Shown: positions 1 through 64,000 of the stretch, piece after piece | How positions within the stretch are numbered: the first letter of the stretch is position 1 | Layout: each line of letters starts with the position of its first letter | Assembly: GCF_039543265.1 (NCBI RefSeq) | Contig: NZ_BAABJK010000004.1 | Location: forward strand, 1,030,003 to 1,094,002 | Length of the DNA stretch: 64,000 bases | Source of the DNA: Algibacter aquimarinus | Lineage (GTDB): Bacteria > Bacteroidota > Bacteroidia > Flavobacteriales > Flavobacteriaceae | Direction: 5' to 3' | Position numbers and translations under genes: made by a program | Notes under the pieces: generated by a model | Database searches by the model: none | What the model saw: the letters and a program-made list of their open reading frames with translations, nothing else | Told to the model about the DNA's origin: nothing

Positions 1-437
1 TAGTTACTTTTTTATCTATATGCAATAAAGCATTTAAAGTTCCAACTTGAAACTCCATATAATCATTTCCTGTTATGGCTGCTGCAAAAGATGTTTCATC
101 TGCTCCCGTAAAAAAATAGTTATTTGCTCTTGATGTATCAACAATTCCGGCACCAAAAGTAGGAGATGCATAAGAAGTAGTATTTGGGTCGTCGTATAAT
201 GATGTTGATAAATTATGATAATCATTATTACCATCCCATACTAAACGATAATCTTCATCATCTCTAGAATAGTAAATACATCCTGCAGACTCTTCAGTAT
301 CTAAAATACCATCATTATCACTATCAAAATCAGATGAATTTACTACCAAATCACCATCGGTGTCTTGGGCATACATATTACTTGAGGCTAAAAGTATAAC
401 TACAAATAAAAAGCTTAAACGTAGAAATTTCTTCATA
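1..437 (-). CDS. Secreted protein, N-terminal part only (gene continues past the window edge). Signal peptide followed by Asp-rich calcium-binding (thrombospondin type-3-like) motifs.
   Basis: Minus-strand ATG at 437-435 gives MKKFLRLSFLFVVILLASSNMYAQDTDGDLVVNSSDFDSDNDGILDTEE... The frame stays open to position 1. DxDxDGxxD-type motifs follow a hydrophobic signal. Absent from the ORF track because there is no stop inside the window. Confidence 0.45.
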
Positions 438-867
438 GGTTAAAATTTTATAGTTTGGGACTAATTAAATTTTTTAACTACTTAACTAATTTCTAGAACA
501 ATGGATTGTAATAAATCTTTGAGGGAAGATGTTTTGATTCTCGAGAACTGTAATCGCCTCGAAATCATTTATGTATACAAAATTAAATCATAATACACTT
601 TATTTTTAAATATGTACTCTTTTTCGACAAAACAAGCAAAACACCAGTGCAATCAACCTATTACGGCATGAAATACACAAAAAACAGTTGAATTACATAT
701 TTGTATTTCAAATTAAAAACTGTTAAACTATTAATGATTAACTGTTTAAATACAGGCAATATTAATTTAAAAAATCGATAAAACCTAATAAAAATCAGAT
801 AAAATGATATTTTTTATCGATGAAATACATTTTGTAGAAAAATTTAGATTTTATTAAAAACTAAAGT

Positions 868-2226
868 CTATGTTAAAATGGCTACTAAATCTTCAATTTT
901 GGATATAAGCTGAATTTTGATAGTAGTATTTTTAAGTGAAATTTTATTGTATTTGGATACAAAAATTGTTGAAAACCCAAGTTTTTCAGCCTCTAAAATA
1001 CGTTGCTCAACCCTTTGAACAGGGCGTATTTCTCCAGACAATCCTACCTCAGCGGCAAAACAAAAATCTTTTTGTAAAGCAAAATCTTCATTTGAAGATA
1101 AAATGGATGCAACAACAGCTAAATCAATAGCTGGGTCATCTACTGTAATACCTCCAGTTATATTTAGAAACACATCTTTAGCACCTAGTCTAAATCCTGC
1201 ACGTTTTTCTAAAACAGCCAAAAGCATATTAAGCCTTTTAGCGTTAAAACCTGTAGCGCTTCGTTGTGGTGTTCCATAAACTGCAGTACTTACTAAGGCT
1301 TGAACTTCAATCATTAATGGACGCATACCTTCTAAAGTAGCTGCTATAGCATTACCTGAAAGCTCTTCATCTTTTTTAGAAATTAAAATCTCTGAGGGAT
1401 TAGAAACCTCTCGTAAACCCGAACCTTGCATTTCGTAAATTCCTAATTCATTTGTTGAACCAAAACGGTTTTTATGAGCACGTAAAATTCTAAATACATG
1501 GTTTCGGTCGCCTTCAAACTGCAAAACCGTATCAACCATATGCTCTAATATTTTAGGTCCAGCAATATTACCGTCTTTGGTAATATGACCAATTAACAAA
1601 ACTGGTGTAGCGGTTTCCTTTGCAAATTTTATGAGCTCTGTTGTACACTCTTTGATTTGTGATATACTTCCTGAAGACGATTCAATATAATCACTGTGTA
1701 ATGTTTGAATGGAGTCTATAACCACAATATCAGGCTCTAAAGACTCAATTTGTTTAAATATATTTTGAGTTTTAGTTTCTGTTAAAATGTAACAATTATT
1801 ATTATCTGAATTAATGCGTTCTGCACGCATTCTTATTTGTTTCTGACTTTCTTCTCCAGAAACATAAAGCGTTTTATAAGGTAATTTTAACGAAATTTGA
1901 AGTAGTAAAGTACTTTTTCCTATTCCAGGTTCGCCGCCTAATAGTGTTAAAGATCCTGGTACAATTCCGCCTCCTAAAACACGATTAAACTCACCATCAA
2001 AAGTATTTAAACGAGGTTCTTTTGCAACATCAATATCTTTTATTCTTAATGGTACAGAAGCTCTTTTTACTGAAGCAGTTGGTGTTTTCCAGTCGCTTTT
2101 TTCTTGTTTTTGAATAATTTCTTCAACAATCGTATTCCATTCTTTACAGGCGTTACATTGCCCTTGCCATTTAGCAAATTGAGTGCCGCAGTTCTGACAA
2201 AAAAAAGTAGTTTTTACTTTTGCCAT
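868..2226 (-). CDS. radA: DNA repair protein RadA/Sms
   Basis: N-terminal C4 zinc finger (CQNCGTQFAKWQGQCNACKEWNT), RecA-like Walker A (GEPGIGKSTLLLQ), KNRFG motif and a C-terminal Lon-protease-like domain; 452 aa. Confidence 0.93.
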   Translation of the reverse strand: MAKVKTTFFCQNCGTQFAKWQGQCNACKEWNTIVEEIIQKQEKSDWKTPTASVKRASVPLRIKDIDVAKEPRLNTFDGEFNRVLGGGIVPGSLTLLGGEPGIGKSTLLLQISLKLPYKTLYVSGEESQKQIRMRAERINSDNNNCYILTETKTQNIFKQIESLEPDIVVIDSIQTLHSDYIESSSGSISQIKECTTELIKFAKETATPVLLIGHITKDGNIAGPKILEHMVDTVLQFEGDRNHVFRILRAHKNRFGSTNELGIYEMQGSGLREVSNPSEILISKKDEELSGNAIAATLEGMRPLMIEVQALVSTAVYGTPQRSATGFNAKRLNMLLAVLEKRAGFRLGAKDVFLNITGGITVDDPAIDLAVVASILSSNEDFALQKDFCFAAEVGLSGEIRPVQRVEQRILEAEKLGFSTIFVSKYNKISLKNTTIKIQLISKIEDLVAILT

Positions 2227-3377
2227 TAATACCCAAAATCTTCTTTAATTAAATCGGCTTTTTCTAAAACTAAGTCTTTAGTAATACCTGCTATTTCCTT
2301 TAAAGTATATGCCGATTGGTAAGTTCTCATAGCTTTTTTAGGCTCTCCAGTTTCTTCGTAAAAACGTGCTATATAGTAAAGCCCTAATAGTGTTTCTGGG
2401 TACTGCTTTCTTGCTATCTTCCCAAGGTGCTCATAATATTCAAAAGCTTCATTTTTTTCTATGGCTGCAGAAATGGCTTTAAAATCGTTTATTAAAATCT
2501 GTTTATCAATACCGAATAAATCATAAATAGTTTGATACTTTTCTTCAAGATAAACCACTGGAGAAATCTCTAATTCTAATATAGTTTCTTTGTATTCTTT
2601 TTTTGATATTGGTTGAAATACTTGAAAAATACCTTCTATAGCATTAGGTATTGCATGTGTGGGTACTGAGTAATGCGAAGGCCCTTCAAAACTATCGAAA
2701 TCGTAAAATAAATTTTCGTTTTCTATACTAGACGCATCTGCATTTAAAGCAGTTGTCATCTTTTTAATTGATGATGGATCGTTATTAGTATTTGCTAGAT
2801 AATAGAAGAGCTTAGATTGCGTGTTGGTAAGTTGTTCGGGAATATAATCTAACATATTTGGTGCTAATTCTGGACTTATAACCACATAGCTTTTAAACAA
2901 TGGATTTGATTTTAACATAAAATAATTTATGAAATTTGCTGTTTCACCATGCCCAACTGCAACTCTAAAATCAACAGTTCTGTAAGTTCTTTCTAAATAC
3001 GGAATAAGCTCCATACCAATAAACTCGAAAAATGCCGCACCAGTTTCGATTGGCAAAGAATTTTGCTCTGAATACATACAATCGTCAAACCTAGTATCAA
3101 TTTGATTAATGCCAACTACAATAGATTCTGGCATGTCTTCCCAATACGAGTAGTAATCAACATTTCCAGCAACGGCCTCAAATAAATAATCGCCATCAAA
3201 AACTATAAAAAGTGGGTAACTTTTATCCTCATTAGTATTATAACCTCTTGGTAATTGTATTTTAATTTGCCGTTCTTCACCAAGTTTTGAGGATTGAATA
3301 GTTTCATATTTAACTTGAGCTTGAAATATGCTTGTAGCCAAGAAAAACAATATTAAAAAAACGATTGGTTTCTTCAT
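2226..3377 (-). CDS. Secreted alpha/beta-hydrolase, putative esterase family (enterochelin-esterase-like), with a C-terminal helical/TPR-like region
   Basis: Signal peptide, then YPLFIVFDGDYLF and a GHGETANF-type block typical of the 'putative esterase' fold; 383 aa. Confidence 0.5.
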   Translation of the reverse strand: MKKPIVFLILFFLATSIFQAQVKYETIQSSKLGEERQIKIQLPRGYNTNEDKSYPLFIVFDGDYLFEAVAGNVDYYSYWEDMPESIVVGINQIDTRFDDCMYSEQNSLPIETGAAFFEFIGMELIPYLERTYRTVDFRVAVGHGETANFINYFMLKSNPLFKSYVVISPELAPNMLDYIPEQLTNTQSKLFYYLANTNNDPSSIKKMTTALNADASSIENENLFYDFDSFEGPSHYSVPTHAIPNAIEGIFQVFQPISKKEYKETILELEISPVVYLEEKYQTIYDLFGIDKQILINDFKAISAAIEKNEAFEYYEHLGKIARKQYPETLLGLYYIARFYEETGEPKKAMRTYQSAYTLKEIAGITKDLVLEKADLIKEDFGY

Positions 3378-3463
3378 TTTAAATTGATTTGAGATTTAAT
3401 AATGGCAAGTTAATAAATTAACACACACATAAAAAGCAAAGTTTAAGATGCTATTAAAAACTT

Positions 3464-4423
3464 TTAAACCGTTTTCTTACGATTAAAAATAGGTAGATAG
3501 ATAAGAGATAAACCTCCTAAAATTATTATCATAATAGTCTGAGATGACCACATAATCCAACCAAAAGCGCGACTTGGGTCTTCCGGCAAATTAAATAGTG
3601 TAAATGCCAAAACAATAGCTTCAGGGTACGATCCTATACCTCCATTTGTTGCTGCAATACTAAAACTAGCTGCGATAAAGCCTATTAAAATGGCTGCAAA
3701 AGGAATATTTTGAGTTTGAGGTAATGAAAAAGAGGTTACGTAAAACATAAGCACATACATTGACCATATAAACAACGTATGAAAAATAAATGCCCATTTC
3801 TTTTTCATTTTAAAAATACTCAGTGCCCCTTCTACTAATCCGCTTATAAAAGTTTTTATTTTTAATGCTAATTTTGATTTCCCTTTTTTTATAAAACGAA
3901 TAGTAACAATTATTAAAACTATTGCTATTAGAGCTGCAATGATGAGTTTTGTTGGATTAAATTTTTCAATTAAAAAACCATAAATAAAATCGAATTGAAG
4001 AAAGAGTGTAACAGTTATAATACCTAGCATCACTATTAAATCTGCAATTCTTTCGGCTACAATTGTACCAATACCTTTCTCAAAAGGTACGTCTTCATAA
4101 TTTGTTAGTATTGATGCTCTTGCAACTTCACCTGCCCTAGGAATTGTGTAATTTATTAAATAGGTTGCAAATACAGCCATAATGCTGTTTCCCAGTTTAA
4201 TATTATAGCCCATAGGCTCTAACTGAAAGCGCCAACGATATGCACGAGATAAATGACTTAAAAGGCCTAAAAATATTCCTAGTACAATCCAAGTATAGTC
4301 TGCTTTTTTAAAATATTCTAATAACTCATCAATAGAAATTTGTGACAGTGAATACCAGACCAAAAAAACTCCCAATAATAATGGGAGTGAAATTTTTAAT
4401 ATCTGTTTTGTATTTAGTTTCAA
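3464..4423 (-). CDS. Polytopic membrane protein of the lysylphosphatidylglycerol-synthase TM-domain / UPF0104 (flippase-like) family
   Basis: About 8 predicted TM helices; length and position next to panD match the conserved flavobacterial arrangement. The family assignment is from memory, not from a search. Confidence 0.4.
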   Translation of the reverse strand: MKLNTKQILKISLPLLLGVFLVWYSLSQISIDELLEYFKKADYTWIVLGIFLGLLSHLSRAYRWRFQLEPMGYNIKLGNSIMAVFATYLINYTIPRAGEVARASILTNYEDVPFEKGIGTIVAERIADLIVMLGIITVTLFLQFDFIYGFLIEKFNPTKLIIAALIAIVLIIVTIRFIKKGKSKLALKIKTFISGLVEGALSIFKMKKKWAFIFHTLFIWSMYVLMFYVTSFSLPQTQNIPFAAILIGFIAASFSIAATNGGIGSYPEAIVLAFTLFNLPEDPSRAFGWIMWSSQTIMIIILGGLSLIYLPIFNRKKTV

Positions 4424-4427
4424 AAGT

Positions 4428-4778
4428 CTATTTTAATAGATTAGTGGCCTCATCTGGAAACACCAAAGATGGTTTGAAAACTTTAGCGTCTTCTATATCC
4501 ATAAACGCATAAGTAATTAAAATAAGTGTATCGCCAACTGAAACTTTTCTTGCTGCTGCTCCGTTTAATGTTATTTCTCCACTTTTTCGTGGTCCGGGAA
4601 TACAATACGTTTCTAAACGTTCACCGTTATCATTATTTACAATCTGAACTTTTTCACCTTGTATAATGTTGGCAGCTTCCATTAAATCTTCGTCTATGGT
4701 TATACTTCCAATATAATTGAGTTCTGCACCTGTGCATTTTACTCTATGAATTTTCGATTTTACAACTTGAATTTGCAT
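4428..4778 (-). CDS. panD: Aspartate 1-decarboxylase (pyruvoyl-dependent)
   Basis: [38 protein letters not shown]...; the GS site for self-processing is conserved; 116 aa. Confidence 0.92.
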
Positions 4779-4791
4779 GCGGCAAAGATAA

Positions 4792-5643
4792 TTAATTTAG
4801 TGCGATATTATCAATAAGTCTAATATCATCTGCATATACAGCAATAAAGCCTCTGTATGCTTTTTTGTTTGATTTTCGTTTAACAGGTTTTAAGGTTTTA
4901 GCATCTGCTACAATAAAATATTCTAACTCTAATAGATGGTGTTTAGCAAACTGTTTCTCAACCCATTCCGTAATTTTATTAGCACTTTTTGTGCCAAATT
5001 TTACTTTGGCAGTTTTTAAAGTTTCATAGATAAAAGGCGCTGCTTCTTTATATTCTGGTTTTAAACGTGTATTACGAGAACTCATAGCTAGACCAGTGGT
5101 TTCACGATGAATTTTACAACCTACAACAACAACTGGAATATTATGCTTTTCAACCAACTTTTTTATTATAGCTAATTGCTGATAATCTTTTTCACCAAAA
5201 TAAGCTTTGTGAGGTTTTACAATTTCAAAAAAACGTTTCACTATAGTACCAACACCATCAAAATGTCCGTGACGAAATTTGCCTTCCATTTCAAATTCTA
5301 AACCGTCAAAATCGAAAGATTCTGAAACGGTTTTACCTTCATAAATATCATCAACAGTAGGCGCATAAACCAAAATATTATTTGCACTAACTGTTTTTAA
5401 TAATTCTATATCACGTTCAAGTGTTCTTGGGTATTTTATAAGGTCATTTTTATTATCAAACTGCGTTGGGTTTACAAAAATACTAACAACAACTTTATCG
5501 TTTTCACTAAGTGCTCTTTTAACAAGTTGCAAATGGCCTCTGTGTAATGCACCCATGGTAGGAACCAAGCCTAATGTTTGCTTTTTCGATTTAAGATTAC
5601 CGATTGCATCTATAATTTGTTGTTTTTCTGAGTAAACTTCCAC
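4792..5643 (-). CDS. panC: Pantoate--beta-alanine ligase
   Basis: [18 protein letters not shown]-type motif; 283 aa; sits with panD as an operon. Confidence 0.92.
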
Positions 5644-5840
5644 TTTTTAATAAAAAATTAACGCGTGCAAACTTAAGATTTTACAGTGAATCTGCATAAA
5701 TTTTTGTACTTTTGCGTGTTTTTTATTTTGATTTAGTCAAATGATTAAGCATTTTAAATAACAACCTTAATATTTATTTTCTCCCTGTAAAATAAATTAT
5801 TACATATTATACATGACTCTAAGTCAACAAAAACAAACAT

Positions 5841-6650
5841 ATGAAAGATAAGAGGATATTATACGTATCATCTGAAGTAGTTCCTTATTTACCAGAAACA
5901 GAAATTTCATCCATGTCCTTTGAAGCACCAAGATTGGTAAATCAACAAGGTGGTCAAATAAGAATCTTCATGCCTAGATACGGGAATATTAATGAACGTA
6001 GACATCAATTACATGAAGTTATAAGGCTTTCTGGTATTAATCTAGTGATTAACGATTTAGACATGCCGTTAATTATTAAAGTAGCTTCAATTCCAAAAGA
6101 AAGAATTCAAGTATATTTTATAGATAACGATGAATATTTTAAAAGAAAAGCGACTTTAACCGATGAAGCTGGTGAGCTGTTTTCTGATAACGATGAACGT
6201 GCTATTTTTTTTGCAAAAGGTGTTATAGAGACAGTTAAGAAGTTAAATTGGTCTCCAGACGTTATACATGTTCATGGCTGGTTAGCATCGTTATTACCTG
6301 TTTACTTAAAAGAATACTATAAAGACGAACCTTTATTTAACGAAAGTAAAATAGTAACCTCTATTTACAATCAAAGTTTTAACAATACGTTAAATAAAGA
6401 TATGATTAATAAGGTTAAATTTGACAATATAAATGATGAAGCTATTAGTAAGCTTGAAGAACCATCATACAATAACCTTATGAAAGTGGCTATAGATTAT
6501 TCAGACGCATTAATTGTAGGCTCTGAAGACATTAAAGATGAACTTAATGATTACATGAAATCATCTGACAAGCCCGTTTTAGAATACAAAAGCAAAGATG
6601 AATTTGGTGAAGCTTATACAGAATTTATTAATTCTACCGTTTTAAGCTAA
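5841..6650 (+). CDS. Short glycogen/starch-synthase-like protein (glycosyltransferase family 5 N-terminal domain only)
   Basis: ILYVSSEVVPYLPET...QGGQIRIFMPRYG resembles the GlgA N-terminus. A ~270-aa stand-alone form is typical of Flavobacteriia, divergent from panC. Confidence 0.5.
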   Translation: MKDKRILYVSSEVVPYLPETEISSMSFEAPRLVNQQGGQIRIFMPRYGNINERRHQLHEVIRLSGINLVINDLDMPLIIKVASIPKERIQVYFIDNDEYFKRKATLTDEAGELFSDNDERAIFFAKGVIETVKKLNWSPDVIHVHGWLASLLPVYLKEYYKDEPLFNESKIVTSIYNQSFNNTLNKDMINKVKFDNINDEAISKLEEPSYNNLMKVAIDYSDALIVGSEDIKDELNDYMKSSDKPVLEYKSKDEFGEAYTEFINSTVLS

Positions 6651-6672
6651 ACTTAGTATTCATTAATTATTT

Positions 6673-8361
6673 ATGAAAAAGACAATTAACGCCCTTAAAT
6701 TTCCTTGCATCTTTTTATTAATGATTATTTCTTTTATTGCTTGCGATAAAGAATTTAGTGAAATAGATAGTGATGTTTTAGGAAAAGATAATTCTAATTT
6801 TGATACTAATAACAACGATTTTCCTATTGTTTCATACAACAAAAAGTTAGATTCACTTCAAATAAATGGACTAGCATCAAATTTACTAGGTGTTTTTAAC
6901 GATCCTGCATATGGAAAAACTACAGCTAGTATAGTTACACAAATTACACCTACTACTTTTGATCCAAGTTTTGGAACTAATGCTGTAATAGATTCTGTTG
7001 TTTTAAGAATACCATATTTTAGCAGAATTGCCAGTATTGAAGGCGAGGTTACAACATATACTATTCAAGATTCTCTATATGGTGAAAATCAAGAAGGGAA
7101 TATTGATCCAATAAAGTTATCTATTTATCAAAATAATTATTTCCTAAGAGATTTCGATCCTTTTAATGTTGGTGATAACAATTTTCAAAATTATTTTTCT
7201 AATGCCGACTTTGCAGTAAACGGCGGTGCCAATAGAGTTCTTAACGGAACAAGTGTGATAGATTTTGAAACTCAAAAAGGGCAGTTAATATATGAAGATA
7301 TTAATTTCGAACCAAGTGCAGAAGCCATAAGACTAGACGAAACTGTTGATGGTACTGTTGTTTCACAATTTATTGCCCCAGCACTAAGAATTAACATGGA
7401 CACTGCATTTTGGACATCAATGATTTTTGATGAATATACTGTAAACCCCACTATACTAAGTAACACAAATAATTTTAGAAATTATTTTAGAGGTCTTTTT
7501 ATAAAAGCAGAAGCTATTAATGATAGTGGAAGTATGGTTTTGTTAAATTTAGCATCTCAAGAATCAAGTATTATTATATATTATTCAAGAGATTCCAGTA
7601 TTGCCGGAGAAAGAACTCAATCAACATATACGTTCAATTTTACTGGCAATAGACTTAACACTTTTGTAAATGAACTTAACTCTGGAATAAATTTAACAAA
7701 TGGAGATAGAGTAAATGGAGATGAAAAGCTTTATTTAAAAGGAGGAAACTCTATGGCAGTTGTTGATTTATTTGGAACAGACGAACTTCAAGATTTTATT
7801 GATGAGTATCGAATTTCTGATGGAAATGGAGGTTATTTAAAAGAAAATGGAACAGGAGATTTCCTTCTCAAAAAACTTATTAATGAAGCCCAACTTATCA
7901 TTTATGAAGATGAAATCATGCAAACATTTCCTGAAGACCAAAACGGAAATGATTACAGCGCTTTTGATAGAATATACGTATACGATGCTACAAACAATGG
8001 CCCTACAATTGATTATTTTTTAGACCCCACAGAAAACACAACGCAATCATTCAATTCTAGAATAATAAGTTTAGGACAGCGTTTTGAAGATGACAATGGA
8101 GGTTTTAAATACAAAATAAGACTTACAGAACATTTAAATAATATTTTACAAAAAGATTCTACTAATACTAGACTAGGCCTGGTACTATCAACCAATGTAA
8201 ATTACAACAATAATGCTGAAATTTTAAATAGTGATGACACGATAGATGGTATACCTGCAGCTTCATTGTTAACTCCAAGAGGAACAATCCTATATGGCTC
8301 AAATACTACAGACCAAAAAAAGATGACTTTAAAAATTTACTCTACAGAACCTCGTAACTAA
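6673..8361 (+). CDS. DUF4270-family lipoprotein
   Basis: Lipoprotein signal (…ISFIACDKEF). Asn/Thr-rich and 562 aa. Its position between the glycogen-synthase-like gene and glmS is conserved in Flavobacteriaceae; assignment from memory. Confidence 0.45.
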   Translation: MKKTINALKFPCIFLLMIISFIACDKEFSEIDSDVLGKDNSNFDTNNNDFPIVSYNKKLDSLQINGLASNLLGVFNDPAYGKTTASIVTQITPTTFDPSFGTNAVIDSVVLRIPYFSRIASIEGEVTTYTIQDSLYGENQEGNIDPIKLSIYQNNYFLRDFDPFNVGDNNFQNYFSNADFAVNGGANRVLNGTSVIDFETQKGQLIYEDINFEPSAEAIRLDETVDGTVVSQFIAPALRINMDTAFWTSMIFDEYTVNPTILSNTNNFRNYFRGLFIKAEAINDSGSMVLLNLASQESSIIIYYSRDSSIAGERTQSTYTFNFTGNRLNTFVNELNSGINLTNGDRVNGDEKLYLKGGNSMAVVDLFGTDELQDFIDEYRISDGNGGYLKENGTGDFLLKKLINEAQLIIYEDEIMQTFPEDQNGNDYSAFDRIYVYDATNNGPTIDYFLDPTENTTQSFNSRIISLGQRFEDDNGGFKYKIRLTEHLNNILQKDSTNTRLGLVLSTNVNYNNNAEILNSDDTIDGIPAASLLTPRGTILYGSNTTDQKKMTLKIYSTEPRN

Positions 8362-8372
8362 AAACTAAATTT

Positions 8373-10226
8373 ATGTGCGGAATTGTTGGCTATATTGGAT
8401 ATAGAGAAGCTTATCCTATAATAATAGAAGGATTAAAACGTCTAGAATATAGAGGTTACGATAGTGCAGGAATTGCACTTTTTGATGGTTCTGATCTAAA
8501 AGTTTCCAAAACTAAAGGTAAAGTAGCCGATTTAGAAACCCGTTCTCAAGAAGAAAACACTAAAAATGGAAGTGTAGGCATTGGTCATACACGTTGGGCA
8601 ACTCATGGTGTACCTAATGATGTTAACTCACATCCACATCTTTCTAATTCCGGAGAACTCGTAATCATTCATAATGGTATTATCGAGAATTATGAGTCTC
8701 TGAAACAAGAACTAGTTACCAGAGGATATGTTTTTAAATCTGATACAGATACTGAAGTTCTTATCAATTTAATAGAAGATGTCAAAAAAAAGGAAAAAGT
8801 TAAACTTGGTAAAGCTGTACAAATAGCTTTAAATCAAGTTATTGGAGCTTATGCTATTGCAGTTTTCGATAAGAATAAACCTGAAGAAGTAGTAGTTGCT
8901 CGCTTAGGAAGTCCTTTAGCTATAGGTATTGGTAATAATGAAGATGAATTTTTTATTGCAAGTGATGCATCCCCTTTTTTAGAATACACTAAAAATGCTA
9001 TTTATTTAGAAGATGAAGAAATGGCTATAATTAGATCTAAAAAAGGTATCAAAATTAGAAAAATAAAGGATGACTCTTTAGTTGATAATTATGTTCAAGA
9101 ACTTCAAATAAATTTAGAACAAATTGAAAAAGGTGGCTATGACCACTTTATGCTCAAAGAAATCCATGAGCAACCAAAAGCCATAAGGGACACATACAGA
9201 GGAAGATTATTAAGAAATGAGGCCATTATTAAAATGGCTGGCGTTGAGGATAACATGAAGAAATTCCTAAACGCCAACCGTATTATAATAGTTGCTTGTG
9301 GAACTTCTTGGCATGCTGGATTAGTAGCCGAATACATTTTTGAAGACTTAGCAAGAATACCTGTTGAAGTTGAGTACGCCTCTGAATTTAGATATAGAAA
9401 CCCGGTAATAACGGAGAATGATGTGTTGATTGCCATTTCACAATCGGGCGAAACAGCTGACACATTAGCAGCTATTAAACTAGCAAAATCTAAAGGAGCA
9501 TTCGTTTTTGGTGTCTGTAATGTTGTAGGATCTTCAATTGCAAGAGAATCTGATGCTGGTGCTTACACACATGCGGGTCCAGAAATAGGTGTAGCCTCAA
9601 CAAAAGCATTTACTACTCAAATTACAGTTCTTTCTTTAATAGCATTAAGACTATCAAGAGCCAAAGGAACCATTAGTAGTTCCGATTTTCGTCATCACCT
9701 ACTAGAATTAGAAATGATTCCAAAAAAAGTAGAGCAAGCTTTAAAATCTGACGCACATATTAAAAAGATTGCAGACATCTATAAAAACGTAAGTAATTTT
9801 CTTTATTTGGGGAGAGGTTATAATTTTCCTGTTGCTTTAGAAGGTGCTCTAAAATTAAAAGAAATTTCATATATCCACGCAGAGGGTTATCCAGCTGCAG
9901 AAATGAAACATGGCCCTATAGCCTTGATTGACGAGAATATGCCTATTGTAGTAATTGCCACCAAAAAAGGCCATTATGAAAAAGTAGTAAGTAATATTCA
10001 AGAAATTAAATCTAGAAAAGGAAAAATTATAGGCATTGTTACAGAAGGAGACATTCAGGTAAGAGATTTAGCAGATCATGTTATTGAAGTTCCTGAAAGT
10101 TTAGATTCGCTTTCTCCTTTGTTAACTACAATTCCACTTCAATTATTATCTTATCATATTGCTGTCTTATTAAATAAAAATGTAGATCAACCAAGAAATT
10201 TGGCAAAATCTGTTACTGTAGAATAG
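8373..10226 (+). CDS. glmS: Glutamine--fructose-6-phosphate aminotransferase (isomerising)
   Basis: Starts MCGIVGYIG (Ntn Cys). Two SIS domains and the C-terminal ...KSVTVE; 617 aa. Confidence 0.95.
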   Translation: MCGIVGYIGYREAYPIIIEGLKRLEYRGYDSAGIALFDGSDLKVSKTKGKVADLETRSQEENTKNGSVGIGHTRWATHGVPNDVNSHPHLSNSGELVIIHNGIIENYESLKQELVTRGYVFKSDTDTEVLINLIEDVKKKEKVKLGKAVQIALNQVIGAYAIAVFDKNKPEEVVVARLGSPLAIGIGNNEDEFFIASDASPFLEYTKNAIYLEDEEMAIIRSKKGIKIRKIKDDSLVDNYVQELQINLEQIEKGGYDHFMLKEIHEQPKAIRDTYRGRLLRNEAIIKMAGVEDNMKKFLNANRIIIVACGTSWHAGLVAEYIFEDLARIPVEVEYASEFRYRNPVITENDVLIAISQSGETADTLAAIKLAKSKGAFVFGVCNVVGSSIARESDAGAYTHAGPEIGVASTKAFTTQITVLSLIALRLSRAKGTISSSDFRHHLLELEMIPKKVEQALKSDAHIKKIADIYKNVSNFLYLGRGYNFPVALEGALKLKEISYIHAEGYPAAEMKHGPIALIDENMPIVVIATKKGHYEKVVSNIQEIKSRKGKIIGIVTEGDIQVRDLADHVIEVPESLDSLSPLLTTIPLQLLSYHIAVLLNKNVDQPRNLAKSVTVE

Positions 10227-10407
10227 ATTAAAAGAAGAATAACTCTAAATGTAATTTTGCTAATTTTTAGTACTTATTTTATCAAAAACACAATAAAACA
10301 TCCTCTTTTTTGTTAAAAATTACTATGCGCGCATAATTTTTTTATATTTTTATGCACTAGTAATATTTTATATACATATATTGCTATTCTAAAACTAATT
10401 CAAATAG

Positions 10408-13158
10408 ATGAAAACAATTATCCCTTTTTTACTATTGTTGTTTTGTGGTATCTCATATTCTCAAACAACAATAACAGGTTCTGTTGTTGATGATAACAGT
10501 CAACCCATCCCAGGAGCAAATATTATTGTTATGGGAACTTCAACGGGAACAGTTACCGACTTTGATGGTAATTTTACCCTAACTTACAACCAAAACCCAC
10601 CTTTTTCATTACAAGCTAGTAGTGTTGGTTTTGAAAGTATGACCATTGAAATAACCCAAAACAATCAAGTAGCATCTTTTATATTAAAAGAAGGTACTGC
10701 CTTAGATGAAGTTGTTATTTCTGCATCAAGAACACCCGAACGAATTTTTGAATCTCCAGTAACCGTAGAACGTTTTGGACTAAAAGAAATTAAAAACACA
10801 GCATCGGCTGATTTTTACGATGGCTTAGAAAATCTAAAAGGTGTTGATGTAAACACTAACAGTTTAACTTTTAAATCTGTAAATACTAGAGGTTTTGCCA
10901 CTTTTGCTAATAACAGGTTTATGCAGTTAGTTGATGGCATGGATAACTCCACTCCTGCATTAAATTTCCCAATAGGAAATTTAGTGGGTATGACAGAAAC
11001 AGATGTTCAAAGTGTTGAACTATTACCAGGTGCATCTTCTGCACTATACGGGGCCAACGCATTTAATGGTATTTTGTTTATGCGAAGTAAAAGCCCTTTT
11101 GACCATTCTGGAATAAGCGTTTCTTACAAAGCAGGAATTACATCACAAGAAGCTGCTGGGGACAACCAATATATAGATTACAGTATTAGAGTAGCTCATA
11201 AGTTTAGCGAAAAATTTGCTGCTAAAGTTAATTTTGGTTACTTAAAAGGAACCGATTGGGCAGCTACTAATTATGATGATTTAAACTCAGATGGTGGCAC
11301 AAGAGAATCAAACATAAACTACAATGGTGTAAACGTTTATGGCGATGTAGTTGCTGCAAACATTCGAGCAGAGTCTGGTGGACTTGGAATTGTTCCAGAT
11401 GTATTTGTAAGTAGAACAGGATACGAAGAACGCGATCTTACAAATTATGAAGCCAAAAGTGTTAAAGCGGATTGGGGTTTGTATTTTAGACCATGGGAAA
11501 ATGATTTCGAAATTCAGTATGTTGGAAAAGTAGGTACAGGTACAACAATTTATCAAGGAAGTAATAGATATAACATTAATAATTTCTTCCAGCAACAACA
11601 TAAAATAGAAATTAAAAATGATAATTTCTTTTTAAGAGGTTATGTTGTAGGAGACAATGCAGGGGACTCTTATGATATGCTATTAACTGCTGTACAGATT
11701 AACAGATCATGGAAAAGTGATACCGAATGGTTTGGAGATTACATCAGAACATATGTTGGTGCAACATTAAGTGGAGCAACAGATACACAAGCGCATGCTG
11801 CAGCTAGAACTCAAGCTGAAACGGGACGTATTTTACCAGGTACTCCAGAGTTTCAAGCGGCATTGAATAGGAGTATTAATGACCCTAGTCTTCTAACTGG
11901 ATCAAAATTTCAAGATGCATCTAAATATTATCATGCAGATGCAAACTATAATTTAAGCCATTTAATAGATTTTGCTGAAATACAAGTTGGAGGTTCATTT
12001 AGACAATACAATCTTAACTCATCTGGAAGTATCTACACAGATCTAGATGGCCCAATAGATTATTCTGAATTTGGTGTATACACACAAATACAGAAAGACC
12101 TTGAATTAAATGAAAACTTAAAGTTAAAGTTAACAGGTTCTATGAGATATGATAAATCAGAATTTTTTGATGGTTTTGTTTCTCCCAGAATTTCTGCAGG
12201 TTTAACTGTAAATAAAAATCATAATATTAGGGCTTCTGTGCAAACTGGATTTAGAAATCCAACCACACAAGATTTATTTATTGGTTTAGATACAGGGCAA
12301 GAGGTTTTAATTGGTTCTGCACCTGATAACCTAAGTCGTTATTCAAGACCTTATGATGTAAGTCTATCTGGGCAACTATTAGGGCAACCAGCAGTAATAA
12401 ACCAAGAAGGTGGCGCAGGATACACTAATTCTTACACCATAAGTTCTGTTAATGCATACAGAGCTACAGGTGATGCCAATGTTTTAGAAGTAGCAAACCC
12501 AGATATTATACAGCCAGAACAGGTAACTTCGGCAGAAATTGGATATAGAGGCAAGGTAGAAGGTTTTATTATAGACTTTAGTGCTTACTACAATAGCTAT
12601 CAAGATTTCATATCCCAGGCTGATGTCGTATCGCCTTTGTATGGAACAGTGGGAGACAACGGATTATCTGTATCTGCTTTAGATAATGATGACACTCAAA
12701 GATATAATATTTATACAAATTCTGAAGCTGAAGTTAACTCTTACGGTGCTTCTTTAGGTATTTCAACAAAAGTGTTTGGCGATTTTGATTTAAGTGGAAG
12801 CTATACTTATGCGAAATTAGATTTCGACCAACAAAGATTCCCAGACTTTGTTACAAACTTTAATACGCCTGAACATAAATTTAAAGCCACATTTGGAAAT
12901 ACTGACTTATTTAAAAATTTTGGCTTTAATATATCTTACAGGTTTAGTGATGACTACTATTGGGAAAACACCTTTGCCGATGGTTTAATTCCTGAATACC
13001 ATGTCGTTGATGCTCAAATAAACTTAAGAGTACCAAGTTTTAAATCTACTTTAAAAGTTGGAGCTACTAATTTACTGGGTGATGAATATTTCCAAGCTAT
13101 TGGTACTGGCTTTATAGGATCAATGTACTATGTATCATGGACAATTAATAACTTATAA
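10408..13158 (+). CDS. TonB-dependent outer-membrane receptor with an N-terminal carboxypeptidase-regulatory-like domain
   Basis: Signal peptide, a CarbopepD-like segment (ITGSVVDDNSQPIPGANIIVMG..TDFDGNFTL), a plug region, and a long beta-barrel rich in Y/G/N; 916 aa. Confidence 0.7.
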   Translation: MKTIIPFLLLLFCGISYSQTTITGSVVDDNSQPIPGANIIVMGTSTGTVTDFDGNFTLTYNQNPPFSLQASSVGFESMTIEITQNNQVASFILKEGTALDEVVISASRTPERIFESPVTVERFGLKEIKNTASADFYDGLENLKGVDVNTNSLTFKSVNTRGFATFANNRFMQLVDGMDNSTPALNFPIGNLVGMTETDVQSVELLPGASSALYGANAFNGILFMRSKSPFDHSGISVSYKAGITSQEAAGDNQYIDYSIRVAHKFSEKFAAKVNFGYLKGTDWAATNYDDLNSDGGTRESNINYNGVNVYGDVVAANIRAESGGLGIVPDVFVSRTGYEERDLTNYEAKSVKADWGLYFRPWENDFEIQYVGKVGTGTTIYQGSNRYNINNFFQQQHKIEIKNDNFFLRGYVVGDNAGDSYDMLLTAVQINRSWKSDTEWFGDYIRTYVGATLSGATDTQAHAAARTQAETGRILPGTPEFQAALNRSINDPSLLTGSKFQDASKYYHADANYNLSHLIDFAEIQVGGSFRQYNLNSSGSIYTDLDGPIDYSEFGVYTQIQKDLELNENLKLKLTGSMRYDKSEFFDGFVSPRISAGLTVNKNHNIRASVQTGFRNPTTQDLFIGLDTGQEVLIGSAPDNLSRYSRPYDVSLSGQLLGQPAVINQEGGAGYTNSYTISSVNAYRATGDANVLEVANPDIIQPEQVTSAEIGYRGKVEGFIIDFSAYYNSYQDFISQADVVSPLYGTVGDNGLSVSALDNDDTQRYNIYTNSEAEVNSYGASLGISTKVFGDFDLSGSYTYAKLDFDQQRFPDFVTNFNTPEHKFKATFGNTDLFKNFGFNISYRFSDDYYWENTFADGLIPEYHVVDAQINLRVPSFKSTLKVGATNLLGDEYFQAIGTGFIGSMYYVSWTINNL

Positions 13159-13167
13159 TTTAAAAAA

Positions 13168-14742
13168 ATGAAAAATATTAAATACTTATCAATATTATTA
13201 AGTCTTTCATTACTTATAGGTTGTAATGAACCAGAAGATGTTTTAGAAGATTTTAATGCCCTTCCAGAAGAAACTGTTGATTTACCTGCTTTAACTGCTG
13301 GGTCTGCAGATTTTTCAACTTACGTATCGCTCGGTAATTCATTAACCGCTGGATTTTCTGATGGAACAGTTTTTAGAGCTGCGCAAGAAAATTCATACCC
13401 AAGTATTATGGCGCAACAATTTGCTTTAGTTGGCGGAGGAACATTTACACAACCTTTAGTTAATGATAATTTTGGCGGATTAGCCGCTGGAGGCAACCGA
13501 ATAGCAGGCCCTCGTCTTATTACTACAGGTGGCGCTCCACAACCATTAGAATCGGTTATAGGACCCGTTACCGTAACAACTGATATAGTTCTAAACAAGC
13601 CTACAGGACCATTTAATAATATGGGAGTTTCAGGAGCGAATAGTTTTCATCTTTTAGATTTAGGAATTCCAGGATCAGGATATGGTGATATTAACGGTTT
13701 AGGTGTTTACGCAAATCCATACTTTATAAGAATGGCATCAGCACCTGATGCAACAATTATTGGTGATGCGATGGCCCAAAATCCAACATTCTTTTCTCTA
13801 TGGATAGGTGCTAATGATGTTTTAGGTTATGCCACCTCAGGTGGAGATGGCTCTATAACTATTACTGATCAAACAACTTTTGATTTAGCTTATGGCGCTC
13901 TAATATCTTCATTAACATCTGGTGGTGCTAAAGGCGTAATTGCAAATGTACCAAATGTTGAATCGGCACCTTTTTTCAATACTGTTCCAAATAATGCGTT
14001 AGTTATTGATGCTGCAACTGCAGGTCAATTAACAGGATTTTTTCAAGCAGTTGCCGGAATATTTACGCAAGTACTCATTGCGCAAATGGTTCCTCCAGCT
14101 AACGCTCAACAATTAGCCTCTCAATACGCTATTACATTTGAAGAAGGTGCTAATAGATTTCTTATAGATGTACCCGTTACGGCTACAAACCCACTAGGAT
14201 TTAGACAAATGACAGAGGAAGAAAAATTATTACTTCCTATAGATCAAGGGGCTTTAGCACAAGGTTATGGTTCTGTTGCATTAACTCCAGAAGTATTACA
14301 AGTACTTGGTATATTACAAGCTGGCGGAACACCAACACCAGAACAAGGCGCTTTAGTTATTGGAGCTGTTAATGGTATAGATGACGGCGACGCTTTAGAT
14401 AGTGATGAACTTCAGGCAATTAGAACAGCAACAAATGGATATAATGCCACAATTTCTGCAGCAGCTACAGCCAACGGACTTGCTTTTGTTGATTCTTTTA
14501 GCATAACAACACAAATTGCTACTTCTGGTTATAGCTCTAATGGATTTACCATTACTGGCGGCTTAGTAACTGGTGGAGGATTTGGTTTAGATGGTATTCA
14601 TGGTACTTCAAGAGGATATGCATTGTTTGCAAATGAATTTTTAAAGGCTATTGATGTTGCTTATGGTTCTAATTTTGAAGCCTCAGGAAACTTAGTAAAT
14701 CTTGGAGATTACCCAACAAACTATTCACCTTTATTACAATAA
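13168..14742 (+). CDS. Gly/Ala/Thr-rich lipoprotein, possibly SGNH/GDSL-like hydrolase, co-operonic with the upstream TonB-dependent receptor
   Basis: Lipobox LLIGC. LGNSLTAGFSDG resembles block I of SGNH hydrolases (GDS→GNS). Only 9 nt separate it from the receptor gene. Confidence 0.35.
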   Translation: MKNIKYLSILLSLSLLIGCNEPEDVLEDFNALPEETVDLPALTAGSADFSTYVSLGNSLTAGFSDGTVFRAAQENSYPSIMAQQFALVGGGTFTQPLVNDNFGGLAAGGNRIAGPRLITTGGAPQPLESVIGPVTVTTDIVLNKPTGPFNNMGVSGANSFHLLDLGIPGSGYGDINGLGVYANPYFIRMASAPDATIIGDAMAQNPTFFSLWIGANDVLGYATSGGDGSITITDQTTFDLAYGALISSLTSGGAKGVIANVPNVESAPFFNTVPNNALVIDAATAGQLTGFFQAVAGIFTQVLIAQMVPPANAQQLASQYAITFEEGANRFLIDVPVTATNPLGFRQMTEEEKLLLPIDQGALAQGYGSVALTPEVLQVLGILQAGGTPTPEQGALVIGAVNGIDDGDALDSDELQAIRTATNGYNATISAAATANGLAFVDSFSITTQIATSGYSSNGFTITGGLVTGGGFGLDGIHGTSRGYALFANEFLKAIDVAYGSNFEASGNLVNLGDYPTNYSPLLQ

Positions 14743-14765
14743 TATATAATCAAAATATAATTTTT

Positions 14766-14794
14766 AAACACCTTCTTAATGAAGGTGTTTTTTT
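14766..14794 (+). terminator. Rho-independent terminator after the lipoprotein gene
   Basis: AAACACCTTC-TTAAT-GAAGGTGTTT hairpin followed by a T-run. Confidence 0.7.
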
Positions 14795-14906
14795 ATTCCA
14801 AAAAACCTACAAAAACGACTTTCATTTTAAATTAAAAAATATATCTTTGCACGCGAAAACTTGAAGTGTTTTCATAGAATTAAAACGCATAATATTAAAC
14901 ATATAA

Positions 14907-16418
<1,512 letters not shown>

Positions 16419-16485
16419 AAACTTGTCATAGTTTACAGTCCATTCAGTGACTAATAACTATTGACTACAACTAAAGACTAAGAAT

Positions 16486-16764
16486 ATGTATTTAGAAATT
16501 GTATCACCAGAAGCAACTTTATTTAGTGGAGAAGTAACTAGTGTTTCTGTTCCCGGAGTAAATGGTGAATTTGAAATGTTAAATAATCACGCCGCTATAG
16601 TATCTATATTAAAAGAAGGTACTGTTAAAATTTCAGGGAATATTGAATTAGAAGAAGAGGTGCAAGATAAATTCACAAAAGGGGATAAAGGCACAACTTT
16701 ACTAAATATAAAATCTGGAACTATTGAAATGAAGGACAATAAAGTTATTGTTTTAGCTGATTAA
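16486..16764 (+). CDS. atpC: F0F1 ATP synthase epsilon subunit
   Basis: 92 aa directly downstream of atpD; LEIVSPEATLFSGEV...NHAAIVSIL matches the epsilon N-terminal beta-sandwich. Confidence 0.85.
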   Translation: MYLEIVSPEATLFSGEVTSVSVPGVNGEFEMLNNHAAIVSILKEGTVKISGNIELEEEVQDKFTKGDKGTTLLNIKSGTIEMKDNKVIVLAD

Positions 16765-16792
16765 ATTAGACTTATTTTATCTTTTATATAAT

Positions 16793-16826
16793 AAAAAACG
16801 CGAAGCAAAAGCTTCGCGTTTTTTTT
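16793..16826. terminator. Bidirectional intrinsic terminator between atpC and the convergent GNAT gene
   Basis: AAAAAACGCGAAGC-AAAA-GCTTCGCGTTTTTTTT: a perfect 10-bp stem flanked by an A-run and a T-run. Confidence 0.85.
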
Positions 16827-16841
16827 ATCCTTTAAATATTA

Positions 16842-17381
16842 TTACCACTTCCAAAATAATAGAGCCCATTCTTGATTAGTACAAGTGTATCTTTTTAATA
16901 AATTAAATCCAATAGCATAATGCGCATTTAAAGATCTTGTATTTTTAATATCAACCTCTGTTATAATAATATCAAAAACTGTGTTCAGCTCAGATTTCAT
17001 AAAGTTATAAAGTCCTTTAAAAACACCTTGTTTTCTATAATTTTTGTCAACACAAATTTGCCCCATAATTATATAACTAACATTTGGGCTAATGCAAGTT
17101 TCAATTTCTTTAAACATAGGTTTTAAGACTGCAATAGTATTTTTAAAACTGTCAAGCATACTTAATGCATAACCAACTATTGTATTGTTGTGAATAGCAA
17201 TTACATGTGCACAAGCGTCATTCATCATTTTTAGTGTTTCTAAATCGTGCTGTACAGTTACAAATCCTTCATTTAATTGTTCTTCTATTGAAATTGAAGC
17301 AGTTATATTACGCTTTTGAAGTTTGATGATTTCAAATAATTCATCATCTGATACAACTCGTCTATAAACAATTGTATTCAT
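16842..17381 (-). CDS. GNAT-family N-acetyltransferase
   Basis: Acetyl-CoA motif A-like GQICVDKNYRKQGVFKGLY; 179 aa. Confidence 0.55.
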   Translation of the reverse strand: MNTIVYRRVVSDDELFEIIKLQKRNITASISIEEQLNEGFVTVQHDLETLKMMNDACAHVIAIHNNTIVGYALSMLDSFKNTIAVLKPMFKEIETCISPNVSYIIMGQICVDKNYRKQGVFKGLYNFMKSELNTVFDIIITEVDIKNTRSLNAHYAIGFNLLKRYTCTNQEWALLFWKW

Positions 17382-17448
17382 TAGTTTGATACTTAAGTTT
17401 TAAGAAATCTATATACTTAATAAGTAGTTTTAAGAAAAAATAGTACTG

Positions 17449-17901
17449 TTAGTATACTCTTTTTATAACATTAGTAACTATGCCCCAAATAACAAAATCA
17501 TTATCTTCTGTTATTTTTATATTAGGATAATCGGGATTTTCAGGCTGCAACCAAAGCCCTTCTTTATTCATTTTTAGGCGTTTCACAGTAAACTCGCCAT
17601 CTAAAAAACAAACCGCAATTTTATTATCGGCTGGTTCCAAACTTCTGTCTATTACTAATAAATCATTATCATCAAGTCCAGCACCAATCATAGATTGCCC
17701 GCTTACACGTGCATAGAACGTAGCTTCTTTATTTTTTACTAGCTCACTATCTAAAGAAATGCGTTCTTCTTTAAAATCTTCAGCAGGTGAAGGAAATCCA
17801 GCAGAAATCCCAGTGTCTAAAAAAATAGCACCTAACCCTTCAGAAGATTTTGGAGTAAAAAAAGTCAAACTTTTAGATTTATATAATAGGTTTTTATTCA
17901 T
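17449..17901 (-). CDS. umuD: UmuD-like translesion-polymerase accessory subunit (S24 LexA-type self-cleaving peptidase, no HTH domain)
   Basis: Ala-Gly cleavage site (ISAGFPSP), Ser nucleophile (GQSM) and catalytic Lys (VKRL). At 150 aa it is too short for LexA. Confidence 0.8.
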   Translation of the reverse strand: MNKNLLYKSKSLTFFTPKSSEGLGAIFLDTGISAGFPSPAEDFKEERISLDSELVKNKEATFYARVSGQSMIGAGLDDNDLLVIDRSLEPADNKIAVCFLDGEFTVKRLKMNKEGLWLQPENPDYPNIKITEDNDFVIWGIVTNVIKRVY

Positions 17902-17974
17902 TTTTTGAGTCTAACAAAAAATATCTTTTGCATAAAGTTAATAAAGATTCTTCATGATACGTGAAATGGTGCCA

Positions 17975-19231
17975 TTATTTTACAAAAATAATATCGTTAA
18001 TATTAGTTGTATACCTTGGTGTTAGCCTTTCTTGACGCATTTTCCATGTACGTTTTAAATCTTGATTTGCTAATTTAATCTTGTAATTAGTATACTTAGC
18101 ATTAAGATTATCTATAGTACGCATTAAAGGTTTGTGTTTAGGATTTTCGTTATCAAACATTTGTAATTGATAATTATTTGTAGATACTAAACCCATTACA
18201 ACCACTCCAGCTCGCTTATACTTAATACCTTTTTTAAAAATACTTGCACCCGCTAAAACGGCTTTACTGCTAATAATTAAACTAGAATCTGTAGGATATG
18301 ATAAACTAATAATCCTACTTCCTCTGTGTTGTTCTAGTTCTTTTTTATGTTTATCACTACTCAAAGACACATAAATCATGTGACAACTAGATCCTTGTTT
18401 TCTTAATTTTTCGGCACAACTTGTTGCAAAGGTTGAGATGCGTTCTTTTATATCATCAATATTTGAATAGGTATACTCAAAACTTCGTGTTGTAGCTATA
18501 GCTCGTTTTGTTTTTACTTCATCCAATTTTATTTTAGAAATCCCTTCTAAATCTTTTTTAAGTCTCCATTCTACTATCGAGAAACTTTTACGTACCCAAT
18601 CATCTGTAAGCTGTGTAAAATCGAATGCTGTTTTACAACCTTTTGCTTTTAACCGTTTTTGTAAACTCCTCCCAATACCCCAAACGTCTTCTATTTTTAT
18701 CCATTTTAATGCTTTAATACGCTTTTCCTCGGAGTCTATAACATATACACCTTTTGTTTCATTTGGGAATTTCCTAGCAATTTTATTAGCTACCTTACTT
18801 AATGTCTTTGTTGGCGCTACACCCACACAGGTTGGAATACCTGTCCATTTCAAAATTCGTTGTCGCATTTGGTTGCCATAATCTTGAAAATCGTAATTAT
18901 CAAACCCTTTAAATTCTAAAAAAGCTTCGTCTATGCTATACACTTCAACATCTGGAGTAAATTGTTCGAGTATTTTCATTACTCTAGTACTCATATCACC
19001 ATATAATGGATAATTTGAAGAAAAAATTTGAATATTATTAAGCTTGCAGAATCCTTCCCACTTAAAAATAGGAGCGCCCATAGGTAACTTTAAAGCCTTT
19101 GCTTCGTCACTACGCGAAATAACACAACCATCATTATTACTTAAAATAGCAATGGGTTTATGGCGTAAATTTGGGTTAAAAACACGTTCGCAAGACGCAT
19201 AAAAGTTATTACAATCTACTAAGGCATACAT
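17975..19231 (-). CDS. umuC: Y-family DNA polymerase V catalytic subunit (UmuC)
   Basis: MYALVDCNNFYASCERVFNP is the canonical UmuC/DinB start; 418 aa. Confidence 0.88.
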   Translation of the reverse strand: MYALVDCNNFYASCERVFNPNLRHKPIAILSNNDGCVISRSDEAKALKLPMGAPIFKWEGFCKLNNIQIFSSNYPLYGDMSTRVMKILEQFTPDVEVYSIDEAFLEFKGFDNYDFQDYGNQMRQRILKWTGIPTCVGVAPTKTLSKVANKIARKFPNETKGVYVIDSEEKRIKALKWIKIEDVWGIGRSLQKRLKAKGCKTAFDFTQLTDDWVRKSFSIVEWRLKKDLEGISKIKLDEVKTKRAIATTRSFEYTYSNIDDIKERISTFATSCAEKLRKQGSSCHMIYVSLSSDKHKKELEQHRGSRIISLSYPTDSSLIISSKAVLAGASIFKKGIKYKRAGVVVMGLVSTNNYQLQMFDNENPKHKPLMRTIDNLNAKYTNYKIKLANQDLKRTWKMRQERLTPRYTTNINDIIFVK

Positions 19232-19819
19232 ATGATAAAATTACAGATTTCTTTAGTTATATTTGGCTCTATGGAGCAAAATATAATTGTATCTGAAAAA
19301 CAACGCCCTTTATGGCAACGTATACTTGCAGCTTTATTTTTTACTGCTGCTATTGCTTTTTTAGCATATACTTTATTTACAGCAAATTGGAATGATGATA
19401 GTTTAATATACATTGGACATAATATAAAATCTTTTATTTACTTAGTTGGATTTGGTGTGGTATTTTCATTCCATAAAAGCGTCTATATTGATATTAAAAA
19501 TTCAAAATTCAGATCAACTATTGAAATTGGACCGATTAAGTTAGGGCAATGGAAAATCATTTCTAACTACGAATATGTTTCTATATTTCATCAGCCTATA
19601 AGTAATGGAGATAAAATATTTGAGGTAAATTTATGGTACGACAGAAATAAGCATTGGGAATTATATGAAAAACATGATTACAAAGAAGCTTTTTTAATTG
19701 GTTATAAAATTGCAGAACTCTTGAAAATCGATATTTTAGACGCTACAATACCTAACGACTATAAATGGGTAGACAAAGAAGCCTCAATAAAAGCGGGTAA
19801 AATGATATATTTATATTAA
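19232..19819 (+). CDS. Hypothetical membrane protein (two N-terminal TM helices plus a soluble domain). The true start is probably a downstream Met.
   Basis: The ORF-track start lies 1 nt from the divergent umuC start, leaving no promoter space. An internal Met (MEQNIIV..) is more plausible. Confidence 0.3.
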   Translation: MIKLQISLVIFGSMEQNIIVSEKQRPLWQRILAALFFTAAIAFLAYTLFTANWNDDSLIYIGHNIKSFIYLVGFGVVFSFHKSVYIDIKNSKFRSTIEIGPIKLGQWKIISNYEYVSIFHQPISNGDKIFEVNLWYDRNKHWELYEKHDYKEAFLIGYKIAELLKIDILDATIPNDYKWVDKEASIKAGKMIYLY

Positions 19820-19828
19820 TTATTAATT

Positions 19829-20281
19829 CTAAAAAAACTTTCCGTTTTCTATAATAGAATTTCCAACACGTTTATAGGTAACGCGTTTGCCATTAGCACA
19901 AAATTTATAAATACCTGAAGACTTTTTTTCTGAAGCTGACAGCAACGTAATATCTTCAACAGTACAATCGTAATCTTTTGCTACTTTCTTTTTTATATGA
20001 CTAATAGTAGCTCGCCCTTTTTTTAATTGATTTTGAATTTTTTTATCCAATTTAGGTTCTTCAAAATCTGAAGCGATTTTACAACTATTTTCTTTTGAAA
20101 CCTTAGATACTTCTTTTTTTATACTCCTTATTTCTGGGGTTGTTGTTAAGTCAATATACTCCCACGTAAAATCTGCTTTAAGTAAAACACGACGTCCATC
20201 TTCAGTTTTTACAATATGGTTATTTTGAGCGAAACCAATACTAGAGATAAAAAATAAGACAATAAAAAAAGAGGCTTTCAT
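19829..20281 (-). CDS. Hypothetical secreted or lipoprotein
   Basis: Probable start is MKASFFIVLFFISSIGFAQ (signal peptide). Lys-rich, no recognisable domain. Confidence 0.3.
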   Translation of the reverse strand: MKASFFIVLFFISSIGFAQNNHIVKTEDGRRVLLKADFTWEYIDLTTTPEIRSIKKEVSKVSKENSCKIASDFEEPKLDKKIQNQLKKGRATISHIKKKVAKDYDCTVEDITLLSASEKKSSGIYKFCANGKRVTYKRVGNSIIENGKFF

Positions 20282-20378
20282 AGCAAGAAATATTTTATAT
20301 AACTCCAAAAATACAAAACTAATCTTTTACATATTCTAAAATATTGTTTGTAACGTATTTAAAACTTCTCTAATTATT

Positions 20379-23204
20379 TTAACGTTTCAATGTAAAATGC
20401 GAAGTAAACGTTCTTGAACTTCCATCATTACCTAAATAATCTACTCTAAACCAATAATCACTACTAGGCATTATTTCACCATTATAAGTTCCATTCCAAC
20501 CCAACCCATTGGGGCTTATAGTTTTTAATAATTTACCAAACCTATCGAATATATATATTCGAGCAGCAGTTTGATTAATTAGGCATTCAATATTCCATAA
20601 GTCATTAAACCCATCTTCGTTAGGTGTGAAAAATTTTGGATAGTTTAAAACACGAAATATTTCTATGGCATCTATACTACAATTATTGATTTGACGAGCC
20701 CTAATAACATTCTCATCACAACCTCTAATATTTGAAAACGTATTTTGAGTTGTCCAAATATCATTATTCAATTGATATTCATACATACCGTCTCCACCGG
20801 TTGCAACAGCTACTACAATTTGATTATCACTAAATGGTTCTGAAATCAATTCAATAGAAAGTTCCAATTCGTTTACTGGCAAAACCTCTATTTCTATCTC
20901 AATTACAGAAGCACATTGATTTGGATTTGGAGTAAAAATATATTCTGTAGTTATTTGATTATTTATGGGCTCAGACCAACTACCCGTAATACCTTCATCA
21001 GAAGCAGAGGGCAATATAACTGTTGTATCTCCTTGACAAATAAAGTCTGGCAAACTAAATGATGGTATTGTAGGCTGAAGCACTTCAATTATTAACAAGC
21101 TACTTGCTACACAACCTTGTCCAGCATCTGGAGTAAAGGTATACTCAGTGGTGTTTTGATTGTCTAATGCTGGCAACCATGTACCGGTAATTCCATTATT
21201 TGAAACGAGAGGTAATTCTTGTAAAAACTCACCTGGACATATAGGATTGACGGAGTCAAATTCTGGAATAATATTAGGAATAACCGTAATTGTTAAATCT
21301 GTATTATTAGCACATTCGTCTGCATTTGGAGTAAAAGTATACGTGGTTGTAATTGTATTATTTAGAGCTGGTGCCCATGTTCCTGTAATTCCGTTATAGG
21401 ATGTTGTGGGTAATGGTGCTAATGTATCACCTTCACAAATAGGGTTAATTGCATCAAAAATTGGTAATACAGGTATTTCAACTACTATATCTAGTGTGGT
21501 TGCTATCGCACATTCTCCAATATTTGGTGTAAAAGTATAAGTGGTTGTAATCGTATTATTTGGAGCTGGAGACCAAGTTCCTGTAATTCCGTTATTGGAT
21601 GTTGTGGGCAATGGTGCTAATGTATCACCTTCACAAATAGGGTCAATGGTATCAAAAATTGGTAATACAGGTATTTCAATTACTATATCTAGCGTGGTTG
21701 CTATCGCGCATTCTCCAGTATTTGGCGTAAAAGTATACGTAGTTGTAATCGTATTATTTAGAGCTGGAGACCATGTTCCTGTAATTCCGTTATTGGATGT
21801 TGTGGGTAATGGTGCCAAAGTATCACCTTCACAAATAGGGTCAACGGAATCAAAACTGGGAACAATTGGAGCTATAACATCAATTTGTAGTGTGGCTGTA
21901 TCTACACAACCTTGTCCAGTATCTGGTGTAAATGTATATGTGGTTGTACTTGTATTATTTAAAGCTGGCGACCATGTTCCGGTAATTCCATTACTAGAAG
22001 TCGTGGGTAATGGTGCAAGTGTTTCTCCCTCACAAATGGGAGCCACAACATTAAATGTGGGTAATGTGAGAGGAATAACAACAATATCTAAAGTAGTAGA
22101 GTTTGCACAACCACTATTTGGTGTAAATGTATAGGTTGTAGTTTGTGTATTATTTAAAGCTGGCGACCAAGTTCCTGTTACCCCTTCAAGGGAGGTTGTT
22201 GGTAATGATGTTAATGAGCCACCTTCACAAATTGGAAGAAAAGCATTAAATGTAGGTGTCTGGTTTGGTAAAACCGTTAGTATAAAATCATCTACTGTTG
22301 TATCTCCGCAAACATCACTAATTGTTACTGTATACGTTGTAGTGCTATTTGGAGAAAATGTTGGATTAGCAATATTGGGGTTACTTACACCATTAGTTGG
22401 TGTCCATGAGTAGGTTACACCACTTGGAATAGTAGCATCAACTTGGATGTCATCATTTGCGCAAATGGTTTCGTCTTGAAGTTGTAAATTATCTACGAAA
22501 GAAATACTATTAAAACATACTTGATGCAAATTAGACAGTCCTCCTGTTGACCCTACAAATCCAAAAAAGACACTATCATCACCTGAAAAAATAGTATTCT
22601 TTACGTCTTGATTTAAACTCAGCCTCAGCACGCAATCAAAATATACATTAAACATGGTTGTTGAAGCAATCCATTCAATTTTTATTTCATGTGTATTACC
22701 ATCTTCAATATTATTAGACATATTACTAGCTTGTACTGGGCCAGCCAAATTATCAGCACTATTGTGATTTGGATTACCATTACGCATTATAGCAATATGG
22801 TCAAAAAAAGGATCTGCTAAAAGGCCTTCCTGAGCTGTATTATTTAAATAGGTATCAAACTCAACAACTAATGAAGGTGATATTCCTTGATAACCCAATC
22901 CTCCTCCAAGAGCTCCAATAAGCGGTGTAGAATTACGCTTAAATACTAAAGCCATACCGTCTGCACCATTTGCATTTTTACTACCAAAATTATTTTGATA
23001 ATTAATAGTAAAGTCATTATCAAAATCTATTGCATTATCATACCACACACCACCTTGTTGGTTAAGAAGGTCTCGAGTGATAATAAAACAATTATTTCCT
23101 TGCCCTTCTGCATCTCCTACTGTTGTAGCATTGAGTTGTGCATGTATTACAGAACATGAAAAATATAAGAATATTAAGACTATATAATCTTTTGCGCTCA
23201 ACAT
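20379..23204 (-). CDS. Large cell-surface protein: signal peptide, L-type (legume-like) lectin domain, at least 7 tandem ~66-aa Cys-containing repeats, and a T9SS type-B C-terminal sorting domain (gliding-motility-associated CTD)
   Basis: The N-terminal region (...GGVWYDNAIDFDNDFTINYQ...GADGMALVF...VVEFDTY...DHIAIMRNG) resembles bacterial L-type lectins. The repeats read PICEGDTLAPLPTTSNNGITGTWSPALNNTITTTYTFTPN.... The C-terminus FFTPNEDGFNDLWNIE...YWFRVDY matches the type-B CTD. Confidence 0.7.
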   Translation of the reverse strand: MLSAKDYIVLIFLYFSCSVIHAQLNATTVGDAEGQGNNCFIITRDLLNQQGGVWYDNAIDFDNDFTINYQNNFGSKNANGADGMALVFKRNSTPLIGALGGGLGYQGISPSLVVEFDTYLNNTAQEGLLADPFFDHIAIMRNGNPNHNSADNLAGPVQASNMSNNIEDGNTHEIKIEWIASTTMFNVYFDCVLRLSLNQDVKNTIFSGDDSVFFGFVGSTGGLSNLHQVCFNSISFVDNLQLQDETICANDDIQVDATIPSGVTYSWTPTNGVSNPNIANPTFSPNSTTTYTVTISDVCGDTTVDDFILTVLPNQTPTFNAFLPICEGGSLTSLPTTSLEGVTGTWSPALNNTQTTTYTFTPNSGCANSTTLDIVVIPLTLPTFNVVAPICEGETLAPLPTTSSNGITGTWSPALNNTSTTTYTFTPDTGQGCVDTATLQIDVIAPIVPSFDSVDPICEGDTLAPLPTTSNNGITGTWSPALNNTITTTYTFTPNTGECAIATTLDIVIEIPVLPIFDTIDPICEGDTLAPLPTTSNNGITGTWSPAPNNTITTTYTFTPNIGECAIATTLDIVVEIPVLPIFDAINPICEGDTLAPLPTTSYNGITGTWAPALNNTITTTYTFTPNADECANNTDLTITVIPNIIPEFDSVNPICPGEFLQELPLVSNNGITGTWLPALDNQNTTEYTFTPDAGQGCVASSLLIIEVLQPTIPSFSLPDFICQGDTTVILPSASDEGITGSWSEPINNQITTEYIFTPNPNQCASVIEIEIEVLPVNELELSIELISEPFSDNQIVVAVATGGDGMYEYQLNNDIWTTQNTFSNIRGCDENVIRARQINNCSIDAIEIFRVLNYPKFFTPNEDGFNDLWNIECLINQTAARIYIFDRFGKLLKTISPNGLGWNGTYNGEIMPSSDYWFRVDYLGNDGSSRTFTSHFTLKR
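20900..22260. repeat. Tandem array of about 7 units of ~198 bp (66 codons) inside the 941-aa surface-protein gene. The central three units (~21379-21975) are near-identical.
   Basis: GTTCCTGTAATTCCGTTA recurs at 21379, 21577 and 21775 (period 198), with related copies at ~20980, 21181, 21976 and 22171. This also creates the spurious repeated + strand ORFs at 21160-21399 and 21541-22134. Confidence 0.8.
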
Positions 23205-23296
23205 TTAAAGTTTAATGTATGAAGATATTAAACAATATACTTTTGCACAATAGAATTATGACGTTGTATGGTTTTTATATAGTTTATAAATGGAAA

Positions 23297-23503
23297 CTAA
23301 ACCTCAACATACTCTAAAATATCACTGGGTTGACAGTTTAAAGCTTTACAAATGGCTTCTAAAGTTGAGAAACGAATCGCCTTTGCTTTTCCCGACTTTA
23401 AAATGGAAAGATTTGCTGTGGTGATATTAATAATTTCAGCTAACTCCTTACTTTTCATATTTCGTTTAGCAAGCATCACATCAAGATTTACAATTATTGG
23501 CAT
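23297..23503 (-). CDS. XRE/Cro-type helix-turn-helix transcriptional regulator (small partner of DUF2975 proteins)
   Basis: 68 aa; LAKRNMKSKELAEIINITTANLSILKSGKAKAIRFSTLEAICKALNCQPSDIL is a canonical Cro/C1 HTH. Confidence 0.75.
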   Translation of the reverse strand: MPIIVNLDVMLAKRNMKSKELAEIINITTANLSILKSGKAKAIRFSTLEAICKALNCQPSDILEYVEV

Positions 23504-23506
23504 AAA

Positions 23507-24031
23507 TTAAATAGTTAAATCGTTTTCTTCTTGTGTTTTCTTTGCTCTACTGAATACTTCTGCGAGAATATAAAATGCTAATCCTGCTGGTATTAAAAAC
23601 ACGAATTCGTTTTTCAATTCGCTTAAAAAATGAAATGAAGACTTGTTAATACTCACCAACAAAAACCTAAACACCAATACACTAATGGTATAGGTTATAA
23701 AAATATTACCAATTCTTTTAAAGGAATTAATATTCTTATCTGTGAAATAATACTCTTTTTCAATTTCTTTTAGAATGGATAGAAAATACGAAATACCATA
23801 AATAAGGTAACCTCGCATAAAAAACAACCCTGCGCTAATTGCATAGTAACTCCATTCTATTGCGTTTTTTGAGGTAAACCAAGGAGTTTCCTTGTTTGCT
23901 GTTTTTGCCCAATTTTGAAATTCTTTAAACTGATTAAAATCAAACTCACGCATATCGTTTAGTAATACTGAAATTGAAGATAGCAGAATTGCCCAAGTAA
24001 CTATGGTTAATATGTTAGTATTGTCTTTCAT
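23507..24031 (-). CDS. DUF2975-family membrane protein (copy 1)
   Basis: Four or five TM helices. The conserved C-terminal ...AKKTQEENDLTI is shared with the adjacent paralogue. It lies 3 nt upstream of the HTH gene. Confidence 0.5.
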   Translation of the reverse strand: MKDNTNILTIVTWAILLSSISVLLNDMREFDFNQFKEFQNWAKTANKETPWFTSKNAIEWSYYAISAGLFFMRGYLIYGISYFLSILKEIEKEYYFTDKNINSFKRIGNIFITYTISVLVFRFLLVSINKSSFHFLSELKNEFVFLIPAGLAFYILAEVFSRAKKTQEENDLTI

Positions 24032-24033
24032 TG

Positions 24034-24564
24034 TTATATGGTTAAATCGTTTTCTTCTTTTGTTTTTCTGGCCTTTGCAAAAACCTCACTTAAAAACATA
24101 AAAAATAAACCTAATATTATGGATACTATTAAACCATTATCTATCCCAGGTTTTATTTCACTTAAAAGCAACAAACGCAATATGAATCTATATAAAGAAA
24201 ATGATATACCACACGCTAGAATTAGCTTACCTATTGTTTTGAAATTTGTAATCACCAATTCAGAAAAATAATTGCCTTCTGATAAGTCCTTTAAAGTAGA
24301 TTTCAGTAAATAAATGGCTCTTACAAACAAATAATAGATACAAACCAAAACTAATATTATTAGAGAAAATTCGAATAGCTCTAACCTATTAAAATCATAT
24401 CCTTCAACTAGGTTAAAGGATTTAACCATTCCATTTGTAAATAGGATAGGCAAGATGATGAAAATTATAAAGCCTGTAAGTAAGAAGTAATAATAAAATT
24501 TAATAAGCTTTTTTAAAGTTTTTAGTGTTTTCATAATAAATAAATTATTGTTTAACAATAACAA
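24034..24564 (-). CDS. DUF2975-family membrane protein (copy 2, tandem paralogue)
   Basis: Same topology; the C-terminus ...ARKTKEENDLTI is nearly identical to copy 1. Confidence 0.5.
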   Translation of the reverse strand: MLLLNNNLFIMKTLKTLKKLIKFYYYFLLTGFIIFIILPILFTNGMVKSFNLVEGYDFNRLELFEFSLIILVLVCIYYLFVRAIYLLKSTLKDLSEGNYFSELVITNFKTIGKLILACGISFSLYRFILRLLLLSEIKPGIDNGLIVSIILGLFFMFLSEVFAKARKTKEENDLTI

Positions 24565-24677
24565 ATATATGAAAATTATTGATAAACAATAATTTTTATC
24601 AGAAAAAAGATATAGGTTTGACTAAAGGAAGAATTAAATCCTTTAAGCTGTTGAATAAATTTAAAATGAACTAAAAA

Positions 24678-26462
24678 TTATTTGGCCTGCAACCAATCCT
24701 CTCTTTGTGCCTTTTGTTTGTCGCTTAAATTTAAACTGTTAGTTTCAAAAAGGGCTAATGTATAATTTTTACTCGCTAAGAGTTTTACAATAGTTTCTTT
24801 TACCTCTCCAAAGCGTTTATAGACAACTTTAATTTCATCGTTGGGTTTAAATGTATTTATGAGATAATTAAAATCGGTAGATTCATTAATTGTAACGTCG
24901 TTAAACTTAATAATTTTATCGCCGTTTTCTAATCCTGCATTGTATGCAGAGCCTCCCATAGTTGTATTTTGAGTTATTAAACCGTTTTTAACCGATGCCC
25001 CAAAATCAACCATGTTTTTTTCTTGAGTTAACGAAACACCTACGTTATTTAATAAGCGTTCCATTGCAGGCATATCACTTTTGTAAATATAATTTGTAAA
25101 AAAAGTATTTCCGAAATCTACACCTGCATAATCATTTAAAATGTTATTTAAATTTTCAATTGTATACGGTTTTTCCTGTTCCCCATAGGTTATCCAAACT
25201 AATTTCATGTAATCATCAAGGTTTAATCCTTTTTCACGAAGCGATAAATCTAAAGCCAAACCAAGCATATTTCCATAAGAATAGTAAGATATAAAGGTGT
25301 TGCTCCTATTTACAGGATCTACCGAACGTGCTGCATCAACAAAAGGTGCCTGATAACTCATTTCAATAGGGTTAAAGAACTGTCGCCCCGGAGAGTTCCA
25401 AACATAATTAAAACTTCCCGTTATACCTTCTATATATTGTTCCCTGCTTATTATACCTGCTCTACATAAAATTAAAGAGGTGAAGTAACTTGTAAAACCT
25501 TCGGCAAACCATAGCTCACCACTCATATTAGCCTCATCAAACTTAAAAGGCTCTAAACTTTTTGGACGAATCCGTTCCACATTCCATGCATGAAAAAACT
25601 CATGAGACACGGTCCCAATATTACGTTCCATACCACCTTCAGCTAAACTTCTGGTAGATGTTAAAATAGTTGAATTTCTGTGCTCCATACCATCGCCGGA
25701 AGCATTAGGTATATAGCATGCTAAAAAGGTATAATTATCATAATCAAACTTTGGGAGCTCGCCAAAAACAGCTTTTTCTTGTAATACAATTTTCTTTACT
25801 TTTTCAAAATAAGTATCTAATTCAGCTTCGGTCCCGTTGTGATGTAATACAAAATTTATGGTTTGACCATCCACATTAAAAGCCCGATTACTGAAATTAC
25901 TAATTTCCGTTGGGCTATCCATAAAATATTGTAAATCATATGCGTAATAAGTATTTCCAGAAACTGGTTTTAACTGTGTAGCTACTTTCCAATTTAAATC
26001 TTCACGAACGTTAAATGTGACTTCAATACCATCCTTTGCTTTACTTGGCATATAAATAAAGGTTGCAGGAATGTTAAGGTGTGCATGCGTTTCATCAATT
26101 TGGGCATATGTTCCTCCTCCTCTATTAGCAAATAAAATATAACTAACTTTTATAGTGCCATCATGCCCTTTTACGCTCCATGAATATGGGTCTGGTCTGT
26201 TGGTTTTAAGCGCATTGCCTTTGCTATCGGTTACATTAACAGCATATACATTTTTCATAAACTCATGTAGAGCATAACGCCCTGGTGATGTTCTACTCAT
26301 TCTAAATTCAACCTCATCTGTTCTTAAATTTGTAAAAACTGCTTCAATATTGGCTTCATGATGTACAGCGTTTTCAAAAGAAATAGTGTATTTTGATGAT
26401 ACTTGTGAAAAAACTGAAAAATAAGATGCAAAAAAGAAGACGTAAAAAAGAAATTTATTCAT
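24678..26462 (-). CDS. M61-family glycyl aminopeptidase with a C-terminal PDZ domain (secreted)
   Basis: HEFFHAWNVERIRP (HExxH+E) followed by a PDZ-like GLENGDKIIKFNDV; signal peptide; 594 aa. Confidence 0.65.
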   Translation of the reverse strand: MNKFLFYVFFFASYFSVFSQVSSKYTISFENAVHHEANIEAVFTNLRTDEVEFRMSRTSPGRYALHEFMKNVYAVNVTDSKGNALKTNRPDPYSWSVKGHDGTIKVSYILFANRGGGTYAQIDETHAHLNIPATFIYMPSKAKDGIEVTFNVREDLNWKVATQLKPVSGNTYYAYDLQYFMDSPTEISNFSNRAFNVDGQTINFVLHHNGTEAELDTYFEKVKKIVLQEKAVFGELPKFDYDNYTFLACYIPNASGDGMEHRNSTILTSTRSLAEGGMERNIGTVSHEFFHAWNVERIRPKSLEPFKFDEANMSGELWFAEGFTSYFTSLILCRAGIISREQYIEGITGSFNYVWNSPGRQFFNPIEMSYQAPFVDAARSVDPVNRSNTFISYYSYGNMLGLALDLSLREKGLNLDDYMKLVWITYGEQEKPYTIENLNNILNDYAGVDFGNTFFTNYIYKSDMPAMERLLNNVGVSLTQEKNMVDFGASVKNGLITQNTTMGGSAYNAGLENGDKIIKFNDVTINESTDFNYLINTFKPNDEIKVVYKRFGEVKETIVKLLASKNYTLALFETNSLNLSDKQKAQREDWLQAK

Positions 26463-26533
26463 GAGCTTAACTTTAAATATCTAAGATAGTATTTTTGTAA
26501 TATGAATGGTTTACCAAAAGACATTAATTTTAC

Positions 26534-26947
26534 ATGAGCGATACTTTTAAAACTATTGCTAGATTTCAATATTCAACCGAAGCACAAATTATAAAAGGGC
26601 GGTTGGAGGCCGATGGTATTAAAGTTTTTTTGTTTGACAACCTCACTATAGACACAGACCCGCTTGTAAGTAACGCTATTGGAGGTGTTAAACTTAAAGT
26701 ATTATCTACTGATGCTTTAAAAGCACAACATATCCTAAATTCTATTGAAAAATTCTCTTTAGATGATGATGGAAACCCAATAAATTGTCCTAATTGTAAT
26801 AGTAAAGACGTTATTTTATTTTCTACTATTAAAGATTTTAAATCATTTATAGCTTTCATTTTTGGGTTTATTTCTGGAACACTTCCTTTCTATTCCAAAA
26901 ACAAGTATAGGTGTGATAAATGTAATACCAAATTTGATTTAAAATAA
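26534..26947 (+). CDS. DUF2007-like (putative signal-transducing) domain protein with a C-terminal CxxC…CxxC zinc ribbon
   Basis: IIKGRLEADGIKVFLFD matches DUF2007; CPNCNS...CDKCNT forms the zinc ribbon. Confidence 0.4.
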   Translation: MSDTFKTIARFQYSTEAQIIKGRLEADGIKVFLFDNLTIDTDPLVSNAIGGVKLKVLSTDALKAQHILNSIEKFSLDDDGNPINCPNCNSKDVILFSTIKDFKSFIAFIFGFISGTLPFYSKNKYRCDKCNTKFDLK

Positions 26948-28447
26948 ATCATTATTAGAAGATACAATCTGGAAGGCTCCTTTTAACTTTTTAATTACAG
27001 CCTCAATTTCTTGCTCATTTAAATGCCCAAATCCAAAACGAATAGCACATGTTTCTTTATCTTGATAGAGAATAGTTTTTGGAAGAAATAAACCATTCTT
27101 TTCAGCTTCTTCTGCTAGTTTAACCAACGAGATATTAAACTTAAACTGTAACCATATTGCTAGTCCTCCTGATGGTATTTCGAATGATAAAATACCATCA
27201 AAATACGTTTTTAAATACATACATAAACAATCTCGTCTTTGTTTGTAAACCACAATATTCTTTTTCATGAAGCGGTAAATTTCCCCTTCATAAATTAACT
27301 CAGAAAGTATTTGTTCTTGTAATATATCACCTTGTTTATCTAATAATTGTAAATAATTTTTTGCTTCAGATATTAAACTTTCTGGCGCTACTACAAAACC
27401 TGTTTGAAAACTTGGAAATAACGATTGACCCAGTTTTCCTAAATAAATAACCATACCATTTGCATCTGCACTAGCCATTGGTAGCATAGTGGAGCCTTCA
27501 AACTGAAAATCGTAATCGTAATCATCTTCAATTATTGCAAACTGATATGCTTTTGCCAGTTCTAATAACTTTAAACGTCTTTCTGCACTTAGTGTTGTTG
27601 TTGTTGGGTAATCTCTGTGGCTACAAATGTAAACACAACGTATACTGCCTTTTACAAAATGCGTTTTTATATAATCAATATCTAAACCTTTTTTGTCTAC
27701 AGGAATGGTTTTAATATTAGCTCCAGCTTGCTGAAAAATCATGTTTGACGCATAATTACTTAAACGCCCAACTAAAACAACATCGTTTTGTTTTATTAAA
27801 AGCTGCGAAACAATATATAAACTCATTTCTGTACTTCTAGTACTAATTAAGTTACTTGGTTTTATATGGAACCCTCTTGTGGCATTTAAATAATTACAAA
27901 GTTGAGTTTCGAATGCCGAATGAGATGATTGTGATGTTCTATCCCATTTAGGAATTAAAGTTTTTCGCTTCATTGCTGCACTATACCATCTAGAAAATTG
28001 ATACACAGGATGCAATCTTAAATCTGGACTACCATCATTAATACTATACTTTGCCTTAGTAACTTGTAAGGTTGAGGCTAAATTAAAAGATGATTGAAAA
28101 GGGAAACCTGTTATTTTCGAATATTCATAAACCTGGTCTATTTGTTGTGCACTTGCCTTAATAGCAGCTGTAGTCTGTTCTGGCATTAAAACAAATGTAC
28201 CTTTATTGGGTATTATTTCCACCCAACCTTGAGATGCTAACTCATCATAAACTGCAACAACTGTATTTCTATGAATTTTTAACATTCCGCTTAAAACACG
28301 GGTTCCCGGTAATACAGTTCCTTTAGATAAATAACCGCGTTGAATTGCGTTTATAACTTGCTGAGCTATTTGAATATATACAGGTTGCGAGTTACATTTG
28401 TCAAAATGTATTAACTGTTTTAAAAGATCATTAACCGGACTATTCAT
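26939..28447 (-). CDS. MocR/GabR-type regulator: GntR-family HTH fused to a PLP-dependent aminotransferase (fold type I) domain
   Basis: The N-terminal wHTH (TVLPGTRVLSGMLKIHRNTVVAVYDELASQGWVE) is followed by a ~400-aa aminotransferase-like domain. Confidence 0.7.
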   Translation of the reverse strand: MNSPVNDLLKQLIHFDKCNSQPVYIQIAQQVINAIQRGYLSKGTVLPGTRVLSGMLKIHRNTVVAVYDELASQGWVEIIPNKGTFVLMPEQTTAAIKASAQQIDQVYEYSKITGFPFQSSFNLASTLQVTKAKYSINDGSPDLRLHPVYQFSRWYSAAMKRKTLIPKWDRTSQSSHSAFETQLCNYLNATRGFHIKPSNLISTRSTEMSLYIVSQLLIKQNDVVLVGRLSNYASNMIFQQAGANIKTIPVDKKGLDIDYIKTHFVKGSIRCVYICSHRDYPTTTTLSAERRLKLLELAKAYQFAIIEDDYDYDFQFEGSTMLPMASADANGMVIYLGKLGQSLFPSFQTGFVVAPESLISEAKNYLQLLDKQGDILQEQILSELIYEGEIYRFMKKNIVVYKQRRDCLCMYLKTYFDGILSFEIPSGGLAIWLQFKFNISLVKLAEEAEKNGLFLPKTILYQDKETCAIRFGFGHLNEQEIEAVIKKLKGAFQIVSSNNDLF

Positions 28448-28519
28448 TGTTTTAAAACTGGACTACTTTACTCGTCCGGAAAGTTACGACTTTTGCAGCA
28501 TTATTAAACTAACTGTTTT

Positions 28520-30328
28520 ATGAAGACTAAATTCGCTTTTACCTTATTTATTTTATCTGCTTTATTTACTCAAGCACAGAAAGGAAAACAAACATTAGAT
28601 TCTGTAATTGTTACGTCAACAAGAATAGATCTTCCTTTTAAGGAAAACTCTCGTACTATCGATATTATTTCTTCTGAAGATATTAAAAATAGCGCTACCA
28701 ATAATATTGCAGACTTATTACAACAAGTAGCAGGTGTAGATATTAGAAGACGAGGAACGGCCGGTAGTCAAGCCGATTTATATATAAGGGGCGGTAGTTT
28801 TGATCAAACACTTCTACTTATTGATGGTATAAAAATGGACGATGCGCAAACCGGACACCATACCATGAATGCAGCTTTACCCATTGAAGTTATTGAGCGT
28901 ATTGAAATTATAAAAGGTCCTGCAGCTCGTGTTTTTGGGCAAAATGCATTTACTGGCGCCATAAATATTGTTACTAAAAAGAACTTAAATAATTCTGTTT
29001 CTCTCAATATGGAAACGGGTTCTTTCGGTCAATTAAATGGCTCTGTTACTGTTGGTACTGAATTAGAGAATTCATCACATATTATTCACATTGGAAAATT
29101 AACTTCGGAAGGTTACAGGAATAATTCAGATTATGATAATTCTAATTATTTCATTAAAAGTGTTTTCAATAAAAAAGAGCAACCTATAGAAATGATTGCT
29201 ACTTTTTTCGATCGTAATTTTGGTGCTGAAAACTTCTATACAACCAACCCTACTTTTAATGAATATGAAGAAACACAAAATAGTTTAATTGCGTTTACAA
29301 CTACATTTAACAATAATAAGTTAAAAATAAAACCAAGAGTATACTGGAAGCGTAACCAAGATATGTTTTTATTAAGACGAGACGAGCCTAGTTTTTTTAG
29401 AAATTTTCACGTTACAGACAAAATGGGTGCCGAGGTTAATGCCTCATACACTTCAAAAGCAGGTGTAACAGGTTTTGGAGTTGATGTTTCTAAAATATAT
29501 ATAAGAAGTAATAATTTAGGAAATAGAAACCGTTTTATGGCTAATATGTTTTTAGAACATAGATTTAAATTATTAAATGATAAATTAGATGTTACCCCTG
29601 GAATTGCAGTAACATATTTCTCAGATTTTAAATTTCACGCATTTCCAGGAATTGATGTTGGGTATAAGTTAACTAACAACTTTAAACTTTACGGAAATGC
29701 AGGATACACCTATCGTATTCCAACATATACCGATTTATTTTACAGCGACCCAGCAACAATTGGAAACGCTAATTTAGAACCTGAAGAAGCACTATCTGGA
29801 GAACTAGGAGCAAAATATATAACACCTAAATTTACTGGTGGTTTTGCATTTTTCTACAGAGATGCGAGCAAATTAATTGACTATGTAAAAGAGGTTGATA
29901 CCGACCCTTTTATGGCAACAAACTTAAGAGATTTATATACAAAAGGCTTTGAGGTTAATACAAGCTATAACTTTAAAATCAATAATTTAAATCAAAACCT
30001 TAGCGTTGGTTATGTGTTTCTAGAAGATGAGGTAGCCGATTTAAATTTAAACTTTTCTAGGTACAGCATAAACTCATTAAAACATCATTTTACTTCGCGT
30101 TTGAGCACACAATTGGTAAAAAATATAAACTTTAATGTAATTTACAAACATGCAGAACGTACCGAAGGGTTAAGCTATAATGTTTGGGATACATCGATAG
30201 TTTTAACCTCAAAACTGTTTGAATTTACAGCAATGGCTAGTAATATTTTTGATGCAGAATATATTGAAACTGGTTTTGTACCTATGCCTCCAAGCAATGT
30301 TTTGTTTGGTTTGAGGTATAATTTTTAA
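28520..30328 (+). CDS. TonB-dependent outer-membrane receptor (siderophore or cobalamin size class)
   Basis: Plug motifs (DSVIVTSTR, IDGIKMDD, EVIERIEIIKGP), a C-terminal barrel and a terminal F; 602 aa. It is divergent from the MocR-like gene. Confidence 0.75.
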   Translation: MKTKFAFTLFILSALFTQAQKGKQTLDSVIVTSTRIDLPFKENSRTIDIISSEDIKNSATNNIADLLQQVAGVDIRRRGTAGSQADLYIRGGSFDQTLLLIDGIKMDDAQTGHHTMNAALPIEVIERIEIIKGPAARVFGQNAFTGAINIVTKKNLNNSVSLNMETGSFGQLNGSVTVGTELENSSHIIHIGKLTSEGYRNNSDYDNSNYFIKSVFNKKEQPIEMIATFFDRNFGAENFYTTNPTFNEYEETQNSLIAFTTTFNNNKLKIKPRVYWKRNQDMFLLRRDEPSFFRNFHVTDKMGAEVNASYTSKAGVTGFGVDVSKIYIRSNNLGNRNRFMANMFLEHRFKLLNDKLDVTPGIAVTYFSDFKFHAFPGIDVGYKLTNNFKLYGNAGYTYRIPTYTDLFYSDPATIGNANLEPEEALSGELGAKYITPKFTGGFAFFYRDASKLIDYVKEVDTDPFMATNLRDLYTKGFEVNTSYNFKINNLNQNLSVGYVFLEDEVADLNLNFSRYSINSLKHHFTSRLSTQLVKNINFNVIYKHAERTEGLSYNVWDTSIVLTSKLFEFTAMASNIFDAEYIETGFVPMPPSNVLFGLRYNF

Positions 30329-30610
30329 ATTTTTTGTAACAAAATACATTATTAACCTACTTATTTATTGAAAGTAGGTTATAGTTTTGAAACTTCAGTA
30401 GTAAACAAACGACCACACTTCTTGACTAACCATCAAATCTTTATTGATATTCCTTTATTTTAGGAATAATCATGTCTACTAAAATGTCAAAAACACAATT
30501 TATGCCTTTGTTTTTGATGGTTAACAATTAGTCTTTTACTTTCAAAAATAAGATAGATTAATCTTACATTAGTTGTATATTTATTAATTGAAAATTAAAC
30601 GTTTAAACTT

Positions 30611-31249
30611 ATGGCTGAATGGTTCTCAAATTTAGAATTTATATCGAAAATTTACTGGTTAATTGCCATTATAGGCTCTTTGATATTCACCATAGTTATG
30701 ATATTAGCTTTTACAGGTGGTGATGCTGATGATATTGGAGATTTAGATTCTGATATTGATGCAGGAGCTGGTTTTCAATTTATCACTTTTAAAAACTTAG
30801 TTGGCTTTTTTACCATTTTTGGTTGGAGTGGAATCGCTTGTATTGATGCTGGTCTTTCAACACCATTGACCATAATTGTATCTATTATCTCTGGACTTTT
30901 AATGATGGTAATAATGGCAGCATTATTCTACTTTATTAGCGGATTAACCGATAGCGGAACATTAAACTATAAAAATGCTATTGATGCTATTGGCGAAGTC
31001 TATTTAACCATTGGAGCAGATCGCTCTAAAATGGGGAAAGTAAGTGTGAAAATACAAGGCAGTATGCGTGAATTAGATGCTTTAACAGATTCCCTTACCG
31101 TACTAAAATCGGGAACCATTATTAAAGTTCTCGACGTTACACCTAACGGTATTCTTATCGTTGACAAAACTAGAAAACCTATTGAGCCTTCACAATCTAA
31201 AAATGAACAGTTGCAGCAAGGTGAAAATCGTTTACTTGACAAAAATTAA
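30611..31249 (+). CDS. YqiJ/NfeD-like inner-membrane protein with a C-terminal OB-fold (flotillin partner)
   Basis: Three or four TM helices, then a beta-rich domain (KVSVKIQGSMRELDALTD...IIKVLDV). It sits directly upstream of the flotillin gene. Confidence 0.5.
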   Translation: MAEWFSNLEFISKIYWLIAIIGSLIFTIVMILAFTGGDADDIGDLDSDIDAGAGFQFITFKNLVGFFTIFGWSGIACIDAGLSTPLTIIVSIISGLLMMVIMAALFYFISGLTDSGTLNYKNAIDAIGEVYLTIGADRSKMGKVSVKIQGSMRELDALTDSLTVLKSGTIIKVLDVTPNGILIVDKTRKPIEPSQSKNEQLQQGENRLLDKN

Positions 31250-31288
31250 ATTATAAAATCTAAATACTAACCCTTAAAAATTTACAAT

Positions 31289-32713
31289 ATGAAATTACTG
31301 GCAATACAAGAGACTATTATGGACGGCATTGGTGCACCAATGCTATTAATATTCGTAGCCCTGTTTATTGTTTTAACCTTAATTATTTTAATTAAACGTT
31401 ATAAACGTTGTCCATCAGATCGCATTTTGGTGGTCTATGGAAAAGTTGGTGGCGGACAATCGGCCAAATGTATTCATGGTGGAGCGGCATTTATAATGCC
31501 TGTTATTCAAGATTACGAATTCCTAGATTTAACGCCAATTTCTATTGAAGTTAATCTTGTAAATGCATTATCGAAACAAAATATTCGTGTAAACGTACCA
31601 TCTCGATTTACCATTGGTATTTCTACAGAACCTGGTATTATGCAAAATGCTGCTGAACGTTTATTAGGTTTAGGCCAAAATGAAATTCAAGAATTAGCAC
31701 AAGAAATTATTTTCGGACAATTGCGTTTAGTTGTCGCCTCTATGGATATTGAAGAAATTAATAACGACCGTGATAAGTTTTTAACTAATATTTCTGCAAG
31801 TGTAGAATCAGAATTAAAGAAAGTTGGTCTTAAATTAATCAACGTAAACATAACAGATATTGTTGATGAATCTGGCTACATTGAAGCACTTGGTAAAGAA
31901 GCAGCTGCACATGCAATTAACGCAGCTCGAAAATCGGTAGCAGAGAAAACTAGAGATGGTTCTATTGGTGAAGCAAACGCTGTACAAGATGAAAGAACTC
32001 AAGTAGCAGCAGCAAATGCACAAGCCGTTGAAGGTGAAAATGCTGCAAAAATATCGGTTGCTAATTCAGATTCTTTACGTCGTCAAAGAGAAGCGGAAGC
32101 TGAGCGTGTAGCAATTGCTGCCGAAAAAGTACAATCGGCAAAAGCTTTAGAAGAGTCTTATGCTGCTGAGCAACAAGCGGAAGCTGCTAGAGCAGAACGC
32201 GAACGTTCATCTCAAATGGCTGATGTTATTGTACCTGCAGAAATTGATAAACGCAAAGTAGAAATTGATGCTGAAGCGGAAGCTGAGCGTATACGAAGAC
32301 GTGCAAAAGGTGAAGCAGACGCTATACTATTCAAAGCGGAAGCTGAAGCAAAAGGATTATACGAAGTCTTAACCAAGCAAGCTGCTGGTTTAGATGAAAT
32401 TGTAAAAGCTGCTGGAAATAATAGTAGAGATGCCGTATTATTACTTATTGCAGATAAATTACCTGAATTAGTAAAAACTCAAGCAGATGCGATTAAGAAT
32501 ATTAAAATCGATAAAGTTACTGTTTGGGATAATGGGGGAAATAGTGAAGATGGTAAATCATCTACAGCAAATTTCTTATCAGGAATGTATAAATCTGTTC
32601 CACCTTTACAAGAAATGTTTAATATGGCTGGTATGGATTTGCCTGAGTATCTAAAAGGTAAAGACAAAAAAGCTATTGAAGCTGAAATAAATAAACAAGA
32701 TGATAAATCTTAA
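31289..32713 (+). CDS. Flotillin / band-7 (SPFH) protein, YqiK-like, with a long Ala/Glu-rich coiled coil
   Basis: N-terminal TM, an SPFH domain (ISIEVNLVNALSKQNIRVNV...), then an EA-repeat coiled coil (AEAERVAIAAEK...EAEAERIRRRAKGEADA); 474 aa. Confidence 0.8.
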   Translation: MKLLAIQETIMDGIGAPMLLIFVALFIVLTLIILIKRYKRCPSDRILVVYGKVGGGQSAKCIHGGAAFIMPVIQDYEFLDLTPISIEVNLVNALSKQNIRVNVPSRFTIGISTEPGIMQNAAERLLGLGQNEIQELAQEIIFGQLRLVVASMDIEEINNDRDKFLTNISASVESELKKVGLKLINVNITDIVDESGYIEALGKEAAAHAINAARKSVAEKTRDGSIGEANAVQDERTQVAAANAQAVEGENAAKISVANSDSLRRQREAEAERVAIAAEKVQSAKALEESYAAEQQAEAARAERERSSQMADVIVPAEIDKRKVEIDAEAEAERIRRRAKGEADAILFKAEAEAKGLYEVLTKQAAGLDEIVKAAGNNSRDAVLLLIADKLPELVKTQADAIKNIKIDKVTVWDNGGNSEDGKSSTANFLSGMYKSVPPLQEMFNMAGMDLPEYLKGKDKKAIEAEINKQDDKS

Positions 32714-32720
32714 ATATACA

Positions 32721-32750
32721 AAACCCGCTTTAATGGCGGGTTTTATTTTT
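32721..32750 (+). terminator. Intrinsic terminator after the flotillin operon
   Basis: AAACCCGC-TTTAATG-GCGGGTTTTATTTTT. Confidence 0.75.
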
Positions 32751-32851
32751 CTTGTAAGTCAAACCTATCTTCTAAATACTAATGATTAAAAAAACAATTA
32801 TTAAATTTTAATTACGTTTTATTAACTTTGGTTTACTAAACTAAATGCACA

Positions 32852-33712
32852 TTGTCACTAAATCTTCAAGATATTCCGCGTGTAAAAAATATTAGTAAAG
32901 CGGATTTTTTAAAACACTATTTTAAACCACAAAAACCTGTGGTTATCGAGCAATTTATTGATAGTTGGCCGGCTTACAACAAGTGGAGTTTAGATTATAT
33001 GAAATCTGTTGGAGGGCATTTAACCGTTCCGTTATATGATGACAGACCTGTAGATTATAAGGAAGGATTCAATGAGCCACATGCCAAAATGAAACTTGCC
33101 GATTATGTAGATTTATTAAAACGCGAGCCTACTAAATACCGTATATTTCTTTGGAATGCTTTAAAAGAAATTCCTGAATTACAAAACGATTTCACATTTC
33201 CCGATTTTGGCTTAAGATTAATGAAAGGGCTACCCATGTTGTTTTTTGGTGGCAGGAATTCGCACACATTCATGCACTATGATATTGATTTAGCCAACAT
33301 TTTTCATTTTCATTTTGAGGGCACAAAACAATGCATTTTATTCGATCAAAAACAAAACGATTATTTGTACAAAATACCGCACTCGTTAATTACCCGAGAA
33401 GATATCGATTTTAATAACCCCGATTTTAAAAAATGGCCTGCTTTAAAAAAGGCAAAAGGTTATAAAACTGAATTAAACCATGGTGAGGTATTATACATGC
33501 CAGAAGGCTACTGGCACTATATGCGCTACATAACACCTGGGTTTTCTATGAGTTTACGGGCCATAACCAGAAACCCAAAAAACTTTAGTAAAGCTATTTA
33601 CAATTTAGTACTTATGCGTAGTTATGATAATTTAATGAGGCGTATTAAGGGGCAAAAATGGATTGATTGGAAGAATGAACAAGCCGTTTTTCGAACGCAT
33701 AAGCATTTATAA
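32852..33712 (+). CDS. JmjC / cupin-8-like domain protein (putative Fe(II)/2-oxoglutarate-dependent hydroxylase)
   Basis: HTFMHYDIDLANIFHFHFEGTKQCILF carries the HxD…H facial-triad spacing of JmjC cupins; 286 aa. Confidence 0.5.
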   Translation: MSLNLQDIPRVKNISKADFLKHYFKPQKPVVIEQFIDSWPAYNKWSLDYMKSVGGHLTVPLYDDRPVDYKEGFNEPHAKMKLADYVDLLKREPTKYRIFLWNALKEIPELQNDFTFPDFGLRLMKGLPMLFFGGRNSHTFMHYDIDLANIFHFHFEGTKQCILFDQKQNDYLYKIPHSLITREDIDFNNPDFKKWPALKKAKGYKTELNHGEVLYMPEGYWHYMRYITPGFSMSLRAITRNPKNFSKAIYNLVLMRSYDNLMRRIKGQKWIDWKNEQAVFRTHKHL

Positions 33713-33767
33713 ACAAAGCTTTGGTATTAAAAAACTTATGATATATTTGCCGACTTAAATTTAAGCC

Positions 33768-34283
33768 ATGAAAAAAATAATTTTATTATTATCAATATTC
33801 AGTATTTCACTTGTAAACTCACAAGCATTTATTGGTAAAAACGACAACAAATTTCAAGTAGGAGCCAACTTTCAAGATAATGGAACTGGTTTAAATATTA
33901 GTTACGACTTCGGAATTGGAGAAAATATTTCAATCGGATTATCTTCAACATACCTTTTAGGTGTTGATGATGCTTTAAAAAATAATATGATTGATGACCT
34001 AAATGCCACTTTTGACAACCGTTTTGATGTTAGAGCACGCTTTAATGCCAATCTTGGTAACGTTATAAGTTCAGATGAAAATTTTGATGTGTACCCTGGC
34101 CTAAGCTTAGGACTTAAAAATTTTGGAGGTCATTTAGGCGCACGTTATTTCTTTACTAGTGGTTTTGGTATTTATACAGAACTAAACGTGCCTTTAGCAA
34201 AATACAAAACAGGTACTTTAACGCCTGCAGAAACATTGCACAACCAATTTACATTAAATTTCGGGGCATCATTTAATTTATAA
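33768..34283 (+). CDS. Small outer-membrane beta-barrel-like protein
   Basis: Signal peptide, alternating hydrophobic pattern, Gly/Asn-rich; 171 aa. Confidence 0.3.
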   Translation: MKKIILLLSIFSISLVNSQAFIGKNDNKFQVGANFQDNGTGLNISYDFGIGENISIGLSSTYLLGVDDALKNNMIDDLNATFDNRFDVRARFNANLGNVISSDENFDVYPGLSLGLKNFGGHLGARYFFTSGFGIYTELNVPLAKYKTGTLTPAETLHNQFTLNFGASFNL

Positions 34284-34310
34284 AACTTAGGTTTTAACTT
34301 AAAAAATTTA

Positions 34311-34344
34311 AGGCAGATAAAGTTTAATACTTATCTGCCTTTTA
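34311..34344. terminator. Bidirectional terminator between the OMP gene and recX
   Basis: AGGCAGATAA-(10 nt)-TTATCTGCCTTTT preceded by an A-run. Confidence 0.7.
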
Positions 34345-34350
34345 TGGTTT

Positions 34351-34824
34351 TTAACCAATAAGTTCATTTGCCTTTTCGTACACTAAATGCGATTCCCAGC
34401 CTCTATATAGCAGATAATCGATTAATTTTTTCTTTTTCTTAAACTTGTTAGTTTCTTTAATTGTTTGTAGTCTTTTTTCGGCTAAATCATGTAAAACCTC
34501 GATGTATTCCGTGTTTTCTATTTCTGCAAGTGCTTGATTTATATTAACTTTGCTGATGTCTTTTTTCTTTAATTCAAAAGTTAATCGACGGCGGCCCCAA
34601 CGCTTAATTTTAAACTTACCACTTACAAATGTTTTGGCAAAACGTTCTTCGTTAAGAAAATTTTGATCCAAAAGGTGAACTATAATCACATCGATAGCTT
34701 CGGGTATCATGCGCATAGTTTCCAATTTTTGTCTAACTTCTTGATGACACCGTTCTTGATACGCACAATAATGCTCCAATTTTTTGGTGGCTTCTTGTAC
34801 AGTATATGTTTTTTTTGATTGCAT
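34351..34824 (-). CDS. recX: RecA regulator RecX
   Basis: 157 aa with three tandem helical repeats; YCAYQERCHQEVRQKL is typical of RecX. Confidence 0.75.
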   Translation of the reverse strand: MQSKKTYTVQEATKKLEHYCAYQERCHQEVRQKLETMRMIPEAIDVIIVHLLDQNFLNEERFAKTFVSGKFKIKRWGRRRLTFELKKKDISKVNINQALAEIENTEYIEVLHDLAEKRLQTIKETNKFKKKKKLIDYLLYRGWESHLVYEKANELIG

Positions 34825-34910
34825 GGTTTGGTCAAAAATAACAATAGAAAAATTAAAATAGTTTATAAAAATTTATAAAAGCCAAATCTAAATTTAAAGA
34901 CTTAACAATT

Positions 34911-37301
34911 ATGAGAAAAATTACTCCATTAAAATCCCTTACTTTTTTAATTGCCTTTTTATCGGTGGTTACTTTTGGGTTTGGGCAAAGTATATTTGAC
35001 AACCCTATCCCTACAATCCCCGGAACAAACCCTGGACAAAGTAATCCTTATACATTTGGACAAAATGTAAATGCAAATATTACTGTTTCAGGAATTGGAA
35101 GAGGTTCTGGTGTTACTGGAAGAGTTGCAACTGGGCGATACAATACTAGCAGCTGGAACACTACTACATTAGACAACACAGCATATTTAGAATTCACTTT
35201 AACACCCAATACCGCTTATGAAATTGATTTTGTTAGTTTTGAATATAATTCACAAGCAAGTAACGCAAGTATTTCAAATTTTGCTTTTAGAAGTAGTTTA
35301 GATGGATACACTACTGATATTGGAACTCCAACAGTAACAGGAACAACAATAGACTTATCTGGAGCAACTTACCAAAATATCACAAGTGCTATTACCTTTA
35401 GATTTTATGTTTGGGGAGCTAGTAGTGTTTTAAATGCGTTTAGCATAAATGACTTTACTTTTAACGGTGTAGTATCTCCTGCATCATGTACTTCATCAAT
35501 AACTTGGGATGGTGCTGTATGGAGTAATGGTACTGGACCAGATTTAACAACTTTGGCAACCCTAAACGCTAGTTATAATACAACTACAGACGGAGGTAGT
35601 ATTAGTGCTTGTAGTTTAATTGTTGCAAACGGCGCTACTTTAAATATTGCTGACAATGATTATGTGGAAGTTGATAACAATTTATTTGTAAACACAGGTG
35701 GAATTATTACAGTTCAGCCTTATGGTGCTTTTATTCAAAATAACGATTCTGGTACAGTAACCAATAATGGCTTAATTGAAGTAGCAAAAGAAACCGCTCC
35801 ATTAAGTAATTGGTACGAATATACATATTGGAGTTCTCCTGTTTCTGGTGCTTTGGTACAAGATGCTTTATCAGATTCTGATGCTAGCAGACGCTTTACA
35901 TTCACTGCACAAAACTTTTTAGATGCTACAGCAGAAACTGCAAATAACAATGCTGTTATTGCTGGACAAGATGATATTGATGACAATGGAGATGATTGGC
36001 AGTCAATTGCTGGCACAACAGTCATGCAAGCCGGTATTGGTTATGCTGCAACACATTCTGAAGCTGCATTTATTGTTCCTCCTGGGCCCTTTACACCACC
36101 ACAATTTAGGTATACCTTTCAAGGAGATTTTAATAATGGAATAATAAATGTTCCTGTTTATAGAAATGATGGAAGTGCTTTAGATAATAATTGGAATTTC
36201 CTAGGAAACCCTTACCCATCAGCAATTGAAATTGATGCTTTTATGACAGAAAATATGTATAATGCTGCTACAAATCCAACAGGAACTTTGGAAGGAGCAA
36301 TATATTTTTGGTCTCAAAATACCGATTTTGCAGATACTGCTAACGGTAATCAAGCCTTAAATTTTGATACTACAGATTATGCAACTCATAACGGAACAGG
36401 TGGAACAACCGGAGGAGACGGTGTTACACCTAATGGTTTTATACCTTCTGGACAAGGCTTTTTTGTTTCATTCGCTGAAAGTGCTCCTTCAAATACCGGA
36501 ACAGTTGTTTTTAACAATGCGATGCGAAGTTTAAGTTTATCTCCAGATAATAGTCAATTCTTTAAAAGTTCAAATACTAAAAAGAGTTCTAGTGATAATG
36601 CAAATAAATTATGGCTTGATTTAACATCAGACAATGGTGTGTTCAATCAAATTTTAGTAGGTTATGTAGACGGAGCTACTGATGGTGAAGACGGTGCTTA
36701 TTATGATGCTAGAAAAGTTGTTGCTCCAAAAGCTTTTGCTGCACTTTACTCATCTATCGAGGGTTCTGCTAACAAATTTGTAATACAAGGGAAATCACCA
36801 AATACCCTAGATACAGATGAAGTTATAAATCTTGGATTTAGCACAACTATAGATGTTCCTACCTTGTACAAATTATCTATAGCTAATTTACAAGGCGACT
36901 TTTTAACAAATAATACGGTTTACTTAAAAGATAATTTATTAGATAAACTTCATGATTTATCGGCTAGCGATTATACGTTTACTTCTGCTGTTGGTGAATT
37001 TAATTCACGTTTTGAAATTGTATTTAGTGCTAGTTCTCTATCAACTGATAATACCGATTTAGACCTAAAAGCACTTACTATAGTGCAATTAGACAATAAC
37101 AATGTTAGGTTTAAAATGTCGGACAACAGAAGTATACAATCTGTAAATATTTATGATGTTTTAGGCAGACAATTATATAATTTAAAAGGTGATAGCAATT
37201 CTGAAACTTATAACCTTTCCAACTTAAATGATGCTGTTTATCTTGCTAAAGTGGAGTTATCTGATGGTAGCGTAATTACTAAAAAAGCTATTAAAAGATA
37301 A
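34911..37301 (+). CDS. Secreted protein with a T9SS type-A C-terminal sorting domain; N-terminal domains of unknown function
   Basis: Signal peptide, Thr/Asn/Gly-rich. The C-terminus ...VNIYDVLGRQLYNLKGDSNSETYNLSNLNDAVYLAKVELSDGSVITKKAIKR is the Por-secretion CTD (type A). Confidence 0.65.
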   Translation: MRKITPLKSLTFLIAFLSVVTFGFGQSIFDNPIPTIPGTNPGQSNPYTFGQNVNANITVSGIGRGSGVTGRVATGRYNTSSWNTTTLDNTAYLEFTLTPNTAYEIDFVSFEYNSQASNASISNFAFRSSLDGYTTDIGTPTVTGTTIDLSGATYQNITSAITFRFYVWGASSVLNAFSINDFTFNGVVSPASCTSSITWDGAVWSNGTGPDLTTLATLNASYNTTTDGGSISACSLIVANGATLNIADNDYVEVDNNLFVNTGGIITVQPYGAFIQNNDSGTVTNNGLIEVAKETAPLSNWYEYTYWSSPVSGALVQDALSDSDASRRFTFTAQNFLDATAETANNNAVIAGQDDIDDNGDDWQSIAGTTVMQAGIGYAATHSEAAFIVPPGPFTPPQFRYTFQGDFNNGIINVPVYRNDGSALDNNWNFLGNPYPSAIEIDAFMTENMYNAATNPTGTLEGAIYFWSQNTDFADTANGNQALNFDTTDYATHNGTGGTTGGDGVTPNGFIPSGQGFFVSFAESAPSNTGTVVFNNAMRSLSLSPDNSQFFKSSNTKKSSSDNANKLWLDLTSDNGVFNQILVGYVDGATDGEDGAYYDARKVVAPKAFAALYSSIEGSANKFVIQGKSPNTLDTDEVINLGFSTTIDVPTLYKLSIANLQGDFLTNNTVYLKDNLLDKLHDLSASDYTFTSAVGEFNSRFEIVFSASSLSTDNTDLDLKALTIVQLDNNNVRFKMSDNRSIQSVNIYDVLGRQLYNLKGDSNSETYNLSNLNDAVYLAKVELSDGSVITKKAIKR

Positions 37302-37324
37302 ACGGATTTAAAATTTAAATTCCC

Positions 37325-37357
37325 AAAGCCGCAATCTGTAGATTGTGGCTTTTTTTA
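37325..37357 (+). terminator. Intrinsic terminator of the T9SS-CTD protein gene
   Basis: AGCCGCAATC-TGTA-GATTGTGGCTTTTTTT. Confidence 0.8.
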
Positions 37358-37822
37358 TGTAATTTCTAACCAAGCGTATATCATCCAATAAACACTGCCT
37401 CTTATCTATTTTTAAGTTATTCATCAAAAATATTTTCCTTTGAACAAGTTTTTTAGAGGGAAATGAGACATCAATGTATATTTGTTAAGTAATTGATTTA
37501 CAGTATTTTAAAATGATAAAAAAACACGACAAACTGTAAAACATTGCAAAAAACATGGATAAACAGAAAGACCATGTAAAAAATATCGATAAAGTAATAT
37601 TAATTTAAAAAATAATAAAAATGGAAAAAATTACTCAAAAGATTAAAGCGTTTATGAAAGCTTTAAAAGAGATTGCTATTGCTGCATCATATGCAACAAG
37701 TAGATAAAAAAGAATCTTGTTTAATTAATTGGTTTAACTCAAGAACGAGTTCACTTTTAATTAAGCGTAATAATTTCACGAGGTAATAACACTTCTGTTT
37801 TTACCATTATTAACAACTCCTA

Positions 37823-37861
37823 GCAATCTGTTTAACTTAAGTTAAACAGATTGCTTTTTTT
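37823..37861 (+). terminator. Second, orphan + strand intrinsic terminator ~470 nt after the first, ending a candidate small transcript
   Basis: AGCAATCTGTTTAAC-TTAA-GTTAAACAGATTGCTTTTTTT: a perfect 14-bp stem and a T-run with no annotated upstream + strand gene. Confidence 0.6.
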
Positions 37862-37883
37862 GGTTCTTACCTCTAACTATACT

Positions 37884-40292
37884 TTATAAACTATATTTTA
37901 AAGACAGAATAAAATTTCTTCCGGGAGCAGCAATCCCCGATGAATACGTTTTATAACGCTGGTCTGTAATATTTTCTAACCCAGCTGTAATTGTGGTAGT
38001 ATTATTTATTTGATATTGAGTTCTAAAATTAATGGTATACCAAGATGGGCTAAAAGGATTTCCATTTTCATCGATGGCATAAATAAAATCTTTCTCAATT
38101 TCTGATGGAGCTAGCTGATTAAATGACAATTCATTATTGTAAACTGCAAAGAAATCAAACTTAAAACTTTCGTTACTCCAAACTAAATGTGTGTTTCCAA
38201 AATTTGGTGCTACATGCCTTATGGGAACTTCAATATCGCCCTCCTCCTCAGTACCACCTATAACACTGTATTGAGATGTTAATTTCAACTGGTTTGAAAT
38301 AGCTATTTTTAAACCAACTTCAAATCCATAAATCCAAGCTTTTGACGCATTTTGTATGGCTTGTACATTACTTAACTCCCCATCGTAAATAATTTCTCTT
38401 TCGCCATTTAAACTAAAATCTCGCCTAACTAATGCATTATCTAAATACGTATAATACGTATTTAAATCTAAAATAACTTTATCGTTAAAATCTAATTTTA
38501 AACCTAACTCACCACCATAAGCATATTCTGGTCTTAAGGTTTCATTTGGAACAACTACAGACCCTGGCTCTGAATCGAAAACTTTTCCAATATCATCAAT
38601 ATTTGGTGCCCTAAAAGCTGAAGATGCATTTAATTTCCATTGTATTATATCATTTGGCGACCAACTAATTCCTGCTGTTCCTGTTAAGGCTCCTGCATTA
38701 TTATTTGATGAATTAAAAGGTAAGCCTAAGTATACATTATTCTCTGTAAAATCAGCCTTAGAACTTACGTGGTTAAACCTTAAACCTGACTGAAAAACAA
38801 ACTTGGTATTAGGTTTATATTTTATACTAGAATAAATAGCTGCAGATTGCCAAGTAGCACCATTTGGGTACCTTGATATGGTTGGAAATGCTGTGTTATT
38901 TGAAATATTTTCTTCGGTACCATTTGATGCTACTTTATTAAAAACATACTCTGCACCGTAAAAAAATTGTGTTTTCGTTGAAAATCTTTTCTCTAAATCT
39001 AAATTAAAAGAATAGGCATCTACAGCCTCTTTTCTAATATCTCTAATATCTGACTGAAAGCTCCTATCCATCCTACTTTCCTTAAAGTTTTGATAGGCTA
39101 TTGTGGCTTTTATTTTATCATACAAATTAGAACTACTACTTAATTTAGTAACTTGTAAGTTAGACATAAACCACTGTTGTGGACCATACTCCCATTCTGT
39201 AGATCGCAATATATCATCTCGATATCTTATTAAACGATCGTATCTTGGAATATCTGAAGTGGTTGTATAATACACGCCTAAATCAAAACTTAAGTTTTCT
39301 AAAGGTTCGTATCGGGCTTTTTGCATTAAATTAAGTTGATTATATCCAGAAAACTTTTGAATTCGAGGATTGTTATTCTCAATTATAACATCTCCATTAG
39401 CAGTTGCTATAGCAAACTCTGGACGTAAATATGCATCTGGTCCGTGTTTACCCATTCTTAAGTCATCAAAACTAGTATAACTTGCATTGGTGACAAAAGC
39501 CCATTTTTTATATCCTAAATTAAAATCTATGTGTCCTGTTTTTTCATTACTTGCAGTAGAGTATCTTGTAACAACATTAGCTTTTAAAAGCAACGAATCT
39601 GTAAAAGATAATTCTGGTTTTTGCGTATAAAAACTCATAACTCCACCAATAGCGTCACTTCCATAAATAACAGATCCTGAACCTAAAGTAACCTCTGTAT
39701 TCTGTATAGAAAAAGGATCGATAGCTATTACATTTTGCAAATTACCGCCTCTAAAAATAGCATTATTCATTCGTACACCATCAACTGTAATTAACAACCT
39801 ATTGGTTGAAAAACCTCTAATCATAGGGCTTCCACCTCCTAATTGACTTTTCTGCACATAAACTTGCCCCGAATTTTCTAACAAATCTGCACTAGTTTGC
39901 GGATTAGAAAATGCAATACTTTTTGAGTTAATACTTACTATTTTTTGAGAAATATCCTTTTTATTCTGTTCAAATTTTGAAGCTGAAATAACAATTTCCT
40001 GTAAGCCTTCCCTATTAGATTCTAAGTAAACTCTATTTGAAGTTCCTAATTCTAATTTAGTGATTTGTTTTAGGGTATGAGATATATGTTTAAAATAAAT
40101 AATCTCTGTTTGCGAAAACTCATCTAAATTAGCTTCACCAATAAAGTTAGTAACTACACTTTTTGTTTTATCTACGTTATAAATTGCCACACCAAAAATA
40201 GGCTCTTGTGTTACCTTATTAAGAACTTTTATAGTTTGAGCCTGAATAGATAAAGAGAATAAAAAGAAAAAAAATAAGTAAAAACCCTTCAT
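37884..40292 (-). CDS. TonB-dependent outer-membrane receptor
   Basis: Signal peptide, N-terminal regulatory-like domain, plug motifs (DGVRMNNAIFRGG…), and a long barrel; 802 aa. Confidence 0.7.
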   Translation of the reverse strand: MKGFYLFFFFLFSLSIQAQTIKVLNKVTQEPIFGVAIYNVDKTKSVVTNFIGEANLDEFSQTEIIYFKHISHTLKQITKLELGTSNRVYLESNREGLQEIVISASKFEQNKKDISQKIVSINSKSIAFSNPQTSADLLENSGQVYVQKSQLGGGSPMIRGFSTNRLLITVDGVRMNNAIFRGGNLQNVIAIDPFSIQNTEVTLGSGSVIYGSDAIGGVMSFYTQKPELSFTDSLLLKANVVTRYSTASNEKTGHIDFNLGYKKWAFVTNASYTSFDDLRMGKHGPDAYLRPEFAIATANGDVIIENNNPRIQKFSGYNQLNLMQKARYEPLENLSFDLGVYYTTTSDIPRYDRLIRYRDDILRSTEWEYGPQQWFMSNLQVTKLSSSSNLYDKIKATIAYQNFKESRMDRSFQSDIRDIRKEAVDAYSFNLDLEKRFSTKTQFFYGAEYVFNKVASNGTEENISNNTAFPTISRYPNGATWQSAAIYSSIKYKPNTKFVFQSGLRFNHVSSKADFTENNVYLGLPFNSSNNNAGALTGTAGISWSPNDIIQWKLNASSAFRAPNIDDIGKVFDSEPGSVVVPNETLRPEYAYGGELGLKLDFNDKVILDLNTYYTYLDNALVRRDFSLNGEREIIYDGELSNVQAIQNASKAWIYGFEVGLKIAISNQLKLTSQYSVIGGTEEEGDIEVPIRHVAPNFGNTHLVWSNESFKFDFFAVYNNELSFNQLAPSEIEKDFIYAIDENGNPFSPSWYTINFRTQYQINNTTTITAGLENITDQRYKTYSSGIAAPGRNFILSLKYSL

Positions 40293-40295
40293 GGA

Positions 40296-41015
40296 TTAAC
40301 TAAAAACTTGATTAAATATCTGTAAAGATTTTGGTGTTTTAAAACTTCCCAAATGTAGTTCAAAATACAGCAAAATCATACTTAAAAACGATTGCCTTTG
40401 TTTGGCATTAATTTTAACTGAAGATAATGCATCAAATGTTGTGCCTAAAAGCTGTTTTAAGAGCAATAGATTTTCACCTGATATTGAGTATTTATCTGAT
40501 TTTTTATTTTCAAATTTCCCATCACTCAAGTTAAAAAAAGGGTATTCTGTATTATTTAAATCGGGGTAAAATCCTAAATATTTGGTAAAATTAAGCAGAA
40601 AAAGTAAATGAAAATTTGAATATTCTGAATGGTTATCAAGCCACAGTAAGGTGGTTTCAATATAACTAAAAAGTGTTTCGTTTTGCTCTTCTTCTTTTAA
40701 AGTATTAGTTAATACTTCAGCTAAAAACATAACTATTGCGCTTTTTAAAACATGAGTATGTAAGCTACTATAGAGATGATTTAATTTAGTTTCTTTAATA
40801 GTGTGAAGAGTCCTATTATTCTTGTGATCAATTACCAATTGCAGTTGAGAGAATAATTGAAAATATGCCGTTTTAGCACTTCCTTTTTTACTCTTTAAAA
40901 CACCTCTTAAAAGAAAGCTTACAACACCTAATTGTTGTGTGTAACACTTTACAATAAGGTCGTTATCTTTATATTTTAACTTTGAAAGAACAATGGCATT
41001 AGTAGTTATTAACAT
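40296..41015 (-). CDS. recO: DNA repair protein RecO
   Basis: N-terminal OB (TNAIVLSKLKYKDNDLIVKCYTQQLGVVSFLLRG) characteristic of RecO; 239 aa. Confidence 0.75.
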   Translation of the reverse strand: MLITTNAIVLSKLKYKDNDLIVKCYTQQLGVVSFLLRGVLKSKKGSAKTAYFQLFSQLQLVIDHKNNRTLHTIKETKLNHLYSSLHTHVLKSAIVMFLAEVLTNTLKEEEQNETLFSYIETTLLWLDNHSEYSNFHLLFLLNFTKYLGFYPDLNNTEYPFFNLSDGKFENKKSDKYSISGENLLLLKQLLGTTFDALSSVKINAKQRQSFLSMILLYFELHLGSFKTPKSLQIFNQVFS

Positions 41016-43363
41016 TATCTAACAACCATTAATTTTAAAACTTTAGTTTCGAAAGTATCTAGATCTGAAAGCATAACTAAATAAACTCCTGAAGCAACTA
41101 TATTATTTGCTAAGTTTTTACCATTCCAGAAAGCTGTTCCTCCATCTATTTCAAGATTAAATCCTCGGAATCTTTGGTTTGTTCTAGATTGTGCCTCTGC
41201 TACTAAATTACCTTCAATATCAGTAATTTTAATATTTACATTTTCTGATATATCTTTAATCTTTACTTTTTGCTCTACTATATCGAAAGATGGTCTAACA
41301 GGGTTTGGATAAGCATAAGCGCTTTGCAAGTCGTTTAATGGGCTAGACCCGCCAGCTTTAAAAGATACTAATCCCCTATCAGTTGCTATAAAAACCTCTC
41401 CATTAGATTCATTTATTGATATGTCATTAACATTATTAGAAGGTAAAGGAGAATTACTTGTGGTAAAATGAAATATAGTTTGTTGACCATCTGATGACAA
41501 ATAAAATATGCCAGAACCTATTGTTGCTATCCATTTATTATTAGACCCATCAACTTTAATATCTGATATAAATTGATCTGCCAAAAGTTCTTTAGCCACG
41601 CCTCCCTCTTCTATTATAATTTCATCCACACTAATATTTTCTTCCCTAAAAAAGTTAGATGTATTAAATAGTACCCTGAGACCTTCATGAGTTCCTATCC
41701 ATAATTGGTTTCTTTTATCTAAAGCTAATGACCTTACTGATTTTACAGGAAAATTTTCTTCATCACTGCTTATGGATTTTAATAATGGACTTCCACTATT
41801 TTCATTAAAGCCAATAACTCCTTTTGAAAAGGATGCAATGAATTTAGTATTAGATACTGGATCAATAATTACTTCATGATACCCAACATTATCTTCTACC
41901 TTGGGCACTATCTCGGTGAAATCATAACTAACCCATTGACCAGAACTAGGATTATAGGCTTTTAATGGATTTATAACTAAACTTGTTATTGTCCACAACA
42001 GCCCTTGACTATCAAACGTTGAAGCACCAACTCTAATATCTTTATAATTTGGATTATCTGGTAAAATTAAAGACTCTAATCCGCTATTAGATTCATCATA
42101 CAAAACCGTAGGGATACTTTCATTAACTTCTAATAGTCCACTAAAAAAAGAACTTATAAAAACTTGATTATTGTTAAACGGATTCACAGAAATCCCATTT
42201 AAACATTTAGCTTCAAAAATATCATTATATGGTATATTAATCCATTCCTCATCTATAAAATGACTAAAACCTCGATTGTTTAATGGATAAGGATTATAAA
42301 ATCTAGTATACTCTCCAAATGTAACCCAAAGACTCCCATTATTAAACTCAATTGAAAAAGGATTATTCAATAAAGGTCCTTCAGGTCGGACTTCTTCATA
42401 CTCAATTGAACTATTTATTAATGTTTTTAAAACTCCAAAATCTTTTGTACCAATGTAAATATAATTTAAATCAAGCGTTGCTGAACTAAATCGAGTATCA
42501 AAATTAATATCAACTGAAGCCTGAGAAATTAAACTAAAGTTATTATCGTAAACAAAAATATTATTACTTGTTGAAATTAATAAATTACCATCTTGAGATT
42601 TCATTTCTACTGGTGCTTCTGCAAATAAAAATAATTCAGAGAGAACATCGTTTACTACCTGATAAATCCTTCTATTCGTTCTAATCGTATATAAATTATC
42701 TTCATTAGTCTCTATTGAAATAAAATCTCCTGTTGAAATTGTCTGCCAATTTTGAAAATCGACCAAATTAGGATTAGATAAAGGTGCTTTTCTTAAACCA
42801 TTATTATTAAAACAAGCAGCATAAATAAATTCATTAAAAATTGTGGTTTGCTTTACCTGAATTTGAGAACCGCCATCACCTATAAAATAAGTATCTCCAA
42901 ACTCTAAGCGTTCCAAATTAAAAACAGAAATCCCATAATTAGTAGATATGTAAACTAAGTTTTCATAAGCTTCAAAATGATTTATTCTTTTGTTTGTTGG
43001 TGGAATAGTAGATTTGTCTATTATATCCACCACAGTTAAAATATCATCATTATTGTCAAAAGCTATTTCAATAAGCCCATTTTCATATCCTATAATTAGT
43101 AGTTCATAAAAAGGACTATAAAAAATAGTTGAGATTGATTCTCCAGACAATCCATTAATAGTTGTAATTTCTTTTAATTCGTTAGTTTGAGTGTCTAAAA
43201 CAAAAACTGCATTTTCTGACGCCGCGTATACTCTATCATTACCCTTTACCACACTCTTAATGCTATTGTAAGAAAAATGGCCTTCCCAAAGTGCTGAAAA
43301 ATCTTGAGCGAAATGCAATAATGGAAACAAGAAAATAATTATAATTGAAATTCTCTTAATCAT
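41015..43363 (-). CDS. Two-beta-propeller (two-component-regulator-propeller-like) protein with a T9SS type-A CTD; candidate PorZ-like T9SS cargo or component
   Basis: 782 aa with a signal peptide. Repeated YV/W-rich blades run through the sequence. The C-terminus ...GKNLANNIVASGVYLVMLSDLDTFETKVLKLMVVR is a type-A sorting domain. Size and architecture match PorZ. Confidence 0.45.
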   Translation of the reverse strand: MIKRISIIIIFLFPLLHFAQDFSALWEGHFSYNSIKSVVKGNDRVYAASENAVFVLDTQTNELKEITTINGLSGESISTIFYSPFYELLIIGYENGLIEIAFDNNDDILTVVDIIDKSTIPPTNKRINHFEAYENLVYISTNYGISVFNLERLEFGDTYFIGDGGSQIQVKQTTIFNEFIYAACFNNNGLRKAPLSNPNLVDFQNWQTISTGDFISIETNEDNLYTIRTNRRIYQVVNDVLSELFLFAEAPVEMKSQDGNLLISTSNNIFVYDNNFSLISQASVDINFDTRFSSATLDLNYIYIGTKDFGVLKTLINSSIEYEEVRPEGPLLNNPFSIEFNNGSLWVTFGEYTRFYNPYPLNNRGFSHFIDEEWINIPYNDIFEAKCLNGISVNPFNNNQVFISSFFSGLLEVNESIPTVLYDESNSGLESLILPDNPNYKDIRVGASTFDSQGLLWTITSLVINPLKAYNPSSGQWVSYDFTEIVPKVEDNVGYHEVIIDPVSNTKFIASFSKGVIGFNENSGSPLLKSISSDEENFPVKSVRSLALDKRNQLWIGTHEGLRVLFNTSNFFREENISVDEIIIEEGGVAKELLADQFISDIKVDGSNNKWIATIGSGIFYLSSDGQQTIFHFTTSNSPLPSNNVNDISINESNGEVFIATDRGLVSFKAGGSSPLNDLQSAYAYPNPVRPSFDIVEQKVKIKDISENVNIKITDIEGNLVAEAQSRTNQRFRGFNLEIDGGTAFWNGKNLANNIVASGVYLVMLSDLDTFETKVLKLMVVR

Positions 43364-43450
43364 ACTAATTTTTTAATATTCAAATATATTTATAATAACG
43401 CTAAATATTTAAAATAATATATCCTTAAAGTTTCTTATTTACTTAAATTT

Positions 43451-44800
43451 GTGAAAACATTTATTCTGCTTAATAAATTTACAGTGAACTATATTATAGA
43501 GTTTTTAAAAAGAAAAAAACTCTTTTTATTACTTCTTATTATTCATTCCTTATTTTTTTGTATTAAATTATTTCTAGGAGATTTCTTTTTGAAAGATTCT
43601 TATGAATATTACAATTTAGCTGAAAATATAAAGAATAATTTTTCTTTTTATTGTGGTGACTTAGACTTAACTATTTATGCTGAAAACTACTCTAAAAGAC
43701 CGCCTTTATATGCTATTTTTATACTTATCTCCTCTTTTTTATTACATTCTAAAGTAAGTGTGTTAATTATTCAAAATGCAATTTCTATTTTAAGTATAAT
43801 ATTGTGTTTAAACATTTTTAAAAATTATTATACTCAAATAAATAATAAAATACTGACGATTTTTTTAGTAACATCAATAAGTCAGTTTATTTATTCCAAC
43901 TACTTAATGAGTGAAATTTTATTTCAATTTTTAATTGTTATACTATGCTACTTATTTCATAAAATAGTTACAGAAAAAAAAATATTCTATCTGATTTTTT
44001 TTCAATTGATTATAGTTCTCCTTTTTTTAACAAAACCTGTTTTTTATCTATTCATATTTCCTAATATTTTTTTATGTTTTTGGTTTTCAAAACATATTAA
44101 AAAAGCTTATTTTTTTTCATTAATACCAATTATGGTAGTTCTTTTGTATATGAATTGGAACTACAATAGAACTGGAAGTTTTGAGTATTCAAGTATTCAA
44201 AACATCAATTTAAAAAGTTATAATTTGTATTATTTCAATGTTAGTAAATACGGTGTGGATTACGCGCAAAAGACAGATTCAATAATTACTAAAGAAGCCC
44301 AAAATCAAAAAACTTATAAAGAAAAACAAAACAAAATTAAAACCCTCAGTCTTCAATATCTTCAAAAAGATTGGTTAAGTTATTCTATAGCTCATGCAAA
44401 AGGTTCTTTTAGAATGCTTATTGACCCAGGAAGATTTGATGTTTATAACTTTTTTGAGTTTAAAAATAAGTCACAAGTTGGGTTTTTAAAACACCTAAAT
44501 TCAGATGGTGTTTCTGGGGCATATAATTACTTTATAAAACAACCATTAATTATTCTTATTCTAATACCTATTGTACTTTTATTAAATGTATTTAAATTAA
44601 TAGGGTTTGTTCTTTTTTGGTTAAAAAACTACAACAAAACCTCTCCTACTTGTTGGTTTATGCTAGCATTAATAGTTTATATATTTCTTTTAACTGGCAT
44701 AATTGGGGCATCAAGATTTATGATACCTGTGTTGCCATTATATTTACTATTCTCAACATTGGGATTTTCTAAAAAACACATCAAAGGGTTTACAATATGA
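43451..44800 (+). CDS. Polytopic GT-C-fold glycosyltransferase-like membrane protein (ArnT / PMT / GT39-like)
   Basis: About 11 TM helices. The first loop holds DSYEYYNLAENI…RPPLYAIF, resembling the DE…(K/R)PPL signature of GT-C transferases. Confidence 0.4.
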   Translation: MKTFILLNKFTVNYIIEFLKRKKLFLLLLIIHSLFFCIKLFLGDFFLKDSYEYYNLAENIKNNFSFYCGDLDLTIYAENYSKRPPLYAIFILISSFLLHSKVSVLIIQNAISILSIILCLNIFKNYYTQINNKILTIFLVTSISQFIYSNYLMSEILFQFLIVILCYLFHKIVTEKKIFYLIFFQLIIVLLFLTKPVFYLFIFPNIFLCFWFSKHIKKAYFFSLIPIMVVLLYMNWNYNRTGSFEYSSIQNINLKSYNLYYFNVSKYGVDYAQKTDSIITKEAQNQKTYKEKQNKIKTLSLQYLQKDWLSYSIAHAKGSFRMLIDPGRFDVYNFFEFKNKSQVGFLKHLNSDGVSGAYNYFIKQPLIILILIPIVLLLNVFKLIGFVLFWLKNYNKTSPTCWFMLALIVYIFLLTGIIGASRFMIPVLPLYLLFSTLGFSKKHIKGFTI

Positions 44801-46218
44801 AAAAAGTTATAATAATAGGCGCTGGTCCAGCGGGGTTATCTTGTGCTTATCAATTGAGTAAAGAAAACTTTGAAGTTATTGTTTTTGAAGCTAGTAATAA
44901 CATTGGAGGAATGTCTAGAAGTTTTCAATTGTGGGGACAAATTGTTGATTTAGGACCTCATCGATTTTTTTCTAAACAACCTGATGTAAATCGGTTTTTT
45001 AATGAACTAATAAAAGAAGATTTTACCTTAGTTAATAGACAAACACGCATATTTTATAATGGGAAATATTTTCAGTATCCGCTTAAAATAGGAAATGTTC
45101 TAAAAAACCTATCCTTTATTACCATTTTTCAAATCCTTTGGGATTACTTTATAAAAATAGTCTTCCCTCTAAAGAATACAAAGAACTTAGAGGAATGGAT
45201 TAGCAATAGGTTCGGAAAAAAGCTCTACACTATTTTTTTTAAACATTACAGCGAAAAACTTTGGGGTATAAAATGTACACAAATTGATGCTGACTGGGCT
45301 GCTCAAAGAATAAAAACATTATCCTTAGCACAGGCAGTAATATCTGCCTTTTTAAGTAATAAAGGCAATAAGCACAAAACCCTTGTAGATCAATTTGCAT
45401 ATCCCAACAATGGTACCGGAACCTTGTATGAAAGAGCAGCAGAAGCAATCAAAAAGCAAAATAGTAATATTCATTTTAACTCAAAAATAAAAAGAGTTTT
45501 ACTTGATGAAAGCAACAAAATAGCTTTAGGGGTTGAATTATTGAATGGAGATATTATTGAATCTGATTATGTAATATCAACAATGCCTTTAACAAGCCTA
45601 TTAAAAGGTTTTAATAATACTCCTAAAAAAGTTATTGACTCAATTAATACTTTATACTTTAGAAATACAATTTTAGTTTATTTAGAAATAGACAAGGAAA
45701 ATCTATTCTCTGATAATTGGCTTTACATTCATTCTCCTGATGTAAAATTAGGTAGAATAACTAACTTTAGGAATTGGTGCCCTTCTTTAAATAAAGGCAA
45801 ATCTTCAACAATAATTGCTTTAGAATATTGGTGTTTCGAAAGTGACACTATATGGAGTGAGAAAGATAAAAATATAATTGAAATGGCAGTAAAAGAACTA
45901 CATATTATAGATTTATTAGACAAAAATGTTACTCCTATTAACTCGAAAATCATCCGAGTTCCTAACTGTTATCCAGTATACGAAACAGGATATCAGCAAA
46001 ATTTAGACATAGTTATAAAACATTTAAAAAAGATTGAAAATTTATTACCAATAGGACGTTATGGTTCTTTTAAATATAATAATCAAGATCATTCGATATT
46101 GATGGGATTACTTGCAGCAAAGAAAATAACTAATAATGACACTATAGATCTATGGTCAGTAAATACTGATACTGAATATCAAGAAGATGCTAAAGTAAAA
46201 GATGTCCTAATTTATTAA
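44797..46218 (+). CDS. FAD/NAD(P)-binding oxidoreductase (amine-oxidase / protoporphyrinogen-oxidase / UDP-galactopyranose-mutase superfamily)
   Basis: N-terminal Rossmann fold (VIIIGAGPAGLSCAYQLSKENFEVIVFEASNNIGG). The ATGA start/stop overlap with the upstream membrane gene indicates translational coupling. Confidence 0.65.
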   Translation: MKKVIIIGAGPAGLSCAYQLSKENFEVIVFEASNNIGGMSRSFQLWGQIVDLGPHRFFSKQPDVNRFFNELIKEDFTLVNRQTRIFYNGKYFQYPLKIGNVLKNLSFITIFQILWDYFIKIVFPLKNTKNLEEWISNRFGKKLYTIFFKHYSEKLWGIKCTQIDADWAAQRIKTLSLAQAVISAFLSNKGNKHKTLVDQFAYPNNGTGTLYERAAEAIKKQNSNIHFNSKIKRVLLDESNKIALGVELLNGDIIESDYVISTMPLTSLLKGFNNTPKKVIDSINTLYFRNTILVYLEIDKENLFSDNWLYIHSPDVKLGRITNFRNWCPSLNKGKSSTIIALEYWCFESDTIWSEKDKNIIEMAVKELHIIDLLDKNVTPINSKIIRVPNCYPVYETGYQQNLDIVIKHLKKIENLLPIGRYGSFKYNNQDHSILMGLLAAKKITNNDTIDLWSVNTDTEYQEDAKVKDVLIY

Positions 46219-46221
46219 AAC

Positions 46222-46254
46222 AAAAAAAGCCTCCTGTAAAACAGGAAGCTTTTA
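46222..46254. terminator. Bidirectional terminator between the oxidoreductase gene and gdhA
   Basis: AAAAAAAGCCTCCTG-TAAAA-CAGGAAGCTTTT (one mismatch in the stem). Confidence 0.65.
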
Positions 46255-46273
46255 ATATAAACTTATACTAATA

Positions 46274-47617
46274 TTAGACAATTCCTTGGGCCAACATAGC
46301 ATCAGCTACTTTTACAAAGCCTGCTATGTTAGCACCTTTAACATAATCAATATAACCATCTTCATCTTCTCCATATTCTAAACAAGATTTATGTATATCA
46401 GACATGATATCTTTAAGCTTATTATCTACTTCTTCTCTAGTCCATTTGTATCTCAACGAGTTTTGAGTCATTTCTAAACCAGATGTTGCCACACCTCCTG
46501 CATTTGATGCTTTTCCAGGTGCAAATAGTATTTTTGCTTTATGAAAAGCAGCTATAGCTTCTTTTGTTGATGGCATATTAGCCCCTTCACTAACGCAAAT
46601 ACATCCATTTTCTAATAGCTTATTAGCTGCATTTTCATCTAATTCATTTTGCGTTGCGCATGGTAATGCAACATCACATTTTACTTCCCAAGGAGTTTTC
46701 CCTTTATGATACTCTGCATTTGGATATTCATCTAAATACTCACTAATTCTTCCTCGTTTTTCATTTTTCAACTGCATAACAAACGCTAACTTTTCTTCAT
46801 CAATACCAGCAGAATCATAAATATATCCTCCTGAATCTGATAATGTAAGCACTTTACCTCCTAGTTGTATAACCTTTTCAGCTGCATATTGAGCCACATT
46901 TCCAGAACCAGAAACTACTACAGATTTACCTTCAAAACCATCACCTTTGGTTTCTAGCATTTTTTGTGCGAAGTAAACATTACCATATCCGGTTGCTTCT
47001 GGTCTAATTAAAGAACCACCCCAAGACATTCCTTTTCCTGTTAAAACACCAGTAAATTCATTTTGCAATTTTTTATACATACCGAATAAAAACCCAATTT
47101 CTCTTGTTCCAACACCTATATCTCCAGCAGGAATATCTGTATTCGGGCCAATATATCTAAACAATTCACTCATAAAAGCATGGCAGAAACGCATGATTTC
47201 GTTATCACTTTTACCTTTAGGATCGAAATCACTTCCACCTTTTCCACCACCCATAGGTAGTGTGGTAAGACTGTTTTTAAATACTTGTTCGAAGGCCAAA
47301 AACTTTAAGATACTAGCGTTTACAGTTGGGTGAAAACGCAAACCACCTTTGTAAGGCCCTATGGCTGAATTCATTTGAACTCGATAACCTCTATTTACCT
47401 GAATTTCTCCACTATCATCTACCCAAGAAACTCGGAAGGAAATTAAACGTTCTGGCTCAACCATTCTTAATAGAATATTTTTACCATAATAAATATCATG
47501 TTTAACAATGTAAGGAATAACTGTTTCAGCTACTTCCTCCACGGCTTGTAAGAATTCTGGCTCATGACCATTTCTCTCCTTAACAAGGTCTAAAAATGCT
47601 TCAATGCTACTTTTCAT
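46274..47617 (-). CDS. gdhA: NADP-specific glutamate dehydrogenase
   Basis: The GDH active-site region (K..GGGKGGSDFDPKGKSD) and an NAD(P) Rossmann fold (GSGNVAQY); 447 aa. Confidence 0.93.
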   Translation of the reverse strand: MKSSIEAFLDLVKERNGHEPEFLQAVEEVAETVIPYIVKHDIYYGKNILLRMVEPERLISFRVSWVDDSGEIQVNRGYRVQMNSAIGPYKGGLRFHPTVNASILKFLAFEQVFKNSLTTLPMGGGKGGSDFDPKGKSDNEIMRFCHAFMSELFRYIGPNTDIPAGDIGVGTREIGFLFGMYKKLQNEFTGVLTGKGMSWGGSLIRPEATGYGNVYFAQKMLETKGDGFEGKSVVVSGSGNVAQYAAEKVIQLGGKVLTLSDSGGYIYDSAGIDEEKLAFVMQLKNEKRGRISEYLDEYPNAEYHKGKTPWEVKCDVALPCATQNELDENAANKLLENGCICVSEGANMPSTKEAIAAFHKAKILFAPGKASNAGGVATSGLEMTQNSLRYKWTREEVDNKLKDIMSDIHKSCLEYGEDEDGYIDYVKGANIAGFVKVADAMLAQGIV

Positions 47618-47818
47618 TTAATTTAAAAATGTATTAAAATTAAAAATTATACAATTATAGACTGCAAATATACGTTATCTTTAAAAATAACTGCATTTTT
47701 TTTTGAAATTCGCAATGGTTATTTTCCCTTTTAAACAGCCATAACTATTAATATTTGTTTGTTAAGTGAGTTTTTATATATTTGTTGTTATTAATGCCTC
47801 AAAAACAGAATCTTAATT

Positions 47819-48631
47819 ATGCTTAACTTGAAACGTTTAGCTACTTTTTTTTGCTTGTTTGTAATTTGTCAAACAGCTACCTCTCAATTAGGCTTTTCTC
47901 ATGAAATAGGCGTTATTGCTGGTCCAGTTCAGTTTCGCTCAGATTTTGGAAGTAGAAACGAAACGAGAACCAACTTTGGAAATTCAGGTTTTGGTGTTGG
48001 CTTAATCCATTATATAAACTTTTCTTATAGAGCTGACTGTAATTGTTACACTACCGATACTTATTTCAATGATCATTTTAAATTAAGAAATGAAATTTCT
48101 TATAACAAAACAAACCTTGAGCATTTAGGCTTTTGGGTAGAATCTGATAAAATAAGTGTTCAAGCAGACCAACTTAGAGGCCATAAAGGTGTAGCCCAGA
48201 ATTTTGATATTGGTACACAATTAGAGTTTTTCCCAAGAAGCATCCGTGATTTTCAAGGGTACGCATACAGAATTGCTCCTTTTGCAAGTTTAGGGGTTCA
48301 TTACACAACATTTAGCCCTAAAGCTAGTACAACTTTTGGTAATGGTGATGTATTTGATAGAGATAATATTTACACCTTTTGGTTTGATAATTTTCCTCCT
48401 GGAAGCGACGATTACCCTATAAACACAGACGGAGGCAGTACATGGTCTGTGGTTTCTAGTGTTGGATTTCGTTATAAGTTAACTAAATTGACTGACTTAA
48501 TGTTAGACTTAAGGGCCCAATATTATTTTAATGACCTAGTTGATGGACTAGACCATAATTGGAGAGACTATGATAGAAATAACGATTGGTTAGTTTGGTT
48601 AAATGTTGGATATATAGTATATCTGGACTAA
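47819..48631 (+). CDS. Hypothetical secreted / outer-membrane protein
   Basis: Signal peptide, Gly/Phe/Tyr-rich with beta-strand-like periodicity; 270 aa. Confidence 0.3.
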   Translation: MLNLKRLATFFCLFVICQTATSQLGFSHEIGVIAGPVQFRSDFGSRNETRTNFGNSGFGVGLIHYINFSYRADCNCYTTDTYFNDHFKLRNEISYNKTNLEHLGFWVESDKISVQADQLRGHKGVAQNFDIGTQLEFFPRSIRDFQGYAYRIAPFASLGVHYTTFSPKASTTFGNGDVFDRDNIYTFWFDNFPPGSDDYPINTDGGSTWSVVSSVGFRYKLTKLTDLMLDLRAQYYFNDLVDGLDHNWRDYDRNNDWLVWLNVGYIVYLD

Positions 48632-48650
48632 TAAACAAATACAAACTCAT

Positions 48651-48688
48651 AAAAAAAGCATCTGTAGTACTACAGATGCTTTTTTTAT
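48651..48688. terminator. Bidirectional terminator between the hypothetical OMP gene and the PLP-enzyme gene
   Basis: AAAAAAAGCATCTGTAGTACTACAGATGCTTTTTTT: a perfect 12-bp palindromic stem. Confidence 0.85.
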
Positions 48689-48703
48689 GAGAGTATAAAT
48701 AAC

Positions 48704-49843
48704 TTATTTTAATGCTTGCTCCAAATCTGCAATTAAGTCTTCAATGGCTTCAATACCAACACTCAACCTAATTAAAGAATCAACAACTCCTGTTTTTTCG
48801 CGTTCTTCTTTAGGTATACTAGCATGTGTCATACTAGCTGGATGGCCTGCTAAAGATTCAACTCCACCAAGAGACTCAGCCAGAGTAAATACTTTTAAAT
48901 TTTCAATAGTTTTAATGGCTTCTTTATAGTTATTACCTTTAGTAGTGAACGAAATCATACCGCCAAAATCTTTCATTTGAGTTTTAGCAATATCATGGTT
49001 TGGGTGGTTTTCAAAACCTGGCCAGTATACTTTTTCTATTTTAGGATGTTTTACTAAATACTCTGCTACAGCTTTTCCGTTTTCACAATGGCGTTGCATT
49101 CTAACATGTAAGGTTTTTATGCCTCGTAAAACCAGAAAACTATCTTGAGGTCCGCATACTGCTCCGCTTGCATTCTGAATAAAATATAACTTATCAGCCA
49201 AATTTTTATCTTTAACTACTAGAGCTCCCATTACCACATCACTGTGTCCTCCAAGATATTTGGTTGCAGAATGCATAACGATGTCTGCTCCCAAATCTAG
49301 CGGTAATTGTAAATATGGCGTTGCAAAGGTATTATCTACAGCCAATGTAATGTTATGTTTTTTTGCGACTTTTGAAACAGCAACAATGTCTATAATATTC
49401 ATCATAGGGTTTGTTGGAGTTTCTACCCAAATAAGTTTAGTGTTTGTATTTACACAAGCCTCTATATTCGAGATGCTTTCCATTCCAACAAAGTGAAACT
49501 TAATTCCAAAATCTTGGAAAATCTTAGTGAATAATCTGAAAGACCCTCCATATAAATCGTTAGTAGAAATAACTTCATCACCGGGTTTTAATAATTTAAT
49601 TACAGCGTCAATTGCTGCTAAACCAGAACCAAATGCTAAACCAAAATTACCATTCTCTATGCTTGCAAAAGCACTTTCTAAAGCATGCCTTGTTGGGTTG
49701 TGAGTTCTTGAATATTCATAGCCTTTATGGCCTCCTGGAGTAGATTGTGCATACGTAGATGTTTGATATATTGGTGGCATCACAGCGCCGTAAGCTTTAT
49801 CATGTTCCTGTCCGCCGTGAATTGCTTTTGTGTTAAATTTCAT
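48704..49843 (-). CDS. Cys/Met-metabolism PLP-dependent enzyme (cystathionine gamma-synthase/lyase or beta-lyase family)
   Basis: 379 aa; the PLP lysine context is HSATKYLGGHSDVVMG, and the N-terminus YSRTHNPTR is typical of the trans-sulfuration family. Confidence 0.8.
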   Translation of the reverse strand: MKFNTKAIHGGQEHDKAYGAVMPPIYQTSTYAQSTPGGHKGYEYSRTHNPTRHALESAFASIENGNFGLAFGSGLAAIDAVIKLLKPGDEVISTNDLYGGSFRLFTKIFQDFGIKFHFVGMESISNIEACVNTNTKLIWVETPTNPMMNIIDIVAVSKVAKKHNITLAVDNTFATPYLQLPLDLGADIVMHSATKYLGGHSDVVMGALVVKDKNLADKLYFIQNASGAVCGPQDSFLVLRGIKTLHVRMQRHCENGKAVAEYLVKHPKIEKVYWPGFENHPNHDIAKTQMKDFGGMISFTTKGNNYKEAIKTIENLKVFTLAESLGGVESLAGHPASMTHASIPKEEREKTGVVDSLIRLSVGIEAIEDLIADLEQALK

Positions 49844-49931
49844 TTTTTACAAGTATTTTTACAAATGTAGTTTTTAATTCGTTGTATTCAAACGCATTAA
49901 TTACCTTTAACTTTACTTTATCAAATCGCCT

Positions 49932-50648
49932 ATGTTTACCAAATTTCGCCTTCTAATTTTGTCTTTCTCAATACTTCTTTTTAGTTGTGTTGAAGACGTA
50001 AACATCTCTTTTGAAGAAGTTTATATTTCATCTGAGAACCGTATTGAAATAAATATTCCAAAAGCTAAAGGCAATAAAACTATAGTAGAAGTTATAAATA
50101 CTGACATTGAAACTGCTGTTGCAAGAGAGTTATATATTGGTAGTGCTGATAGTGAATCGCCAAAAACAATTAATGAAAGTATTAATTTGTTTAATGAGGA
50201 ATTCCATGTTTTCAAAACAGACTTTCCTGAAAGCGAACAAATTTGGGAAGCACAAATTGACGGAGAGGTTCTATTTCAATCACCAGAAATTATAAGTGTT
50301 TCTATAACTTCATACGTTAATACGGGTGGTGCTCATGGTATTTTAAACATTACTTTTTTAAACTTTGAAAGCACAACCGGAAAACAAATTCCAAATAAAA
50401 ATCTTTTTACTGATAGTGATAGTTTAAAAGAAATAGTTAAAAAACATGTTATTGAAGCCACCAGAAAAAAAGATATTGTTTTTGAACCAGAAAACTTCCA
50501 ATTACCTCAAAATATTGGATACACAGAAGATGGTGTTATTTTTTTATATAACACATTTCAAATAGGACCCTACTCATCAGGAATTATAGAATTTACTATT
50601 CCTTTTGAAGAAATTAAGTCTTATCTAGTTTTTAACAGCACGAACTAA
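49932..50648 (+). CDS. DUF3298/DUF4163-like lipoprotein (RsiV-like fold)
   Basis: Lipobox LLFSC; 238 aa; the domain assignment is from general resemblance only. Confidence 0.35.
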   Translation: MFTKFRLLILSFSILLFSCVEDVNISFEEVYISSENRIEINIPKAKGNKTIVEVINTDIETAVARELYIGSADSESPKTINESINLFNEEFHVFKTDFPESEQIWEAQIDGEVLFQSPEIISVSITSYVNTGGAHGILNITFLNFESTTGKQIPNKNLFTDSDSLKEIVKKHVIEATRKKDIVFEPENFQLPQNIGYTEDGVIFLYNTFQIGPYSSGIIEFTIPFEEIKSYLVFNSTN

Positions 50649-51089
50649 AGCTAAAACATACCCTAAATGCATAGCTTCATGAAATAAAATAAACTGTAAC
50701 GCTTCATCAATATTATTTAAAGTATTTCCCGTTGTAGATACGGTGTAAGCATTGTATTCTTTAAAAACATTATTTTTATAATCGCTTTCTAATTTTTCAG
50801 CAGTAGAAAAAAGTAACGCTTTAATTTCATCTACTTCATCTTGAGAAACAGGTCCTTCTGGCTTAGTATCTTTCCTATATTTATTTACAATTTCATCACT
50901 TACTGCCATAGGCAAACCAGACAATTTATAAGCTAATAATTGTGCTGTAACTACTATATGACCTATATTCCAAATGATATTATTGTTATATCCATTCGGA
51001 ATTTTATTTAAATCTTCTAAAGAGTTATTTTCAATATGGTTTTTGAAAAATGGACGAATATTATGTAATACTTCAAACGTAAATTGCAT
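50625..51089 (-). CDS. DinB/YfiT-family (DinB_2) metal-dependent four-helix-bundle protein
   Basis: Histidine triad context (WNIGHIVV…, LFHEAMHLGY); 154 aa. Confidence 0.55.
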   Translation of the reverse strand: MQFTFEVLHNIRPFFKNHIENNSLEDLNKIPNGYNNNIIWNIGHIVVTAQLLAYKLSGLPMAVSDEIVNKYRKDTKPEGPVSQDEVDEIKALLFSTAEKLESDYKNNVFKEYNAYTVSTTGNTLNNIDEALQFILFHEAMHLGYVLALVRAVKN

Positions 51090-51163
51090 GATTTTAATTT
51101 TTGGCTAAATATACTTCTAAAAGTGAAAATTAGCTTTATTTTGCTGTAAATTTAAGTATAATA

Positions 51164-51514
51164 ATGAAAAAAGTATATTATTTAAAAACGTGTAATACGT
51201 GTGTTAGAATTTTAAAAGAATTAAATCTTTCATCTGATTATATTCTTCAGGACATTAAAAATGAAGAAATTACTGTGAAGCAATTAGAGGAAATGAAAGC
51301 ACTCTCGGGCTCCTATGAGTCACTTTTTAGTAAGCGTGCTAAACTTTACAAAGAAATGGATTTGAAAAATCAAGATTTAACCGAGCGCGACTACAAACAA
51401 TACATTTTAGAACATTACACCTTCTTAAGCAGACCTGTTATTATTTCTGATAATCAGATTTTTATTGGAAACTCTAAAAAAACTATTGAATTAGCTAAAA
51501 AAAGTATACACTAA
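51164..51514 (+). CDS. ArsC/Spx/YffB-family thioredoxin-fold protein (arsenate-reductase family)
   Basis: N-terminal YYLKTCNTC (CxxC next to the catalytic Cys); 116 aa. Confidence 0.6.
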   Translation: MKKVYYLKTCNTCVRILKELNLSSDYILQDIKNEEITVKQLEEMKALSGSYESLFSKRAKLYKEMDLKNQDLTERDYKQYILEHYTFLSRPVIISDNQIFIGNSKKTIELAKKSIH

Positions 51515-51537
51515 ACGTAGATAATATTTATTTTAAA

Positions 51538-52455
51538 TCACTTTTTCTTTAACCTATTACTAAAGTGAATAACATAAGTTGCATTGAAACCAAAATTGAG
51601 ATTAGGGTTTCTGAAATTAAAATTATTCCGTGTTTGGGTAATAAAAGTGTCTTCAACCATATTTCTTGTATTAGTAAGCATAAATTGTAAAAGTACATCT
51701 CCAACTTCCCAATTTACGCCCAGTGCAAAAGGCCCATAAGTGTCAAATGACTTAATAGGATTAAAGGTTTTATAGTATTCAGATACAATTGAAAGGTGAG
51801 GCCCTATTTTGTAACGTGCACCAAAGCCCATTGCAAAAAAGTTTTGATCATCTGCTTCGGAAGCTGCAAAACCTCTATGAATAAATGTAGGGGAAATTTG
51901 AAATGAAAAATCTGATGATATTTTTCTAGAAATTAGTAATTGTGTTGTAAACGATAATCTTCCAGAAAAATCATTTACTACCAAAGAATATGGTCTTGAA
52001 CTACTATTATAGCTACCGCTTTGTAAAAGTGTTATGTTGAATGGTGTTGCCTTTTCTCCTTTCTTTTGTGTTACTAAATTATATTTCAGATAACTATCCC
52101 AAAGCCTATCAAAAGTTGTAGCTCCAACCCCAAAAGATAAACGGTCTGAAATGCCATATTCAAGCGCAAATCTTGTACTCATTCTATCTGCACCAAAACT
52201 TTGTGATTGTTCTGAGGGTAAATCCCAAAACCTGTTGGCTACAAATACTTCTAAAATATTTTTACTCCTTACTTCGGTTGAATGTCCAAAAGTAATTCGG
52301 GTCATTTTAAATGCTGGCGTTATGTAACCTAAAGTATCTTTTTGTTCATTCTCTAGTATTTCTAATAAATTTTGGGATATGGAAAAATGAAAACATCCCA
52401 TAAAAATAATACCTGTAAATAATATTTTTTTAATTTTCATAAGGCTCATATTCAA
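51538..52455 (-). CDS. Outer-membrane beta-barrel protein, paralogue A (possibly DUF5777-like). The likely start is Met6 (MKIKKILF…), near 52440.
   Basis: Signal peptide. It shares AFK..I.F..ST.V.SK…RF…FG.D…R..L.YGISD…KKG…F…NTS with the 53901-54746 product. Confidence 0.45.
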   Translation of the reverse strand: MNMSLMKIKKILFTGIIFMGCFHFSISQNLLEILENEQKDTLGYITPAFKMTRITFGHSTEVRSKNILEVFVANRFWDLPSEQSQSFGADRMSTRFALEYGISDRLSFGVGATTFDRLWDSYLKYNLVTQKKGEKATPFNITLLQSGSYNSSSRPYSLVVNDFSGRLSFTTQLLISRKISSDFSFQISPTFIHRGFAASEADDQNFFAMGFGARYKIGPHLSIVSEYYKTFNPIKSFDTYGPFALGVNWEVGDVLLQFMLTNTRNMVEDTFITQTRNNFNFRNPNLNFGFNATYVIHFSNRLKKK

Positions 52456-52981
52456 ATTTAAAGTTTACCTCAATACTTTTAGCAATATTACCAGCCAGTA
52501 ATGGTGGTATATTTATGTTATAATCTTTTACTAAAGTTTCAAAAGTACCAGACAAAATATATTTCCCATCGTTATTTTCAATCTTACTTTTTATTTCCAG
52601 TTCGTTAGAAACACCATGCATAAGAAGGGTCCCTTTAATAATTCGTGTTTGTTCTCCTTTTATACTAGAATCAAATTTTAATATTCTCCCTTCAAAAGTG
52701 GCTTTTGGATAAATATCAGATTCTATATAACTTTCGTTAAAATGCTCTTTCATTAGAGCTTTCTCAAAAACAAACGTGTTCATTAGCATACTTACAGCTA
52801 TACTTCCATCCTCAAGGTTTATTATACTTAATGCTTGATTGTTTTCTGCCTTAATATTTTCGACTGATGTATATGAAAAAAAAGAAACTTTTCCTTGTCT
52901 ACTAATTACTTGCTCTGGTTTTTCGTTAAAACCAAAATTAATAATTAACAACAGAGTTAAAAGAAATTTATTCATTCGCAT
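52430..52981 (-). CDS. YceI-like (lipocalin-type polyisoprenoid-binding) periplasmic protein, paralogue A
   Basis: Signal peptide; EHFNESYIESDIYPKATFEG is nearly identical to EHFNENYIESETYPKATFKG in paralogue B; 183 aa. Confidence 0.55.
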   Translation of the reverse strand: MRMNKFLLTLLLIINFGFNEKPEQVISRQGKVSFFSYTSVENIKAENNQALSIINLEDGSIAVSMLMNTFVFEKALMKEHFNESYIESDIYPKATFEGRILKFDSSIKGEQTRIIKGTLLMHGVSNELEIKSKIENNDGKYILSGTFETLVKDYNINIPPLLAGNIAKSIEVNFKFEYEPYEN

Positions 52982-52984
52982 TGT

Positions 52985-53410
52985 TTAGTTAGTTATTAAG
53001 CAATTTAAAAGAATTACATCTTTTAACGAGCCTTTTAGAATGCCTTTAATTTTAATTACCTGTCCTTGTTTTAAATTTTCCAATAAAAGAGATTGATTTT
53101 CTTGAATGTCGCAAATAGCTAAAACGTCTGTTTGTCCTTTTTCACTTAAAATAATTGTGCTTCTATTATTTAAGTAATTAACATCTTCAACAACGCCCTG
53201 TACCTCAACAACAGTTTCTTTTAAGTTCGAATTATTTAAATTAAGCGCTTCCAATAACTCAGCTAATTTAAACTGTTTAGTTGTAGTTGTTCTCTGTACA
53301 ATTTGGTCTGAGTTATCTTTATAACAGCTACTAAAAATAATTAATGCAGTTAAACACATCAATAAATAACTGATTATAAATTGTGTCCTCTTTTTTATTG
53401 AAAATCGCAT
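52985..53410 (-). CDS. Small OB-fold lipoprotein (tRNA_anti-like / BOF-like), paralogue A
   Basis: Lipobox FSSC; 141 aa. It has the same secondary-structure pattern as the 54748-55152 product. Confidence 0.4.
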   Translation of the reverse strand: MRFSIKKRTQFIISYLLMCLTALIIFSSCYKDNSDQIVQRTTTTKQFKLAELLEALNLNNSNLKETVVEVQGVVEDVNYLNNRSTIILSEKGQTDVLAICDIQENQSLLLENLKQGQVIKIKGILKGSLKDVILLNCLITN

Positions 53411-53626
53411 AAGAGCATAAATTTACTGACTATTTTCTATTCTTTTTTGATTTAAATAAAAAATTAATCCCCAAGATGTTTTATTTTCCTGGGGAATAAG
53501 ATAATTAACAAACCAAAAACTAATCCCTTAACAAATTATTGATATAATTAACCTCCTTTAAAAACTTTCTTCTTAAGAGAAATAAACTTCCTAACCTTAG
53601 CAATCTAGATTAGCAATAAATCTTTT

Positions 53627-53899
53627 TTAGCAACCGCAAACCGAATTAGAAAATTGAGCTTCTAATAATCGTTCTCCCTTTTCTGGATACCCAATTTTTG
53701 ATAATCTATTTAATACTTCCGAAAGCTTATTGGCTTTCATAAAATTAAATGTTATTAATGATTCTTTTGGGTAGAGTCTCACATTCTTAACATCATCTAT
53801 TTCTTGTAATTCTTCCTTAATACACACTGAACAATTTTTGCAAAATCGTTGTTGTACTTCTATTCTAGCCATGGAGGCAATACATCTTTCTTCTATCAT
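53627..53899 (-). CDS. Heavy-metal-associated (HMA)-like small protein with CxxCxxC and a C-terminal CGC. The track ORF 53627-53947 is probably over-extended.
   Basis: RFCKNCSVCIKEELQEIDDVKNVRLYPKESLITFNF…IGYP fits the HMA fold (MTCxxCV…GV..v.v.l…v…Gy). A start at Met17 lies 1 nt after the upstream barrel gene's stop. The tail is SVCGC. Confidence 0.45.
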   Translation of the reverse strand: MIEERCIASMARIEVQQRFCKNCSVCIKEELQEIDDVKNVRLYPKESLITFNFMKANKLSEVLNRLSKIGYPEKGERLLEAQFSNSVCGC

Positions 53900-53900
53900 A

Positions 53901-54746
53901 TTAAAAAACTCTTGATAAATTAAACCCAAAGAAGATATCTCCATCACCCCAATCTCCTGTTCCTTGGCCTAAAAAGCCATTAGTATTCATAGGTTGTGCG
54001 TTAGTAAAGTGTAGTTGAAATACATGACCTCCCGTTTCTAAATCAAAACCAATAGAAAGAGGGTTGTTAAACGGTGAGGTTTCAGCTCTATTTAAATGCA
54101 GTCCGTAATCAAAGTTTACCGACCACCTTTTAGTCAGTTTATGTCGTCCTCCAAAACCAATAACGTATTGAGAGTTATCTTGTTCATCAACATCTACATA
54201 ATTATCATGAAAAAACGTAGGCATTAATTGAAAAGAAAAGTTAGTATTAACCTTTTTTGATATTAGCAATTGTGTTGTATAACCTAACCTATTTTTAAAT
54301 TTTAAAAGCGGTAATATTTCTTCATCTAGTGAGGTATTAATTAATATATTACTTGAACTTACTACTGTAAAAGGAAAGCCTCCTTTTTTTTCGCGTAATA
54401 ATCTCATTTTAAGTGAAGATTCATAAATTTTTCGGAATGAGCTTCTGGAAAATCCAATATTAATTCCGTCTGAAATACCATAAATAAGGTTAAGTCTGGT
54501 AACGGCTTGATCTAGGCCAAAGAAATCTTTAAATCCGGTTTCTACAGATCCAAATCTGTGAGATACCACAAAATAAAGCTCCTTTTTTGATACCATTTTT
54601 GTAGATTCAAAATTGACAATCTTCAGACCTTTAAAAGCAGCTGTTTTAAAATCTGTTTCTGTTTCATTATCTATTTCAGATAATAAATCGTCTTGGGCAA
54701 AAAATATCGTTGGTATTAAAAAAATTAATAAGTATAAAAATTTCAT
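53901..54746 (-). CDS. Outer-membrane beta-barrel protein, paralogue B (possibly DUF5777-like)
   Basis: Signal peptide MKFLYLLIFLIPTIFFAQ and a C-terminal …LSRVF (terminal Phe). Paralogous to the 51538-52455 product. Confidence 0.45.
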   Translation of the reverse strand: MKFLYLLIFLIPTIFFAQDDLLSEIDNETETDFKTAAFKGLKIVNFESTKMVSKKELYFVVSHRFGSVETGFKDFFGLDQAVTRLNLIYGISDGINIGFSRSSFRKIYESSLKMRLLREKKGGFPFTVVSSSNILINTSLDEEILPLLKFKNRLGYTTQLLISKKVNTNFSFQLMPTFFHDNYVDVDEQDNSQYVIGFGGRHKLTKRWSVNFDYGLHLNRAETSPFNNPLSIGFDLETGGHVFQLHFTNAQPMNTNGFLGQGTGDWGDGDIFFGFNLSRVF

Positions 54747-54747
54747 T

Positions 54748-55152
54748 TTAGTTCTGTTTGTTTATTACTGTTGCTTGGTCAATTTTAACTACTTCAAGTA
54801 GTTCATCGTAGCCCACACATCTACCTTTAATAGTTAATAAAATTTGTTCTGCTACTTTTGGCATTTTATCAATATTAAAACTTACTTGTATTTTATCATT
54901 TAAAATGATTTCATTGTTTTCAACTGAAGTTATTTTTCCTTCAATCTCAATTACTTTATCTAAATACTTGGTTGTAGCAAGCTTCTCATTGTTATAAAAA
55001 TGATTGTATAAATTTTCTGCAGACATAGAGACGGTGGCTTCTTCAACACTAATATTTCTATGCTTAGTGTTAAAGGTGTAATTATAAACTAAGCCACCTA
55101 CAACAAAAACAAGAATGATTAGAGTAAGAATTATGATTTTATTTCTCTTCAT
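54748..55152 (-). CDS. Small OB-fold (tRNA_anti-like) membrane-anchored protein, paralogue B
   Basis: N-terminal TM anchor; …NLYNHFYNNEKLATTKYLDKVIEIEGKITSV… is typical of tRNA_anti-like OB proteins; 134 aa. Confidence 0.45.
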   Translation of the reverse strand: MKRNKIIILTLIILVFVVGGLVYNYTFNTKHRNISVEEATVSMSAENLYNHFYNNEKLATTKYLDKVIEIEGKITSVENNEIILNDKIQVSFNIDKMPKVAEQILLTIKGRCVGYDELLEVVKIDQATVINKQN

Positions 55153-55712
55153 TTTTTGGTGAGTTTAAAATCTAAGGTCACTACTATCTCTTTTGCTATT
55201 TTATTTTTTACAATACTTGGTATTTCTATATCAAAATCAGCAGGAGTCACAGTAAATGACCCCTGGATGATTATAGAATCATTGGATTTTTTTGTATTTA
55301 ACGTTGTTCGAATTTGTTTTTCTTTTCCACGCAATTCTATTTTCCCATCAACGATAACCTCTGTGATGTTTTCCGTTAAATCCGAAAAATTAAAATCCAA
55401 TAATTTACCTTTAAACGTAGCTTTTGGATACGTTTCTGATTCTATATAATTTTCATTAAAATGCTCTTCCATAAGAGAATTTTTAAAACGAAAACTCTTA
55501 ATAAGTGCCAGTGAAGCAATGTCATTAGTTTCTGTATTTAATATTACAGTTACTGATGCGTTTGTAGCTTTAACAGGTTCAAAAAGTTCTTCAGAGGCTT
55601 CAAATGTTAGGTTCCCCTTTTTATCAATATACTTTGTTTGTGCTCCTAACGTATTTACTATAAATGTTGTGATAATGAGAAGCAGTGCTAAAAGACTTTT
55701 TGTGTTTTTCAT
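55149..55712 (-). CDS. YceI-like periplasmic protein, paralogue B
   Basis: Signal peptide; 187 aa; paralogous to the 52430-52981 product. A 4-nt overlap with the downstream OB gene suggests coupling. Confidence 0.55.
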   Translation of the reverse strand: MKNTKSLLALLLIITTFIVNTLGAQTKYIDKKGNLTFEASEELFEPVKATNASVTVILNTETNDIASLALIKSFRFKNSLMEEHFNENYIESETYPKATFKGKLLDFNFSDLTENITEVIVDGKIELRGKEKQIRTTLNTKKSNDSIIIQGSFTVTPADFDIEIPSIVKNKIAKEIVVTLDFKLTKK

Positions 55713-55762
55713 GATTACAGTTGTTTGATTCTTTATTATTCTTAGTTTTAGTTAATCAAAAG

Positions 55763-56146
55763 CTAGTTCTGTAATTTTCCGTCAGTTATCCACTGTTGTA
55801 TTAGATCTATAGTTGCTTGTGGCAATCTTCCAGATGGAGGCATTGCTCCAGGTGAGCCACTTTGTAAACTCATTCTGTTTAAAACACCGTTAGCTCTTTG
55901 GTTTACTTGACTAAAATTTATCAAAGAAAAAGGCGCACCATTTACAGGTGGACTTGCATGACAACTAACGCAACTGCTCTGCATTATTGGAGCAATATCA
56001 TCACTATAAGTAATTTTATTATCGTTAGGATTGTTAGGATTCTCTATAACATCAGGTTCATCTATTAAATCGTTTTCGCTATCGTTGCTACAACTACATA
56101 ATAAAAGTGCTAATAATGCCGAAGTAATTAATCTGTTTGCTTTCAT
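55763..56146 (-). CDS. Lipoprotein with a single c-type cytochrome (CxxCH) domain, PSCyt1-like
   Basis: SSCVSCHASPPVNGAPFSLINF…MPPSGRLPQATIDLIQQWI contains the heme motif CVSCH. The probable start is MKANRLITSALLALLLCSC; the track ORF runs on to 56221. Confidence 0.55.
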   Translation of the reverse strand: MKANRLITSALLALLLCSCSNDSENDLIDEPDVIENPNNPNDNKITYSDDIAPIMQSSCVSCHASPPVNGAPFSLINFSQVNQRANGVLNRMSLQSGSPGAMPPSGRLPQATIDLIQQWITDGKLQN

Positions 56147-56362
56147 TTTGTTTCTGTTTTTTTGGGTTTTAGTGCCAAATCTGTTGCACAAATTTTTAGG
56201 TTTATTTTCAATACAAAGCAACTGTATTTAAAGGGGTTACAGACTACAAAACTTAGTGAGAGGGAAGAATTAATCTTAAAAAGGGAAAATTTAGTCTTGA
56301 AACGTATTAACAAAATGCTTAATTTATTTCAATTTAAATAGCCCTACTTAAATTATTTATAT

Positions 56363-57496
56363 TTGCAAGTATTAATAAAAAATATGCGTAAAGACAGACT
56401 TTATTTGTTAACCTTTTTATCGCTCTCGATAATTTTTCTAGTTATCTCTAGTGTAGCCATACGTTATTTTGTTAATGCCGCAGCGGATGAGGTTCTTGAA
56501 ACTCAACTGGAGTTTAGTAAACGTGAGGCAAGGCAAATTGCGTTATTAATTGGTAATCAATTAGAGGATGGCGTTTCAATGGAAAAAGCTAAGTCAAGTA
56601 CTCAACAAAGCATTGAAAATTCAAATTTAGATGCTGGATTTGTGAGTGTTTTTGATTGGTCTGGTAAAATTATATGTCACCCTGATATTAAACAACTTGG
56701 ACAAAACATAAGTTCTAGAAAATCTTTTGTAACCTCTGTTTCAGATGACCTTACTTCTGAGGATTTCTACAATTTGCTCAAAAAAAATGAAGAGATTAAT
56801 GATACACTTGCTTTAAGCGATACAAAATCAAAGTCTGAAGTAGTATATCTTTACCCAGTTAAAAATTCAGATTGGATAGTTGGTGCGCATGCCAACACAC
56901 AAATAGTTTCTCAGCAAATTAACACCCTAAGGAAGAATTTTCAGAATATTTTATTGGTTATGGGGATTTTATTCATTCTTTCCTCAGTGTTAATAGTAAG
57001 ATTGATTGGTAGCAGGTATGAGAAAAATTTAGAAATTAAAAATGAAAAGCTTTCAGATGAAATTATTAACCTCTCTAAATTAAATAGAGCCGTTGACACC
57101 TACCAACAAAAAGTCATTGATAAGCCACTAAACAATATAAGTGATGAGGAAAGTATGGCAAAAAAGAGAATTCTAACCTATATAAGACATGAACTTTTAT
57201 CTGTATCTACTGATGATATTGCTTACATTTATACCGAAAGCACAATTACCTATGTGGTTTGTTTTGATGGCAAACGGTCTACCTCAAACTCAAGTTTAGA
57301 TGAGTTATTTGCTAACTTAGATAATACTTACTTTTTTAGAGCAAATCGTCAGTTTATAATTGCCATATCTGCTATTGATAAGATAGTTAGGTATGGAAAT
57401 AATCAACTTAAAATACTTATTAATCCAAACTCTGAAGTCGACATAATAATAAGTAAAAATAAGGCCTCTGAATTTAAAAAGTGGTTGAATCTATAA
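56363..57496 (+). CDS. Membrane-anchored one-component regulator: TM, extracytoplasmic sensor-like domain, TM, coiled coil, then a C-terminal LytTR DNA-binding domain
   Basis: The C-terminus (ILTYIRHELLSVSTDDIAYIYTESTITYVVCFDGKRSTSN…YFFRANRQFIIAISAI) is a LytTR domain. Two hydrophobic helices fall near residues 12-33 and 195-215. Confidence 0.7.
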   Translation: MQVLIKNMRKDRLYLLTFLSLSIIFLVISSVAIRYFVNAAADEVLETQLEFSKREARQIALLIGNQLEDGVSMEKAKSSTQQSIENSNLDAGFVSVFDWSGKIICHPDIKQLGQNISSRKSFVTSVSDDLTSEDFYNLLKKNEEINDTLALSDTKSKSEVVYLYPVKNSDWIVGAHANTQIVSQQINTLRKNFQNILLVMGILFILSSVLIVRLIGSRYEKNLEIKNEKLSDEIINLSKLNRAVDTYQQKVIDKPLNNISDEESMAKKRILTYIRHELLSVSTDDIAYIYTESTITYVVCFDGKRSTSNSSLDELFANLDNTYFFRANRQFIIAISAIDKIVRYGNNQLKILINPNSEVDIIISKNKASEFKKWLNL

Positions 57497-57551
57497 GACT
57501 TAAAATAAATAATACTAAATAAACTTATTAGAAAGTATTTTTAAAACAAAA

Positions 57552-57580
57552 AAGTCTAACATTTCTGTTAGACTTTTTTT
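57552..57580. terminator. Bidirectional terminator between the LytTR gene and tRNA-Asn
   Basis: AAAAAAGTCTAAC-ATTTCTG-TTAGACTTTTTTT. Confidence 0.8.
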
Positions 57581-57581
57581 G

Positions 57582-57655
57582 CTCCTTCTCTTGGGCTCGA
57601 ACCAAGGACCCTCTGATTAACAGTCAGATGCTCTAACCAACTGAGCTAAGAAGGA
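57582..57655 (-). tRNA. tRNA-Asn (anticodon GTT)
   Basis: Reverse complement: TCCTTCT-TA-GCTC-AGTTGGTTA-GAGC-A-TCTGA-CTGTTAA-TCAGA-GGGTC-CTTGG-TTCGAGC-CCAAG-AGAAGGA-G. Cloverleaf with a perfect 7-bp acceptor stem, anticodon loop CU-GUU-AA, T-loop TTCGAGC. CCA is not encoded. Confidence 0.85.
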
Positions 57656-57724
57656 ATATACTTTTTTATATAAGCGAGTGCAAATATATATTGTTTTTTA
57701 ATTTCTGCAAACCTTTTTTTAAAT

Positions 57725-59119
57725 TTATTTAGAATTTAATAACTCCGTTATCCATTTATAAACATCATTCCCGTTTGCGAATAAAACTAAAGCGATTAAG
57801 ATAAAGAAACCAACCATTTGCGCATATTCCATAAACTTGTCTCCTGGTTTTCTTCCAGACACCATTTCATATAATAAAAACATAACGTGTCCACCATCTA
57901 ATGCAGGAATTGGTAACAGGTTTAAAACCCCTAACATAATTGATAAAAAGGCTGTTATATTCCAAAAATATTGCCAACTCCAAACACTAGGAAAAATATC
58001 ATAAATAGCTTTAAAACCACCAACACCTTTGTATGCACCTGTACTTGGTGTAAAAATAGCGCCTAATTGCTTCCAATATGAAGCTAGTTTTGCTTTTGCT
58101 TTATTTATTCCTACAGGAAAAGCTTCAAGAAAGGTATATTCTTTTGTTTCAAATTTATAGTAACCCAAAGCTTCTAAAGTTTTGGGAGTAGAACCAGAAG
58201 CATAAACCAAACCTAATTTGCCCTCATCACTAATTTTTAAAGGAATAGTTGTTTCAACCTTGTCTCTTAATAATTTAGCCGTAACTTCTTGACCTTTTAG
58301 GTTTCCTAAAACTGCCTTTACTTCATCAGCATATTTAGTACTAACGTTATTTAAACCAATAATAATATCTCCTGTTTTTATTCCACTATTTTTATTGTAA
58401 GATGAGTCAGGAACTTCTACTATAATAAAAGGTTCTCTTAAATCTATAAAGTCTTTTTCTTTAGAATCTATAAGCTGAGATAAAATATCTTCTGGAAAAG
58501 TAATTGTTGATTGTTCTCCCTTTCTTTCAATGGTAATATCTTTTCCAAACAAAACCTTTTCTGATATTTCCGAGAAATTCTCAATCTTATCTCCATCAAC
58601 AGCAATAATTTTATCGCCAGTTAAAAGCCCCGCTTGATTAGCAACGGTATTTTCGATTAATAGACCGTCTTTAATATTATCATTTGGCAAAAATGTATCG
58701 CCATAAAAATAACTCATCCCTATGTAAATAAGAATGGCTAGAATAAAATTAACAGTAACACCACCCAACATAATAATTAAACGCTGCCATGCTGGTTTAG
58801 ATCGAAATTCCCATGGTTTAGGCTCTTCTTTCATAGCCTCAGTATCCATACTCTCGTCAATCATTCCAGAAATTTTCACGTAACCCCCTAGTGGCAACCA
58901 TCCAATACCATAAACCGTATCTCCTATTTTCTTTTTAAACAATGAAAATTTTACATCAAAAAACAAGTAAAATTTTTCAACTCTAGTTTTAAAAGCTTTT
59001 GCTGGAATGAAATGCCCTAATTCGTGCAGCACAATAAGCAATGATAAGCTTAATAAAAACTGAGATATTTTTATAACAAACTCCATAGAATCTTCAATCA
59101 ATTTTTTATAATCGCACAA
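57725..59119 (-). CDS. rseP: Site-2 (RIP) zinc metalloprotease RseP with PDZ domains
   Basis: HELGHF (HExxH) in TM1, two PDZ segments and a C-terminal LDGG motif; 464 aa. Confidence 0.88.
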   Translation of the reverse strand: MCDYKKLIEDSMEFVIKISQFLLSLSLLIVLHELGHFIPAKAFKTRVEKFYLFFDVKFSLFKKKIGDTVYGIGWLPLGGYVKISGMIDESMDTEAMKEEPKPWEFRSKPAWQRLIIMLGGVTVNFILAILIYIGMSYFYGDTFLPNDNIKDGLLIENTVANQAGLLTGDKIIAVDGDKIENFSEISEKVLFGKDITIERKGEQSTITFPEDILSQLIDSKEKDFIDLREPFIIVEVPDSSYNKNSGIKTGDIIIGLNNVSTKYADEVKAVLGNLKGQEVTAKLLRDKVETTIPLKISDEGKLGLVYASGSTPKTLEALGYYKFETKEYTFLEAFPVGINKAKAKLASYWKQLGAIFTPSTGAYKGVGGFKAIYDIFPSVWSWQYFWNITAFLSIMLGVLNLLPIPALDGGHVMFLLYEMVSGRKPGDKFMEYAQMVGFFILIALVLFANGNDVYKWITELLNSK

Positions 59120-59256
59120 AAGTAAGCTTTTAAACCAACTTTAAAAAGACTATTTGACGAACGGCTAGCTTTTAACAAGAATTTATGTTTCAATAAAATT
59201 CTGTTTCAACAAATTTCATTGTAATTTTGTAGAAATCTATTTTTCAAGTTTATAAA

Positions 59257-59931
59257 ATGCTGTCATTTTTTAAGGAATACAAGAAGTTTGCTGTGGTTTT
59301 TGGTATCATATCAATCATTATAGTTGTTATAATTTATAATACTTTAAACACCTATAAACCATTAGATATTTATGCCCCAGCTCGAGTAAGTACAGAGTTG
59401 GTTGATAGTACAATTCAATACAAAAAGAAATATCATAAAATTGCCAATTTTGCCCTTACAAACCAAAATGGAAAAACCATTACCCAAAACGATTACAAGG
59501 ATAAAATTTATGTTGCCGATTTCTTTTTTACAACCTGCCAAACCATTTGCCCGATTATGACAAAAAACATGGTAGACATACAAAAAGAAATTTTAAATGA
59601 TGATGATGTTATGCTACTCTCACATTCTGTAACTCCTGAAATAGACACTGTTGCCCAACTAAAACGTTATGCTAAAAAAAAAGGTGTTAACGATAAAAAA
59701 TGGAATTTGGTTACTGGCGATAAAAAACAAATTTACCAACTAGCCAGAAAGAGTTATTTGGCTGTTAAAGACAACCCAAACGCAGGACCATTTGATATGG
59801 TACATACAGAAAACTTTATGCTTATTGACAAAAAAAGACAGATTAGAGGGTTTTACGATGGTACTAATAAAGAAGATATCGAGAAGCTTTTAAAAGACAT
59901 TAAACATCTAAAAAAAGAATACGACCAATAG
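59257..59931 (+). CDS. SCO1/SenC-family thioredoxin-fold copper chaperone
   Basis: N-terminal TM anchor and a CxxxC motif (FFFTTCQTICP) followed by a conserved His region; 224 aa. Confidence 0.75.
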   Translation: MLSFFKEYKKFAVVFGIISIIIVVIIYNTLNTYKPLDIYAPARVSTELVDSTIQYKKKYHKIANFALTNQNGKTITQNDYKDKIYVADFFFTTCQTICPIMTKNMVDIQKEILNDDDVMLLSHSVTPEIDTVAQLKRYAKKKGVNDKKWNLVTGDKKQIYQLARKSYLAVKDNPNAGPFDMVHTENFMLIDKKRQIRGFYDGTNKEDIEKLLKDIKHLKKEYDQ

Positions 59932-60003
59932 TTTTCTCTTTACAATTTTTTTACACTAAAATTTTACCTTATTTTTGCTTCTTTAAAATCAATCTAAATA
60001 AGC

Positions 60004-60237
60004 TTGCAAGACACTTTAGCACATTTAAAACGAGGCGAAACAGCTACTATTATTGATGTTTCATCAATTCACATTCCTTTAAAATTACTAGAAATGGGTT
60101 GCCTACCCGGGAATTCTGTTAAACTTGTGCAATTGGCTCCTTTTCAAGATCCCATGTATTTAAATATTAATGGATCGCATTTAGCTATTAGAAAAGAAAC
60201 GGCTTCTCATATTTTAATTAAAAAGAATAATGAGTAA
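60004..60237 (+). CDS. feoA: Ferrous iron transport protein A
   Basis: 77-aa SH3-like FeoA (LKRGETATIIDV…GCLPGNSVKLV) overlapping the feoB start. Confidence 0.85.
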   Translation: MQDTLAHLKRGETATIIDVSSIHIPLKLLEMGCLPGNSVKLVQLAPFQDPMYLNINGSHLAIRKETASHILIKKNNE

Positions 60238-62329
60238 GCAAATTAATGTCGCTTTAATAGGAAACCCCAATACAGGCAAAACTTCAGTGTTTAATGCTTT
60301 AACAGGATTAAACCAAAAAGTTGGAAATTATCCAGGAATTACGGTTGAAAAAAAGGAAGGAGTTTGCAAACTTCCGCGTGGGATTAAAGCACATATTATT
60401 GATTTACCTGGAACTTACAGTTTGAATGCTTCATCACTTGATGAAAATGTAGTTATTGAGCTTTTGCTAAATAAAAATGATAAAGATTTCCCAGATATTG
60501 CTGTAGTTGTAACAGATGTTGAAAATCTAAAACGTAACCTTTTACTATTTACACAAATTAAAGATTTAGAAATACCCACGGTTTTGGTTATAAACATGTC
60601 AGACCGCATGAGTTACAAAGGTATTTCTTTAGATATTGATTATTTAGAAGAAAAGCTACACACCAAAATTGCGCTTATTAGTACTAGAAAAAATGAAGGA
60701 ATTGACAACCTTAAAAGTTTAATTACAAATTACAAAGAGGTTTCTGTTAACCCTTGTATTGATTCTACAACTATAGACCCAGCGTATTTTGGAAACTTAA
60801 AAAAAGCATTCCCTAATCAGCTTTTGTATAAGCTCTGGTTAGTTATTACACAAGATGTAAATTTTGGAAAAACAGATAGAAAAGAAATTGATGCCGTTGC
60901 CGATTTTAAAACTAAAAGTAAAGCAGATTTAAAACGCTTGCAACAAAAAGAAACAATAAAACGATATCAATACATAAACAACGTTCTAAAAAAAGGACAA
61001 ACTATTGATGTTACACAAGCAAAAGATTTACGCTCTAAACTTGATCGAATATTAACACACAAAGTTTGGGGGTATGTTATTTTTGGACTCATTTTACTTA
61101 CTATTTTTCAAGCTATTTATGATTGGTCTAGTTTACCAATGGATTTTATAGATGGTGTTTTTGCATCTCTAAGCGAATGGGTGAAAGATATTTTACCAAG
61201 TGGAGCTTTTACTAGTTTAATAGCAGAAGGTATAATTCCTGGGCTTGGGGGCATTGTTATTTTTATACCACAAATTGCCTTTTTGTTCCTATTTATTGCG
61301 ATACTTGAAGAAAGTGGTTATATGAGTCGTGTAGTATTTTTAATGGACCGAATTATGCGGCGTTTCGGACTTAGTGGAAAAAGTGTTGTTCCATTAATTT
61401 CTGGAACCGCCTGTGCTATTCCTGCAATTATGGCAACTCGAAACATTGAAAGTTGGAAAGAACGCTTAATCACTATTTTAGTAACGCCCTTTACAACATG
61501 TTCTGCTAGACTGCCTGTTTATCTCATTATAATTGCTTTAGTAATACCTGAAGGACGTTTTTTTGGCTTAGGATATCAAGCTCTTACATTAATGCTTTTG
61601 TATCTTATAGGCTTTGCAACAGCTGTATTTTCTGCTTATATTTTAAATAGAATACTAAAAATAAAAAGCAAAACTTTTTTTGTTGTAGAAATGCCAAATT
61701 ACAAATTACCACTTTTTAAAAACGTAGTTTTAACGGTTATTGAAAAAACAAAATCATTCGTTTTTGGTGCTGGTAAAATAATTTTAGCCATTTCTATTAT
61801 ATTATGGTTTTTAGCATCTTACGGCCCTGGAGAAAAATTTAATAATGCTGAAAATATTGTTAAATCAGATGTTGCTTCTCAGAATTTAAGTGATGAAGAA
61901 TTACAACAAAAAATAGCATCTCATAAATTAGAGCATTCATTCATAGGTATTGCTGGTCATGCTATTGAACCTGTAATAAGACCTCTAGGTTACGATTGGA
62001 AAATTGGTATTGCCATAGTAAGTAGTTTTGCCGCTCGCGAAGTTTTCGTAGGAACCCTAGCTACAATTTACAGTGTTGGAAACGATGATGAAGACACCAT
62101 AAAAAACCGAATGGCAGGCGAAGTGAATCCTATTTTAGGCGGTCCATTATTTACTTTTGCTTCCGGGATTTCATTATTACTATTTTATGCCTTTGCCATG
62201 CAATGCATGAGTACTTTAGCCATTGTAAAACGTGAAACTAATAGTTGGAAGTGGCCAATTTTACAATTGGTGATTATGACAGCAATTGCTTATATTACAG
62301 CTTTAATAGCCTTTCAATTTTTAAAGTAA
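60230..62329 (+). CDS. feoB: Ferrous iron transporter B (G-protein domain plus a polytopic permease)
   Basis: G1 GNPNTGKTSVFNALTG, G3 DLPGTYS, and a large C-terminal membrane domain; 699 aa. Confidence 0.95.
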   Translation: MSKQINVALIGNPNTGKTSVFNALTGLNQKVGNYPGITVEKKEGVCKLPRGIKAHIIDLPGTYSLNASSLDENVVIELLLNKNDKDFPDIAVVVTDVENLKRNLLLFTQIKDLEIPTVLVINMSDRMSYKGISLDIDYLEEKLHTKIALISTRKNEGIDNLKSLITNYKEVSVNPCIDSTTIDPAYFGNLKKAFPNQLLYKLWLVITQDVNFGKTDRKEIDAVADFKTKSKADLKRLQQKETIKRYQYINNVLKKGQTIDVTQAKDLRSKLDRILTHKVWGYVIFGLILLTIFQAIYDWSSLPMDFIDGVFASLSEWVKDILPSGAFTSLIAEGIIPGLGGIVIFIPQIAFLFLFIAILEESGYMSRVVFLMDRIMRRFGLSGKSVVPLISGTACAIPAIMATRNIESWKERLITILVTPFTTCSARLPVYLIIIALVIPEGRFFGLGYQALTLMLLYLIGFATAVFSAYILNRILKIKSKTFFVVEMPNYKLPLFKNVVLTVIEKTKSFVFGAGKIILAISIILWFLASYGPGEKFNNAENIVKSDVASQNLSDEELQQKIASHKLEHSFIGIAGHAIEPVIRPLGYDWKIGIAIVSSFAAREVFVGTLATIYSVGNDDEDTIKNRMAGEVNPILGGPLFTFASGISLLLFYAFAMQCMSTLAIVKRETNSWKWPILQLVIMTAIAYITALIAFQFLK

Positions 62330-62330
62330 A

Positions 62331-62468
62331 ATGAATACTATAATTCAAAATATATTAGTTTTTTCTTCAATAGTTTTGGCTATTTCTTTTTTGGTTAAAA
62401 AATTCTTCTGGAAAAAAACGAAGCCCAAAAAAGCTTGTGGAGGAGATGATGGTTGTGGTTGTCATTAA
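62331..62468 (+). CDS. Unannotated 45-aa FeoB-associated Cys-rich membrane peptide
   Basis: ATG sits 2 nt after the feoB stop: MNTIIQNILVFSSIVLAISFLVKKFFWKKTKPKKACGGDDGCGCH. One TM helix plus a C-terminal Cys cluster. Below the 60-aa cut-off of the ORF track. Confidence 0.6.
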   Translation: MNTIIQNILVFSSIVLAISFLVKKFFWKKTKPKKACGGDDGCGCH

Positions 62469-62496
62469 AATCTATTACTTTAGTTTATAAGTACAC

Positions 62497-63402
62497 ATGA
62501 TAAACCTTTTTAGAATGAATAAGAGACCTTTACTGTTATTATTGTTTTTAGTATTAGTTTTTGGTGCATTTTCGCAACAAAATGATAAAACCCTAGAATT
62601 ATTAGATGCCAACTTAACATATTTCAACACGTTTATTGGTGTACCTCATAATACAATAGTTGGTTTACCAGAAGGCACGTTTCAATCAACTGATGTTACA
62701 AAAGGGAAACCACTAGGACTAAATAATGATATTAAACATGTTTTTACCACTACCAACAGAAACGGTGAAACCATATTAAATATTAGCGGCGAAATCTACG
62801 GATCTATTACCACAAAAGAAAATTACAGCAATTACCATTTTAGTACAATGTTTAGATGGGGTAACAAAAAATGGGAACCTAGACTCCTTAGAAAAAAAGA
62901 TACAGGAATTTTGTATCACAGTTATGGTGATTATGGTCGATTTTGGAACACCTGGAAAACATGTTTAGAATTTCAGGTACAAGAAACAGACCTTGGTGAT
63001 TTCATTTCTTTACCAGGCAATAGTGCTAAACCAAAAGTTGGTGGTCCAAAAGTAGACATTAGAGGAGATAATAAAGCTGAAACTAAACAATATAATCCAA
63101 ATTTTGATACGTATTTTGAAGGTAAAGGCTATATACATGCCTATTTAGAACCTCAGAATCCTCATGGTAACTGGAATCATTTAGAACTCTATGTAATTGG
63201 TAATGATGCAGTACATGTTGTAAATGGTAAAGTTGTAATGGTAGTAGAGAACGCCATTAACCCTGAAACTAATAAACCTCTAACTGAAGGACAAATACAA
63301 ATTCAATCTGAAGCTGCAGAATGTTATTATAAAGACATGACGATAACACCGATTACTGAATTTCCTGAATTCATTAAAAAAGCTGTTAAGTTCAAGCCAT
63401 AG
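62497..63402 (+). CDS. DUF1080-family (3-keto-disaccharide-hydrolase / laminin-G-like) secreted protein
   Basis: Signal peptide. The C-terminus GQIQIQSEAAECYYKDMTITPI matches the DUF1080 terminal beta-strand motif (G.I.LQ.H…FRNI.I); 301 aa. Confidence 0.55.
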   Translation: MINLFRMNKRPLLLLLFLVLVFGAFSQQNDKTLELLDANLTYFNTFIGVPHNTIVGLPEGTFQSTDVTKGKPLGLNNDIKHVFTTTNRNGETILNISGEIYGSITTKENYSNYHFSTMFRWGNKKWEPRLLRKKDTGILYHSYGDYGRFWNTWKTCLEFQVQETDLGDFISLPGNSAKPKVGGPKVDIRGDNKAETKQYNPNFDTYFEGKGYIHAYLEPQNPHGNWNHLELYVIGNDAVHVVNGKVVMVVENAINPETNKPLTEGQIQIQSEAAECYYKDMTITPITEFPEFIKKAVKFKP

Positions 63403-63431
63403 CCTTTATTTTATTAAAATAATTTTACATT

Positions 63432-63477
63432 AAAAGTTGACTTTTCTAACAATGAAAAGTCAACTTTTATTTTTTTT
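63432..63477 (+). terminator. Intrinsic terminator after the DUF1080 gene
   Basis: AAAAGTTGACTTTT-CTAACAATG-AAAAGTCAACTTTTATTTTTTTT. Confidence 0.8.
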
Positions 63478-63532
63478 AACTACATTTGAAAAAATATTTA
63501 AGCTTACTTAAAAAATTAATTAAAGCAACCTA

Positions 63533-64000
63533 ATGTCTGTAGCCATTGAAAATTTTGTAAAAGCTATTTACAAAAACGGAAAACGAAATCAAAACGATAC
63601 CAAACCAGGTAATATCGCTAAAGAACTAGGTATATCTAATGCCGCGGCTACCGATATGGCTAAAAAATTAGCCCTTAAAAACCTTATTGACTATGAAAAA
63701 TATCAAGAGCTAAAACTTACAGATAAAGGCACTAAAATGGCTTTAAATGTTGTACGGAAACACCGTCTTTGGGAAGCACTTTTATTCAAACTCTTTGATT
63801 TATCATTACACGACATACATAGAGAAGCCGAATTGTTAGAACATCAAACCTCTGATTTGCTTGCCAATACAATAAGCGAATATCTTGGTAACCCAAAATT
63901 TGATCCGCATGGCGACCCTATTCCAAACGCTAAGGGAGAAATAACTACAATTGATACATCTATTGCATTATCAAATACACAAGAAGGGCAGACTTACACT
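63533..64000 (+). CDS. DtxR/MntR-family metal-dependent transcriptional repressor, N-terminal ~155 aa (gene runs past the window end)
   Basis: MSVAIENFVKAIYKNGKRNQNDTKPGNIAKELGISNAAATDMAKKLALKNLIDYEKYQELKLTDKGTKMALNVVRKHRLWE… is a DtxR-type HTH and dimerisation domain. The frame is open to 64000. Confidence 0.7.
   Translation, partial: MSVAIENFVKAIYKNGKRNQNDTKPGNIAKELGISNAAATDMAKKLALKNLIDYEKYQELKLTDKGTKMALNVVRKHRLWEALLFKLFDLSLHDIHREAELLEHQTSDLLANTISEYLGNPKFDPHGDPIPNAKGEITTIDTSIALSNTQEGQTYT

Follow-up and report, generated by a model that had tools for sequence, protein, structure and literature searches.

A duplicated DUF5777–YceI–cytochrome c locus in Algibacter aquimarinus and a candidate envelope electron-transfer module of Bacteroidota

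Eight consecutive minus-strand genes in a 64-kb window of the Algibacter aquimarinus genome (the window being the whole 64,000-nucleotide stretch that was analysed) form two tightly packed, paralogous cassettes. With a probability of about 0.5, we read this locus as one clade's duplicated form of an envelope electron-transfer module that recurs across Bacteroidota and is uncharacterised. Judging from comparative sequence analysis, its probable task is electron transfer at the outer membrane. The preliminary description had suggested an envelope redox, lipid-quinone or metal-handling system. Its redox reading gains strong comparative support from a locus where a cupredoxin replaces the cytochrome and from DOMON and ankyrin companions; the metal-handling and lipid-quinone options remain inferences. 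A literature search found no description of the module, no paper mentioning DUF5777 and none combining YceI-like with tRNA_anti-like proteins; it also found no characterised operon, in agreement with the earlier suggestion of an undescribed system.

Gene layout and protein families

All eight ORFs (56146→51538) were verified at their original coordinates, the two-cassette arrangement stands, and the peptide strings first quoted are present in the translations. Cassette B is led by a cytochrome c lipoprotein (127 aa, 55763..56146), followed by a YceI-family lipocalin-like protein with a signal peptide (YceI_B, 187 aa, 55149..55712), a tRNA_anti-like OB-fold protein (OB_B, 134 aa, 54748..55152), a DUF5777 outer-membrane barrel (barrel_B, 281 aa, 53901..54746) and a small HMA-like protein (90 aa, 53627..53899). 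Cassette A encodes a tRNA_anti-like OB-fold lipoprotein with lipobox FSSC (OB_A, 141 aa, 52985..53410), a YceI-family protein (YceI_A, 183 aa, 52430..52981) and a second DUF5777 outer-membrane barrel (barrel_A, 300 aa from ATG 52440, 51538..52440).

In cassette B, 50 nt lie between the cytochrome stop (55763) and the YceI_B start (55712), YceI_B shares 4 nt with OB_B, and 1 nt separates OB_B from barrel_B. Another 1 nt separates barrel_B from the HMA-like gene, given ATG 53899, which was chosen as the start used in its orthologues. The cassettes are 216 nt apart (53411-53626). In cassette A, 3 nt lie between OB_A and YceI_A, and barrel_A, read from start 52440, overlaps YceI_A by 11 nt; the orthologous loci L084 and L085 show an identical overlap. 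Spacing of 1–4 nt or short overlaps suggests translational coupling.

The family assignments were upheld. DUF5777, YceI and tRNA_anti-like matches exceed the curated Pfam cut-offs; HMA and cytochrome c fall just below theirs, and both are confirmed by family profiles. The barrels match DUF5777 at E = 1.8e-76 (barrel_A) and 4.7e-89 (barrel_B). YceI scores are 47.2 bits for YceI_A and 44.9 bits for YceI_B (cut-off 23.7; E-values 3.9e-12 and 1.9e-11), and PF12869 scores are 55.1 bits for OB_A and 46.1 bits for OB_B (cut-off 23.5; E-values 8.2e-15 and 4.9e-12). OB_B has an uncleaved N-terminal membrane anchor. Each cassette A protein had been said to have a clear paralogue in cassette B. This is true of the barrels (31% identity, E = 2e-39) and the YceI pair (34%, E = 3e-27). 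It was overstated for the OB pair, since BLAST detects no homology between its members (E = 6) and they are homologous at the profile level only (hhalign probability 98.8%, E = 7e-17, 13% identity).

Distribution and the carrier slot

We compared more than 80 loci and based counts on the 68 that are well flanked, with at least three genes on each side. Synteny of the cassette genes, as anticipated, held in more than 80 loci from several Bacteroidota families. The cassette B form, composed of cytochrome, YceI, OB-fold protein and barrel, is widespread, occurring in Flavobacteriaceae, Flavobacterium, Chryseobacterium, Chitinophagales and Cytophagales. Within five genes of the barrel, 65/68 loci have a YceI gene and 64/68 a cytochrome gene (65/68 after rescue of L055), and the linkage of cytochrome, YceI and barrel appears in three different gene orders and at least five lineages. 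The OB gene is present at 43/68 loci and missing from the Chryseobacterium-type loci. Because it is absent from 25/68 and YceI from a few, a four-part machine is not obligatory. The minimal pair of cytochrome and barrel alone occurs in L050 and L061, and the cytochrome is retained without YceI in these two and in L086. A periplasmic ankyrin protein with a signal peptide accompanies the module in 32/68 loci, and a DOMON protein with a T9SS sorting tail in 38/68.

The window cytochrome is a monohaem c-type protein in which lipobox LLLCSC is followed by a roughly 30-residue acidic tether (C-SNDSENDLIDE…), CVSCH and an axial-Met motif, AMPP. Its Pfam cytochrome c score is 20.9 bits (4.5e-4; cut-off 27 bits). 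Among the matches listed for the family profile against PDB, 57 of 60 are c-type cytochromes or cytochrome c subunits (best 1.2e-4). The structure model, at pLDDT 67, is poor and had no structural matches. All 41 family members share CxxCH, the lipobox Cys and a Trp, and at least 90% keep Met-Pro; 77 of 79 homologues carry CxxCH and the remaining two CxxxCH. The acidic tether is also conserved, with S/T at +5 in 49/63, D/E at +8 in 55/63 and L/I/V at +9 in 47/63.

In L027, a plastocyanin/azurin-family copper lipoprotein occupies the cytochrome slot (PF00127, 40.6 bits; cut-off 21.2), a replacement seen in one metagenome-assembled genome. Its ligand set is His…Cys-x2-His-x3-Met, and the N-terminal tether is retained (CENDSTSDL). 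One one-electron carrier has thus been swapped for another, which argues that the job of the slot is electron transfer. One family member joins a CxxCH-Reeler domain to the barrel, with two cytochrome genes of the same family directly upstream. Reeler and DOMON domains are present in eukaryotic ferric reductases.

Regulation and history of the cassettes

Divergent to the cytochrome gene is a plus-strand regulator gene (56363..57496). Its product, a membrane-bound one-component regulator, has an N-terminal TM segment, a Cache-like sensor, a second TM segment and a C-terminal LytTR DNA-binding domain (Pfam LytTR 62 bits, 6.5e-17, above cut-off; dCache_2 weak, 6e-6). It lacks a receiver domain. 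A LytTR orthologue adjoins the cytochrome gene divergently in every marine-clade locus that has the HMA-like gene and cassette A.

The putative operator (56261..56287, minus strand) lies 140 nt ahead of the start codon of the cytochrome gene and consists of the direct repeat TTCCCTTTTTAAG-N8-TTCCCTCTCAC and then a TTTTGT box. With both strands scanned, the repeat pair is unique in the window. It is found upstream of the cytochrome gene in 11/12 LytTR-type loci, L005 having a degenerate triple copy, and such a pair is contained in only 8/2000 shuffled intergenic regions. In L008, L010, L083 and L084 another copy lies ahead of the cassette A lead gene, and L001 has a degenerate version there. 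The conserved 21-bp-spaced repeat is likely to be the LytTR operator. The gap between the cassettes holds a minus-strand hairpin with a U-run (53464..53499; RNA fold −14.6 kcal/mol, z-score −2.4) that probably acts as an intrinsic terminator of cassette B transcription. Equivalent hairpins occur in L005 and L085, which like the window have no Lipoprotein_15 gene. A TAAATTTA box about 10 nt upstream of OB_A is kept in L005. Regulators vary by lineage (LytTR, ECF/FecR with a TonB-dependent receptor, Crp-like, AraC), which leaves no shared inducing signal from which to read function.

The cytochrome had been described as added to a base module. The comparison reverses this polarity: cassette B, with its cytochrome, is the ancestral unit, present phylum-wide, and cassette A a clade-specific, faster-evolving copy. 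Orthologues of barrel_A occur only in marine Flavobacteriaceae, always beside a B cassette; like cassette A itself, the HMA-like gene and the divergent LytTR regulator were additions in this one clade. Most relatives with cassette A have a leading lipoprotein gene (Lipoprotein_15 or LTD domain), which is missing in this window. The Lipoprotein_15 proteins have a putative blue-copper domain, with an invariant ligand-like motif and sub-threshold azurin matches. The window's cassette A also lacks a carrier, an observation that counts against the electron-transfer reading.

Proposed role and alternatives

Gene content, protein families, synteny, the carrier replacement, the barrel fold and the conservation of the operator are results of the analysis; from here on, the ligand, direction of electron flow, protein contacts and physiological role are inferred. 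A small lipid-anchored one-electron carrier, here the monohaem cytochrome c on its flexible tether, would work at a dedicated DUF5777 barrel, usually accompanied by a YceI-type lipocalin and a membrane-anchored OB-fold protein. Protection against lipid peroxyl radicals is known from a YceI-family lipocalin, BcnA, and a cytochrome b561, LcoA, where the cytochrome is proposed to re-reduce a lipocalin-bound quinone (PMC9113575). By analogy, the YceI protein here may hold an isoprenoid quinone or other hydrophobic redox-active lipid. It would carry menaquinol, or peroxidised or hydrophobic lipid, between the membranes, and the cytochrome would trade single electrons with this cargo. The barrel, the most conserved component of the module, has a high-confidence 12-stranded model (barrel_B) in which a conserved helix (residues 68-80) joins strands 1 and 2. 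The model resembles KdgM/NanC, FapF, COG4313 and autotransporters, channels that hold a solute or polypeptide segment in the lumen. Conserved charged residues (R64, R84, K113, K165, R201, K203, D235, E237) are predicted to face the lumen, by strand parity rather than coordinates. Together with the OB protein, the barrel could form an outer-membrane station that docks or threads the acidic tether, or presents cargo at the cell surface or to the outer leaflet. In this way reducing power might reach the outer membrane or surface and, in other lineages, a T9SS-exported DOMON protein, for radical quenching or reduction of external substrates. Since a 12-stranded barrel is too narrow for a folded cytochrome, an electron path across the membrane is speculative. 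The Cache-LytTR sensor-regulator probably activates cassette B through the direct-repeat operator; cassette A is a carrier-less paralogue (OB–YceI–barrel) that would have its own promoter.

The module might instead serve copper or iron acquisition or homeostasis, with the barrel as a metal or metallophore channel, the cytochrome as cupric or ferric reductase, YceI and OB as periplasmic carriers and the HMA-like protein as the receiving cytoplasmic chaperone. The HMA-like protein scores 21 bits with Pfam HMA (4.3e-4; cut-off 24.8 bits), and its profile matches HMA domains of CopA (6.6e-7), CopZ and MerP in PDB, with the CxxC aligned, and also CCS. Its 12 orthologues all keep FCxxC, at the canonical metal-binding loop, and a C-terminal CxC, and its gene always immediately follows barrel_B, to which it appears translationally coupled. 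Metal handling would also suit the ECF sigma, FecR and TonB-dependent receptor genes that precede the module on the same strand in Flavobacterium, the copper protein in L027 (possibly the Lipoprotein_15 proteins too), SCO1/SenC and FeoB 3–4 kb distant in the window, and the Reeler and DOMON domains. However, the HMA-like gene is confined to the marine clade (6/68 loci) and its product has no signal peptide. The protein is thus no core component of the envelope module; it is a cytoplasmic clade-specific accessory and probably a metallochaperone. SCO1 and FeoB are not conserved neighbours at other loci, inspection (rather than systematic search) of the window translations revealed no Met- or His-rich metal-binding tracts, and a haem-to-copper swap is typical of electron carriers, unlike metal cargo proteins. 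We consider this alternative unlikely.

Less likely again is non-redox transport or capture of hydrophobic compounds, in which YceI takes a lipid, isoprenoid, antibiotic or toxin, the barrel gives passage through or into the outer membrane, OB is an adaptor and the cytochrome a co-regulated passenger. Polyisoprenoids and quinones are ligands of YceI-family lipocalins, which can also scavenge antibiotics (PMC9113575; PMC8981238), and cassette A does lack a cytochrome gene. The barrel resembles COG4313 and, more distantly, FadL and TodX, all channels for hydrophobic substrates. Its predicted lumen, however, is polar and charged, not hydrophobic. The cytochrome is linked to the barrel as tightly as YceI is and stays where YceI is absent, and its replacement by a cupredoxin also argues against a passenger.

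More doubtful still is a surface-display device that would mainly present a redox protein on the cell exterior: whether the lead lipoprotein is a cytochrome, a cupredoxin or a Lipoprotein_15/LTD protein, its acidic tether would be threaded through or handed over by the barrel. The tether motif is kept regardless of the redox domain, and the conserved basic residues predicted to face the lumen could pair with it. Bacteroidetes lipoprotein export signals are acidic (SDDFE and SDDDD; PMC5080379), and the tethers are similar (C-S-N-D-S-E in the window cytochrome, C-S-S-D-D in Lipoprotein_15 proteins). However, the export signal is position-dependent and the best-conserved acidic positions here (+7, +8) are farther from the Cys; in the window, the OB protein is the sole lead lipoprotein of cassette A. 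Surface display overlaps with the electron-transfer reading rather than excluding it. Unrelated neighbours or mis-called ORFs would fit the lack of enrichment over shuffles in sigma-70 promoter and terminator scans, which were not designed for Bacteroidota promoters, but this explanation is effectively refuted by the strong Pfam matches, the 1–4 nt spacing or overlaps and synteny in more than 80 loci.

The YceI–cytochrome b561 pair and Cellvibrio Cbp2D follow a related logic; the architecture of the module differs from both. If the electron-transfer reading is true, the DUF5777–cytochrome–YceI module would be a new architecture for envelope electron transfer.

Two gene cassettes and their distribution in Bacteroidota

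Eight consecutive minus-strand ORFs lie between 56146 and 51538 and form two cassettes, as the preliminary description had proposed. Cassette B encodes a cytochrome (56146–55763), a YceI-family protein (55712–55149), an OB-fold protein (55152–54748), a DUF5777 beta-barrel (54746–53901) and an HMA-like protein (53899–53627). Cassette A encodes a second OB-fold protein (53410–52985), YceI protein (52981–52430) and DUF5777 barrel (52440–51538). Genes within a cassette are 1–4 nt apart or overlap, except for a 50-nt spacer after the cytochrome gene, and a gap of 216 nt (53411–53626) separates cassette B from cassette A.

Three of the family assignments made from the sequence stood above curated Pfam cut-offs: DUF5777 (PF19089; full-length HMM matches of 298.3 and 257.1 bits, cut-off 23.1), YceI (PF04264; 47.2 and 44.9 bits, cut-off 23.7) and the tRNA_anti-like OB-fold (PF12869; 55.1 and 46.1 bits, cut-off 23.5). 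The cytochrome and the HMA-like protein score just below their cut-offs and were recovered by family profiles. Both DUF5777 proteins have a beta-barrel fold and a signal peptide. A clear paralogue in cassette B had been claimed for every cassette A protein; the barrel pair (31% identity, 2e-39) and the YceI pair (34%, 3e-27) bear this out, and the OB pair is related at the profile level only (hhalign, 98.8% probability that the two OB families are homologous). Searched singly against the PDB, the cassette B YceI protein had no close relative of known structure, and the OB profile returned nothing useful from the PDB.

The locus is flanked by ArsC/Spx-like and DinB genes, a tRNA-Asn gene (GTT; 57581–57655, minus strand, between the genes for a LytTR regulator and an RseP-like protease) and, within 6 kb, genes for an RseP-type site-2 protease (57725–59119), a SCO1/SenC copper chaperone (59257–59931) and FeoB (60230–62329). 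At the related loci examined, these genes are not kept as neighbours.

Barrel B is 100% identical to an Algibacter aquimarinus protein, which assigns the window to that genome. Barrel homologues number at least 7,659 by word-index search, and an exhaustive search gave 1,685 clusters at 50% identity. We fetched 80 genome loci around barrel homologues (numbered L001 and so on) and labelled their ORFs by iterative HMM searches. The synteny predicted for related genomes was borne out, with cytochrome, YceI and barrel genes occurring together in three distinct orders: cytochrome-YceI-OB-barrel in marine Flavobacteriaceae, OB-barrel-cytochrome-YceI in Flavobacterium, and YceI plus cytochrome divergent from OB-barrel in other lineages. 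At the Flavobacterium johnsoniae locus, L041, the genes run ECF-FecR-TBDR-Lipoprotein_15-OB-barrel-cytochrome-YceI. Lineages with the module include Flavobacteriaceae, Flavobacterium, Chryseobacterium, Chitinophagales and Roseivirga. Neighbours within five genes of the barrel were counted at 68 loci, those where three or more genes flank the barrel on either side. YceI was found at 65 of these and the cytochrome also at 65 (64 before L055 was rescued), followed by OB (43), a DOMON protein with a T9SS tail (38), a periplasmic ankyrin protein (32), a Crp-like regulator (24), an ECF sigma factor (18), and the HMA-like protein and LytTR (6 each). Two loci, L050 and L061, retain only the cytochrome and barrel among the core genes, YceI and OB being absent. 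At L086 the barrel homologue P0260 (959–2329) is a DUF5777 barrel whose N-terminal part bears a CxxCH motif and a Reeler domain; two genes of the window cytochrome's family lie directly upstream of it, and the 3.9-kb contig lacks a YceI gene.

Other companions recur outside the window. Signal-peptide ankyrin-repeat proteins and DOMON proteins with a T9SS C-terminal sorting domain lie beside the core at L020 (6642–7927), L054 (9739–11050) and some 30 further loci, from Chryseobacterium, Flavobacterium and other groups. Two conserved lipoproteins (about 128 and about 380 aa) that match no Pfam family are encoded directly 5' of the cytochrome gene in loci from Chitinophagales, Aquimarina, Roseivirga and Maribacter (L039 4979–6532, L046 4872–6442, L050 6076–7616, L061 6400–7569, L065 5108–6670); at L050 and L061 this pair accompanies the cytochrome and barrel. 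The 64-kb window has no ankyrin, DOMON, Lipoprotein_15 or u380 homologues.

Cassette A orthologues occur in marine Flavobacteriaceae only, each beside a B cassette, and evolve faster (47–67% identity to the window, against 71–88% for barrel B). The comparative distribution thus inverts the earlier framing, in which the cytochrome and HMA-like genes had been added to a base module: cassette B is the ancestral unit, and only a single clade has cassette A, the HMA-like gene and the LytTR regulator. In most relatives a lipoprotein gene with a Lipoprotein_15 (PF03640) or LTD domain heads cassette A, whereas cassette A of the window has no carrier gene.

Regulation and the gap between the cassettes

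Divergent from cassette B, at 56363–57496, is a gene for a membrane-bound LytTR regulator, which combines a LytTR domain (62 bits) with a Cache-like sensor. Upstream of the cytochrome gene is a direct repeat with a 21-bp period, TTCCCTTTTTAAG-N8-TTCCCTCTCAC (56287–56261, minus strand). It is the sole such pair (TTCCCTnTnAAG) in the 64-kb window, and such a pair turns up in just 0.4% of shuffled intergenic regions. The repeat is present at 11 of 12 related loci with the regulator, with matching sites at L001, L007, L008, L010, L011, L013, L014, L083, L084 and L085 and a degenerate triple version at L005. LytTR regulators of the AgrA and AlgR type bind paired direct repeats, and the repeat at 56261–56287 is probably the operator for the LytTR regulator. 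As in the AgrA/AlgR type, a LytTR domain goes with a direct-repeat pair about two helical turns apart and just upstream of the promoter. Unlike that type, the regulator of the window has no receiver domain or partner kinase; it is a one-component protein whose LytTR domain is joined straight to a membrane-embedded Cache-like sensor.

Some relatives carry the repeat twice, the additional copy lying upstream of the lipoprotein gene that heads cassette A (regular-expression match at L008, L010, L083 and L084; degenerate at L001). The window has neither this gene nor a second operator, only a degenerate half-site (TTTCTCTTAAG) in 53411–53626. Cassette B of the window looks to be under LytTR control and cassette A a separate unit. 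The inter-cassette gap contains a hairpin with a U-run (53499–53464; -14.6 kcal/mol, z = -2.4), and terminator-like hairpins occupy this gap in genomes without the Lipoprotein_15 gene (the window, L005 and L085). The box TAAATTTA lies just before the start codon of the cassette A OB gene; the element GTCAGTAAATTTRT, common to the window and L005, has this position too. A sigma-70 promoter and terminator scan gave 22 sites against 30 expected, with scans not built for Bacteroidota promoters. Rfam searches found no riboswitch or small RNA in the leader or gap, the only match being tRNA-Asn, outside the locus.

The carrier, the barrel and competing readings

In the cytochrome family, the lipobox Cys, CxxCH and one Trp are invariant and Met-Pro is found in at least 90% of members; CxxCH is present in 77 of 79 homologues, once per protein. 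The locus cytochrome has the CxxCH, distal Met ligand and Sec export of class I c-type cytochromes. It scores 20.9 bits with Pfam Cytochrome_CBB3, below the 27-bit cut-off. When the family profile was compared with the PDB, 57 of the 60 matches listed were c-type cytochromes or cytochrome c subunits (best 1.2e-4). The AlphaFold2 model was weak (pLDDT 67) and Foldseek found no match to it in the PDB; motifs in the sequence and the profile comparison carry the assignment.

The clearest indication of function comes from L027, a marine Flavobacteriaceae metagenome-assembled genome. Here the cytochrome slot is taken by a 123-aa lipoprotein of the plastocyanin/azurin family (6610–6981, plus strand; PF00127, 40.6 bits, cut-off 21.2) with the ligands His…Cys-Ser-Pro-His-x3-Met, in an otherwise intact order of carrier, YceI, OB and barrel. 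A cupredoxin standing in for a cytochrome c is the classic mark of soluble one-electron carriers; plastocyanin and cytochrome c6 are an example. Because a cupredoxin substitutes for the c-type cytochrome, the swap, seen in one genome, argues that the slot's job is electron transfer, not haem or metal trafficking. We give a probability of about 0.5 to the reading that the locus is an envelope or outer-membrane electron-transfer module.

A system for metal acquisition or homeostasis, which this swap speaks against, is unlikely. Two proteins with metal-site-like motifs bear on this reading. The first is the HMA-like protein, found near the barrel in few loci, which scores 21.0 bits with Pfam HMA (PF00403), below the cut-off of 24.8. 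A profile of 12 orthologues matched CopA HMA domains (6.6e-7), and also CopZ and MerP, with the CxxC aligned. Like CopZ, Atx1 and MerP, it fits the beta-alpha-beta-beta-alpha-beta profile with CxxC in the metal-binding loop; it differs from them in having FCxxC where they have GMxCxxC, and in being encoded within an envelope-protein operon. FCxxC and a C-terminal CxC, resembling the CxC of CCS domain III, are invariant in the family, and the window protein has no signal peptide. The second is the Lipoprotein_15 protein heading cassette A at L001 (9265–10494), L007 (7713–8960), L010 (9282–10484), L011 (9188–10366), L014 (6668–7942), L083 (9330–10541) and L084 (5909–7876). In every complete marine member the C-terminal domain, some 110 aa long, contains an invariant GHPF…CEFHxxM, which resembles the ligand sets of type-1 copper sites. 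We treat this putative copper domain as a lead; comparison with Pfam and PDB profiles gave sub-threshold matches only, to azurin and auracyanin.

The barrel was modelled with AlphaFold2 from an alignment of 142 diverse sequences (pLDDT 93.3) and has 12 strands, with a conserved helix between strands 1 and 2. Its fold neighbours are KdgM (18.3), FapF (18.1), NanC (17.2), a COG4313 channel (16.9), autotransporter barrels (15–16.7) and PcoB (10.6). The KdgM/NanC porins, FapF, the COG4313 channel and the autotransporter beta-domains share 7–13% sequence identity with the DUF5777 barrel which, unlike these 12-stranded proteins, has its own invariant motifs HRFG and ETGGHVFQ and the strand 1–2 helix; they are fold neighbours, not family members. 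Judged by strand parity rather than model coordinates, the conserved lumen-side residues would be mostly charged (R64, R84, K113, K165, R201, K203, D109, D213, D235, E237). Barrel B (53901–54746) is the most conserved protein of the locus, at 71–88% identity across genera against 46–56% for the cytochrome and 33–52% for the OB proteins. Outer-membrane proteins are seldom the best conserved products of their operons, and the conservation of this one suggests constrained contacts. A non-redox system for hydrophobic transport, with which a YceI protein and the likeness to the COG4313 channel might agree, is unlikely, given a carrier slot that appears to serve electron transfer.

The carrier's tether, the acidic stretch after the lipidated Cys, is common to the cupredoxin of L027 (CENDSTSDL) and the cytochromes (CSNDSENDL). 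Across 63 distinct sequences, S/T at +5, D/E at +8 and L/I/V at +9 are conserved, with about 2.9 acidic and 0.3 basic residues; CxxCH lies a median of 32 residues beyond the lipidated Cys. Bacteroidetes surface lipoproteins carry an acidic export signal (SDDFE, SDDDD or QKDDE; PMC5080379), which occupies positions +2 to +6 relative to the lipidated Cys. The window cytochrome has S-N-D-S-E there, agreeing with SDDFE at three of five positions, and the acidity of the family logo peaks at +7 and +8. The tether partly resembles such signals. That the locus is a device for lipoprotein display, a reading that overlaps with the electron-transfer model, is unlikely.

Known redox systems and the proposed mechanism

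No known characterised operon matched the locus, in keeping with the preliminary description, and no paper mentions DUF5777 or combines YceI-like with tRNA_anti-like proteins. The nearest relatives in principle are YceI-cytochrome pairs. In the model published for BcnA-LcoA, the cytochrome b561 re-reduces quinone bound by the YceI lipocalin, and the lipocalin in turn quenches lipid peroxyl radicals in the envelope (PMC9113575). BcnA-LcoA of Burkholderia, yceI-yceJ/cybB of E. coli and the present locus all link a secreted or periplasmic YceI-family protein to a cytochrome. The cytochrome of the locus is a c-type monohaem lipoprotein, whereas those of BcnA-LcoA and yceI-yceJ are integral-membrane dihaem b561 proteins; the locus further has a dedicated outer-membrane barrel and an OB-fold protein, and its cytochrome is linked more tightly to the barrel than to YceI. 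In Cellvibrio japonicus Cbp2D, a YceI-like ubiquinone-binding domain is joined to c-type cytochrome domains (PMC8981238). Cbp2D and Cbp2E are large, secreted, multidomain proteins with carbohydrate-binding modules; the locus encodes separate small proteins with no such module, and an outer-membrane barrel. PDB searches gave no sequence match to the solved X183 domains. No cytochrome b561 gene was found in the window locus or in more than 80 related loci, and the window locus has no carbohydrate-binding module, which rules out membership in either system.

MtrCAB and the Geobacter Pcc systems insert multihaem cytochromes in large barrels (26 strands in MtrB). As in these, a periplasmic or lipoprotein c-type cytochrome is encoded beside an outer-membrane beta-barrel and is obligatorily linked to it. 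A porin-cytochrome of the Mtr/Pcc type, which needs a multihaem cytochrome and a barrel of some 20 strands or more to enclose it, is ruled out by the single haem and by the 12-stranded barrel, which is not wide enough to surround a folded cytochrome.

Two reports concern YceI genes in other Bacteroidota. A Riemerella YceI gene is weakly induced under iron limitation (log2 fold change 1.16), and we make no link from it to the present locus. In Zobellia galactanivorans, the YceI-family genes ZGAL_4453 and ZGAL_4455 are strongly regulated on or attached to brown algae, with log2 fold changes up to about 5.6 (bioRxiv 10.1101/2021.11.29.470388). These are one gene apart and the YceI genes here are four to five genes apart, a misfit that suggests a different YceI locus.

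In the electron-transfer model, YceI would hold a hydrophobic redox cofactor or a lipid, and the lipid-anchored carrier would trade electrons with it; the carrier would act at the DUF5777 barrel, with the OB protein assisting. Reducing power would then reach the outer membrane or surface, the site of DOMON proteins in other lineages. Its purpose may be radical quenching, reduction of an external substrate or metal handling. The logic of this mechanism would be that of BcnA-LcoA (PMC9113575) and Cbp2D (PMC8981238), by analogy. An envelope redox, lipid-quinone or metal system had been suggested at the outset. This suggestion is borne out in part, and comparison sharpened its redox side; which ligand is bound, which way electrons flow and which proteins touch one another are inferred. 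Relative to YceI-cytochrome envelope redox couples, the novelty would lie in the c-type or copper lipoprotein carrier and the dedicated outer-membrane barrel.

A bolder and doubtful extension is a trans-outer-membrane electron route found throughout Bacteroidota and unlike known routes. The tethered carrier (haem c or blue copper) would dock in or thread the 12-stranded barrel, menaquinol borne by YceI would feed it, and electrons would pass to T9SS-displayed DOMON proteins at the surface, metals, oxidative enzymes or radicals. The module would be surprising only if this extension is true.

The module is large, widespread and readily testable, and no published function was found for it. Bacteroidota dominate polymer degradation in the ocean, soil and gut, and we know of no dedicated route for electrons or antioxidants to their outer membrane or surface. 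If the module is an outer-membrane redox station, DUF5777 would gain a function, and the YceI-cytochrome principle would take in a third class of cytochrome and reach the outer membrane. Surface metal reduction, reactive-oxygen control and oxidative polysaccharide cleavage would then have a testable source of reducing power. With a carrier that has changed from haem to copper and a duplication confined to one clade, the module is also a compact case for tracing the evolution of modules of this kind.
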